Source: Stegostoma tigrinum
Taxonomy: Eukaryota
Length of the DNA: 64,000 nucleotides
Direction of reading: 5' to 3'
NCBI RefSeq assembly: GCF_030684315.1
Contig: NC_081363.1
Span: forward strand, 51,526,312 to 51,590,311
Every line of letters begins with the position of its first letter. Position 1 is the first letter of the stretch. The translations under genes were made by a program, and so were the position numbers. Shown in pieces: positions 1 to 64,000 of this stretch. A model generated the notes under the pieces. That model ran no database searches. It had not been told where the DNA came from and saw only the letters and a list, made by a program, of their open reading frames with translations.

Positions 1-74
1 ACACATTTGACGATATTTTCCACTGTGTTTTGAGGCAGTATCATCTTGCAAAATGGAATGCATTTTGAACAGAA

Positions 75-278
75 GCCAAAAGAATTGTGGATACTGTAAA
101 TCAGAACCACAAACAGAAATTGCAAGGAAAGCTCAGCAGGTCTGACAGCATCATAGAGTTAATGTTTCGGGGTGGGTTCTGAGGAAAGGGGGCTCGACCC
201 AAAACGTTATCTCCAATTTTCTCCAGATTCAGCCAGCCTGCTGAGCTTTACCAGCAATTTGTTTTTGTTTCAGATTTT
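75..278. mobile_element. Old fold-back PLE pLTR remnant
   Basis: AAAGCTCAGCAGG / CCTGCTGAGCTTT inverted arms around degenerate CTGAGGA...AAAACGTT. Confidence 0.65.
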
Positions 279-1049
279 GAATAGGTCGAGTAAGCCAACT
301 CTGTATCCATACAGCCCTGTGGGCTATTGGCAGTATCAGAATTGTATTCAAACTCAATTTGTAAACTGATGATATAACCCCACTCCCCACTGCTGAGGAA
401 TCAACTGTGATAAGATGAGGTGTGCAGGAGCAGTACCCAGCAGACCTAAAAATGAGATGTCAATTTGATGAAGGTACAACGTAGGGCTACTTGTTTACCA
501 AACAGACCTAAACTCTGCAGTCCTACCACCCCCAGCTGTGAATACTAGTTTAAATTTCCATTATCAGGAGGAGAAGGCTCTACAAGTATGATGGGGGAGC
601 ACAGCATGTTAGCAGTAAAAAATAAGGCTGAAGCATTCACAATGACTTAAAAAAAATTGGTGGACTAAGATGGTCGGAGAGCAGTGGTAGCTGAGGCTGA
701 GCCAATGATAGAGGAGAAGGCATTCAGTCCTGTATCGGCAGTGGCTGCAATGCCAGGAGGAGGTGAACATGGCACTTCCCAAATCCAGGGTCACCTGGCT
801 TGGACATGCAGACCTAACTGAGGCTCCAAGTCCACAGCTAAGTTCAGGTGCCTGAGTGAACAGCAGCATCAGTGGAGTGGATAATGGAGGGCCACTGTGA
901 CTGAGGTCTGCGCCATTGTCTGGATGAGCATTGGTTGGCACCCTAGAAAAAAATAACTTCTACTTCAGTCATATCTTTTAATACCTTCAGTAATTCAAAA
1001 TTTTTTTTGTTTGAAATACATGTGACAGTAAACCATGAAATTTGAATCA

Positions 1050-2650
1050 AATTTCAGGCAGTAGTGCTGTTTGGATGATCCGTGTTGGTCTCCTCAAAGT
1101 TCCCATCATAACAAATACCAATCTGCAGCCAATTTGAATCTATCCATGTGATATCAAGAAATACCCGGAGGCACTAGATAATGCAAATAATTAGCTGTTT
1201 CCCTAGCCAAGCTGTACCAGCAGAATTACAACAATGAACAATGTGGAAAATTGCCCAGGCCTGCCTTGTGCTTAAAAAGCTATTGTGGACCTACTGCCCC
1301 ATCAGTCCCCTCTTGATGATCAAAATGAGACAAGGGCGTTGTCAACAATGCTATCGAGCATCGCTTGCTCAGCAATTCCAACAGGACCACTTGTCCCCTC
1401 ACCTCATAAACAGCTTTGGCCCACACTTGGACAAAACAGCTGAAATTAACTGTGAGCTGAGAGTGACAACCCTATTTAAAGGTAGTTTTTAACCAAGTGT
1501 GGCACCAAGGATCTCTTGCGGAACTTCAGTTGATGATGATCAAGGGTGAACTCTTGTGATTAAAGTCATAACTAGCATGAAGGGAATTAGTTGTATTTGT
1601 TGAAGGTCAATGATTTCAGTTACAGAACATCTCTACAGGGTTGCATCTTGAGCACAACCATCTCCAGCTGCTTCATCAATCACCTTTCCTCGATCATATA
1701 AGTCAGAAGTGGGATAGTCACTGATGATACCATAATGTTCAACTCCATTTGTGACTACTCAGAAATTGAAACAGTCTATGCCCAAAGGCAATGAGAATTG
1801 GCAATATCTAGGGAAAGTTACATAAGTGCCAGGCAATGACCATCTATAACAAGAGATAATCCAGACCAGGATAAGATCAGCCATGATCATGTTAAATGGT
1901 GGAGAGGACTCAAAATGTTGAATTGCTTACTCCCACTCCTAATTCCTTTGTTCCTAAATTCTTAACCATTTCTCCTTGACATACAATGGAATCCCTCATT
2001 AAAAACAGCCTGGGGGTTACCATTGATTTGAAACTAAACCTGCTTGTCATAAGACTGTGGCTGCAAGAGCAAGTCAGTGACTGGCACTCCTGCAGTGAGG
2101 AAAGCACCTCTTGCACTCCTTAGAGACTGTCCACCATCTACAAGGCACAAATTTGGAGTGTGATTAAAACATCTCCCACTTTCTTGGACATTCCAATAAC
2201 ATTATAGAAGCTTGACCCCATTCAGGACAAATCAGCCCAAATAGCACTGCATCCACAAACATTCATTCTCTCTACTGATACTCAGTAGATACACTGCTGC
2301 TACTATCTACTGGATGCACTGCAGAAATTCATCAAGACTCCTGAGAGAGTGACTTCAGAACCCATGACCACTTCCAAATAGTAGGACAAGGGCAGTCGAC
2401 ACATGGGAACACAATTACCTGCGAGTTTCCTACCAAGCCACTCGCCATCTGACTTGGAGATATATTGCCGTTCCTTCCGTGTTTCTGAGCCAAAATCCTG
2501 GAACTATCTCCCCAATGGCAATGTTTGTCTATCAATAGCACATGGAGTGCAGTAGTTCAAGAAGACAGCTCACCACCTTCTCAAGAGCAATTAGGGATGG
2601 GCAATAAATGCTAGCCTAGCCAACAGCCTCCACATCTCATGAATCAATGA
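1050..2650 (+). mobile_element. Old LINE fragment (family of 16610-18115)
   Basis: Shared blocks ATGTGGAAAATTGC, CAGCTGCTTCAT, GCACTGCAGAAATTCA. Confidence 0.78.
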
Positions 2651-4289
2651 AAAAAACAAACTAAACTTTTATAATAAAAGGAACCTCCTCACTGAAAGAC
2701 ATGCATCACAATGATGCCCACCACTTTCTCTCTTATTGCTGGGTCAATTTTAAGATGATTAACTTTGATTCCTTTTGAGCTTCTAGTGACAATGAAGGTC
2801 TCATTAAAAGAACATGATAATGTTCAGACAATGTACACTGTAAATCCACTGAATTCCAAAAATAATTGCCCTGTCATTTTCCATGTCCAGTTTCATTTGA
2901 GCCTTATTCATAGACTGCCTGCTCAATAGTGTTACAGTGTATCTTCATGTTTCTTAGTAAATTGCTCTCATTGTTTAATTTTCTTTAATTAGATGTTTGG
3001 TCATCTGCAGAATTATAAAATCATTCCAATACTTGAGTTTACCATTTTGTTTGACAATTTTATAGGCCTTTCCTCTTGATATAATACAAAATCCTCTGTT
3101 CATCATGGTTGAAATACTTCTTACTGGACTTTGTGCATTAAACAAATTTATTTTTGTGTGCTACGCATTATTAGCCAGCACCTATTTATTGTCATATCTT
3201 TTATTTACTGGTTAACTAGTTCAAAGACTCTATCATGCGCCTCTGGAGCAGATGGGCTTGAACCCAGTTCTCCTGGCTCAGTGGTAGGGATGGTACTACT
3301 GCGCCACAAGAGTCCACTGTCGGGTTTTTTTTTAATGTATTTTTCCAATCTACCATAGCCAATTTGTCACTTTAGATTTAAGGCCCCATTTTCTGATTGT
3401 AGAACACCATTTTCAAACTCAATGAAAAATGCAATCATATGTGGCTGTAATAGGGAAATAAAATTCTACATCTGACTGTATGTGACAGTGAAGAAGGAGA
3501 ATGGTGAGAGGAAATATATCTATAGTTCCTCAAAGTCAAGCAATATTTATACGTGTTGTCTTGTTGTCTTGTTTTATCAGGCTATGACTTCATGTGCACA
3601 CAATTTCATGACTTCAGTTTAAAAACCTGGTAAAAATATAATCTTTAACCCCAATAACTCATGATAATCTCAACACCTAATAAATGAACTTGAGCTGCAC
3701 ATTGTTAAAATGTGATGACCCACTAATTAAATAGTAACCTCCAAATCCAGGATTTACAGTTATTATGCAAAGGGACAACAGCCAAACAATGTCATTCTGG
3801 CATGCAAAAGACTAATTAACTTCAAATTTATGGAAAAGGTTGTCAGTGTTCTTATTTAATTATTATTCCCTTAAATTCCTTTTGCATCTTGGACTGACAT
3901 TTATCGTAAGCAGATAACTTTTGCTGATTGTATGGAAAAAGTGGGATATATAGTTTCAATGTTTTAAGTAACAAAAAACTTGGAAAGGTACAAAATGGTG
4001 AGATGGGAATAGCCAGACTGCAATAAACAGACTTTTTGCAGATCAAAATGAATTCCGGAAAGTGTGAATTAATGGATTTTGTGGTCAGAATTAGAAGAGA
4101 AAATATAAACCAAATAGTATTTTTTTAATTGGATTGGCATCATCAATCATTCACTCATGCATATGATTGTCCACTTAAGAAATTCTGCCACTGGTCCTGG
4201 GATCTGAGAGTCCTTGGGATTCTGATGAGCCTGATCCTAGAACCACATCTCAACAATGCATTCACCAGGTGTCTGCAGGAGGTCTTGAG

Positions 4290-5030
4290 ATCATTGGCAT
4301 CCTTTTTCTGGTTTCATTTCAATATTCGCTCCTGCCAGCGGGTGTTCTCAAAGAATTATGTCCCTTCGTGCAATCCTCCAAGTTGGTTCCTCCTGAACAA
4401 GGGTCTCCGATGTGTTGACATCTGTGTTGCATTTCTTGAGGGAAGCCTTCAGGAAATGTTTGAAATGCTTCTTTTGTCCTCATTTGAATAGCTTCCTTGA
4501 GCTAGGTGAAGATGATTTACTTTAACGGTGAGAACTCAGGCATTCTAAGCACACAACTGACATAGAGGAGTTTGTTTTCGGATAATCATGGCCTCAATGC
4601 TGGAACTATTTGCTGCTTCAAGGATGCTGATGTTAGACCATAAGACCATAAGACATAGGAGTGGAAGTAAGGCCATTCAGCCCATCAAGTCCACTCCGCC
4701 ATTTAAATCATGGCTGATGGGCATTTCCACACTACTTCCCTGCACTCCCCCCATAGCCCTTGATTCCTTTTGAGATCCATAATTTGTCGATGGATGCTTT
4801 CAAGGCAGAGAATGTCCCGGCCTCCACTGTACTCTGCGGCAATGAATTCCACAAGCCCACCACTCTTTGGCTGAAGAAATGTCGTCTCATTTCAGTTTTA
4901 AATTTACCCCCTCTAATTTTAATGCTGTGCTCACGAGTCCTAGTCTCCCCGCCTAACAGAAACAACTTCCTAACGTCCACCGCTTCTAAACCATGTTCGT
5001 GTGCCTGTCCTCCCAGCTAATGCAGTGAAT
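4290..5030 (-). mobile_element. Degraded RTE-clade LINE 3' fragment split by the CR1 insertion
   Basis: Minus translation ISWEDRHTN / ISILEAANSSSIEAMI and GQKKHFKHFLKASLKKC; ATGTT duplicated around the CR1. Confidence 0.7.
4635..4994 (-). mobile_element. CR1 3' end, same family as 22297-24340
   Basis: Nearly identical to about 22300-22655; FFSQRVVGLWNSLP. Confidence 0.92.
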
Positions 5031-5124
5031 CTGTTTCAAATAATATTGATAGTATTTCTCGAGTGTCTTGAGACACTCTATGCATAGTCAAATGAACAAT
5101 ATAATTTATCTCATATATGCTATG

Positions 5125-5479
5125 GATGTGAGTTTGCTCGCTGAGCTGGAAGGTTCGTTTTCAGACGTTTCGTCACCATACTAGGTAACATCATCAGTGA
5201 GCCTCCGAAGCGCTAGTGTTATGTCCCGCTTTCTATTTATCTGGTTAGGTTTCCTTGGGTTGGTGATGTACATCACCAATGCAGAAAATGACATCACCAA
5301 CCCAAGGAAACCTAACCAGATAAATAGAAAGCGGGACATAACACCAGCGCTTCGTCGGAGGCTCACTGATGATGTTGCCTAGTATGGTGACGAAAGGTCT
5401 GAAAACGAACCTTCCAGCTCAGCGAGCAAACTCGCATCCAGAACCTCAACCTGAGCTACAAATCTTATCAAAACTTGCT
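5125..5479 (+). mobile_element. Fold-back insertion of a second, probably PLE-derived family with a hammerhead in each arm
   Basis: Inverted arms about 5123-5270 / 5291-5440, ~40 nt unpaired tail, TSD TATATGCTATG at 5114-5124 and 5480-5490. Confidence 0.85.
5161..5200 (-). ncRNA. Hammerhead ribozyme motif (mirror copy 5363-5402 on plus)
   Basis: UCA-CUGAUGA-U-GUUACC(UAGUAU)GGUGAC-GAAA-CGUC^UGA: stem I UCA/UGA, 6-bp stem II, minimal stem III. Confidence 0.78.
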
Positions 5480-7668
5480 TATATGCTATGTCTCAATTTA
5501 TGAAACTAAATCATTTTGCTAAATTTCTAGGCCTCAGTTAAGGTATTGAGTCCATTTCAGGGAAGTCAAGGTTTTGGAAAGGTGTAGAGAATTACTAGAA
5601 TGATACAATGAATGAAGGACATTTGTTATGTAGAAACTAAAGAACTAGGATTCTTCTGTTTCATGCAGACAAATTTGAAGCACTACTTTATGTAAATTGC
5701 CAAAATTACAAGGATTTTGATGAAACTGTATCTACTGCTGGGTGGGATACCAGTCCAATGCTAGACGATTAGGTAATTTGCAAGGTAAGTAAAGGGGAGA
5801 TGAGTTTAGATTACATAGTCAGTTTTATGATCTGCAATGCATTGCATTAGAGTGACATTCAATAGTAATTTTCAAGAGAGAATTGAATATCTATTGAAAA
5901 GGAACAATTTACAATGCTATGGAGCAAGAGAATAAGCCAAATAATTTGCTTTGTTCAATACAGACATAGTGAATGTCCAGTTGTCATAATTCTATAATTC
6001 TGCCTGCACATCATATAATGTCAGCAGATACTTATTAGGAATGGCATTCTTCCATCAACAAGAGATGATGACAGGAACACGGCTTTAGTCCTTTGTTCAA
6101 GGTCAGATGAACTTATTTGCACATCTTTCAGTGTCTGATGATCCCATTCTAGAAGCACAAGGTCTGCCACAAGCGTCACACCACAGTGTTGTCCTTTGCT
6201 GGGAGTGTGGGTTGACCCCATGCTGATGCTTTGTGTTGCAGAGCTTGAATCCGCCTTAGAGCTTCTAAAATCGCATGTTGTCATGGTGGTGGTGAACTCT
6301 TGTTCACAGCTGATGTCAACCGATGCCTCAACCCCTAGGTCAGCTTTCCCACTTATCCTGGTTGATACTCATGGATTCCATGTCACTTTTGATAACATCC
6401 CCAAATTAGATGTTTGAGCACCATGCTGGCCTTTGGAAATTGCCTCCCCCATGTAAACATATCCTTGGTGATGCGGCTGTATTTCATCCCATGTATATCT
6501 CCAAACCAGTGAAGTTCTGTATGCTCAATTAACACTAGCATGTTTGGTGCATTTGCCCTTCTCTTCATTGCTAACTTTGTCCTTCTGTGCGTTGCTACGG
6601 GTGTATCGTTAAACACCAGAAGCAAATTTTAAGCCTAATTCTTGATACTTTTTGCATCCAGTTAGCATTCATGCTGCTGCTATTAGCAATAGTCTAGCTT
6701 AAGCCATTTCAATAAAACAATTGGTGATAGGTCTCTTATTATTTTGGCATATTTCCATAACAGCATAGCTGCTTCCTTCCCTCAGCTCAGTAAAATCAAT
6801 TTGTCCCAGCATAGTCCACCTCCGCTGTAATATCCTCATTTGCAGGAAATGATTCCTGACTTTTTTTCTACCACACACCAGCTGGTCCAGCTGCTCTCAA
6901 TATGTCTTCTGGGATTGCAGGCAGGCAAGCGAGTTTTATAGGCAGCCTTTCATCTTGATAGGATGACTGTTTTCACTCATTCTGTTCAGCATGGGGAAGT
7001 GCTTACAGTTACAGATCTTCTTGTCAAGAAGCTTTAATAATTCATTTCAAATGGGGCACACAATTAAACGTACCTCTGGGAGATGCATGTTGGCCCTGGA
7101 GCCTTTTTGTAGATCTGCCAGTAGACTCTTGCAGAGGAAGACATTTAGTTCAAGGATTTTTGCGGTGGGGGAAATAATGACTTGATAAGCAAACATCACT
7201 AATGTTTTCAGGCATTTTAAATAGATGATGATCTCATCAGAAGTTGTGTATTTTGCACTAAAACAGTTAAACATTTTAAATAGGTTTGTTGTTTGTGCAC
7301 AGCAATACTGTGCTTTTTCATTTACTGTATTAGTACAATTATGCCATCATGTGGCCTAGCTAAGAAATGCAGCAAGGCATTGTCCAGGACATAGAGAATC
7401 ATGTGGAGCTGGATGAACACAGCAGACCAAGCAGCATCTGAGGAGCACAAAAGCTGACGTTTCAGGCCTAGACCCTTCACAGAATCATCTTTTTGGAAGA
7501 AAATGTCTTTCAATAATTTTCGCACACAATGAGTGTTCAGACATGGAACATAACATTTTTGTTAAACAAATAATGCAGCTTATATTTTTGACATCTTTTT
7601 CTGCATTATTAAACCTGCCACTTTTCCATCTTTCTCCAGTTCTGAAAAACCAAATTGGATTCAATGTT

Positions 7669-7930
7669 AGAGATAGCAAGAACTGCAGATGCTGGGGTCA
7701 GACAACATAGTATGGAGCTGGAGAAGCTCAGCAGGCCAGGAAGAATCAGAGGAGTAGGAAAGTTGACATTTCGGGTTGGGACCCTGCTTCAAAAAATGTC
7801 AGAAATCCCGACCCCAAAACGTCAACTTTCCTGCTCCTCTGATGCTGCCCAGCCTGCTGGGCTCAACAATAACTGCTTCTCTCTCCATGAATACTGCTGG
7901 ACCTGCTGAGCTTCCCCAGCATTGTATTTT
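7669..7930. mobile_element. Older fold-back PLE pLTR remnant (single-arm piece also at about 7400-7485)
   Basis: Diverged inverted arms with ACTGCAGATGCTGG tail and AAAACGTCAAC motif. Confidence 0.75.
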
Positions 7931-9000
7931 GGTCAAAGAAAGCTGGATAGTTGAATTTGATGAGGTCACAGGCAAGCTGAAGAGATACAGAGAATAGATC
8001 CAGAAGCTGAGAATAAGCAAAGATACAGTCGCTACAGTTCTTTGTGTTAATTGAAGATAATATTGGATCTACATCATTGAGGCTAAGTTGAGGAGTTTCT
8101 GAGGATGGTGTACCATTTGTGCTAATGACTATAACCATGAAACTCTGTTCACTGGGGATCAAACTACATTCCAGAAGCAGAGCAGCTGAAATTCTTCGTA
8201 AGGCACAGCATTGAAGAACTGTGTTATTGAGTGTAATGCCTTGATATTGTGTGAACTGCCAAGCATTTAATAAGCTCTACCTTAGTTGTTTCTACTATTT
8301 AATGTGTAGTTTATAGCTTATAATCAACGATAATTTACTTGTTAATTTGAGGAGGCGATGTAAGATATTACCTAGGGTTTGATTTGTTTGATTCATGTAC
8401 AGTAAATATTCTTCTGTTTTAAACTGTGGACGTTTTTGGCTTCATTTTTATTTTAGTCAGTAACTAGGATTTTGGCTCACTTTTAAAAAGAAAGTTAATG
8501 GAGTATATTGCGATGTAATAGTAATGTCGTGGGATTCTAGGCTGGGTACTGCAATATTGAACTGATTTGTGCTTCTAAGGACCCTCTGTGTAAATGTTTT
8601 AAAGGGATCCCAGACTGGAGACTTCAGCATGCCTTCTGTACTCCTCTATGGATATCACTGCATGGGAGGTGTCATTCTTATAGCCACAATTGAAAGATCC
8701 AGCTGAAAGTACAGAAAAGGACGTGTGCCCTATGATCTGTACAGGCAGCAATGATGTGTGCAGCGTCAGCACTGATTGGAAGATCATGTCCACTTGCAGC
8801 CTTACTGCACAGGACCAGGTAAAGGGCAAAACATTCAACAGACATTGCAAGACTTTGCAAGGTTACGTCTGAATTAACTGATAAACGGTATGGATGGTTG
8901 CAGCAATATGACAGCAAAGTCTATAAACTGGCAAGGAATGTTTTTTGTTGATAATTGAATAGCAGACTTTGGAAAGAAAATCATGTGAAACAACTTGATG

Positions 9001-9110
9001 CCTCTTGTGGCGCAATGGCAGCGTCTCTACCTCTGGGCTAGCAGGCCGGAGTTCTGGTCACACCAGCTCCAGACGATTGACATAACACGCCTGAACAGGT
9101 CGATTTTAAA
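9001..9110 (+). mobile_element. Short tRNA-derived SINE (related copies about 3238-3312 minus, 61485-61575, 62290-62395)
   Basis: CTCTTGTGGCGCA head and shared CTCCAGA...CTGAACAGGT tail among copies. Confidence 0.6.
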
Positions 9111-9235
9111 AACTGTTACTTAAAACAGGTATAAAGGTATTAAGAAGACACATGAACAATATCAGACCATGTTTTGGAGGATGAGAATGTTTCATAGAAT
9201 TTGCTTTCTGTCCTCACACAGACACACAGTCGTTT

Positions 9236-12052
9236 GATAACAAAGTGTGGAACTGGATGAACACAGCAGGCCAAGCAGCATCTCAGAAGCACAAAAGCTG
9301 ACGTTTCGGGCCGAGACCCTTCATCAGAGAGGGGGATGGGGAGAGGGTTCTGGAATAAATAGGGAGAGAGGGGGAGGCGGACCGAAGATGGAGAGAAAAG
9401 AAGATAGGTGGAGAGGACAGTATAGGTGGGGAGGTGGGGAGGGTATAGGTCAGTCCAGGGAAGATGGACAGGTCAAGGAGGTGGGATGAGGTTAGTAGGT
9501 AGGAAATGGAGGTGCGGCTTGGGGTGGGAGGAAGGGATGAGTGAGAGGAAGGACAGGTTGGGGAAGCAGAGACAGGCTGGGCTGGTTTTGGGATGCAGTG
9601 GGGGGCTGCCTTCGCCTCCACGCTTACTTCTTTCACCGGGAACCTAACTCTCCCTCCACTGACCCCTTCACCCTCCTCCAACACAAGTCCTCTTCCTGGA
9701 CACCACCCCCAGGCCTCCTACCCTCCCTTGACCTCTTCATCTCTAACTGCCGTCGAGACATCAACCACCTCAACCTCTCCACCCTTCTCACCCACTCCAA
9801 CCTCTCCCCCGCAGAACGGGCAGTCCTCTGCTCCCTCAGCTCCAACCCCAACCTCGCCATCAAACCCACAGACAAGGGTGGCACAGTGGTAATATGGTGC
9901 ACTGACCTCTACATTGCCGAGACCGAATGCCAACTCTCCGACACCACCTCCTACCGCCCACTTGATCATGACCCCACCTCCGAGCACCAAACCATCATCT
10001 CCAACACCATTCATGACCTCATCACCACAGGGGACCTCCCACCCACAGCCTCCAACCTCATTGTTCCCCAACCCCGCATGGCCCGTTTCTATCTCCTTCC
10101 CAAAATTCACAAACCTGCCTGCCCTGGTCGACCCATTGTCTCAGTCTGTTCCTGCCCTAACGAACTCATCTCCACCTATCTGGACTCCATTTTCTCCCCT
10201 TTGGTCCAGGAACTCCCCACCTACGTCCGTGACACCACCCACGCCCTCCACCTCCTTCAGGACTTCCAATTCCCCGGCTCCCAACACCTCATTTTCACCA
10301 TGGACATCCAGTCCCTATACACCTGTATTCCTCATGCAGATGGCCTCAAGGTCCTCCGCTTCTTCCTGTCCCGCGGGCCTGACCAATCATCCTCCACCAA
10401 CACCCTCATCCGCCTAGTTGAACTCGTCCTCACCCTCAACAACTTCTTTTTCGATTCCTCCCTTTTCCTATAGACAAAAGGGGTGGCCATGGGTACACAC
10501 ATGGGCCCAAGCTATGCCTGCATCTTTGTAGGTTACACGGAACAGTCCCTCTTCTGCACCTACACTGGCCCCAAACCCCACCTCTTCCTCCGCTACATTG
10601 ATGACTGTATCGGCGCCACTTTGTGCTCCCAAGAAGAACTCGAAAGCTTCATCCACTTCAGCAACTCCTTCCACCCCAATCTCAAGTTCACCTGGACCAT
10701 CTCCAACACATCCCTCACCTTCCTGGACCTCTCTGTCTCCATCTCAGGCAACCACCTAGAAACCGATGTCCATTTCAAGCTCACCGACTCCCACAGCTAC
10801 CTGGAATACACCTCCTCCAACCCTCCTTCCTGCAAAAATTCCATCCCCTATTCCCAATTCCTTCACCTCCACCGCATCTGCTCCCAGGATGAGGCATTCC
10901 ACTCTCGTACATCCCAGATGTCCTCTTTCTTCAAGGTCCGCAACTTCCCCCCCGCATTGGTTAAGAACACCTTCGACCATGTCTCCCGCATTTCCCGCAC
11001 CTCATCCCTCACACCCCACCCCCGCAATAACCCCCTCATCCTCACATACCACCCCACCAACCTCCGGATATAACGCATCATCCTCCGACACTTCGGTCAT
11101 CTACAATCCTAACCGACCACTAAAGACATTTTTCCATCCCCTCCCCTGTCTGCTTTCCGGAGACACCACTCTCTCCGCGACTCCCTTGCACGCTCCACGC
11201 TCCCCTCCAACCCCACCACACCCGGCACCTTCCCCTGCAACCGCAGGAAGTGCTACACTTGCCCTCACACCTCTTCCCTCACCCACATCTCAGGCCCCAA
11301 GATGACTTTCCACATCACGCAGATGTTCACCTGCACATCTGCCAATGTGGTATACTGCATCCGCTGTACCCGGTGTGGCTTCCTCTACATTGGGGAAACC
11401 AAGCGGCGGCTTGGGGACCGCTTTGCAGAACACCTCCATTTGGTTCGCAACAAACAACTGCACCTCCCAGTCGTGAACCATTTTAATTCCCCCTCCCAAT
11501 CCTTAGACGACATGACCATCCTGGGCCTCCTGCAGTGCCACAATGATGCCACCCGAAGGTTGCAGGAACAGCGACTGATATTCCACTTGGGAACCCTGCA
11601 GCCCAATGGTCTCAATGTGGACTTCACAAGCTTCAAAATCTCCCCTTCTCCCCACTGCATCCCTAAACCAGCCCAGCTCGTCCCCGCCTCCCTAACCTGT
11701 TCTTCCTCTCACCTATCCCTTCCTCCCAACTCAAGCCGCACCTCTATTTCCTACCTACTAACCTCATCCCACCCCCTTGACTTGTCTGTCCTCCCCTGAC
11801 TGACCTATCCCCTCCTTCTCTCCCCACCTATACTCTCCTCTCCACTTATCTTCTCGTCTATCCATCTTTGGTCTGCCTGCCCCTTTCTCCCTATTTATTT
11901 CAGAATCCTCTTCCCATCCCCCTTTTCTGATGAAGGGTCTAGGCCCGAAATGTCAGCTTTTGTGCTCCTAAGATGCTGCTTGGCCTGCTGTGTTCATCTA
12001 GCTCCACACTTTGTTATCTCAGATTCTTCAGCATCTGCAGTTCCCATTATCA
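9236..12052 (+). mobile_element. 5'-truncated, inactivated Penelope-like retroelement (Neptune-like) with inverted 5' pLTR copy
   Basis: RT motifs (FYLLPKIHKP, GRPIVS, AMGTHMGPSYA, FLRYIDD), Cys linker GTFPCNRRKCYTC, GIY-YIG endonuclease VVYCIRC...LYIGET...RFAEH; in-frame stops at 10471 and 11071; about 9236-9603 is the reverse complement of about 11650-12018, plus a ~34 nt unpaired 3' tail. Confidence 0.93.
11927..11957 (+). ncRNA. Minimal hammerhead ribozyme motif in PLE pLTR (mirror copy 9297-9327 on minus)
   Basis: CUGAUGA-A-GGGU(CUAG)GCCC-GAAA-(U/C)GUC^AG; hammerheads in pLTRs are established for Penelope-like elements. Confidence 0.7.
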
Positions 12053-12149
12053 TTGGGTTCTTCTGATGGAGCCATGGAAATGGTTCATTTTGTGTTTACA
12101 GTGAAGTCTTGCATGCAAATGTTTGCTATGAAAAGATTCATAGACGTGT

Positions 12150-13130
12150 TAGAGCATAAGATATAACAGCAGAATTAGGTCAATGAATCTGCTCCGCCAT
12201 TCAAACATGGCTGATAAGTTGCTCAACCCATTCTCCTGCCTTCTCCCCATAACCCTTTGATCCCCTTGCGAATTGAGAAAACGGCTATCTGTCAGTACCC
12301 TCAATGACTTGGGCTCGCCAGCCTTCTGCAGCAATGAGTTCCACAGATTCACAACCCCCTGGCTGAAGAAATTGCTCTTCATCTCAGTTCTAAAGGGTTG
12401 TTCCTTTAACCTGAGCATGTGCCCTTGGGTCCTAGTCTTTCCTAACAGTGAAAACATCTTCACCATGTCCACACTATCCAAGCCCCTCAGTATTCTATAA
12501 GTTTCAATTAGTTCCCCATCATCCTTCTAAACTCTATTTTGTACAGACCCAGAGTCCTCAAATGATAAGCCCTTCATCTCAGGATCATTGTGTAAACCTC
12601 CTCTGGATCCTCTCCAAGGCCAGCACATTCGTCCTTAGATATAGAGCTCAAAGTTGCTCACAATATTCTAAATGCAATCAGACCAGAGCCTTATACAGCC
12701 CCAGCAATGCATTTCTGATCGTGTATTCTAGCCCTCTTGAAATGAATCCAAACATAGCATTTGCCTTCCTAACTGCCAACTGAATCAGCAGGTAAACCTT
12801 TGAGAGAATCTTGAACTAGGACTCCTCAGTCCCTTTGTGCTTCATATTTCCAAATCCATCCCTGGTTTAGAAAATATTCTATGCCTCTATTCTTCCAAAC
12901 AAAGTAAATAATCTCTCACTTTCTCACATTATATTTTGATCTTCTTTGCCTGCTCTCCTAGTCTGTCCAAATCCTTCTGCAGACTCAACCGAATTTTGTG
13001 TCACCTGCACACCTCGCAACAATGCCCTCCATTCCTTTGCCCAGATCATTAATATATAACATGAATAGTCATGGTTCCAACACTGACCCCTGTGGAACTC
13101 TAAATGCCACTTACTATCATTATTGACCAC
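12150..13130 (-). mobile_element. Degraded CR1 3' fragment
   Basis: FFSQGVVNLWNSL and RT remnants. Confidence 0.88.
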
Positions 13131-13681
13131 ACCAATGGGCTAATCCTTCCTCCAGGCCAACTGGCCCAAATACCACAGGCTCTTGTTTAGCAACCTCAAA
13201 GATGCCCAAACCAGGCTGTTTCCTGGATTCTTTTCAAATTCTCTAAATTTCTGATGAAAACCCTGCAGAATAAACCTTGAAAACATTTTTAACCGAGGTG
13301 TCACTGCTTGCCAATTAACTGATTTGTTTTATTTAAATTTAAGCTTGAACTGAAACACAAACATGCTGGGGTAATTTTAATCATTTCTGGTGCGTGTATC
13401 AGTTTCAAGAGAAGCATTAAATTGATAAAAATGTGATATCAAACTCTCACTAAAGTAGCCAGTGCAAGCTGAACTTCAGAGAATTTTGTCTGAGCAATAA
13501 TGTGCAGAGACAAAACAGTGATGATTAGATGTACAAATGTCTTTGTGCCTTACGTCTTGCCATTGATTAATGATAAAGGGCTGACTTTTATAACAATGGT
13601 TGAGAAAACCAATAGTTAACGAGCGGCCAGGTTCGGCTGGTTACATTCTGGAGCTTCGAAGAAGGAAGATATTGAACTCAA

Positions 13682-13980
13682 GATAATAAAGTGTGAGGCT
13701 GGATGAGCACAGCAGGCCCAGCAGCATCTCAGAAGCACAAAAGCTGACGTTTCGGGTAAATTATACAAGTAAATGCAAACAGTGAAAATAATATAAATAA
13801 TTAAGACATTTGTATTAGTACATAACTACAAATATCCTAGTTGATCCATTCATCGTCATCAGGGTCTAGGCCCGAAACGTCAGCTTTTGTGCTCCTGAGA
13901 TGCTGCTTGGCCTGCTGTGTTCATCCAGCTCCACACTTTGTTATCTTGGATTCTCCAGCATCTGCAGTTCCCATTATCAC
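13682..13980 (+). mobile_element. Fold-back PLE pLTR insertion with captured flanking DNA in the loop
   Basis: TSD AGATATTGAACTCAA at 13667-13681 and 13981-13995; loop 13755-13860 is the reverse complement of 14443-14548. Confidence 0.92.
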
Positions 13981-15499
13981 AGATATTGAACTCAATGCTG
14001 TTTCTCTCTCTACACATGCTGCATTGTGTGTTTAGTCTAGCTGATTTGCACACTCTTCCAGCACTCCTTGTGAGCAAAAATGTTCCCTCTGTCCCTCAAA
14101 TAATCAGTTGCAGTTTATTTGCAGACCCCACCATAGCAACCTCTTCCATCTGTAACCTCCCTCCTCACAACCTTACCCTGGTTATTTACCTGTCCTCTTG
14201 GGCACTCATTCCCCCGCCCTTCAAAATTGCACCTCTTGTCCCTGACACAAACTGTTTCTCAAAATACTTTAACCCCAGAAAATGATCCTTTTTTAAATAT
14301 TCATGTTGTGGGATGTGGGCATCACTGGCTAGCCAGCATTCCTTGCGCTTCCCAATTGCCCTTGAGAAGATGGTGGCAAGCTGTTTTCTTGAATGGCTGC
14401 AGTCCTCCTGCTTTAGGTTGATCCACAGGGAATTCATCCATGGATGATGATGAATGGATCAACTAGGATATTTGTAGTTATGTACTAATACAAATGTCTT
14501 AATTATTTATATTATTTTCACTGTTTGCATTTACTTGTATAATTTACCTTTTAATTGCCTTCCTATTTTTTTCAAATTTACTGGAATTATTGTCCTTTTG
14601 TACTTTTTGGTCATGCAACGCAGGATTCATTTTAATCTTTAAGCAGCAGTGAATGCATTTTTTAAAATGATAGGGTAATCATTTTGTGGTAAGTCTTTGA
14701 CTTTTTTTTGTTCAGATTAAATATAATTTAAATACCTGTGTGTTTTTGATAAGACAAACTGTCCATACCTAGAACAGGAGAAGAGATTTGTGCTGAGGTG
14801 AAAGATTGCAGGGGTGTATGTGAGAGAAGGAAGCCCAGGCAAGATTTGCATAGAGGCAGATAATAGAGGATTGAAAGGAAATGCAATTATGTGAGGTTAA
14901 AGTTTGGAACGAATTGAGATAATGAAAAGGAGCTGCCTCTAAATTAAGGTCTGATTACTTTGTGGAGTCATAAGTAAACTTGGGCTCTAAGTGCATTTGG
15001 CCTAGAGACCAGGGGCATACATTGAACTCTATTCAGCCCAGGATATCCGGATTCAATGTATAAATTGTCTATGAATTATTGGGGGATTCTGAATCTCATA
15101 TGGAGCATGATTGGAGGTCTGATTGACCAGCAATTTTAGGGCCAGTTGGAAAAATTAGTTTGTGATTTATTTTCTGACTTTTGAAATTAATACCTAGTGT
15201 GTGACAGGAAATTCCTATTGGCTGAAAGAAGCTTTGTGCAGTATGATAGTGGTAAAATGCAAACTGGAAAGCAAAGAAGAAGATGATATGCAATTGCACT
15301 GTGGGTGAAACTACTTGGCCTGCGTTCATACAAACAGGTAGGTTGATAGTTTATGACAATCATAAACCATTGTTTGGAAAGAGACAGCGAGCTAAATGCG
15401 GCAGAAAATACTGCACATCACCAACAGAATCCTCACGATTTCCTCTCCAATTTTGTTAGATTTTGGAAAAGGATTTCATTCTTCCCAATTTTCCTCTGT

Positions 15500-16590
15500 G
15501 GGTTAAGGAGGGAGGGCTTTGGTTATGTTTCATTGGGATGTCTTTTGGGCCAGGTGGGCCTCTACTATAAGGATGGGTTACACCTAAACTGGAACGGCAT
15601 CAATGTTCTGGCTGGGAGGTTTGCTCGTGTCACTTTGGGTTTGAACTAGTGTGGCAGGGGAATGGGAGCCAGAGCAATAGGTCAGCAAGTGAAATGACCA
15701 AGAAGGAGGTACAGACTAAACCCATTAAGACTAAGAGGAAAAGCAGTCGGGGAGGGTACTCAACACATTAGGACCGGTGGTCTGAGGTGTAATTTTTTTA
15801 ATGTGAGGAGTGTGACGGGTAAGGCAGATGAACTTAGAGCTTGGATTAGTGCATTGCATATAATGCTGTGGCTGATGCTGTGGCTATTCCAGAAATTTAT
15901 TTGATACAGGTTCAAGTCTGGCATCTTAATGTTCTAGAATTTAAATATTTCAGGTAAGATAGACGAAAATGTAAAAAGGGAGAATATCACAGCTGTACTG
16001 AGGGATGGGACCTTAGAGGACTCATCCAGCAAGCCCATATGTGTAAAGCTCAGGAATAGGAAGGGTACAATAAATATGATGGGGGCTGGACTACAGGCAT
16101 TCCAACAACCAGCAGGAGGTAGAGGATATATGGACAGATTATGGGAAAATGTAAAACTACAGGGTTGTTCTGGTGAGTGATTATAACTTGTCTGATATTG
16201 ACTGTATCAGTGATAATGGGAACTGCAGATGCTGGAGAATCCAAGATAATAAAGTGTGAAGCTGGATGAACACAGCAGGCCAAGCAGCGTCTCAGGAGCA
16301 CAAAAGCTGACATTTCTGATGAAGTGTCTAGGCCTGAAACGTCAGCTTTTGTGCTCCTGAGATGCTGCTTGGCCTGCTGTGTTCATCCAGCTTCACACTT
16401 TATCTTGATATTGGCTGTAACCTCCTTAGTGCCAGGGGCTTGGATGGGGGGAGTTTGTTAGGTGTGTCTAGGATTTTTTTTTCAAGCAATATGTAAATAG
16501 TCCAACTGTAGAAGGAGCCATACTGGATCTGGTATTGTGGAATGAACCTGGAATGGTGATCTAAGTTTCAGTGGGGAAATTTTTCAAGAA
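15500..16590 (+). mobile_element. CR1 ORF1-end/endonuclease fragment
   Basis: YYKDGLHLNWNGINVLAGRFA; similar to about 47215-47950. Confidence 0.75.
16207..16405 (-). mobile_element. Fold-back PLE pLTR insertion inside a CR1 fragment
   Basis: Inverted arms; TSD TGATATTG(A/G)CTGTA at 16193-16206 and 16406-16419. Confidence 0.9.
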
Positions 16591-16609
16591 CACTGAAGGG
16601 AAGAAAGCT

Positions 16610-18115
16610 CAGGTGGAAAGTCTATGGGCCTGGTAATGGTCTGGCAGTACTGAAGACATGTGCTCCAGAAGTTACCACTCCTCCATCCAAGTTTTTCCAG
16701 AATAGTTACAAGACTAGCATCTTTCCAATAATGTGGAAAATTGCTCCCAGTATGTCCAAAATATTGCCCCAGAATCGAATCTGGCCATTTACCACCCCTT
16801 TAGACCATCAGTAAAGTGATGAAAGGTGTTATCAACAGCGCTATTGAACAGCACCTGCTCAGCAATAGCCTGCTCAGTGATACCCAGTTTAGGTTCCACC
16901 AGGGCCACTCAGCTCCTGACCTCATTGCAGCCCTGGTTCAAATATGGACAAAAGAGCTGAATTCCAAAGGTGGGGTGCGAGTGACAGCCCTTGACATCGA
17001 GGCTTGCATTTGACTGAGAGTGGCACCATGGCATTCTAACAAAACTGCTATCAATGGGTATCAGGGGACAAACGCTCTGCTGGTTGGAGTCCTACCTGGC
17101 ACATAGGAAGATGGTTGTAGTTGTTGGAGGTCAGTCATCTCTGCTCCAGGATCTCTCTGCAGGAGCACCTCTCGTGTTCTAGGGTGAACCATTTTCAGCT
17201 GCTTCATTAATGACCTTCCCTCCATCATAAGATCAGAAGTGAGGTGTTCGCTGATGATTGATTGTGTAATATTTACCACCATTTGGAAGTCCTCGGATAC
17301 TGTAGCAGTCCATGTTCAAATGCAATAAGATCTGGACAATATCCAGGTTTGGGCTGACAAGTGGCAAGTAACATTTGCGCCACATAAATAAATGCCAGGC
17401 TATGACAATCACCAATAAGAAACAATCTAATCACCATCCCTTGATATTAAATAGTGTTACTATCACAAAATTCCCCAGTATCAACATCCTGGGTGTTACT
17501 ATTGACTAGAAATGCAACTGGATTTGCTGCATATCACAAGGTCGACAACAGCAAAACAGGTTAACACTGTGGTGAGTAACTCATCTCCTGACTTCCCATG
17601 GTCTGTCCATCATCAGTAAGACACATGTGAGGTGATGGAATACTCCAGACTTGCCTGGATGAGTGCAGCCCCAATAACACTGAAGAAGCTTGACACCATC
17701 CAGGACAAAGCAGCCCCCTTGATTGGTACCATATCCACAAACATCCACTTCCTCCACCATCTTCCTGAGTAGTAGCAGTGTATACTATCTACACTATGCA
17801 CTGCAGAAATTCACCAAACATCCTCAGCACCGTCTGAACACATGACCCCTTCCACCAGAACAACAGATACATGGGAACACCACCTGCAAGGTCCCTTCCA
17901 AGCCACTCACCAACCTGTCATAAAAATATATCACCATTCCTTCACTATCGCTGGTTCAAATCCTGGAATTCCCTCTCTAATGGCTTTTGGGCGAACATAC
18001 AGCAGGTGGACTGCAGTGGTTCAAGAAGGCTGCTCACCACCACCTTTGCAAGGGTAAGTAGGGATGTCAATAAATGCTGGCCAGCCCACGACCCCACATC
18101 CCACAAAAGAATAAA
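16610..18115 (+). mobile_element. Old CR1/L2-group LINE RT + 3' fragment
   Basis: QFRFHQGHSAPDLI...VTALDI; related copies at about 1050-2650 (+), 21330-22295 (+), 57850-59780 (-). Confidence 0.82.
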
Positions 18116-18899
18116 AATAGCAACAAACACTACTATACATAGCTTGGACAAGCAGCATGTTTCTGTGCTGTTAATTGTATGTAATTCTTTTGATCATAAT
18201 AAATCGTGTTGCTATCTTTTAATGGTTCAGCAATTTACCTTAGCTGATTAGCTTTCCAATTAAAATGAATGGAAAGGGAAATTGGGCTGTAGAACTGGCG
18301 ATTTTTGTGTTAATTACTGAAGCCTGGTGGACGTTTCTTCAATTTGGGATAATAGTACAGTGGAGAAATAAGGTGACAATTTAGGTAATTAAAATTAATT
18401 AATTTTTAATTTGCATTTTTGGCAGGACTCATGGAGTAGTGGGCTTGGACTACCAGCATGTTCCTCCCGTTAAATGTGTTTTTTAAAAAATATTTGGCAA
18501 TGATCCTATCACATTAGAGGGCCACAAACATTTGGAAACCCTCGTTGAAAAAGTGGTGGAAGCAAAGTCTTTGAATATGCCACTGTAGAGGTAGATTCTT
18601 GGCAAACAATGGGGGTGAAAGGTTATCAGGGTTGGCAGGAATATGGTAGATTGAAGTGTATGAGCAGACCAGCCATGATCTTCCTAACTGATGGAGCTAG
18701 CTTGAGGATTTGAAAAGTCTACTCCTTATTTGTATATGTAAATTTACTGTACCAATCTTACATTGGCTGTATTGTCTGAAATGATGTAGATTCTACCTGG
18801 GAATATGCTGTTTGAAATTTGGCTGCTGCATTTCCTGCAATGAATAAGCCTTTAAAATATCTCATGTAAAGCAATTTGACACATTCCATGATCAGAAAT

Positions 18900-19730
18900 T
18901 GTCTGTCTGCATTTTGCAGGGATCACTCCCCCTAGGACACCCTAGTCCATTCCACAACCACCCAAGCCACTCCGCTCCCCATGGCACCTTCCCATGTAAC
19001 AGCAGAAGGTGCAACATCTGCCCCTTCACCACCTCCCTGCTCACCATCCAAGGGCACAAACCATTTCACCTATACCACCTCCAATCTTGTGTGTTGTATT
19101 TGCTGTACCCAATGTGGCCTACTCTACATTGGAGAAACCAAACGCAGACTGGTGACCACTTTGTGGAACACCTCCTGTCTGTGCACAAGCAGGACCCCGA
19201 CCTTCCCATAGCTGGTCATTTTGATACAACATCCTGCTTGCATGCCCACTTGTCTGTCCTTGGCATGCTGCAGTGCTCCAGTGAATCTTCAGACTAGGCA
19301 CTTTACAGCCTTCTGGACTTAATATTGAGTTCATCAGCTTCAGATTGTGTATGATTTCTTCTCTTTCTTTTAGCTTATTGCATTCTGTTATCATGTTCTC
19401 TCTCCACCCCACCATCCCCATTCCAGTGGGGACTGTGTACTTTCAATCTGGCAGGAGATGCACCATTGTTCTGCCTTTCACCCATTCGGATCACTTAATC
19501 TGAACTATCCTTTCTTCATCAGCAACCTATATCCACCACCTCCTCACTACCCCCCTTAAACCATAGCATTATGCTGTCCCCTCGACATTTCAATTCGGCT
19601 CTGATGAAGAGTCATCTAGACTCGACGTTAGCTTGCTGTCTCTCCATGAATGCTCTCTGACCTGCAGTGATCTCCAGCATTGGTTGTTTTCAGTACAGAT
19701 TCCAGCATCTGCAGTAATTTTCTCCTACAT
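18900..19730 (+). mobile_element. Older degraded PLE 3' fragment
   Basis: HGTFPCNSRRCNIC linker, CTQCGLLYIGETKRRL, degenerate CTGATGAAGAGTC...GACTC hammerhead near 19601, tail CAGCATCTGCAGT. Confidence 0.85.
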
Positions 19731-20170
19731 TAATGTGCCTTTGTCTTTCTCTTTCCTGCCACAATAAAAAATTTGGATATTGCAACACAGAAGGTCTTAA
19801 ATTAATTTTCTAATATGACTGTATGCCAATATTTCTGTAAATCCTTTAGATGAAATCTCATCAGATGGAAGAGGTAATAGTCTACAATTCTCAAATGGTT
19901 AACTTTTTGCATATGTAATTCAAAGCAAGCCTTGGACATTGCAGATAATAATTACATTCTAGATGTTTGCCAGTAATTTGCTTTCAACATTGCAAACATC
20001 TCCCACAGTTTAAACAAAACGAATATGGTTTTTATACCCTCTAACCAAAGTTTTTGATTGAATGTGGCATCAAACAGGTAAGAAACCACAAAAATTGGTG
20101 CTGCTCCTGGCTTGGGTCGTAAACCCTGAACCAATCGTGGTGCACCTTCTAGAGCTCAAGGCCTGATTTC

Positions 20171-20511
20171 CATAGAACCCCTACAGTGTGGAAACAGGCC
20201 ATTCAGCCCAACAAGTCCACGTTGACCCTCCGAAGAACATCCCACCCAGACCCATCTCCCTATGCTTTTCTGTAACCCTACATTTCCTATGGCTAATGCA
20301 CCTAACCCATACATCCCTGAACACTACAGGCAATTTAGCATGGCCAATCCCCCTAACCTGCACATCTTTGGACTGTGGAAAGAAACCAGAGCACCTGGCA
20401 GAAACCCATGCAGACATGGGGAGAATGCCTGTGTGGCATTTCACAGTTACCCAAGGGTAGAATTGAAACTGGGTCCTTTGCGCTGTGAGAACAACACTGC
20501 TGACCACTGAT
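20171..20511 (-). mobile_element. HE1-like V-SINE
   Basis: Reverse-complement homolog of 44394-44750. Confidence 0.88.
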
Positions 20512-22296
20512 CCGATGTGTCGGTGTTTTGGAGCCAGTTGAAGGAATGGTTTGGAGGCAAAGTGCAGCCTGGAGAAACACAAAGAGAGAATCATGCCAGT
20601 AGAGCAGTCTGACTGTGGATAGCCTGGAAAAATCAGATGGATCAAGTTTGAATTTGTGGATAGGAAGGAACTACTAGATGTTCACATATTCCTAATTGGT
20701 AGTTGTAAAGGGGAAGCAATAGAATCAGAAGAAATGCATTCACAGTGGTTTGACCGGGACAAAATTGAGATGTAATTTGATGACGTCTACTAGTCCCCTT
20801 GTGACTTCAGAAGAAGCTTTTCAAGGGTTACTTTAGTTCAAAGGATATTCCACTATCCTGGAATACATACTGGTGGATGAGCTGGAAATGGAGGAGTCCT
20901 GATTTTAAAAAAAATTCAGAATTGTGACCCAGTGCCATTACTGAAAATTAAGTTGCAACAGAATAGTGTACAACTTGAGAGGAATTTTCAGGTGGTGCTT
21001 CTCCTAGGTATCTGCTGCCCTTCTCCTTTTAGATTGTGGAGCTTTGGAAGGTGTTGTTGAAGAAACCGTGCTGTGTTGCTGCAGTGCAGCTTGTACCTCA
21101 ATGCCCTGGTGCCATACTGTGTTGGTAGTGAACGGTGTGAATGTTAAGTTGGTGGTGGATGACGTGCCATTCAAGTGGGCCTGCGTTGTTCAGGATCATG
21201 TTGAGCTTCTGGAAGCAAGTGGAGAGTATTCTGTCACAATCCTAAGTTGTGCCTTGTCAATGTTGGGTGTAGTTTTGGGTCCTGACGTAAACCTCTGTAC
21301 CAGACGCTGGCATCAAGAAGTCCGAACGAAATTGAAGTCAATGGGTAACAGTGGACAAACTTTCCATAACTGGAGTCATACTTAACATAAAGGAAGTTGA
21401 TTGTGGTTGTTTGAGAGCAATCATCTTGTCTCCAGAGCATCTCTGCAGGAGTTTCACTGGGTAGTGTCCGAGGCTAATTATTTCCTCCATGAACTTCCTT
21501 GCATTGACAAGATAAAACTTAGGGATGCTCACTGCTTAATATTCTGAACAATTTGAGACGCGTTAGATGTAATGTACACACAAAGGCTACCTCAGTAAGG
21601 CCTAGCCCATATTCAAGACTGGACTGGTGAACGGGAAGTAACATTTGCACGACATATATAGCAGGCAATGGCTATCTCCAACAGAGGTGCTAATCACCTA
21701 TCCTTAACACTGAACCATGTTACCGCAGCTGAATCTGTTAAGATCAACATCCTGAGATTTATCTGGACAAGCCAAATAAATACTGTGACTACAAGAGCGG
21801 GTCAGAGGCTGGGAATTCTGCAGCAAATAATTCACCTCCTGAATACCAAAGGCCTTCTCACCATTTACAAAGCACAAATCAGGAGTGTGACTGAATACTT
21901 GCCACTTGCCACTTGCCTGGGTAGATGCAGCTCCAGCAACATGCAGGAATCTAAACACCATCCAGGACAAAGCACCCAGGTATATAGCACTCTTTCCAAC
22001 ACTAACTCACAGTCACAGCAGTGTATACTGTCGACAAGATGCACTGCAGCAACTCACCAACAGCACTTTCTAAAACTGTGACCGTTGCCACTTGGAAAGA
22101 TAAAGGCAACAGATTCTGCCCCCCCAAGTTGCCACCATACTGACTTGTAAAGATATTACCATTCCTTCGCTGTTATTGGGTTGAAATTTGTAAGTCTCTT
22201 ACTAACAGCACAGTGAGTGTACCTACATGAGTTAGACTGCAGTAGTTCCAGAAGGAAGTTCACCATCACCACCTTCAGGGCAATGAGAGATGGGAA

Positions 22297-24340
22297 ACCA
22301 TAAGACCATAAGACATAGGAGTGGAAGTAAGGCCATTCGGCCCATCGAGTCCACTCCATCATTTAAATCATGGCTGATGGGCATTTCAACTCCACTCCCC
22401 TGCACTCTCCCCGTAGCCCTTGATTCCTTCTGAGATCAAGAATTTGTCAATTTCTGCCTTGAAGACATCCAACGTCCCGGCCTCCACTGCACTCCATGGC
22501 AATGAATTCTACAAGCCCACCACTCTCTGGCTGAAGAAATGTCATCTCATTTCAGTTTTAAATTTCCCCCCTCTAATTTTAATGCTGTGCCCATGGGTCC
22601 TAGTCTCCCCGCCTAACGGAAACAACTTCCCAGCATCCACCCCGTCTAAGCCATACATTATCTTGTAGGTTTCTATTAGATCTCCCCTCAACCTTCTAAA
22701 CTCTAATGAGTACAATCACAGGATCCTTAGCCGTTCATCGTACGTTAAACCTACCATTCCAGGGATCATCCGTGTGAATCTCCACTGGACACGCTCCAGG
22801 GCTAGTATGTCCTTCCTGAGGTGTGGGGCCCAAAATTGGACACAGTATTCCAAATGGGGCCTAACTAGCGCTTTGTAAAGTCTCAGAAGCACATCACTGC
22901 TTTTATATTTCAACCCTCTTGAGATAAACGACAACATTACATTCACTTTCTTAATCACGGACTCTACCTGCAAGTTAACTTTTAGAGAATCCTGGACCGA
23001 CATTCCCAGATCCCTTTGTACTTCTGCTTTACAAATTTTCTCACCATTTAGAAAATAGTCCATGCCTGTATTCTTTTTTCCAAAGTGCAAAACCTCACAT
23101 TTACTCACATTGAATTGCATCAGCCATTTCCTGGACCACTCTCCGAAACTGTCTAAATCTTTCTGCAGCTTTCCCACCTCCTCAGTACTACCTGCCTGTC
23201 CACCTATCTTCGTATCATTGGCAAACTTCACCAGAATGCCCCCAGTCCCTTCATCCAGATCATTAATATATAAAGTGAACAGCTGCGGCCCCAACACTGA
23301 ACCCTGCAGGACACTACTCGTCACCGGTTACCATTCCAAAAAAGAGCCTTTTATCCCAACTCTTTGCCTTCTGTCAGACAGCCAATCCTCAATCCAAGCC
23401 AGTAGCTCACCTCGAACACTATGGGCCCTCACCTTGTTCAGCAGCCTCCCGTGAGGCACCGTATCAAAGGCCTTTTGGAAGTGTAGATAGATAACATCTA
23501 CTGGGTTTCCCTGGTCTAACATACTTGTTACCTCTTCAAAGAATTCTAACAGGTTTGTCAGGCACAACCTCCCCTTACTAAATCCATGCTGATTTGTTCT
23601 AATCTGGCCCTGCACTTCCAGGAATTTAGAAATCTCATCCTTGACAATGGATTTTAGAATTTTACCAACTACTGAGGTTAGGCTAATCGGCCTATAATTT
23701 TCCATCTTTTGCCTTGATCCTTTCTTAAACATGGGGGTTACAACAGCAATTTTCCGATCAACTGGGACTTTCCCTGACTTCAGTGACTTTTGAAAGATCA
23801 CAGCCAAAGCCTCTACTATTTCCTCAGCCACCTCCCTCAGAACTCTAGGATGTAGCCCAACGGGACCAGGAGATTTATCAATCTTTAGACCTTTTAGCTT
23901 TTCTAGCACTTTCTCTTTTGTAATGCCTCCATACTCAACTCTGCCCCCTGGCTCTCCCTAATTATTGACACGCTACTCATGTCTTCCACTGTGAAGACTG
24001 ATGCAAAGTACTTATTAAGTTCTTCAGCTATTTCCTTATCTCCCATCACTAGACTTCCAGCATCAATTTGGAGCGGCCCAATATCTACTTTTGCCTCTCA
24101 TTTGTTTCTTATGTATTGAAAGAAGCTTTTACTGTCATTTCTAATATTTCTAGCTAGCCTACCTTCATATTTGATCCTCTCCTTCCTTATTGCTCTCTTT
24201 GTTATCCTCTGTTTGTTTTTGTAGCCTTCTCAATCTTCTGATTTCCCAGTGCTCTTGGCCACTTTATAGGCTGTCTCTTTTTCTTTGATATATTTTCTGA
24301 CTTCCTTTGTCAGCCATGGCTGTCTAATCCCACCCCAGAT
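22297..24340 (-). mobile_element. Young 5'-truncated CR1 LINE (RT + 3' UTR)
   Basis: KSPGP, NYRPISLTSVVGK, QHGF, QGSVLGPQLF, KFANDTK, RPHLEYCVQFW; short TAAGACCA-repeat tail. Confidence 0.95.
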
Positions 24341-25689
24341 AAACAAATGGCAGTGCCCTGCCGGAGACACTTGCATCCCTCGTTTTGTTTTAAATGACTC
24401 AGGAAACACCCATTGCAATAATTCTATTCAATAATTGTGTAGTGCTCATTTGATTTCAAATGTACATTTTATTCAAATGTATTACACTGAATTTTTCAAT
24501 ATGACAACCTTGCCCTGATGATGCAGATTGCTAATACTGAACATTAATTTTAAAAATATTTAAGCTGTAATGATAACAAAAAAAAGGACTGGCATACGCA
24601 CAATTTCTGTTCCTTGGTTTATGCAACACAATAACATACAGCAATCTGGGCATCATTTGCTTAGAATATAAAGCTACATTAAAATGCAAGAATTTATTTT
24701 TGATTTGTTTTACAAAATATTTTTGACAAACATTAGCAAATTCTGAGGAACCATTTCTCAAACTTTAAAATGCCACACAAGAAAATTTTGGCTCCCTTTT
24801 TTACTGTTGTTTTCAAACGGAAAATGAGGAATGAAAATATATCATACTATAAAGCGTCAATATTTACGACTTAATACGAATTAACATCAAGCCACAAGAA
24901 CACCTTAGAATGTGAAAACAACAAACTCCAAGTTGCTGGCTTTATAAATAAGCTTTCGTGTGTTCACTATGTTTTAATTAGAATTGTTCTAAAATGTAAC
25001 ACATCTGTAATGTTAGCTTTGATGTTACTCATGAAGAGATTTTTGGTTAATTGAATAGGTACTAGTGTTCCCAGTTAACTGCTAGCATGTAAGGTTCAAA
25101 TGACGTGATTTTTCAATTGATGTACAGCCAAATAGACCCGTTGTTAAAAACAAAATGATCTCACTGTTTTGGCACTTTGGGCACTTATTTGATTTTGACA
25201 CATAATTAGCAACAATGAAAGTATACGTACAACCTGACAGCAGAAACATTTCAACCTTGTGTTATATGGCATTGATTGACTCAGTGTTTTTCGTCACTTG
25301 TTCACTACTTCTATGCTCTCATCAGACTCTTCTCCAAAGGAGTTGGTGTCATGGTTCCATAGATTGTGATCATCGTCTGAAACCTCACTCGAGCAAACAT
25401 TTGCGAATTTCAATAATAAATGCTGGCTACCATTGTGTGGGGATGAAGGGCTAGAGGAGGAGGGGGCCTAAATCATTACAACTATGAGCTTATCTCCAAC
25501 TATCCTACACAGTAATGACACTGAATTTATATTTGATCCCTTTCCTTCAAGCGTTGCTGAGGCCGCTCATGGTAAACCCATTGTCTCAGAAAAGTTCAAT
25601 GAAAACATTCAGTAACCTAACATCACAGGACAAATGACGGTGCCAGACTTGTCAGCATTGTGGTCTTTTCGATCAGACTAAACTGAAGC

Positions 25690-25940
25690 TCTTCAGATGG
25701 ATATGAAAGATCCCTTAGCACCATTTTGAAACAGATTTGGCCTGATGTCCTGAGCAACACATCACTCAGTTAGCACTGCCAAAGTTAAGCTGTTTGTTCA
25801 TATTTCACACTGTTTGTCAGATCTCTGTGTTGTAAAATTGGTTGCTGCTTTTCCCTAAGATACAACAATGACTATCAAAATTATTTCATTGGTAATGGGA
25901 AATGATTGGCAGGGGGGTGTCCTAAGGTACCAGATAAATC
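25690..25940 (+). mobile_element. Ancient Deu-domain SINE remnant
   Basis: GAAAGATCCC..GCAC.ATTTTGAA and AAATTGG.TGCTG..TTTCCC..ACAACA.TGACTA blocks resemble the DeuSINE domain as I recall it. Confidence 0.5.
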
Positions 25941-26375
25941 CAAGTTTTTTTTAAATGATAAAAATAAAAATAAAAATCAAAGCTGGATTTTTCAGGCTGT
26001 ATGCCTCAGACCGTCAAACAGCGGACAGTTCCAATTACAGTATCCTAAAGACTTAATCAAACGTCTTTAAAATATTAAAATGAGATAAGTTATGTGACAA
26101 CTGAAAATAATGCAGTTGCCTTCTGAATTGAATTGCAATTTTCAAGCATTACATATATTCCATTATAAGTTGTTCTGAAATACAATCTTGTGGAACTCAG
26201 CATTTCAGAACATTTGCTAAGTGTCCTGAAATTACATCTTATTGTTTAAGAGTTCCCATTAGTACTTCCAACTATTTTGTTAGGAACTGATTTTTTTTTT
26301 ACTTCCTAACTGTTAATATAGGATTATACCATCTTAAATCCAAATTACAATTTATTTTAATATAACTAAATCATA

Positions 26376-27216
26376 GATAATGGGAACTGCAGATGCTGGA
26401 AAAATCCAAGATAATAAAGTGTGAAGCTGGATGAACACAGCAGGCCAAACAGCATCTCAGGAGCACAAGAGCTGACGTTTCGGGCCAAGACCCTTCATCA
26501 GAGAGGGGGATGGGGTGAGGGTTCTGGAATAATTAGGGAGAGAGGGGGAGGCGGACCGAAGATGGAGAGAAAAGAAGATAGGTGGAGAGGAGAGTATAGG
26601 TGGGGAGGTAGGGAGGGGATAGGTCAGTCCAGGGAAGACAGACAGGTCAAGGAGGTGGGATGAGGTTAGTAGGTAGGAAATGGAGGTGCGGCTTGGGGTG
26701 GGAGGAAGGGATGGGTGAGAGGAAGAACAGGTTAGGGAAGCGGAGACAGGCTGGGCTGGTTTTGGGATGCAGTGGGGGGAGGGGAAGAACTGGGCTAGTT
26801 TTGGGACGCAGTGGGGGAAGGGGAGATTTTGAAGCTGGTGAAGTCCACATTGATACCATTGGGCCGCAGGGTTCCCAAGCAGAATATGAGTTGCTGTTCC
26901 TGCAACCTTTGAGTGGCATCATTGTGGCACTGCAGGAGGCCCATGATGGACATGTTGTCTAAAGAATGGGAGGGGGAGTTGAAATGGTTCGCGACTGGGA
27001 GGTGCAGTTGTTTACTGCGAACCGAGCGGAGGTGTTCTGAAAGCGGTTCCCAAGCCTCTGCTTGGGTTCCCCAATGTAGAGGAGGCCACATCGGGTACAA
27101 TGGATACAGTATACCACATTGGCAGATGTGCAGGTGAACCTCTGCTTAATATGGAAAGTCATCTTGGGGCCTGGGATAGGGGTGAGGGAGGAGGTGTGGA
27201 GGCAAGTGTAGCACTT
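26376..27216 (-). mobile_element. 3' fragment of the same PLE family (GIY-YIG + pLTR)
   Basis: Closely similar to about 11248-12051; VVYCIHCTRCGLLYIGE; short internal tandem duplication near 26750-26825. Confidence 0.92.
26471..26501 (-). ncRNA. Minimal hammerhead motif, same strand as GPR135
   Basis: Minus strand reads CTGATGAAGGGTCTTGGCCCGAAACGTCAGC; intact core. Confidence 0.7.
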
Positions 27217-27319
27217 ATTATACATTGGTTTTCTTTCAGAAACTGTTTGCTACAAATTTCAGCAAATTTAAAGCCCCTCAGTTTATAAACATATCTCATT
27301 GAATAATTTTGAATTTTGT

Positions 27320-28627
27320 CTAAAGGCTTGTATTTGCAGTCTCTGATTTGGGTGCAGTGGGCTCAGAAACAGTATCTGGTTGTCCATCTCTGCAGAAGAG
27401 CACAGCTGGGTTTTTACAAGCCCACATTGCAACATCTCCATTTGCAGGGCTGGAGGAAGACATCCTGCTGCCAGAGCCTTGTCGACTGATGTACTGATCC
27501 CTTATTCTGTCCACCCTACTCCTGGCCTCATGGTTCTGACTGGACAGGTATGCTGCTATGTTTCTAGTCCTGTAGCCATCTTCTCTGTTCCTGCCCAAAA
27601 GAATGGAGATGTTAGGGTTCCTGGTAGCATAGATGAGTGGATTGAGAGCTCCATTGGCCCATGCTAGCAAAATGGCTACAGTGTCCATGATAGGGGTGAA
27701 ATGGAAATTGCCTGTGGCAGTGATGATGCCCATGATACAATAGGGACCCCAGCAGCAGATGATGAAAACAATCATGATCAACACAGTTGTAGCTGTCCTC
27801 ATCTCACTGTAGAAGCGCAGTAGGTGGGCATAGGTGGTGACTGGGCGGACCCGGATCTCTGACAGCCTGACCGTCTTGCAGATGTTGTAGTGGCAGAAGC
27901 ACATCAGAGAGAAGGGCAGAAGGTAGCAGACAACAATCAGGATGATGCTGTAACTGGTGCCCATCCGGGAGCTGCCTGAGTGGAAGATGTACATGCAGTG
28001 GTAGAACCCCTTCTTGTGGACAACCATTGGACCATTGGCTTGGGCCATGAGATACCAGGGGAAAGAGAAAAGGACTGCAATCAACCAGACGGCAACCAGT
28101 AGCTGGGTGGCCCTGCGTCGCCCAATCTTCTCCTGGGGTTGCCTGACGATGGCATAGTAACGATCAAAGGAGATGAGCATCATGGTGAGGGTGGAGATTA
28201 TCCCAAAGCAAGAGTTGAAGAAGCCATTGGCAATGCAGAACCAGTCACCAAAGATCCAGACCCCCTCCTGTGTGAACAGCATGATGAAGGAGAAGGGAAC
28301 ACAGAGTAGAGCGGTCAGAAGGTCAGACAGAGATAGAGACATGATGAAGGCATTGGTCACTGTTCTGAGCTGCCGGTGTTTGACGATCATCACTATGACT
28401 GCTGAATTGCCCAGACAGGAGAGCAGGAAGATGAGCAGAAGGATGAGAGCTTTGGAAGCCATGGCCATGCCATGGAGCAGAGAGTTGGTGTCAGCCTGAT
28501 TGCTGGGTCGATCCTGCAAAGAGATCCTGGTTCGGTTGCCAATGATGGTGGTAACGTTGATGGTTGTGTCTGAGCTGTTGATCTCTGTGAGACTGTTGAA
28601 CAGAGGAAGCTTGGTTGAAAGATCCAT
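27320..28627 (-). CDS. GPR135: Orphan class A GPCR GPR135, single coding exon, 435 aa from first ATG (MDLSTK...)
   Basis: Seven hydrophobic segments; GN in TM1, SFDRYY, CCWGP, NPLIY; GPR135-type motifs [48 protein letters not shown]; adjacent to L3HYPDH as in mammals. Confidence 0.95.
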
Positions 28628-31600
28628 TGGACTGAACAACACATCCGGGAAACGGGTAAGTCATCACTGACCCTGCTTTAACCATAATACAGAGGTCAAA
28701 TGAATTGGCTCTGATGGCAGGCGGATATCTACTTCTAGCTCAGCTTTTAGAGACTTGAACAGTGGAATGTTCTCGCCATTATCCCCGTGGTGTGCAGAAT
28801 TTCTGTGCATACCTTTCCACTGGTGTGTCAGTACCTCATTAATGCCAGAGGCAAGCCCCTACTATTTAGAGTATTGCCATTTTATTGAGCACTCTGGTAA
28901 TCAGAATAACACCAGTGCTGTGGGTTCACATCCTGTTCTGACATGAGGTAGACTTGGGACCTTCCTCCTCATCCAGCCCAACGGGGAGGCAATGAAAAAC
29001 CACCAGTGACAGAAACTGCCAAGAAAACAGTTCAGGATGAAGCATCAGCAGACAATGATGAGCCAAGGATCTGCCTTTGGGTAGAACACACGTGAATGAA
29101 TGAAGCATGATACAAAATAACAAGGCAACTTACATAAGTAGCTGGAGGTCCACGAACCTTCAGCTTAATCCCCTGCCCAGAGACATACAAAAAACAGAAG
29201 TCACATGACCAGAGAATCACATGACCATAGCCATGACGCAAATACCACCCACCTACAATGAAACTGCAAACTGTACCAAGGGGCTCCTGATGATGATTTG
29301 CTTTATCTTCCCCCTTTCTGTTACAGATTTTGTGATGATCGGCGAGCCCTCTCTGCTATCGTTAACGCCCTGAAATGTTTGACCATTGCGCGCTTTGTCA
29401 TGGGGAAGGAAGGCTGGTGTGAATATGAAGGTTTGAGCCGCCTCCCCACGTACTGAGCAGGAGGGGAGTGGAGGGAGTTACGGGCTGCACAGCTGGAATC
29501 GCAGAAACACGGTTTTGTCTCAAACGTTAGGCACTGATCCACGTTTTCTATCAACAGGCAAGACAGCTAGGGTGACTAGAAATGGCTCAGTAACACTGAA
29601 CCCCACTATTACAATGGGGGTGTTAACAATCTGCGATTTCTTCCCTGTGCTGTACTGCCACAGACAGCGCTTCTGATGTGACAGCAAACCAAATCTCTCA
29701 CGTCTGCTATTATTTTATGGTAAACTGAGTCGGTGTCTTTTTTAAAAAAAGTGATCGAGAAAAAAAAAGTGCAAGGGGCAAGCTTCGACCTTACACATTA
29801 ATAGACAAATAAAGACTGAAAACGTTAATCATGAAAAAGAGTGTCTCTTTGTTTAGTGAAACTGACAGGAACGCGTTAAGCTGCCAAGTAGGCGCATCCC
29901 CATAGTTTAAAATCTATTCCAAATGATTACAGACCTAAACAACGGTTCGAGGAAATATGCCAAACATGCTCAATGCTGTGGATTGCCAAAACTATTCACA
30001 ATCTTCAAATTATTCAGTCGCACATTTTTGTGGATGAAATACTGCATTTCGGTTTTGTTTGAAATTAACCGTTTGCATTGTCATGAGTAGGAAGGGGGAG
30101 TGTAATCACAGATGTAATTTAATGCTTGTAATAATTACGTACAAATGTTGATCATACCAATGAGGAGCTGGTGTGGACCATACTATGGGATCTACTTACT
30201 CCCATATTCCTTCATTACAGGAGAGGCGAAAAATCTGTCTATCCCGTTCCTAAATATATTCAACTGTGAAGTACCCACAATGTTCCGGGGTAGAGAATTT
30301 CAAAGATTTGTAATCTTGAGTGGGGAAATTTCTCCTTGGTCCTCTTTAACATTTCAAGCTTATGTAGTAGAGATCATATCCAGAAAGGTAAACAATCATG
30401 TTACCGGAAATATGGGCATTTTCAGAAACCAATTCAAATAGAAACTGACCTGGGTGAGGGAGTTGCAGTGGTTGAGTTAAACAGCTAGCACATGATGGGT
30501 TGAGTACCTGTTTCTATGTGATCGTTGGAAAGGTGTGCTAATGCTTGAGCTTCGCTACTCCTGGGTTCATCAAAAATGTTAATAATTTTAGCAACTTATT
30601 CATACGTCTCCATTATTTCTGTTTGATTAACTCGAGTGAATCTCAAGTTTCTGTACTTAAATTACTACTTATTGCAAAGAAATCAATGCTAACTATAGAC
30701 AAGCAAAAGTACAGATGATCGCTTTGTTAGCTGAAACTCTAACCTCTTCACCTCCAACCCCTACACAAGCAAAGGTGACAGTTATAGACCACGAAAATAA
30801 TATCAAAATGCCGTTCAATAGCATTCGATAAAAAGTCCCCTTCACTTCCTAAACCCTTGATCTTCAGGCTTATTCTTTGAGTTCTTTCAGATCATTACTG
30901 TAAACACAGTGTAACTTACACACAAACTTTCAGTCAATGGTGAGGGACAACAGCTCATATCAGCTCGTGAAAAAGAATACATGGCAATTTTCCAGGCTTT
31001 GGTTGCTTCACTGTACTGAGAGAGACCTGTTTCAGATGCAACCTGGAAGTTTCTCCACCTGTAACCCTAACACATTCTGTAACCTGCTGATGACTCATGG
31101 TCTCTCCAACTGCTCCCGATTGGTTTGGATAATTAGCCAATCTGTCCTTGAATGAGGTTTACTCTGTATGCACTCAGAATGCTTTGGATCTGAGCCACCT
31201 TCCCTATTACCAGAACAAGGCATTGGTGGAATCACGACTCGCGATGCCAGTTCTTACATGTGCAGCGACTGCTTCCACAGACCTTGGTTTACAGCAAGAT
31301 CCTTTCCCTAATTTGTACCTCAATCCAAATTAAAACAAAACAAAATATGTGATTTTACAATGAGAGAAAAATATTTTCTAATCCTAACTTTTGACATCTT
31401 CCACAGTTAGCATACCCTCCTGATTTTTTTTAAGTATGCTTGACCTTTTAGTGTTTATTTGCATGTCACTGGACAATTTTGCTGGGACTTTCAGGTTATT
31501 GGGTAGTCCCAGAACCTCGAGGGTCCACTGACTCGAACCTGGCTTTATATTTAAAATGCTATCTTTAGTTTTGTCTGAATATATAGTTAGGTTTATGTAT

Positions 31601-32187
31601 TTAATTGCAATGACAAGTGAATTATTTCACGTACATTGAGTAGGGTGAGAAAGAAAAAGTAAACAAATACAACATAGTTCAACAAGTGGAGTTGCTTAGA
31701 AACTCAGATCAATAATTGATAATCACAGAATTTTTTTACAACACAAATATAAGGTTCTTAGCATCAGAATTGGCTCTTTTAAATGAGCAACTCTCTTAGT
31801 GCCACTTGCCTGCCTTCTCCCTGTGATCTAGCTCATTCTTCTTTCTCAGTTAACAGTCTAATTCACTTTTGAAGCCCCAATTGAAATTGCATCCACGATA
31901 CACTGTGTATTCCAGACCAGAATCATTTGTGTGAAAGAAATTTCCTTGTGTCACTTTTGCCTTTTTTAATGATTACTTTAAATCTCTAATGGTATCTTTG
32001 AATAAATTGTTCTATTAGGTTTATAGTTTTAGAATAATGTAATAGTCAACAAGTGATTTATCGAAGGTCAGGAAACCACAGCAGTCCCAACAGAAGCAGG
32101 AAATCATCGTGTTCTGTCTCAGTTGATTGCAGTAATTTGCTCACTAGATTTTAGGCAGTGGCTTCTTAACTTCCCAAAATGATGGCT

Positions 32188-32305
32188 ATCACCTGACAAA
32201 GGGTCTATGCTCGGAAAGCTTGTGATTTGTGATAAACCTGTTGTGCTATAGCCTGGTGTCATGTGACTTCTGACCTTATTCACTCCAGTCCTGCACCAGC
32301 ACATT
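32188..32305 (+). mobile_element. Probable PLE 3' end remnant of a third family with degenerate hammerhead
   Basis: TCAC-CTGACAA-AGGGTCTATGCTC-GGAAAGCTT-GTGA layout. Confidence 0.5.
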
Positions 32306-32550
32306 CATATTACATTTTGAAAGCAACCACACATTTATGATTTTGGGCAATGCTGAAATTCTAAATTTGAAGGTGTTGGAGAAACTCAGCACGTCTGGTA
32401 ATGTTTGTGTCAATACACGAACAGCACAGCCGTTTTGAGTCCAATATAATTCATCTTCAGAACTGAAATGCGAAAGTAATGGTCTTTCGCTCTATTCGCT
32501 AAGACAGTGTGCATTGTACCTCTTTAAAAAAAGTGAGTAATGAGAATTTC

Positions 32551-32750
32551 TGAGATAGTAGGACCTGCAGATGCTGGAGAAGCTGAGACAACAAGGTGTA
32601 GAGGTGGATGAACACAGCGGGCCAAGCAACATCAGAGGAGCAGGAAAGCTGACGTTTCGGGCCTAGACCCTTCTTCAGAATATCAGCTTTCCTGCTCTTC
32701 GGATGCTACTTGGCCTGCTGTGGTCATCTAGCTCTACACCTTGTTATCTC
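32551..32750 (-). mobile_element. Fold-back PLE pLTR insertion
   Basis: Inverted arms; TSD TAATGAGAATTTC at 32538-32550 and 32751-32763. Confidence 0.9.
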
Positions 32751-34565
32751 TAATGAGAATTTCAGCTTTTCATTCTGCTATGGCACTAATGGAAACCTCA
32801 TGAAAAGTTATGACCTATTCAAATAGTTTGTAATAGGAAGTGAAGAATAAAATTGAATAGAATACAGAATTTATCTTGATAAATTACTTTTGTAGTTGTC
32901 GAAGGATGTTATGTGATTCTTTTAAAATTTAAATTGAGGAAAAAAGGTGAAAGTATTTTCTTGTCTACCTCATCTTTTCTGTATGTTTGAATTTTTAGTT
33001 TGTTTCACTTTTAAAATATTCATTTTGGTGTCTTTGTTTCCCGGTTAAGCATTTATGAAAATCCCTTAATGTGATTTGCTGCTTGGACAGTCTAATGATA
33101 TTGCTCCATTCTGAAAATACCCCACTGAAGATCATTATGATCTGTACAATATTACTGCATGGTGATAAAGCTGAAATTCTCACCAAAAATTTGTTTGCTC
33201 TATGTGATATTTTACTTCAAGGCCAGCAGCAAATGTCCTTGCTTTGATGATGACTACCAATTCCAGACAATGTGTATTTTGTATGTGGAGTCCACGCTTA
33301 ATTGAATATATCAGTTACTTATGTAGGTGGCAGTGTATTGGGAATTTTCAAGGCTGAAAGCATTTTCTAAAGTGACAAGAAAATGTTTGCAAATTCTGAT
33401 TGCCATTATTTAATAATTGTTCAAAAAGCTTTTAACTTCCATTTTTATTTTGCAACAAATCTCAAAAAAAAAACTTATCAACTGTATTAGTGTCTTAGTG
33501 TTTAAGCTAAGATTTGGACTTAATATTTTTGCCCAAAGCTGTGACATTAGACTTTTGAAATTGAACATGGAAGTGGAATACAATAGCAGAGGAATCTAGG
33601 GACAGAGGTAGACAAATCACAAAAAGTAGCAATGATGGTAATGAGGCCATTAACAAATGAACCAAACATTTGGAGTTCACTTCCACAGGATAGAATCGAG
33701 AAACTGAGAAGTTATGATTAGACTACATTTGGCAGGACTGCAAGCAATCTTGGCCTGTTTGTTTATACAAAAGGATTAGAGATGCTGCAGAATGTGCAAA
33801 AAGGATTGTCTCCAATGATGTCAGAGCTGAGAGATCATTATTGAAAAAGACTGCAGCTTTCTTCTCCTCAAAAGAGTAGCTTGAGATTCTACCTGATATG
33901 GAAGGATTTACTGAACAGAAAACGTAAATGAAATATTTCCACTCTGGGGAAGGGCGGAACTAGGAGCTAGAAAGTATATGCAGTATACTAATGTACTTGT
34001 GAACCAGTAATGCTTTGTTGCTGTAGTAGTATTCATCTAGCTAAACTGAGAATTTTTCTTTAATATCTAGCAAATCCTTTCTTCAAGTTATTTTGAAAAG
34101 TAAAACAGACTTTCTGAATAACCAATCGCAGACTCTGCAAACAATTAATTATATACATTAGGTTTGTGGCTTAAACAAACTTAGCAATTTATGAGTGATG
34201 CAATTACTTTAACACAGCAAAATTAAACAACAAAGTAATTTAATTGATGTTCTATGATTTAAACCTAATAACCTTTGTTTTTGGTTTTAGCCACACAAAT
34301 GTCAGACAAACAGACACAGTTAAGAGATGAGTAAAACAAACTAACAAATTTGACCAGATTACTTTAAGCAATTTTCATTTGTGCTGTTCCATAGGCATAT
34401 ATGATTTTTTTGAAGACATTGATCAATGCCACCTTTTCCAGTTCATATGATGTAGTATGTATGGATTTGTATATGATACAACAGATAATATCATACAGAT
34501 CAAAACCAGAAATGACACTATAGCAGACCAGGCAATATAAATTCCAAGCGGAGTAGAATAGCACC

Positions 34566-34690
34566 GCTTCATCAGAGGGTCTATTGATGATGTAATCTAG
34601 CATGGTGATGAAACATTTGAACAGAAACAAACCAGCTCAGCGAGCAAGTCAACAACCTCAACACAGTCCAAAACCCAGCTCAAAACTCTG
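34566..34690 (+). mobile_element. Degenerate copy related to the 5125-5479 family
   Basis: Shares CCAGCTCAGCGAGCAA and TGATGATGT..CTAG.ATGGTGA.GAAA with 5366-5430. Confidence 0.65.
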
Positions 34691-36653
34691 GCTTCTCCCT
34701 GTCAGACTAACCGTCTCCCTACAAGTCCCAGTTACCACTCAATATCTGCCCTCTGCTTGACCATATCTCTCCCAGTCTTCTGGAACCAACTCCCAGGTAG
34801 AACCTTTGATCCAGAACCAACCTGTAATTAATTTCCAGGTCTGACCTCACAAGCAAACAATAGTCTAAAGGCTATTTTCAGCTCACCGTTCTAAACCAAA
34901 ACGGTTAAAAGAATGAAATAAAAATAATGAAAAGTCAGTAAGGGTTTTAACAAATGCAATGTGGCTCCATGTGAAAAAAAAACACAATATTCTGAGTGTT
35001 TGTAAAGAGTAACTAGCTGACAAAACTTTTTCAGCAGCTCTAGCAGCATTTGTGAAGGAAAAAAATCAAGTTAACATTTTGCGTCCGGTGACCCTTCCTC
35101 AGAACAAAGTTTCAGTGATCCTAATGTGCTTACAATTGTCCATTGTATCTGTGTTGGATAGTTTGTGCTGAAAACAAGGCTCCTATGTTAAAAGTTCATG
35201 GACAGGCAGTCTTTGGCCATCCTTGTCAAATTTCGCCACGTACCAGTGTATTGAGAATTTCTCTAAATCATCATCTGTGAGATTAGAATACTAAGAATCT
35301 GTTCCCCAACAGATTTATTGGAAGTGTGACCAATGGTTCCAGCCATGGTGCTGCAGAGATGCAGATAAACGGAGGAGGAGCAGGGAAGCCAGCAAACCTG
35401 GGGGCCACAGCATTCTCTTGTGGCTATGAACAGATGCCACATGAAGAGCTCGCAGCTGAAGTATCCCTCGGGATGTGGAAGAGATACAGAAGGTCTATAC
35501 AGAAGGTCTAGAGTCTTTTATCCTCAATGCCATTTTCTTCCAGATGAGTGTGTTAGCTGCTGAAGTGGGACATGTGACCTGAAAGAGTGGGTCGCCATCC
35601 TATCCCAAAGGCCATCCAGCTGACATCTGCACTACATTATTTTATGCAACTGCCTGCATTGAAGGATTCATGCGCCCATGTGGAATCTTTTGATCTTTGA
35701 CTGAATATATCAAGTCTGATATGTGAGATATCATATTATCGGTCTCTTTACTAACTCACTCACCAGCTTGCTATATTTGCTAATACTGCATTCCCATTGA
35801 TTCATAACCCTTTACTAACTCGTTGTTTACTGTAAGATGTTTTCACTCATTCATTCATAAAACCATGACTTTTGTCGTGCATTTTACTATTGCAAGATGG
35901 ACTAAATTAAAACATTCCTTCCTCAGTCATTACTGTTTCTTCACAGCTTCAACTCTTATCAGATCTATTTACATCAAAAGCTACCTCTGAATAAACATCA
36001 AAGACTAATCATCCCTCACTGCCGTAGATCCAAAACTATGGAAAGATTATAATATTAATCAGGCCCTTGGTAACCGTCTCTCGGGACTGGAATAGGTTGC
36101 AGAGCATCCTCTGGTAGCATATACTGTTAAATGCATGTTGAATATGGCCTTTATTCCCTTTACGAAAGTTACGATCAAAACAGCGCTTCTGTGAAATTGT
36201 ATGAATGAATGAAATTCACCAGCAAATAGTAAACAATCTCATGATCCAGCTGCGGTAATTAGTTTAATATCCTTTATACTTTTATTCAGTGTATGTATCA
36301 TTTCTAACTTATTTAAATCATATAGGTCTAGTATTTTTACTAACTTAAGAGGTGTTAGTCCTTTTATCTTTTAATTATGCAAATTGACCATACACACACT
36401 CTAATCCAAGTAGCAGCAAGCACTTAACAAATGTACAATTGATAAAATTGTGCACCACCATAGTGATAGAGCTTTGATATATGTAAGAACCGTGCTTTGG
36501 GATTCTAACGCCGCCTCAAATTGTGCTACTACGGATACTCAATAAAGAGGCTATTTTTGCTACTCACTGATTTCGGTCATTATTTGAAATACGATCCTAC
36601 AGATATCTACGCAATTTGTGCCAGATCACACCACTCCATCTTGCTTCTCCAAG

Positions 36654-38574
36654 ATGAAGTTATTGATGCATTCTGACAGTAAGGTTTACAAACAAAGGTG
36701 ACATCTCCCAGGTACTGAGTGCTCTAGACTGCATTGAGAGTACAAGCATATGGACGTACATGGAATAGTGTAGGTTAGATGGGCTTGAGATCGGTATGAC
36801 AGGTCGGCACAACATTGAGGGCCGAAGGGCCTGTACTGTGCTGTAATGTTCTATGTACCATAAGGCAGACTTCATTAACATTAAAGGGTTCCATTCCATA
36901 ATATACAAGCCATTTGTGATAGCTCCTTGGAAGCTGCCATGATGCTTATATCCTTCAGAACGCACATTCCCGTCTTGTTTCAAGTTCCGAATACCTTACA
37001 CAGGTAATGTGTGTAAAGTGATCCTTGTGGCCACAATTACAATGATTGTCAATTAGGCAGGTAATGATGTAAAATAGCAATGCATTTATGCATGAGAGCT
37101 AGTACTTGTGAAGTGCTACACCTGTCACTTTCTGTTAAAAGCTCATTTTCTTTTATTTTTCTCCTACAAAGTGTACTGTGAAGGGAAATTCCTGGCTGGC
37201 AGCATTCGGCCTGACGCACGACTGGGTTTTAAGTATGGAATCGATAGGTCCTGGCAGTGGTAAGTACTTTCACTGCATAGAGATATGGTACATATGAAGC
37301 AAAATGAATTGTGTAAACTTGCATGAGAAAATACTAGAGCTGACCGTCCATTAAACTTCTCTAAAATTATGCGTAGCCAACTTTTAGTATAATTAATGAA
37401 CTCAATGGGTAGCAGTTACATTTACTGTATCCTTTGCCACACTGACACAATAATTGTTAATGTAGCGACCTCATTCAGAGTTTGTGTGTCTGACTACACA
37501 TTAGAAAGCAGTATGTTCGAGTTGCCTTGAAGCCAGTTTCCTTCAGCAGACAGGTTCAAAGGGCTACAGACCTACTCCTATTAGTTCCCAAACATTGAGT
37601 GATTAGGTTTTTGGTTGCCCCTTCTCCCCAAAGACAGTCACTTTCTTTTTTTAAACCTCATTGTCTGGCCATATTTCATTGTGAACCAGTAAACGATCAA
37701 GCTGTAGAGGACAATAGAGCTAAAACTGAACCTATCTTTACCCAGTGTTTCATGTATAGATGCAGTCCTGTACGAATTGATGTGCAGTTATTAGCAACTA
37801 CAGTTTGTATTTATATAGCACCTTTCACATTGATCATGCCTTGGGCATTTTACAAACAAAATTTGACACCTTGCCACAGAAGGGCATAGTTAGGATAGGT
37901 AAACAAAAGCGTGGTTAAACAAATAGGTTTTAAAAGTAATTTTTATTGTGAAAGGTGGAGAATTTTATGAAGGAAATTCCACAGCTTAGGGCTCAGGCTG
38001 CTCAAAACATGAACAATGATGCTCTCTCTATCAAAATTAGGAATGTGCAAGAGACCAGTACGTTTTCACTTTATTAATCGAGGATTCTATAAACAACATA
38101 CTCATTTGGTATGAAACCTGTAATCTATTGGTCGACGCAACACTGAACTGACAATTTTACCTGTGAAGCACTTGATGATATTTGAACATTTAACAGAAGT
38201 ATCAGAAGATTTACCCCATGTGAAATTCTGTGTTCAACTTGTATTGTTATACCTTTGAATTGTAATGTTAATTGTTCTCCTGTTTAAGGTTATGCCAATA
38301 TATTACTGAATGGCTTTATCAAAATCCATCTATGTCCAATAAGAAAGCAGGTTAGTATTGAGCAAATTTATAAATGAGATTTTGATTTATTAGAAGCTTT
38401 TGAATAATGTTATAACTATTTTGACCATATACTACGCCTAAATATGGTTTTCTACTTGTCACAGCATTTCAATCTCAATATGAAGCTGATTCTCAATACT
38501 TTGGACAATATGCGACCAATTTTATGGTTCACTTAATCTGGCTTTGTATTGTACAGGCAGTCCCTGGGTTATGA
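36654..38574 (+). other. Candidate 5-exon small gene of unknown family (109 aa)
   Basis: Exons 36654-36678, 36959-37003, 37172-37259, 38289-38350, 38465-38574; canonical AG/GT, compatible phases, ATG-to-TGA 330 nt; AATAAA 38765-38770. No homology recognised. Confidence 0.35.
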
Positions 38575-39476
38575 ATGTTCAGAAATTGATTTGTATGCAA
38601 GTCTGAACAAAATGCAGGACATTATAAAGTTGCTGCTCAAAAGTACAGGAAACGTTAAATTTGAGAGCCCTGTGCAGCAACCATCATAAATATCATATCA
38701 CAATATCCAATTCTAATGCATTTAGTTTTGCAATGTACTTTATTGTTCTCCAAAGCTTTAATTAAATAAAATTAAATCAAATATCACAAATAACTTTGTA
38801 ACAGATTGGCCAGATTTGCCAGCATCAGACTCAAATTAAAATCATACAAAACAGACATCTAATTTACCTAATAGTGAGATACAGAATTATGCATAATAGA
38901 TTAACAATGATTAAACGTTAAAACTAAGTTAATAGAAATTTCAGGTTATAACAATTTTAAAAAGTTTGTGGTGATCCGAGAAGGCAGTGATTTATAGATC
39001 CTATGTTTTCATACATCGTCAGATGTTCTGATTAATAACTTCAATAGAAGCATAAGTATATTGTGATTCAAAGCCATTAGAAATATTTTGCAGACTAGCA
39101 TCTTTGTCTGCCTACACTGTATCCTCACAATTAACAGTGCACAGAGTTGCATTGCATGATACACTTAAGTACAATTAACGCCATTAACAGGAAAGCACTT
39201 TGTTCAGACTGAAATACCAGATAGATTTACTCAGTATGAAACATTTCTGGTGTGAAATACGTAATTGGTTCATGGCACATTGTAAATATTTAACTCATGA
39301 TTAACCATTACTAAACACATGACACAAACAATTATACAAGAATAACTCAATGCCATCGAGATAATAAGATTCAAATTAAGAATGCTAAATTGCATTTAGA
39401 AAGATGGGAAGTTTAGAAATTAATGTTTTTAAAATACCCGTTTGATTCTTAATGACAACTGACTTTTTAAAAATTC

Positions 39477-39602
39477 TTATCGGAGCAGAAATCCATCTTT
39501 CAGATCATCATCATCTTCCACATAAAAACTTGCTGTTCCTGTGTAATGTGCTTGTCCTGATATTTCCACTATAACAGCTTTAAAATCGCCACACTTAGCT
39601 TC
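39477..39602 (-). CDS. L3HYPDH: L3HYPDH exon 5 (terminal)
   Basis: CCTAG acceptor; EAKCGDFKAVIVEISGQAHYTGTASFYVEDDDDLKDGFLLR*; five exons total 1038 nt = 345 aa + stop. Confidence 0.93.
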   Translation of the reverse strand, partial: EAKCGDFKAVIVEISGQAHYTGTASFYVEDDDDLKDGFLLR

Positions 39603-41663
39603 CTAGGTGGGGATAGAGGGGAGAGAAAAAAAAACTATTCCTATCAGTCTTTTTTATAATATTGCTCATGGTTGGCAGGTAATACACAGCAGTTACCATA
39701 TAAATAGAACAGGACAGGTTTTGCTGTATTTTGTGTTATACACAAGTATTTAATGTCATGTGGACTCTAATTCTCGTAACTATCAAAAAACCTTTGGTTT
39801 TGACCAGCTTTTAATATTTCTTAATAGTTACTTGTCCAAATTAATTCAAAATGCTTTGTTTTTGAAAGAAATAATGGTAGTTTTGTGTTTCTGAATGGAA
39901 TAGTCTACTTACAATTCTTTAGCTTTTTAATATATAATTCAAGGGAGGTGGACTAAGTCAGAGCTTATTTCCCACTCCTAGCTGCCCTGATGAAAATGCC
40001 TTCTTGAACACCCCTGGGGCACAGGAAAGGGAGTTCCAGGATTTTCAGTTAGTGACAATGAAGGACCATTGATATAGTTCCAAGTCAGTGGTGAGTAACT
40101 TTAGAGGGCAACTTGCAGATGGTGGTGCTGCCATTCACCTGCATTTCTTGAGCTTCTTATTTGCAGAGGTTGCACAGTTGGAAGGTGCTTTCGAAGTAAT
40201 TTTGAATTACTGTAGTGCATCTTGTAGATGATATACCCTGCTACCAGTGTACATCAGTGGTGAATGGGTTGGTTGGGCACCATTTGTTAACGCCTCTCTC
40301 CTCAGGTGTTATCCCTCTTTTTTTAATCTTCCATCAGCACCTCTTTCCTGAAAAAAACCCCCCTTTAATCCTTTGTTCTGCCATCCATCCCCAAACCCCC
40401 TTCTTCAGGCCCTTTTTGTTTCCATTCAGAAATGCTTTCATGCCCAACGGAAGTTTTTTTTTATTTCTCCCATCAGCTGTGTTATTTTTAACCTGTATCC
40501 AGTACTACTAAATGCCCGTGTTTTCCAGTTAAATTGCCACATTAATATGGAAAGCCTATCAAGGCCAGTGCAATAATCCAGAAGTGAGGGAAAGGAGGGA
40601 TGGCAAAATCAAAATGGAATTGCACATATATTGAACCAATTTCAATAAAGAGGGATATTGGAGACACAAATTCTGCTGCATCCCCATTGCAGTGCCCTGA
40701 CCAATGAGAATCAATAAGCCTGAATGTTAAGATTGACAGCTGTTTCTGCATTTCCTTGCCAATTGTGGCACAAACAATCTCCAACCTCTCTCATGCTGTA
40801 TAAAATGTGTCTTTTTTATCCCCCAGTTTGTTTCTTGTGGGCTAATTCTGATTAGTGTATAATGGAATGCTTCAAGAAATGAACTTTCTCTCCTGTCCTA
40901 AGGCTATGCTATGTTATTCTAATAATGTAGACAGAATCTTACAGTGAAGCACACCATACGCAATAAATTAATAGGAAAAAGAATTTTCCTTTTTTTTAAA
41001 TCCAAATGTATTTCTTGGTTATATATTAGGAATCAACTTAGACAGAATATCACCGTTAAGTGGTGGAGTGGAAAGACATGTTTTTAAAACTGGAGCTCAG
41101 TACAAGGGTGACTAAATGCTGATTAAATTTGAAGGGTTTTTTTTTGAAAAGCAGATATTTGAATTCTCTCTCAACTAATATTCCAAAAGTTAATACTGAT
41201 AATGATTCTGGGTAGTGCAATGGAAAAGATTCAACCTGCTTGCAGAGCACACAGAGGACATGGAAGGAGACTAGCTCTGGGTGCCACACAGATGGAAACT
41301 GCATTTTGTTTAATACCTGAAAAATTGGATCAGTCTGCAAAATGTTTGTATACTTCCTTTACTGTTGATAGTTGAAACCATAGATTTTGAGGAACGTTTA
41401 AAATAATTTCAGAAATCAGAAGGATTAATTAGAAAAATTCACAAGCAATTAAAAATGGAATTTCCAATAAACATTATTTTCTGAAGCTCAAGTTAATTTC
41501 TACATTTTGTCGTGAATACCATATTGCTATAATTTCCAATTACAGTTGGTATAGATTATTGGCTTTTCATAATGATAGAAAAGGTAAGTAAAGCTAAGCA
41601 TTATGGCTTGGGTCAAAATAGCTGCATTGGATTTCAGAAAGCAACATTATTTATGTTAATTAC

Positions 41664-41801
41664 CTCTACAGCTTTTGCCGTGAACAGTGAGCTTGTTGGA
41701 CCGCTCTGAAATGTCCTCGTTTGATTCAGAGGTATCAATCCTTTGTGGTACTGCAGTGAAACACGAGCTGTCACACCTGAGCCACAAGGACTTCTGTCAA
41801 C
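41664..41801 (-). CDS. L3HYPDH: L3HYPDH exon 4 (second catalytic residue, here Cys264)
   Basis: TAATAG acceptor, GTAATT donor, 138 nt; VDRSPCGSGVTARVSLQYHKGLIPLNQTRTFQSGPTSSLFTAKAVE. Confidence 0.93.
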
Positions 41802-41861
41802 CTATTAAAGATACACAAAAAATATTTGAACTGTTTTTTTATTAATGAATCTTATTTGATC

Positions 41862-42045
41862 GGGGATTGGTTAGCTCAGTTGATTGGACAGCTGGGTTTG
41901 CTATGCAGAGTGATGCCAACAGCATGGGTTCAATTCCTGTACTGGCTAAGGTTACCATGAAGAATTCTTCTTCGCCCACCCCTTCCCTTGCCTTAGGTTA
42001 AACCACTACTGAGAGAGCAGTCCTATGGTCCAGTAAGATTGCAAC
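41862..42045 (+). mobile_element. tRNA-headed SINE in L3HYPDH intron 3
   Basis: TAGCTCAGTTG A box and GGGTTCAATTCC B box followed by a non-tRNA body. Confidence 0.6.
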
Positions 42046-42511
42046 TTTTTATTTGATTTCAGCCATCCAACCTGTTGATTTTCCTCAGCTGAAATGATGG
42101 AGAGGTTATTTTGATTTTGTAAGCATTAAAAAGTATTTAATATTAGAAAACATTGCAAAGATAGGGGTGGAAGTTCCAACTATCGTCACCATTGTTTAGG
42201 TAGTACTCAGCTCATTTTTAATCATAGCTCTTAAAGTTTTCAAGAGTTACCCCAATGCATGTGAAAATTTGCCCTATAATGGATTTTCCTGGTGCTGCCC
42301 TCAGTGAGAAAAAATTCAACTGATAGCAAGAAAATGAGACATTTCCAAAATTATCACATTTCAAGAGATCTCATCAATTCCATTTATACAGAAAAGCAAG
42401 AACATTTTGAATAAGCCTGGAGGGACACTTTCTTTTTTCTTTATTGCACAAAGCATGTGAGGTACAATTTCATTAGTAAACTTTAATTGTAAGCTGATAT
42501 TCCTAAAAATA

Positions 42512-42840
42512 AGAGATAACAAGGTGTTGAGCTCAATGAACACAGCAGGCCAAGCAGCATCAGATGAGCAGAAAAGCTGATGTTTCAGATCTGGATAATA
42601 AAATGTGAGGCTGGATGAACACAGCGGGCCAAGCAGCATCTCAGGAGCACAAAAGCTGACATTTCGGGCCTAGACCCTTCATCAGATCTGGACCCTTCTT
42701 CAGAAATCCATTTCTGAAGAAGGATCCAGACCAAAAACGTCAGCTTTCCTGCTCCTCGGATGCTGTTTGGACTGCTGTGTTAATCCAACTCTAGACTTTG
42801 CTATCTCAGATTCTCCTTCATAGGCAGTTCCTACTATCTC
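42512..42840 (+). mobile_element. Fold-back PLE pLTR insertion in L3HYPDH intron 3 with a nested younger pLTR piece
   Basis: Outer TSD ATTC(C/G)TAAAAATA at 42499-42511 and 42841-42853; nested piece 42596-42681 flanked by TCAGATCTGGA. Confidence 0.87.
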
Positions 42841-42984
42841 ATTCGTAAAAATAGACACGTTTGAGAATTTCAAAACCAAGATTCAAAGATTTTTTTTCAA
42901 TGCCACCTCATACAAGTTGGGCTAAATGAAATTACTGAAAATCATAATGTTTACTTTAATAAATTTTACTCTGATTTTACCTAC

Positions 42985-43107
42985 CTGAGCATCTGCAAAA
43001 ACACAAATATTTGCCGTTGGCTCTTCTGAAAATGCGTCTTTTCCATCAGTTAATATAGTCCCGTACAAGAAAGCAAGTTCTTCACTGTCAGGGTGGTGGA
43101 GCTTAAC
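42985..43107 (-). CDS. L3HYPDH: L3HYPDH exon 3
   Basis: TTACAG acceptor, GTAGGT donor, 123 nt; VKLHHPDSEELAFLYGTILTDGKDAFSEEPTANICVFADAQ. Confidence 0.93.
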
Positions 43108-44393
43108 CTGTAAAAAAGAAAATTACTCAGCAAGGTTTGATATTAATGTATTGGATCAGCAGTAATAGTTATTAATAGCTGAAAATTTATTCTCAAAGTC
43201 AATTATTTTAAAATGTAATAGCTCGTCAGAATCTCAATTTGACAAACAAGCATTAATCAATGTACTATTTGACATGAAAATAGTTAAACTGATAAACAAT
43301 TAACCTGACTGCAGGAAACGGAGTGTTCGTCACAAAGGGCAACAGTGAATTCTGAGCAAACCATTTGATGGGTAATGCCCACAGTATAAAACTTTTTTGC
43401 ACGTTAGCTTACTGGATCAGAAGTAAACTAATCAAAGCCAAATAAGTGTCCCCTGTAATACTTATAACAAAGAAGAAAGATAGGTGATTTATTTTCTTAA
43501 TTTTGGGTTCTCCACCCACCCTGGAGACAGAGGAGGAAAACAGCTGTTAGGGGTTGGAGATATATCCCTCCAGAACTGATTGCCAAAGATATAATCTGTT
43601 TACAGTATTGCTTGGTGTAGAAGGAGTTGCTTTATTTGGTGGTCCTCTACAGGGTATTGACGGACACATGTTCCAGTCAGTTGCGAAACAGAATGAATTT
43701 GTACAGAGCGGCTGAATTTTCACAAAAAGTACATATCAGTAATAGACTCCACCATCCGTTTTACAGGGTTTTGTTTGGAATTTGGTTTTCCTTGAATCTC
43801 AAAAGCACCAACAACTATGTTGTAACCTGTGATTTGATACAGTACAAAATAGATGTCCTGAGTTCTGGAGCTGTTCGAACAACATCTTGTACAAAGAGAC
43901 ACTACTGGCAACCCATACTATCTCACTTATTAGCCACAAAAGGTAAGTGATTATAAATGAAAGAGTACATCATAGAGTTAGATATGGATGCCAATTTGGA
44001 AGGGTGAAGGCTTGTCACAATTAAATTCCAGATGCTTGTATTCGTTTAACATGAAAGACATCAATACTGATACAGGAGTGTCACAGAGAAGTAAACTTTT
44101 ACAGGTTGCAAAGGTTTGTCAGACGTTAGCAAATTATTGGTCAGGATTTTGCATTCTAAATAATGCAAGGGAACACTGACCAATATATTAACTAGGCCAA
44201 GGAGATCTGTGTAGAGAAGTTAAAATTAGCAGTTTGAGAAAACTGTTCTGAAATGATACACTGACCTTGAATTATTAATATCATCAACTTTATTTTTACA
44301 CCTGCTGTGGCTTCAACTGTTATTAATTGGGAGACTGAAAAGAATTGGCAGTGAGAGGGCGGGGTGGGATGTCACTGACGGGGGAGAAGACAA

Positions 44394-44750
44394 GGGTGGC
44401 ACGGTGGCTCAGTGATTACTACTGGTACCATACAGCGCCATGGACCCAGGTTCAATTACACCCTTGAGCGACTGTCTGTGTGGAACATTCTCCCCATGTC
44501 TGTGCGGGTTTCGTCTGGGTGCTCCGGTTTATTCCCACAGTCCAAAGATGTGCAGGTTAGGTGGAATGACCATGCTAAATGGCTCATAGTGTCCAAGGGT
44601 GTGTAAGGTAGGTGCATGAGCCATGGGAAATGCAGGGTTACAGGGAAAGAGTTCAAGGGTAGGTCTGGGCAGGATACTCTTCGGTGGGACAGTGTGGACT
44701 TGTTGGGCCAATTGGCCTGTTTTCACCTTGTAGGAAGCCTATGATTCGAT
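44394..44750 (+). mobile_element. HE1-like tRNA-derived V-SINE
   Basis: A box GTGGCTCAGTG, B box GGTTCAATT, V-domain GGGTGCTCCGGTTT.TTCCCACAGTCCAAAGATGTGCAGGTTAGG, CR1-like tail. Confidence 0.88.
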
Positions 44751-45298
44751 GAATTAACCCTGATGCAAATAATGTAATGCACCCCAAACGTGTAAATACC
44801 TTCTCTCTTAAGGCTTCGTGGGATTTCAGGAAATATTTTAACCAAATCCTGGGTTATTATCCCAGGTTTGTAACGTTGCCTGCCTGGCAAGTTATGCCAA
44901 CTCGAAACCAGGTGATAGGTCTGCAGCTGTCAGATCTTCATGTTGAGTTTCCACAACTTTCTGATCTGGGGAGGATGAGTATAAACAGCAGGTTTAAATC
45001 TTGTCCAAATGTTCATTAATATCAAAGGGTTTGCCCCTCAGTTAGGTTTGTACGGTATAATTTGCGTAAAATTGTCATCAGGAGCGCACAATGGTATTGT
45101 TTAATTTGTTGCACACAACTGGTTGACAAAGGAGGGATCTACTCCTAATCAAAAGAGCAGTATGGTCACATTTCCAGTTGAAATTTGCAGACCTTCCTAG
45201 CCTCGGGGGGAAAATGAAGGGACAAGTAGTATTTGAAGTCAGAATACAGAAAGGTGAAATACTGATCAGTCAAAACAATATTTGGCTCATTTACATAC

Positions 45299-45468
45299 AT
45301 GTGTTTTCACAGTATTAGTGACAGCTACTGCTGCATCTACAAGATCCCGGGTCCTGGAGGAACAAACGTCTAAACCAAAATGATCTGCGCTCACAAATGC
45401 ATAAAAAGCACCTCCATATGCAATATCCACTGCAATCTTCCCATATCCTTGTACATCAACAGTAACAT
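45299..45468 (-). CDS. L3HYPDH: L3HYPDH exon 2
   Basis: TTTCAG acceptor, GTATGT donor, 170 nt; DVTVDVQGYGKIAVDIAYGGAFYAFV...VKTH in frame with exon 1. Confidence 0.93.
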
Positions 45469-45647
45469 CTGAAAGAGATGAGTAAACTGGTATTGTATGC
45501 TGTTTGAATATACAGGTACAATAGCTCTGAAACTGTCGCACCAGTAAATGCAAAATGTGTGGCTAACGGCATGGAAATCTACAACAAAAAAGGCCCATCA
45601 GCCCATTGAGTCTGTGCTGGTCATAAAAACAGCACCTAACTATACTA

Positions 45648-45815
45648 GAGATAGTAGGAACTGCTGATGCTGGAGAATCTGAGACAACAAGGTGTAGAGC
45701 TGGATGAACACAGTAGGCCAAGCAGCATCGGGCTGAAACGTCAGCTGTCCTGCTCCTCTGAAGCTGCTTGGCCTACTGTGTTCGTCCAGCTCTACACCTT
45801 GTTGTCTCTCTCTCT
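45648..45815 (-). mobile_element. Fold-back PLE pLTR insertion in L3HYPDH intron 1
   Basis: Inverted arms; TSD CACCTAACTATACTA at 45633-45647 and 45816-45830. Confidence 0.9.
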
Positions 45816-46843
45816 CACCTAACTATACTAATCCAGTTTTCTAGCACTTAGCCCTAAGCATTGTATGATTTGACATTGCAAGTGCATATCTAAACACTTC
45901 AATGTTATGATGTGCTGGAAGTGTTTCTCAGCACCTTCAGCTAGCTATTTTCTGGGTCTGTAAATTGTTAAGGTGCAAAGCTGGCTTTCAGTAGAGAGAT
46001 GTATCCTTCCTGTTGGATGTGGGGCATGAGAGAGAGTTTCCATGTTACTGACAATCATGACTGTGGGAAGTTTGTTTGATTGCAAATCCTATAGGATTGC
46101 ATGGATTGGTTGGAGTGGCAGTTAATGTCAATGAGGAATTGAGAGGAGGTAGGGGGTACGATGGATGGCAGTTGCAGGGACGGAGATACACCAGAGATAC
46201 AGTCAGGTAGATAGGTAGCCTCCAGGAAAGGTAAGGAAGGGAGGCAGATAGTACAGGAGTCTTCTGTGACTATCCCTATCTCAAATAAGTACACTGTTTT
46301 GGAAAACGTACAGGGTGATGGACTCTCCGGGGAATGGAGCACTGACAGCCTGGTTACTGATACTGAGACGGGCTCTTATGTAACGAGGGGTGTGTCAGGT
46401 TCCAAGCAATCAATCATGATAGGGGACTCTCTAGTCAGAGGCACAAACAGATGATTCCGTGGCCAACAGTGAGACATCAGAATGGTGTGTTGCCTCCCTG
46501 GAGCCAAGATCAAAGCTATTTCACAGCAGGTGCAGATTAGTCTCAAAGGGGAGAGGGACCAGAGGGAGGTCGTTGTGCACATTGGAACTAATGATAAAGG
46601 AAGCGAAAAGCATGAGATTCTGAGGAGAAAACTTGGGAAGTTAGGCAGGAATACAAAAAGTAGGTCCTTCATGGTAGTAGTAATATCTGGATTAGTCCCA
46701 GTGCCACGACCTACTGAGGGTAGGCATAAGAGGATAGAGGAGATGAATGCATGGCCGAGGAGCTGATACAGTGAACGATTCACATTTTTGGATCACTGGA
46801 ATCCGTTCCAGGGTAGAGGTGAACTGTATAAGAACGCAACCAT

Positions 46844-47208
46844 GGCAACACGGTGGCTTAGTGGCTTAATGGTTAGCACTATTGTCTTACAGTCACAGGG
46901 ACCTGGGTTTAATTTCAGCCTGGGGTAACTGTCTGTGTGGAGTTTGTACGTTCTCTCTGTGACTATGTGGGTTTCGTCCAGCTGCTCCGGTTTCCCCCCA
47001 CAGTCTAAAGATTGCAGGTTAGGTGGATTAGCCATGCTAAATTGCCCATAAAGTCCAGGGATGTGTAAATTAAGTGGATTAGCCTTTGGAAATGCAGGGT
47101 TAAAGGGGTAGGACAGGAGATGGGTCTGGGTGGGATGCTGTACGGGGGGGGTTGGTGCGGGCTTGTTGGGTTGAATGGCTTGTTTCTGCACTGTGGGGAT
47201 TCTATGAT
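46844..47208 (+). mobile_element. HE1-like V-SINE nested in CR1
   Basis: Same A/B boxes and V-domain. Confidence 0.87.
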
Positions 47209-49576
47209 GCTGACAGATTGCAGCAGAGTTGGAAAGTGACTAATATACTGGCAGGGAGATTTGCTAGAGCTGCTTGAGAGAATTTAAGCTAGTAAGGGGC
47301 GGAGGGGATGGATATAGTTGGGAAAAGGAGTAAGGGCAGGCAGAAAAAATAGACTGAGAGGTAGGACTGAGAAATTTAAACTGTAATTATTTTGATACAA
47401 GAGGCCTAATAGCTAAGGCAGATGAACTCAAGGTATGATTGGAAACATGGGACTGGGATATCATAGCAATTACAAATACGTAGCTCATGGATGGACAGTT
47501 CTGGCAGCTTAGCATTACAGGATACAGATGCTCTAGGAAGGATTGAAAGGGGAGTGAGAGAGAAGGGGTAGAGTCATTTTTGATTGGGGGTAATATTATG
47601 GCTGTGTTTGAGGAGGATATTCCTGCGAGTACATCTGACAGTTTGTTTCGGTGGAACTAAGAAATAAGAAAGGGATGATGACCTTATTGAGATTGTACTA
47701 TAGACCCCCGAACAGTCAGCAGGAAATTGAGAAACACATTTGTAAGGAGACCGCAGTTATCTGTAAGATTGGTGGGTATGGTAGGAGATTTTAACTTTCT
47801 AAATAGATTGAGACTGCCATAGTGTTAAGGGCTTGTACGGACAGGGATTTTTGAGCGTGTACAAGAAAATTTTATGATTCAGTATGTGAATTTACCTACT
47901 CTTGGGACATAAGGCAAGGGCAGATGATTGTGATGTCAACGGGGGAGCATCCTGGAGCCAGTGACCATAATTCTATTTGGTTTAAAATAGTGATGGAAAA
48001 GGATAGACTGGATCTAAAAGTTAAAGTTCAAAATTGGACGAAGACCAATTTTGACCGTATTAGGCAAGAACATTCAAAAGTTGACGGGAGCAGGTGTTTG
48101 CAGGTAAAAGGATGACTGAAAAAATGACAAGCCTTCAAAAATGACATTAGGCAAGACCAGAGACAGTATGTTCCTGTTAGGGAGAAAAACAAGGCAGGTA
48201 AGTGCAGGGAATGCCAAATGACTAAAGAAATTGAGGCTTTGGTCAAGAACAAGAAAGAAGTATATCAGATGTAGCTAGCAGAAATCGAGTGATTCCCTGG
48301 AAAAGTATACACCAGCTGCCTTTATGCTTGAGGGAAATCGGGAGGGCAAAAAGGGAAGATAAGATAGCTTCGGCAAATAGGGTGAAGGAGAATCCGAAGG
48401 AATTCTATAAATATATTAAGGACAAGTGGGTAACTAAGGAGAGAAACAGGGTCCCTTAAAGATCAGCAAGGCCGCCCCTATGGAGAATCACTGGAGATGG
48501 GGTAGATACTAAATGAGTATTTCACATCAGGGCTTATTGTGGAGAAGGACATAGAAGACAGAGAACAGGGAGAAATAAGTAGCAACATCATGAAAAATGT
48601 CCTTTTTGCAGAAGTAGTGGTGCTGAATGTATTAAAAAGTATAACGGTGGATAGATTCCCGGGACTTGATCAGGTGTATCCTAGAACTCTGTGGGAAGCT
48701 AGGGAAGTGATTGCGGGGCTGGGGATTGGTCAATATGGCGCCACTCTTTAAGAAAGGTGATATGGAAAAGCCAGGGAACTATAAACTGGTGATATTAGTG
48801 GTGGGCAAGTTGTTGGAGGGAATCCTGAGGAGCAGGATTTACATGTATTTGGAAAGGCAAGGACTGCTTAGGGATAGTCAACATGGCTTTGTGTGGGAAA
48901 TCAAGTCTCACTAACTTGATTTTCTTGAAGTAACAAACAGGATTGATTAGGGCAGAGTGGTGGACGTGACCTATATGGACTTTGACAAGGCTCCTCATGG
49001 TAGACTGGTTAGGAGGGTTAGATCACATGGAATACAGGGAGAACTAGCCATTTGGATACAGAATTTTGTTATCTCTGACTCCAGCATCTGAAGTTCTTGT
49101 TATCTTGGTGCCGAGTCCACTGCTTTTTGTGATTTGTATATGAACATAGGTAGTAGGGTTAGTATGTTTGCAGATGACACCAAAATTGGAGGAGTAGTGA
49201 CAGTGAAAAGTACAATGGAACCTTGGTCAGATGGGCCAATAGGCTGAGCAGTGGCAGATAGAATTTAATTGAAATGAATGTGAAGTACTGCATTTTGGAA
49301 TGGCAAGTCAAGGCAGGACTTATACACTTAATGGTAAGGTCTTGGGGAGTACTGCTGAACAAAGAGATCTTAATAGTTCATAGTTCCTTCAAAGTGAAGT
49401 CACAGGTCGATAGGACAGTGAAGATGATGTTTGGCATGCTTGCTTTAGTAGTTGGTGCACTGAGTATAGGAATTAGGAGGTCATGTTATCAGCTGTATAG
49501 GACAGTGGTTAGGCCACTACTGGAATGCTGTGTGCAATTCTGGTCTCCCTATTAATAGGAAGGATGTTATGAAATT

Positions 49577-49857
49577 GAATCACAGAATCCCTACAGTGTG
49601 GAAACAGGCCCCATGGCCCAGCAAGTCCACACCAACTCTCAGGCCATCCCACCCAGACCCATCCCCATATAACCCACCTAATCTACATATCCCTGAACAC
49701 TATGGGCAATTTAGCATGTCCAATCCACCTGGCCTGCACATCTTTGGACTGTGGGAGGGAACCCACGCAGACACGGAGAATGTGCAAACTCCACACAGAC
49801 AGTAGCCAGAGGGTGGAATCGAACGCTGGTCACTGGTGCGGTGAGGCAGCAGTGCTG
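49577..49857 (-). mobile_element. HE1-like V-SINE nested in CR1
   Basis: CCTGCACATCTTTGGACTGTGGGAGG and GGAATCGAAC on plus are the V-domain and B box on minus. Confidence 0.87.
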
Positions 49858-50661
49858 CCCCAACTGAAAGAGTTCAGAAAAGGTTTAAGAATATTGCCAG
49901 GCTTGGAGGATTTGAGCTATAGAGAAAGGCTGAATAAAGTAGAGCTAATTTCCCTGGATTGCTGGAGGCTGAAGGGTAACCTTGTAGAGGTTTATAAAAT
50001 CATAAGGTGCATGGATAGGGTAAATAGACGAGGTCTTTTTCCCAGGCTGGTAGAGGTGAAAATTAGAAGGCATAGGTTTAAAGTGAGGGGATTTAAAAAG
50101 GATCTAAGAAACAACTTCTTCATGCAGAGGGTGCTGCACGTACAGAATGAGTTGCTGGAGGAATTGGTGCGTTTACAACATTTAAGAGGCGCCTAGATGG
50201 ACATGTCATCAATACAAGTCGAGGGGGATTCGGGCTACATGCTGATAAATGGGACTACATTAATTTAGGATATCTGCTTTGCTTCGACGAGTTGGACCAA
50301 CGCGTTTGCTTCAGTGGTGTCTATCCCTGTGACTCTATAACAGTGCCAACTGGACGATTTCGTTAAAACGTTGAAGGTACGTTGCACGTTTGGAGGGACT
50401 GACAAGAGTTCAAGGTGTTTTGTACTGAAGGTCGTTCACCCGAAACGTCAAAACTTGTTCTTTCCGCACGAATACTGTTAGATCAGCTGAGTGTTCTCGG
50501 CATTTTTCTTTGTTTAAAACTATTTCAGAGTTGTACCAGAGTTTTTGTTTTGTTTAAATGTTAAACAAATGGATTTAATGTGGGACTTGCAAACCGGACT
50601 GACAGTGTAACTAAAGGTTAAAGTGCTGTACCTCAGTGCCCGGCTCCCATCTCTCTCTCAC

Positions 50662-51142
50662 CTGTAGCGAAGACGAAGGCGGGGACGCTGTGGAAGCGGA
50701 CCCGCCCGCTCTTGCCCTTGTGGTACTGGACGAAAGCCCGGACTAGGCCGCAGGGACAGTGGATATTGACCTGTGTTTCGGGGGAGCTGGGCTCTTTGAT
50801 CAGCCCGTAGTCCAGGGCGTAGCGGCCGAGGGCCAGCACGGCATGCCCGCACATGGTGCTGTAGCCCTGGTTGTGCATGAAGAGGACTCCGAGGTGAGCG
50901 TCCGGCCGCTCGGAGCCCACCAGCAGCGCCCCGTACATGTCCCTGTGGCCGCGGGGCTCGAAGATCAGCCTCCGCCGCAGGCCGTCCAGCCGCTCCCGCA
51001 CGTAGCGCCGTTTGCTGAGGAGGTCGCCCGCCGGCACCGGGGGGAAGCCGCCGGTGACGATCCGGAGCGGCTCACCACCCGTGTGCATATCCAGTACCGA
51101 AAGGACCGATCCTACCCCCGGGGGCCGTCTCGGCAGCTCCAT
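50662..51142 (-). CDS. L3HYPDH: L3HYPDH (proline racemase family) exon 1
   Basis: DMHTGGEPLRI, EPRGHRDMYG, YSTMCGH (catalytic Cys98, codon 50849-50851); donor G|GTGAG, phase 1; 481 nt; CpG-rich. Confidence 0.95.
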
Positions 51143-51263
51143 CTCGACCGAGAGCAGTGGGGGCGGGGGTCAAAGCCAGTCCCCGCCCTAACCGGAAGTG
51201 AACTGGGAAGGAAGCGGAAGTGTCGTATGATTGGAATGGCGGCGGTTGTTGTTGGATGTGAGC
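51143..51263. promoter_or_regulatory. Compact bidirectional promoter shared by L3HYPDH and JKAMP
   Basis: 121 bp between divergent ATGs; GC boxes 51159-51169 and 51181-51188; ETS/GABP motifs CCGGAAGTG 51192-51200 and GCGGAAGTG 51214-51222; ATTGG 51230-51234; YY1-like AATGGCGGC 51235-51243; abuts CpG-rich L3HYPDH exon 1. Confidence 0.85.
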
Positions 51264-51267
51264 ATGG
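51264..51267 (+). CDS. JKAMP: JKAMP coding exon 1 (ATGG)
   Basis: ATGG|GTAAGG donor; phase 1 fits the next exon (G+AT = Asp). Confidence 0.75.
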
Positions 51268-51792
51268 GTAAGGGGCCTAGTTCTTCACAATCTCTTGTGT
51301 ATGTGCGCTCAGTGATGATGATTGTGAAGAAGATGAAATACTTTAGGAAGCAGAGGTGATCTCATAGGCATTTAAACCACACGGGGTCCTTTGGCAATCT
51401 CACCTTGGAGCCTTCGCCAAAGTATCAGGAAACACCAGTCTGGCTCTTGTGTCGCCAAATGTAAAGCAAACAATCCCCCAGGACCAACCCCCCCCTTCGT
51501 TTACTCTGTACTCGACTGACAACCGCCCAATCCTTTAGAGTTTATAAAAAAAATCCCCCCCACCCCCACCTTGCGTGCCCATTGGACAAAACAGTTAACC
51601 CACGGGGCCACCACTGGACGTTCAAGGCCTTAAATACAAATTTAACATGTATTTAGATAAAGGTAAATCGATAAGGTGTTTTCTTTAAATCTTTAAACAT
51701 GCCGAAATAATTCCGTGCATCGTTGGTGTCAAAATCGAGCTATTTCTGCGTCAGTGAGAGCCACAACATATCACTGCAGATCTCTCCCAAGA

Positions 51793-52008
51793 TAATAAAA
51801 TGTGAGGCTGGATGAGCACAGCAGGCCAAGCAGCATCTCAGGAGCACAAAAGCTGACGTTTCGGGCCTAGACCCTTCCTCTCTGATGAAGGGTCTAGGCC
51901 CGAAACGTCAGCTTTTGTGCTCCTGAGATGCTGCTTGGCCTGCTGTGCTCATCCAGCCTCACATTTTATTATCTTGGAATTCTCCAGCATCTGCAGTTCC
52001 CATTATCT
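51793..52008 (+). mobile_element. Young fold-back PLE pLTR insertion in JKAMP intron 1
   Basis: Perfect 91-bp inverted arms 51787-51877 / 51887-51977; TSD CAGATCTCTCCCAAGA at 51777-51792 and 52009-52024; hammerhead core 51882-51912. Confidence 0.93.
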
Positions 52009-55000
52009 CAGATCTCTCCCAAGACTGGGTTTTCAAAACTGTTAGAAGCTGGTCGTAATTCTCACTTGCATAGTTATAGGCAGTTCTCCCTTAGACTCGT
52101 TGAAAATCCTCGTGGAATAATGGGAGTTTTTTTTAAATGTGCATTCTGTTTTCACGGTTACTAGTGATTCAGTGACCACGAATATACTGACAGTAAATGT
52201 ATTTATATGCATTTCTAAAATTACACACAAATAATTGCTTCCAGTCAGAACATCCACGAAGTAAAGTGATTTGCTTTGTTCAGGACGTTATGTGAATTCA
52301 AACTGTTGGAAACAGACTGATTAGGAGATAAATGATCAGTTAATACACGGGCAAAACTCACATGATGTAGCAAATTCTGTTTTGAAGTCGATGTTGACAA
52401 AGATTTGCAACAATGCAGATATACTTCACTTTGTATATAATTTGTACTATGCCTGCCCTTGGAATGATTTATGGTGCCACTTATATTAGCTGTAAGAACT
52501 GGTGATATTTAGCTGATCACTCAAAAGTCATCAAAATTAAATGTAGCTCATTGGAGAAAGCTTTAGACTTTAAGTAAAATTCCAACTGCAATGACATTAG
52601 ATTAATTAGAAGAATTTCATAAATACATTATTGTTGTTATTTAATAATTCTTATTTGTAAGAACAATGGAACAGGTTACTATTTTGTAATACCCATCAAT
52701 GTCTGTATATATTAATTTGAATTGTTAATGTTCAAGTAGTTGCAACTCTCAGACAAGCACAACAACTTTTGCCACCTTAATCTCTTTGGCTTTGTATATT
52801 CAAATGATGACTCTTGTCCTTCTCAATGACTGAATTTGCAAAGTTGTGAAGTGCTCACAGTGACTTGGAGTGGATGCATTGCATTATGTACATTTTAGAT
52901 ATGTATGTGATGTCATGGTGATGAAGGGATTATATTAGATCAAGTAGCAGAAATGCTAATCAAACTAATTACTTTATCCTAGATGATGTTGAACCTGTCA
53001 CATATTGATCTTGACCTCTGTGATATGTAATGCTTATTTGAGATTCAGTATTGGCAGAAATTGCTTCCAGTCAAACATTCGTAAGTTAGTAACGATTTCC
53101 TGAAGGTTTCACCATGTACACCATTTTCTGACTCCTTGGATTTTGAAGTTGAGCCAGACAGCTAGCATCCTTGCTATCTGTTTTGACTTCGAGCTAAGCA
53201 TCCACATCCTCACTGCGTACTTTACTAACTAACCTATTTTCATAACATAATCCTATCTTTGATGCTGTATCATCTCAACTACTGCTGAAACCCATCTGTG
53301 ACCATTTAACTGCTGGATTCACTCTAGGCTAGTTTCCTACCTTGCATTCTTGTTAAACTTACCTTCTCTTCCTAACTCCTACCAACTTATGTACACACTT
53401 CACCTCACTCTCTTACTCACCTATATTGGCTCCTGACTGTACAGCATCTATTTTTCAAATCTTCCTTGTTCTTACTGTCCATACCTCTGTAACCTTCTCC
53501 AACCCAACAGTCTTTTGCGATATCTGATTTCCTCCAGTTCTGAACTCTGTCATATTCCTCACTTTCTTCATGTTGCTCAGGATCCAAACACTGGCATTCT
53601 GGTATTGCAGAGTATTGTGTGTGCACATACACCAGATGGATTGCAGTAGTTCAAAAAGTTAACTTGCTATAATTTTCTCAAGGGTAACTAGGGATGGGTA
53701 ATAAGTGCTGGCCCATCTGGCAACTCACATGCTCTGAATGAATAAAATATTTTCTTAGTAAGCTTTTCCACTGCTTTGCCTCTCCTCTTTTACGATACCA
53801 CTTAAATCTTAACTTTTGATGACTTCTCTTCATATCTCTTTAGATAAATTCATCAGGACTAGGCTACTTGACCCTACTGTGCCGTTAAATAAGATCATGA
53901 ATTATCTAACTGTGGCCTTACACCATTTTCTCGCCTACATCCTATAACCCTTGAATCCCTTTGATGAAATTTCACTGCAACTCAGCCTTGGATGTATTCA
54001 GTATTTTGGTCTCCAATCCTGTCTCTGGAAATAATTTTAAAGACTAAAACTGAGAGGAAAAATTCCTCCTCCTTCTTATTTTGAATGGGAGATCTCCAAT
54101 TTTTATATTGTGCCTCCATGTTTTAGATTTCCCACAAGAGAAAACATCATCTCAGTAGCTACATTGATATGCACACAAGCAATCCTACAATTTCAGTAAA
54201 TCACTCTGTCTTCGGAATGTAAACCTTTTCTCATAAGACAATCACTTCATCCCAGGATTCAGCGTATTGAACCTTCTCTCAATGCTAGTTACAATCATAA
54301 GCCTGTAAAACCTCCTGTATGTCTCAACATTTAGCTTGATCACCTTCCTTTTGACACTCTCGAGCATTTTACAATTAAAAATGCTACAAACATGCAAATT
54401 ATTGCATGTGTACCCATCTGAACAAGTGGCTAGAATTCACTTGCACTCTTGACTTCATTCTTGTAAATGCTTTAACAGTTTTGGAGCGAATCGTTAATTG
54501 TGACTTGCCCACATCAAACATAACCCTGAATTACATACGTCTTTTACATTTTGTGTAAAACAGATTTTTTTGGGGGAAAAATAAGGCAAAGATGATGGGA
54601 ATGAAAATTCTGAGAATATAAATTCAGTCACTGGAAAATTCCTGTGTAGATTATACTCTGTTCCAAGAGAAACAACAGAATATTGTCAAGCAACTTCAGA
54701 CAAGGAAATTTCAAAGGAAGTGATGCAATACAGAAAGTGAATTCTAACCTTGTGTAGTTGCAGTGATAATGGAGGCCAATTACCACTTCAGCAGGAACCA
54801 CCTTCTGTGACTTGTATCCCAGACTGTAGACAAGATGAGGTAAATAGTAGCAGATCTGGGTAACGAACATGTTTGTCTTTCCCCCTGCCAGGAATATATA
54901 AAAGAAGGCGTTTTTAAAAAAAAATTGTAACCTAGATCTGTGTGTGCTAGTCTGGTGTTCTAGTTTTACTGACTTGGTGTGTGCTGCAAAGATCATAGCT

Positions 55001-55639
55001 AGAGGATATCTATGGGACAGGCAAAAGAAGTAGTCTATCTCCCTCTCTCTCGATTGATTGCTGAAAGCAAGTTGCAAGTCAGCAGAGCCACTGTTGCAGA
55101 GGAAATAGGGCATTTTTCTTCAGTTAACTTGCAGAATCGAGAACCTGAGATTAGCAAGGCTGGAACTACTCAATTTAATGGCTCTAGTATCTCACCATTA
55201 CTACTACTCATGAACAAGACAGACTGATTAGTACCTCATTCCCTTCTTTGACTTTTATGTATTTCCTCACTTCTCATTTCTAATCGTTTTGCATTTTATT
55301 ACTCTTCCTTGCATTTTAGGAACTTATAAACTTGTTCCTTATTTTAAAACATAAATACGTTGAAATCGGGAGATGTATCTATGACGGAGGGGAACCCTTG
55401 TATAATAAAACAGATGTCAGAGCTGTGAAATAAACAGCAACAGAAAATTCTGGAGAAATCTAGCTGGTCTGGCAGTATTTGTGGAGAGGTTTCTGGTTTT
55501 GTTTGTTTATGTGATCCCTGCGTTAAGTTAACGTTGGTTTCACCAACTGGGGTGAAGGGTTTGAATAAAGGTGCCACTTACTCCCTCCTTATCCAGGATT
55601 GTAATGATTTGGTGATGTCTTATCTGGAATCTTAATGAG

Positions 55640-55832
55640 ACAAAACAATAGTGCAGGAGCTGGAATCCAAGGTAGATAAATGGGCTGCAAGAACACAGTA
55701 AGTCAGGCAGCATCCGGAGGAAAGGAGAAGTCAAGGTTTCAGGTATTACCTGTCTTCAGCCCTGAAGATGAGTAATACCCATAACATTGACTTCTCCTTT
55801 CCTCCAGATGCTGCCTTGCTTGCTGTGTTCTT
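55640..55832. mobile_element. Old fold-back PLE pLTR remnant in JKAMP intron 1
   Basis: AAGAACACAG...GGAGGAAAGGAGAAGTCAA / TTGACTTCTCCTTTCCTCC...CTGTGTTCTT inverted arms. Confidence 0.7.
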
Positions 55833-56423
55833 GGAATAAGAATTAATTTAGGAGCCTTGCCTGCGGATCAGTGGTAACAATAGTTAATATTGCTGGTCCT
55901 GTTCAGCATCTGACCAATAGTGATCCATGTTAGAAGTCTTAATAAAGGCCAAGGAAAGGTGGTTGAGTACTTTGAAATGGTTATTGTCTGCTAAATATTA
56001 TCTACTATTTCTAAGCCCAAGCCTGAATTTTCAGAAGGTCCTAAAGCAGACCGGCATGGGATGCTTCAAGAAAAGAGTTAAATACTCTGGAAACCTCAGC
56101 AAACAACTTCAATCCTGAACTTTGGTGAAATAAGTATAGTGACTTGGCCAGAAACACTTTGCTGAGAAACTCTTGGCGAGATTACCTTGACTGTGATGAG
56201 AGTTCTCTGACTCCCAACTACCTTTCATTGTACCGGATGTGTCTTTACCATTAGAATTATTTTCCATTTGATTTTGTTCGGGTTCCATGATGTCACACTC
56301 TTGACACTTTGATATCTAGTTAGTTATAAATGGCTTATAATAATTGTTCATTCAAATATTTAAGTTATAATTACATTAAAATTAACTTAACAATCAAAAT
56401 TTTTTAAATGTTATTCATTTCAG

Positions 56424-56512
56424 ATATTAATTTATTATGTCCTGGTTTATACTGTGGAAAGCCAATAATAGAAAGCAGAAATGACAGTCATCCGCAGTTT
56501 GGAGACTGTGGG
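56424..56512 (+). CDS. JKAMP: JKAMP exon 2
   Basis: TTTCAG acceptor, GTAAGA donor; DINLLCPGLYCGKPIIESRNDSHPQFGDCG matches the GLYCGK...G(E/D)CG N-terminus. Confidence 0.9.
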
Positions 56513-56968
56513 GTAAGATTTTTTTTATGTTTTTCACTTCTTGTGTAAAATTGACAATGATTAAAGGCAGAATTAGTCTTTGAAGATCGCTCCTTTTGAC
56601 ATGTAAAGGAAGATTCCTTGAGCACAGATTATTTGGTGTTGCATTGACTGGCAACATAGTACTTTGGTCATGCTGAGGGAGTATTAATAATTGTGTTGTG
56701 CTTTGATATGATTGCTTAGACATTAGCACTATGTGCGAAACCTTACTTGTACTAAAGAAAATATATAATGAAGTTATTTCCGAAATTGATTTTGAAGGGG
56801 ATAAAGACTCTTGCTCCAAATTCTAAAGTTTGGGAGCTAGTTTTAGTTGAAATGGAATTGGGAATGTATGTCCGTGACTTCAGTCTGGAAAAATGTGGCA
56901 CACCAAACGTAATGTAACTTGCTAATGAATATTTTTTTTCACTTTATCTAAAAACACCTCCTCTGTAG

Positions 56969-57123
56969 GTATGCCCAAGAGGTGAAAGAACAGATAATCT
57001 GAAGATTTGTCGTAAATGTGAGGATTCACCAGAACTCTATGACTGGTTGTACCTGGGCTTCATGGCAATGCTGCCTCTGGTTTTGCATTGGTTCTTTATC
57101 GAATGGTATTCAGGGAAAAAAAG
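56969..57123 (+). CDS. JKAMP: JKAMP exon 3
   Basis: VCPRGERTDNLKICRKCEDSPELYDWLYLGFMAMLPLVLHWFFIEWYSGKK; canonical AG/GT, 155 nt. Confidence 0.95.
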
Positions 57124-57849
57124 GTTAGTGTTATTTCAGAACAGTAAACATAAATGGTGGTGTTACTGGGTACTGACTTTTAGATGTGGAGATGTCACGG
57201 TAGGTTAAACATTGAGTTTTCTTTGGTAGGAAATGGTTTGGTAGAGACTGAGGGTGTGAAAGTCATCTTTGGTTTCTGCAGGAGGCCCACGTGAAACACA
57301 ACTGAATATTAGTTCTGTTTATAGTTGACAAAAGACACATTTTCTCAAAATTCTTTGTCTTGCACACATGGGGGTGATTTGTAAGAAACACCAATGTAAA
57401 GGTTAAACAACAGTTTATACTCTTAGGGTGCTAATCAATTAATGAGTCGATTTTGATGGGGGGAGGCATTGCTGTGCAGAATTATGTTAAAAAAATGACT
57501 CTCGGCTTTGTTTAAATTTTGAATCATGCAGCTTAACTCTGGTGTAGGTCTTGCCCTGAGAAATGAACCAAAGAATTGTTTTCATTTGGCTTTGCTGAAG
57601 CAACAGCAGCCATATGTGTGCATGTTCTTTCTGTCTACAGAGAGCAAGGCCCTGTGTATAAAGATATGCATCTTCCAAAATGCACCCATTGCAAGCTGAC
57701 TAACAATTGTAAATTAGTTGTCATCTTAGCATATTCAGGATTATTTATCAAATGCTGTCCAAATCTTGATTCACATTTCACATTGGACACTGTGATTTGA
57801 ATTTCTCAAGCACAGGCAGTTGTAAAAAAAAACTGATGGGACATGGTGG

Positions 57850-59780
57850 TTGTTGTTGGTTAGCCAGCATTTATTGCCTGAGAAGGTGGAAATGAGCTGC
57901 TTTCTTGAATAGCTGCAGCCCAGGTGCTTTAGGTTGACCCTCAGCGAAGGAATTCTAGGATTTTGACCCAGTCACAATGAATGAACAGTTTTTATAATTT
58001 CCAGGTCAGGATGATGAGTGAACTTGCAGGAGGTGGTGTTGCCATGTATCTGCTGCCCTTGTCCTTCTGAATGGAATTGGTTGTTGGTTTGGAAGGTGCA
58101 GTCTAAGGATCTTTAAATTTCTGCAGTGTATCTAGTAGATAGTACACACTTCTGCTACTGACAACTGCTGGTGGAGGGAATGTATGCTTTTAGATGTGGG
58201 GCCAGTCAAGTGTGTTGCTTTGTCCTGGATGGTGCCAAGCTTCTTGACTGTTGCTGAAGCTATACTCATTCAGACAAGTGGGGAGTATTCCATTGCACTG
58301 CTGATGTGTGCCATGCAGATGGTGGTAAGAATTTGGGGAGCCAGGTGTTGAGTTACCACAGTCTTTGAATCCTTTGACCTGCTCTTGTTGCTGCTTTGTT
58401 TATTCTATTGAGTTCAGGTCAATGATAACCTTCCAGGATATTGATAGTGGGTGATTCAGTGATCGTAACACCTTCAAAGGGGCGTGTCATTGCCTGTCAT
58501 TTGTGAGCTGCAAATGTTACTTGTCAGCCCAAGCTTAGATATTGTTCAGATCTCATTGCATTTGAACACAGGCTGCTTCAGTATATGAGGAGTCGCAAAT
58601 GATGCAGAATTTTGTGCGATCAATGGTGAACATCCTCACTTCTGACCTGATGATGGAGTGAAGATCATTGATGAAGTAGCTGAAGGTGGTAGGGCTTAGG
58701 ATATTTTCCCTGAGGAACTCCTGCAGAGATGTCCTAGAGCTGAGATGACTGACCTCCAATAACCACAACTGTCTTCCTATGTCCAGGTATGGTGTGAGCC
58801 AGCAGAGAGCTTGCCCTTTGGTACCCATTGATTCCAGTTTTTCTTACAGAGCACACTCGGTTGAATGCAGCCTTGATGTTAAGGGGTATCACTATCACCT
58901 CACCTCTGCAGTTCAACTCATTTTTTGTCCATGTTTGCACCAATGCTGTAATGCGATCAGGAGCTGAGTGTTCAGGTGGAACACAAACTGGGCGTCTGCA
59001 AGCAAGTGCTACCTAATAGCGCTATGATGACAGCTTCACTTTACTGATAACTGAAAGTGGACGATGGAGGTGGTAATTGGCCAGGTTAGATTTGGCCTGC
59101 TTTTTTGTGTATGGGACATACTTGATCAATGTTTCACATTGTTGGGTAGATGCTTATGTTGTAAATGCGGTGCTGCAGCTTGGCTAGGAGCATGGCTTTC
59201 AGTATTACTGTTGTCAGAAGATGTAGATGTTGCACTGTCCAGTACTTCCATCCATTTCTTGACATTGTGGAGTGAATTCAATTGGCTGAAGACTGGTATC
59301 TTTGATGCTGAGGATCACTGGAGCATGCTGAACAGGATCATTCATTTGGCACATCTGGTTGCAGATTGCCCAAAATGCTTCAACCTTATCTTTTGTCCTG
59401 ATGTGTTGGGCTCTTCCGTTGTTGAGGATGGAGATATTTGTGGAGCCTCTTCCTCCAGTGAGGCGTTTAATTGTCCACCACTGTTCAAGACTGGTCATGG
59501 CAGGACTGCTGAGCTTAGATCTCATTGCCAAGTTGTTGTGGAATCGCTTATGTTGTATGGCATGCAAGTTGTTCTGTTTTGTAACTTCAGGTTGACACCT
59601 GATGTTTAAATATGTCTGGTGTTATACCTACTGTGCCCTCCTGCACTCTCCATTGAGTCAGGGTTGAACTACTGCCTTGATAGTAATTGTTCTGTTGGGG
59701 ACATGCCGGGTCATGAGGTTCCAGATTGTACTGAAGTACGATGCTGCTGTTGATGACTGACAGTGCACAATGGATGCCTA
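57850..59780 (-). mobile_element. Old LINE fragment (family of 16610-18115) in JKAMP intron 3
   Basis: FSYFINDLHSIIRSEVRMF, WWTIKRLTGGRGSTNI. Confidence 0.8.
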
Positions 59781-59939
59781 GTCAAATGAAGGCTCCAAAA
59801 ATCAAAAGTAACCTTGAGAAAGCCCTTGAGTAAAAGCATTTTGATCCCTGAAAGGATTAGCCTATGAGGAAATACCGAATAAATTGCTATGACTTGTCAC
59901 TTACCAGGTTGAAAGTTCAGAGGGGATTTGAAAGAGCAG

Positions 59940-60720
59940 ATAAAAGCAAACATGAGAATAACCAGCAGTTAACATAAAAGGGAATTCAAAATCTTTGACA
60001 GGACTATGAATAGCAAAAACATATACCATAAGGAGTGGGTCTTATTAAGAACTATACATTGGATTTACCTATGGTAGCTGTGGTAGTGGTTGAGATAATA
60101 GTACTTTGCATTCATCATTACCAAGATGCTAACTATGTCATAATCAAAAAGAAAATGCTTAAATACTTCTAAAGTTTAACGTTGTCAAGGAAGTGTGTTG
60201 GACAGCTATAATGTAGAAGTTGATAAGACACCAGGACCAGATGAGATGCAACAAGGATGCCATAGACACTCGGAGTGAAATTACAAAAGCACTGACAATA
60301 ATTTTACAGTCAGCAACCCAAGGGGAATGGTGAAGAATTGCAAATGCTTCACCTTTGTTCAAAAATTTATGTAAAGATAAACCCTGAACTGTAGCCAATT
60401 TAACCTAAATAGTAGGTGAGCTTTTAGAAGTTATAATTTGGGACAGAATTCAAAGCGACATCGGGAAATACATTTTCATTAAGGAAGGGGAGCAGAGATT
60501 TCTTGAGAGGACACACTGCCAAACTAAATTGTTTTGAGATGTTTTGATGTAGGATTAAAGAAGATTTTTCAGTAGAAGTGCTGTAAATGGACTACTAGAA
60601 GATATTTGCTAAAGTGGTGAACAACAGACATTTGAATAAAGTTATAGCTCAAGAATTAAAATGAAGAGTGGTAACATGGGATGTAAAATTTTGTCCTGTT
60701 ACTGAGATAGAGTAGTGTGA
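59940..60720 (+). mobile_element. Highly degraded CR1 ORF2 fragment
   Basis: DKTPGPDEM and ANASPLFK-type remnants. Confidence 0.6.
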
Positions 60721-61064
60721 GCTTCTAATTGCCTACCACTTCAACTTACTATATGATCATAAGATATAGGAGCATGTCAGAATGGGCACTTGTCTCATTT
60801 TCTCTCTGAGCATTGTCTTGTTTTACCTTGGGTTGCTCCTCTCGCACTCTCTATCTATTATTCCATGATCTAGAGCCAGCTCAGTCACTTAAAAAAGCCC
60901 ATTTCTAATTGTTCCTTTGCATTCCCTCAATTTCTTTAAAATTTCCAGGGCCTAATGAGAGCAGCTTCTATTTGCATTTGCTTACACCATGAAGTAAAAT
61001 CTTTCGGCAGTATTTGAAAGATCTAAACTTCACCTTAACAAATTCACTAATGTTTTTCCTATAG

Positions 61065-61271
61065 TTCTAGTGCACTTTTTCAGCATGTGACAGCATTATT
61101 GGAATGCACTGCTGCAGCCATTGTTACGTTACTGGTGAATGATCCAATTGGGCGACTGAAAATCCGGTCCTGCCGAGTGAAAATGCTTTCAGACTGGTAT
61201 ACAATGCTTTATAATCCAAGTCCTGATTACATCAACACATTGCACTGCACACAGGAAGCTGTGTTCCCTTT
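61065..61271 (+). CDS. JKAMP: JKAMP exon 4
   Basis: SSALFQHVTALLECTAAAIVTLLVNDPIG...MLSDWYTMLYNPSPDY...EAVFP; GTAAGT donor; 207 nt. Confidence 0.95.
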
Positions 61272-62822
61272 GTAAGTATATGATTTTCAATAAATAGTAA
61301 CTTTAATTTACTCAATGGTTATGTTAATTTGCAAATTGCCATACATTTCAGACAGGTCAGAGCTCCATCTAGTGTACATTTAAAAGCCATAGTGGAGTGG
61401 TAATCTATTATTTGTGTTTAATAATATTCAGATAGTGGGCATTAACTAGGACTTCACTTCAGCACTGACCAATGAAGGCTGTTATGTCACAATTGTAGTG
61501 TCCCTACCTTTGCGTCAGGAGGCCTGGGTTCACCTGCTCCAGAGGTGTGTAATATCATTCCTGAAGAGGTTGACTTAAAAAAAAAAGTACTCTTGAGCAC
61601 CCACCATGGAATCATGCCATTACATGACCAAACAGGTGGATTAAACAGTGGTCCAGATAAGAGTTGTACCAGGTGCACTACTTTTAGATGCGGAGATATC
61701 TGCTATGAGACAGGGGTATTGATTAACTTCTCATTATAGTTCACTATGAGGGAATTGTCTGAATGGAAGTACAGTTCTGCACTTCTTAAGGTACCTTGAT
61801 TTGAATCTTGTGTCAGAACTGCGGAGCTCTAGTTTGTTTGTTAAAAAAAAAGGGTAGAGTGGCAATCTGCACGAGATCATTAATCCTCATAAAATCCTGC
61901 CTTTTTTTGTATGTAAAAAGCCACATCAGAATCTTGTGAGAGAGTTTAGTGCCTATACCTCTGAGCCAGAAGGCCAAGATTCAGGTCCCACTCCAGGATT
62001 GATGGCTGTGGTGTCATATCCAGATTGTTTTTTTAATAGTATGTTTTTCATTCACTTAGTAAAATGGTTACACTTGTAAAACATTAAAATATTCTAGTCT
62101 GTTATGCGAGCGACTGGATTTCAGTGCAGGTTTATTTTGAAAAAATTATCCAGATGTGAAACATTTCACCACTTAAATTACTGTCTTTTGCCCTTGACTG
62201 AAGAAAAAACAGGCTGTTTCAACAGATGATATGTTACTTGGTTTCCTCACCTCCCTACATAGTTTTCTTAAAAATAAATGAAAAATCATTTGCAGTGGTA
62301 ACGTCCCTACCTCTACACAAGGTGTCTGGATTCAAATCGCATCTGTTCCAGAGGTGTGTAAGAACATAAGAACATCTCTGAACAAGTTGATTAGAAAATA
62401 TTTATGAAGAGATACTCTCCTTCAAGGGTAGGTCTTTATTTAAAAAGCTAATTAGTTTATTTGTTTTCTTTTCCAAAAATATTAAAAGCTACTTATTAAA
62501 TCTCTATAGAGTGGGGGAGTTAGGAGCTTGTAGTGCTAACTGTGTAAATAATTGAGAACAAAGATCATTCCTGTACTATGCTTCACCAACTGCTTTGCTG
62601 AAATGGAACAGTAAATGACATATGTTGCCACTTGTATTAACAAAGAAGAATATACTGTTTTTTGAGCTTATGCTATGCCTTTGACAAGCTGATGGCTAAA
62701 AGTAGCGAGTGAATACACACGTTAAGTTGGAAACCAGTGTTTTGAAAATGGGAATCTCAATTTCACTGCTGTTCTTTTTTAATGGTGTTTTCTTTTGATG
62801 GTCAGTTTTTTTTCATTTTCAG

Positions 62823-63004
62823 ATACACTATTATCTTCATATACTATGCCTTTTGTCTGGTTTTTATGATGTTGCTTCGTCCACTCCTGGTTAAAAAGAT
62901 TGCCTGTGGTCTTGGAAAATCTGATCGATTTAAAAGCATTTATGCAGCCCTATACTTCTTCCCAATTCTGACAGTACTTCAGGCAGTTGGTGGAGGCCTG
63001 CTTT
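62823..63004 (+). CDS. JKAMP: JKAMP exon 5 (gene continues beyond window)
   Basis: YTIIFIYYAFCLVFMMLLRPLLVKKIACGLGKSDRFKSIYAALYFFPILTVLQAVGGGLL; GTAAGT donor. Confidence 0.95.
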
Positions 63005-64000
63005 GTAAGTACATTTTCATGTCTAGATGTTACCTGTGGATTTAGCTACAATTCAAAGCTTTTCTCACAAGGTTTTGCCACAACCTATTTGATTTCAGTG
63101 ACTATCCAGCAGAATTTCGTTTTTAAAGCTTTTTACAACATGTTTTGAGATTTACAGTATTTAATGAGCATCACTGATCTGTAAAGGAGTTTTGTTTGCT
63201 ATAATCAATTTTACGTTCTTTCATTACTGATTTCATATTACAAAAGACATTCTGTAAGTCTATAACCAGAGTATGTTATCCCTTCTCCTTATCTTTAACT
63301 GTTGCTTGGTGTTCATTGTGAATAATCGTGCCATGCTTTTTCTTTTCTTCTGTTGGTTTCACATATTGTCTAACATTGTACCATTGCAATGCTTTAATTC
63401 CTATTTATCTGAATACAACTAGCATCTGGCCAGCAAGGATTTAACCCTGGTTCATTACTTTTTAGTATCTATCTCTTAAATGACATCATCTATTAATATG
63501 GGAATCAGTGTCCACTGGTATGCTGTTACTTCCCACTTTGACTTTTCTGCACCTCATTTGATTTCTTGACTGTATTGTGTTGCCAACTGTTTGTTCGTCT
63601 AAAGGCCTAGCTTCTTCAAACTCAACTTTGGAAGGACTGAAGTCATTGTCTTTCATCCTTGCCATAAAATATACTCCTTTACCACTGCTCAAACTGTTCG
63701 ATATTGGCTTTGAGAATTTTCACTTTTATTTTTACAGTACCTCCCGTGTGCAAATGCATGGGTTAGTGTTCTCTGCAAAAGTTTCCTGACTTTGAGCTAG
63801 AGTTAGAGATATTGAAGAGTGTTTCAGGACTTAATATTTCCTGGGTAACTGTCATGTTAAGACAGGAAATGACCTATAATTCCTGGGTAATGAATAGCTG
63901 CTTAGTAGTACAGAACTTAAACTGTATAAAAAGTTTTGTCTTGGATTCATCAGAACTTGAAACATTATTTACACAGTATGAGAAGAAGGTGCTGTTTGGT

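What the first reader, a model, noticed from the sequence alone, without database searches (positions are those of the whole stretch)
41784..41786. L3HYPDH ortholog has a Cys/Cys active site: possible natural vertebrate 3-hydroxyproline epimerase
Seen: exon 4 reads GAC AGA AGT CCT TGT GGC TCA GGT = DRSPCGSG (Cys264), and exon 1 keeps MCGH (Cys98); the gene is intact and syntenic with GPR135 and JKAMP. Known: human L3HYPDH (C14orf149) has Cys104/Thr273 (DRSPTGSG) and dehydrates trans-3-hydroxy-L-proline; proline racemases and hydroxyproline epimerases use Cys/Cys; Visser et al. 2012 (JBC) reported that the Thr-to-Cys mutant gains 3-hydroxyproline epimerase activity. Thr (ACN) to TGT needs at least two base changes, so a single miscall is unlikely. 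Inference: this lineage may epimerise trans-3-hydroxy-L-proline to cis-3-hydroxy-D-proline, a different route of collagen-derived hydroxyproline turnover or D-imino acid production. I cannot tell whether this is already reported.
Basis: partly seen in the sequence, partly recalled or inferred. Interest (0 to 1): 0.85.

Follow-up and report, generated by a model that had tools for sequence, protein, structure and literature searches.

The report
Shark enzyme likely flips hydroxyproline handedness
All 22 shark, ray and chimaera species examined carry cysteine where bony vertebrates almost always carry threonine in the active site of the hydroxyproline-degrading enzyme L3HYPDH, the swap reported to turn the human enzyme into an epimerase, so cartilaginous fishes likely convert collagen-derived 3-hydroxyproline to a D-form instead of only destroying it.

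Summary
The intact five-exon L3HYPDH gene encodes Cys98/Cys264, matching human Cys104/Thr273. The codon is unchanged in contigs of three runs, one carrying the exon 3-4 junction. No Thr-type paralogue was found in the genome. Cys is fixed in 22 of 22 chondrichthyan species, against 1 of 102 bony-vertebrate rows; hagfish and most invertebrate outgroups have Thr. Of 153 columns conserved in bony vertebrates, 264 is the only one fixed for another residue: a natural T273C on an unchanged dehydratase pocket. The tree puts the gain on the chondrichthyan stem; molluscan Cys versions arose separately (AU p=0.0007). Citing papers report that human T273C is a 3-hydroxyproline epimerase; the original paper was not readable here. 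Best reading: a trans-3-hydroxy-L-proline 2-epimerase (0.55), mislabelled 'dehydratase' in databases; main rival: mixed epimerase/dehydratase (0.27). No activity was tested. My paper searches found no report of it, and the scan's earlier notes had none. New variant of a known kind; one recombinant assay decides it.

The parts
50662..51142 (-). L3HYPDH exon 1 (ATG at 51142; codons 1-160 plus one base)
   Evidence: E 3e-67 to human 7QPO
50849..50851 (-). Cys98 codon in MCGH; equals human Cys104, the catalytic base
   Evidence: invariant in 22/22 chondrichthyan, 102/102 bony and 9/9 outgroup rows
50933..50935 (-). Tyr70, pocket site 1 (human Tyr76; Phe in proline racemases)
50867..50869 (-). Gln92, second chondrichthyan-typical change near the catalytic motif (Glu in most others; human residue 98)
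   Evidence: Q in 22/22 chondrichthyans, 3/102 bony rows
45299..45468 (-). L3HYPDH exon 2 (includes Tyr183, human Tyr192)
42985..43107 (-). L3HYPDH exon 3 (Tyr232-Gly233, pocket site 4; Phe254, site 5)
41664..41801 (-). L3HYPDH exon 4 (DRSPCGSG)
41784..41786 (-). Cys264 codon TGT; equals human Thr273 and the second catalytic Cys of proline racemases
39477..39602 (-). L3HYPDH exon 5 with stop codon
27320..28660 (-). Downstream neighbour: single-exon rhodopsin-type GPCR, most like GPR135 (synteny marker)
56969..63006 (+). Upstream, divergent neighbour: JKAMP, two exons checked (gene ends not mapped)

Best explanation
This is the single, intact L3HYPDH ortholog of a shark, in which the second active-site residue is Cys instead of Thr throughout the cartilaginous fishes sampled, and it likely works as a cofactor-free trans-3-hydroxy-L-proline 2-epimerase rather than a dehydratase. 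Shown: Cys98/Cys264 dyad, unchanged dehydratase-type pocket (Tyr70, Tyr183, Tyr232-Gly233, Phe254, Ser266), vertical descent, fixation in 22 species. Inferred mechanism: Cys98 thiolate removes the alpha-proton of trans-3-hydroxy-L-proline as in the human enzyme; with a thiol on the opposite face, Cys264 reprotonates the carbanion faster than the 3-hydroxyl leaves, giving cis-3-hydroxy-D-proline reversibly. The pocket predicts 3-hydroxyproline as the preferred substrate, with at most weak activity on proline. Speculative downstream step: the D-product is excreted or oxidised by D-amino acid oxidase, so 3-hydroxyproline would no longer be recycled to L-proline through pyrroline-2-carboxylate.
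For: Cys264 aligns with human Thr273 and with the catalytic Cys of four solved racemases. Papers classify Cys-Cys as racemase/epimerase and Cys-Thr as dehydratase, and report human T273C as a 3-hydroxyproline epimerase (PMC3958920; PMC10875296; PMC4364671; mechanism in PMC4113996). Position 264 is the only one of 153 bony-conserved columns fixed for another residue in chondrichthyans, so the shark enzyme is close to the single lab mutant. Cys in 22/22 species from chimaera to rays; branches no longer than in bony vertebrates (mean 0.26 vs 0.31 from the gnathostome node). Thr and Cys codons differ by two bases with Ser as the one-step intermediate (genetic code), yet Ser occurs in 0 of 449 motif-bearing proteins fetched (T 315, C 126, G 6, A 2; 59 of 508 lacked the motif; redundant set), which fits two selected states. 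Model: pLDDT 94, best fold matches human and Thermococcus dehydratases. No second copy found to keep the dehydratase job.
Against: No assay. Visser 2012 not readable, so the rate of the T273C epimerase and whether it lost dehydratase activity are unverified here (I recall a database note saying it lost it). The dyad rule has exceptions: Ser/Cys PA1255 both epimerises and slowly dehydrates 3-hydroxyproline, a Ser/Cys enzyme is a 4-Hyp epimerase. Even slow irreversible dehydration would drain a reversible epimerase. Invariance among sharks is weak on its own: 204 of 332 columns are invariant there. The site changes at least 11 times on a 79-row tree, both ways, even within Haliotis, which may mean both residues serve one job. 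The pyrroline-2-carboxylate reductase (mu-crystallin) still has at least one exon in the genome, uninformative since it has other roles. No physiological use of cis-3-hydroxy-D-proline in animals turned up (2 papers, listing only for one).
Confidence: 0.55

Rival explanations
1. Mixed enzyme: it epimerises 3-hydroxyproline but still eliminates water fast enough that the net job in the animal remains conversion to pyrroline-2-carboxylate, now also from the D-epimer. The Thr/Cys swap would then tune, not switch, the pathway.
For: The base (Cys98) and all dehydratase pocket residues are kept; the elimination needs only that base and its conjugate acid (PMC4113996). A natural bifunctional epimerase/dehydratase exists (PA1255). 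Frequent two-way toggling (11 changes; Haliotis asinina Cys vs two other Haliotis Thr; a 90% cluster holding both states). No other copy was found to supply dehydratase; mu-crystallin exon present.
Against: The known bifunctional case is Ser/Cys and its dehydration is slow (kcat/Km 1.23 per mM per min). Papers describe the swap as converting one activity to the other. Ser, the intermediate a tolerant site should show, was not seen (0 of 449).
Confidence: 0.27
2. The physiological substrate is proline (or 4-hydroxyproline, pipecolate): the enzyme is a vertebrate proline racemase that makes D-proline or salvages dietary and microbial D-proline.
For: Cys/Cys with MCGH and DRSPCG is the racemase signature. 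A Cys/Cys archaeal enzyme acts on proline, 4-Hyp and 3-Hyp alike (PMC4364671). Free proline is far more abundant than 3-Hyp (established knowledge), so weak side activity could dominate flux.
Against: Site 1 is Tyr70, not the Phe said to mark proline racemases; site 4 is Gly233, not the His of 4-Hyp epimerases. No pocket residue changed with the Cys. Best family score is the dehydratase model (346 bits vs 275 racemase, 223 epimerase; all under their bacterial cut-offs).
Confidence: 0.11
3. The protein is kept for a non-catalytic or redox role; Cys264 pairs with or shields Cys98 and turnover is negligible.
For: Human Cys104 forms a regulatory disulphide with Cys137, and Cys131 is kept in sharks. 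The human protein has a reported antiviral role whose link to catalysis is unknown.
Against: Every catalytic and pocket residue is conserved, and the swap is to exactly the residue used by active racemases.
Confidence: 0.06
4. Sequencing or assembly error, or a decaying pseudogene.
For: None found.
Against: Same codon in contigs of three runs including a spliced one; Cys in 21 other species; open frame with GT-AG introns; no long branch.
Confidence: 0.01

Closest known systems
[quoted passage not shown]
   Same: Ortholog by tree and neighbours; 69% identity in the fold match; same pocket residues, Asp-Arg salt bridge pair and Cys131/Cys137.
   Different: Cys264 in place of the defining Thr273; Gln92 in place of Glu98.
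Engineered human T273C mutant (Visser et al. 2012, known here only through citing papers)
   Same: Same Cys/Cys dyad on the same pocket; reported 3-hydroxyproline epimerase.
   Different: Here natural, fixed across a vertebrate class, with about 30% other sequence differences from human; activity untested.
Proline racemases (Trypanosoma cruzi 1W61, Acetoanaerobium 7PB3; EC 5.1.1.4) and the broad T. litoralis racemase/epimerase (6J7C)
   Same: MCGH and DRSPCG motifs, two Cys, fold, Phe at site 5 as in proline racemases.
   Different: Only 31-34% identity; Tyr at site 1 instead of Phe, Tyr-Gly at site 4; SPCGS rather than SPCGT; separate branch of the tree.
4-hydroxyproline 2-epimerases (EC 5.1.1.8; 2AZP, 4J9X) and bifunctional 3-Hyp epimerase/dehydratase PA1255
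   Same: Two-base inversion at C2 of a hydroxyproline; PA1255 makes the same predicted product.
   Different: Under 31% identity; no His at site 4, no Ser/Val at site 1; PA1255 is Ser/Cys.

Membership tests
Proline racemase superfamily (PF05544) | Full-length Pfam match above cut-off | tested here: met
   358.6 bits vs cut-off 27, residues 16-342
Proline racemase superfamily (PF05544) | Two-domain fold of the family | tested here: met
   Model pLDDT 94; TM 0.88-0.94 to 7QPO and the best 6R76 chains, about 0.9 to 1W61
L3HYPDH orthologs (gene lineage) | Place in the vertebrate gene tree and neighbours GPR135 and JKAMP | tested here: met
   Sister to bony vertebrates, hagfish outside, SH-aLRT 98-99. 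That these are the human neighbours is recalled.
[quoted passage not shown] | Thr at the second catalytic position | tested here: not met
   Cys264
[quoted passage not shown] | Pocket residues Tyr76, Met103, Tyr192, Tyr241, Ser275, Asp74-Arg270 (human numbers) | tested here: met
   Tyr70, Met97, Tyr183, Tyr232, Ser266, Asp68, Arg261, each 22/22 in chondrichthyans
[quoted passage not shown] | Forms pyrroline-2-carboxylate from trans-3-hydroxy-L-proline | not testable with these tools
   needs an assay
Proline racemase (ProR) | Cys/Cys dyad in MCGH and DRSPCG | tested here: met
Proline racemase (ProR) | Phe at substrate site 1 | tested here: not met
   Tyr70 aligns with Phe62 of T. litoralis ProR
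Proline racemase (ProR) | Racemises proline | not testable with these tools
   needs an assay
4-hydroxyproline 2-epimerase (HypE) | His at site 4 and Ser/Val at site 1 | tested here: not met
   Gly233 and Tyr70
3-hydroxyproline 2-epimerase (works like human T273C) | Cys/Cys dyad on a type I dehydratase pocket | tested here: met
3-hydroxyproline 2-epimerase (works like human T273C) | Interconverts trans-3-hydroxy-L- and cis-3-hydroxy-D-proline | not testable with these tools
   needs chiral LC-MS or NMR
Proline racemase superfamily (PF05544) | Homodimer | not tested
   no complex job sent; it would pass by likeness to solved structures

The most novel reading that the evidence does not exclude
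Cartilaginous fishes have, since their origin, carried a dedicated cofactor-free imino-acid epimerase that makes a free D-imino acid (cis-3-hydroxy-D-proline, perhaps also D-proline) with its own role, such as a signal, solute or peroxide-yielding oxidase substrate; and one Thr/Cys site acts as a reaction switch that sharks, molluscs, a hydrozoan and some fungi have thrown independently. This would add a second kind of free D-amino-acid-making enzyme to vertebrates beside the PLP-dependent serine racemase.
Probability: 0.2. Interest if true: 0.85.

Novelty: new variant of a known kind. Interest (0 to 1): 0.63.

Why it matters
A 2025 review names serine racemase as the best-characterised mammalian amino-acid racemase and credits D-proline to gut bacteria (PMC12247034 passages). 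A natural 3-hydroxyproline epimerase in a whole vertebrate class would be a new route to a free D-imino acid and a different fate for collagen IV breakdown products. It would also mean that the database label 'dehydratase' is wrong for all sharks, rays, chimaeras and most bivalves sampled. The repeated natural Thr/Cys pairs (shark vs bony fish, Haliotis species, one percomorph-like fish) give ready-made tests of how one residue decides elimination versus inversion, and of what L3HYPDH is for in animals, which is still poorly known.

Tried and rejected
Visser 2012 was not held under DOI, PMC id or PubMed id; its alignment, tree and supplements may already list Cys-type animal sequences, which bears on novelty. 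Paper searches that found no report of the shark variant: L3HYPDH+epimerase (2 papers), proline racemase+shark (0), 3-hydroxyproline+shark (6, none relevant by listing), C14orf149+racemase (4), hydroxyproline epimerase/T273C/vertebrate (1 listed). One search was swamped by shark papers and is uninformative; two searches gave no data on D-proline or D-hydroxyproline in sharks by their listings. The library lacks most subscription journals. Tables 1-2 of PMC4113996 were not held as text, so I could not check for Cys/Cys dehydratases there. No RNA holder was listed for the stretch; the other splice junctions were not checked against runs; tissue of expression is unknown. Codon usage at the site in other species and the organism of the Cys-type fish sequence P0081 remain open, as no DNA for them was obtained. 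Lamprey, amphioxus, tunicate, echinoderm, reptile and named mammal orthologs (other than human 7QPO) did not appear by name in the three capped searches (best 120 each), so they are unsampled. Rejected: horizontal transfer of a bacterial racemase (tree follows the species tree; five exons); one shared origin of shark and mollusc Cys versions (AU p=0.0007, quick tree, LG+G4, 53 rows; group named after seeing the first tree); a hidden Thr paralogue (only the five exons plus one chance hit at E 0.46; the search scores only top candidates); loss of mu-crystallin or D-amino acid oxidase as a pathway clue (one mu-crystallin exon; two oxidase-like exons on contig 34, one closest to DAO and one slightly closer to D-aspartate oxidase, with D-aspartate oxidase itself on contig 4; whole genes not assembled). 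The scan's earlier notes held nothing on this.

Full report
Observation. The minus strand holds DRSPCGSG with TGT at 41786-41784 and MCGH from 50854. Five exons with GT-AG introns give a 345-aa protein with Cys98 and Cys264. It is identical to RefSeq-derived P0130, labelled a dehydratase from zebra shark. Against solved structures, the best match is human L3HYPDH (7QPO, E 4e-168); Cys98 falls on Cys104 and Cys264 on Thr273, and on the second Cys of four racemases. A GPR135-like GPCR lies downstream and JKAMP upstream on the other strand.

Is the codon real? Of four runs laid on 41500-41950, three cover the codon and none lists another letter there. X1 may be the source sample and X2 is shallow, but X5, from another study, has a contig matching 41694-41803 exactly and running on into the end of exon 3, the spliced form (read). 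The kind of X5 is not on record. Searches of the own genome with exon 1 and with the full protein found only this gene.

Distribution. Among the 120 best relatives of exon 1, all 11 chondrichthyan clusters have Cys; of the other 109, 102 have Thr, 1 Cys (unnamed P0081, nested among percomorph fishes), 1 Ala and 5 lack the motif. Cluster members widened this to 22 species, the window's own included: sharks of five orders, rays, skates and the chimaera Callorhinchus, 22 of 22 Cys. The comparison set of 102 bony-vertebrate rows (91 that passed a motif and length filter, which dropped the Ala row, plus 11 added; some species appear twice, some rows are unnamed) has 101 Thr. Hagfish, two hemichordates, a brachiopod, a nemertean, a priapulid, Hydra and a sponge have Thr. 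Cys recurs in 9 of 9 named bivalve genera, in Patella, in Haliotis asinina (H. cracherodii, H. rufescens and Batillaria have Thr), in Hydractinia and in two fungal genera; an unnamed cluster next to Mercenaria has Thr.

History. With the trait column masked, the 79-row tree follows the species tree for vertebrates: chondrichthyans (support 99) are sister to bony vertebrates (node 98), hagfish outside. Thr is therefore the simplest ancestral state and Cys a gain on the chondrichthyan stem; this is parsimony with one cyclostome, lamprey unsampled. The state changes at least 11 times on that tree. Holding sharks and molluscs together is rejected (p 0.0007). Chondrichthyan branches are not lengthened (0.26 vs 0.31).

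What changed with the Cys? Almost nothing. Of 153 columns at least 95% conserved in bony rows, 151 keep the same majority residue in chondrichthyans; 209 is variable and 264 alone is fixed for another residue. The residues named in the human structure paper (PMC9309405, section 2.3) are all kept. The specificity sites of PMC4364671 (passages and discussion) read Tyr70, Gly233 and Phe254, as in dehydratases, not Phe/Leu/Trp or Phe (racemases) or Ser-Val/His (4-Hyp epimerases) (mapped by hand). One companion change, Glu to Gln at 92, sits at a residue said to stabilise the open form (the paper writes Asp98; the 7QPO sequence shows Glu); it also occurs in three Thr-type bony rows, so it is not tied to Cys. 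The model is confident and matches the dehydratase structures best; it cannot tell the reaction.

How it likely works. In this family a Cys base removes the alpha-proton; a second Cys on the opposite face returns one and inverts the centre, whereas with Thr there the 3-hydroxyl is eliminated (PMC4113996 passages; PMC4364671). Two papers state that human T273C becomes a 3-hydroxyproline epimerase (PMC3958920 discussion; PMC10875296 passages), and a review describes the same swap in reverse (PMC8142540 passages). The shark enzyme is that mutant made by nature, so I predict trans-3-hydroxy-L-proline to cis-3-hydroxy-D-proline (0.55). Ser, the one-step intermediate between the codons, was seen in 0 of 449 motif-bearing proteins, which suits two selected states. 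Downstream fate is speculation: oxidase-like exons are present, as is a mu-crystallin exon.

Against. Nothing was assayed. I could not read Visser 2012; that T273C lost dehydratase activity and racemises proline weakly is my recall only. The dyad rule leaks: PA1255 (Ser/Cys) does both reactions (PMC5144071 passages and supplement passages). An irreversible side reaction can outweigh a reversible one in the cell, so a mixed enzyme (0.27) is a serious rival, and the frequent toggling, even within one genus, fits it. Invariance among sharks is weak alone, since 204 of 332 columns are invariant. Motif rules do not separate racemases from epimerases well (PMC4417235 passages), so a proline racemase role stays open (0.11).

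Known and new. It is an L3HYPDH ortholog and a PF05544 member but fails the Thr test for Cys-Thr dehydratases and the site tests for ProR and HypE; it works, by prediction, like the engineered T273C epimerase. My searches found no report of the natural variant, within a library that lacks the key paper and most subscription journals. The scan's notes had nothing on it. Verdict: real, class-wide, a new variant of a known kind, and decided by one simple assay. Interest 0.63.

Noticed in passing
P0081 (unnamed Logan protein): A percomorph-like L3HYPDH, 92% identical to a cichlid protein, also has Cys at the site: a possible separate gain in a bony fish, from a single contig.
   Followed up: partly
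P0408 vs P0411/P0472; P0506 vs P0366; P0205 vs P0315: Thr/Cys differs between close relatives: Haliotis species, Hydractinia vs Hydra, and members of one unnamed 90% cluster. Whether these are orthologs or paralogs was not resolved.
   Followed up: partly
P0339, P0403, P0412, P0426, P0458-P0465: Several bivalves appear to have more than one Cys-type copy (Solemya neighbours by locus tag, two in Mercenaria, several in Mytilus).
   Followed up: no
P0054, P0152: One Sinocyclocheilus anshuiensis L3HYPDH model has Ala at the site and lacks MCGH, perhaps a decaying duplicate or a gene-model error.
   Followed up: no
window 9541-11799 (+): Broken reverse-transcriptase-like frames followed by a weak GIY-YIG match (E 4e-4, under cut-off): looks like a Penelope-type retroelement remnant (label recalled).
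   Followed up: partly
window 22716-23957 (-) and 49579-50196 (+): LINE reverse transcriptase fragments (RVT_1 hits for the first; no Pfam hit for the second, in intron 1).
   Followed up: partly
window 41862-41950: A very high-copy short repeat starts 60 bases into intron 3, next to exon 4 (thousands of contigs laid).
   Followed up: no
window 51142-51200: L3HYPDH starts in a GC-rich stretch with JKAMP on the opposite strand, consistent with a shared two-way promoter; JKAMP's first exon was not mapped.
   Followed up: no
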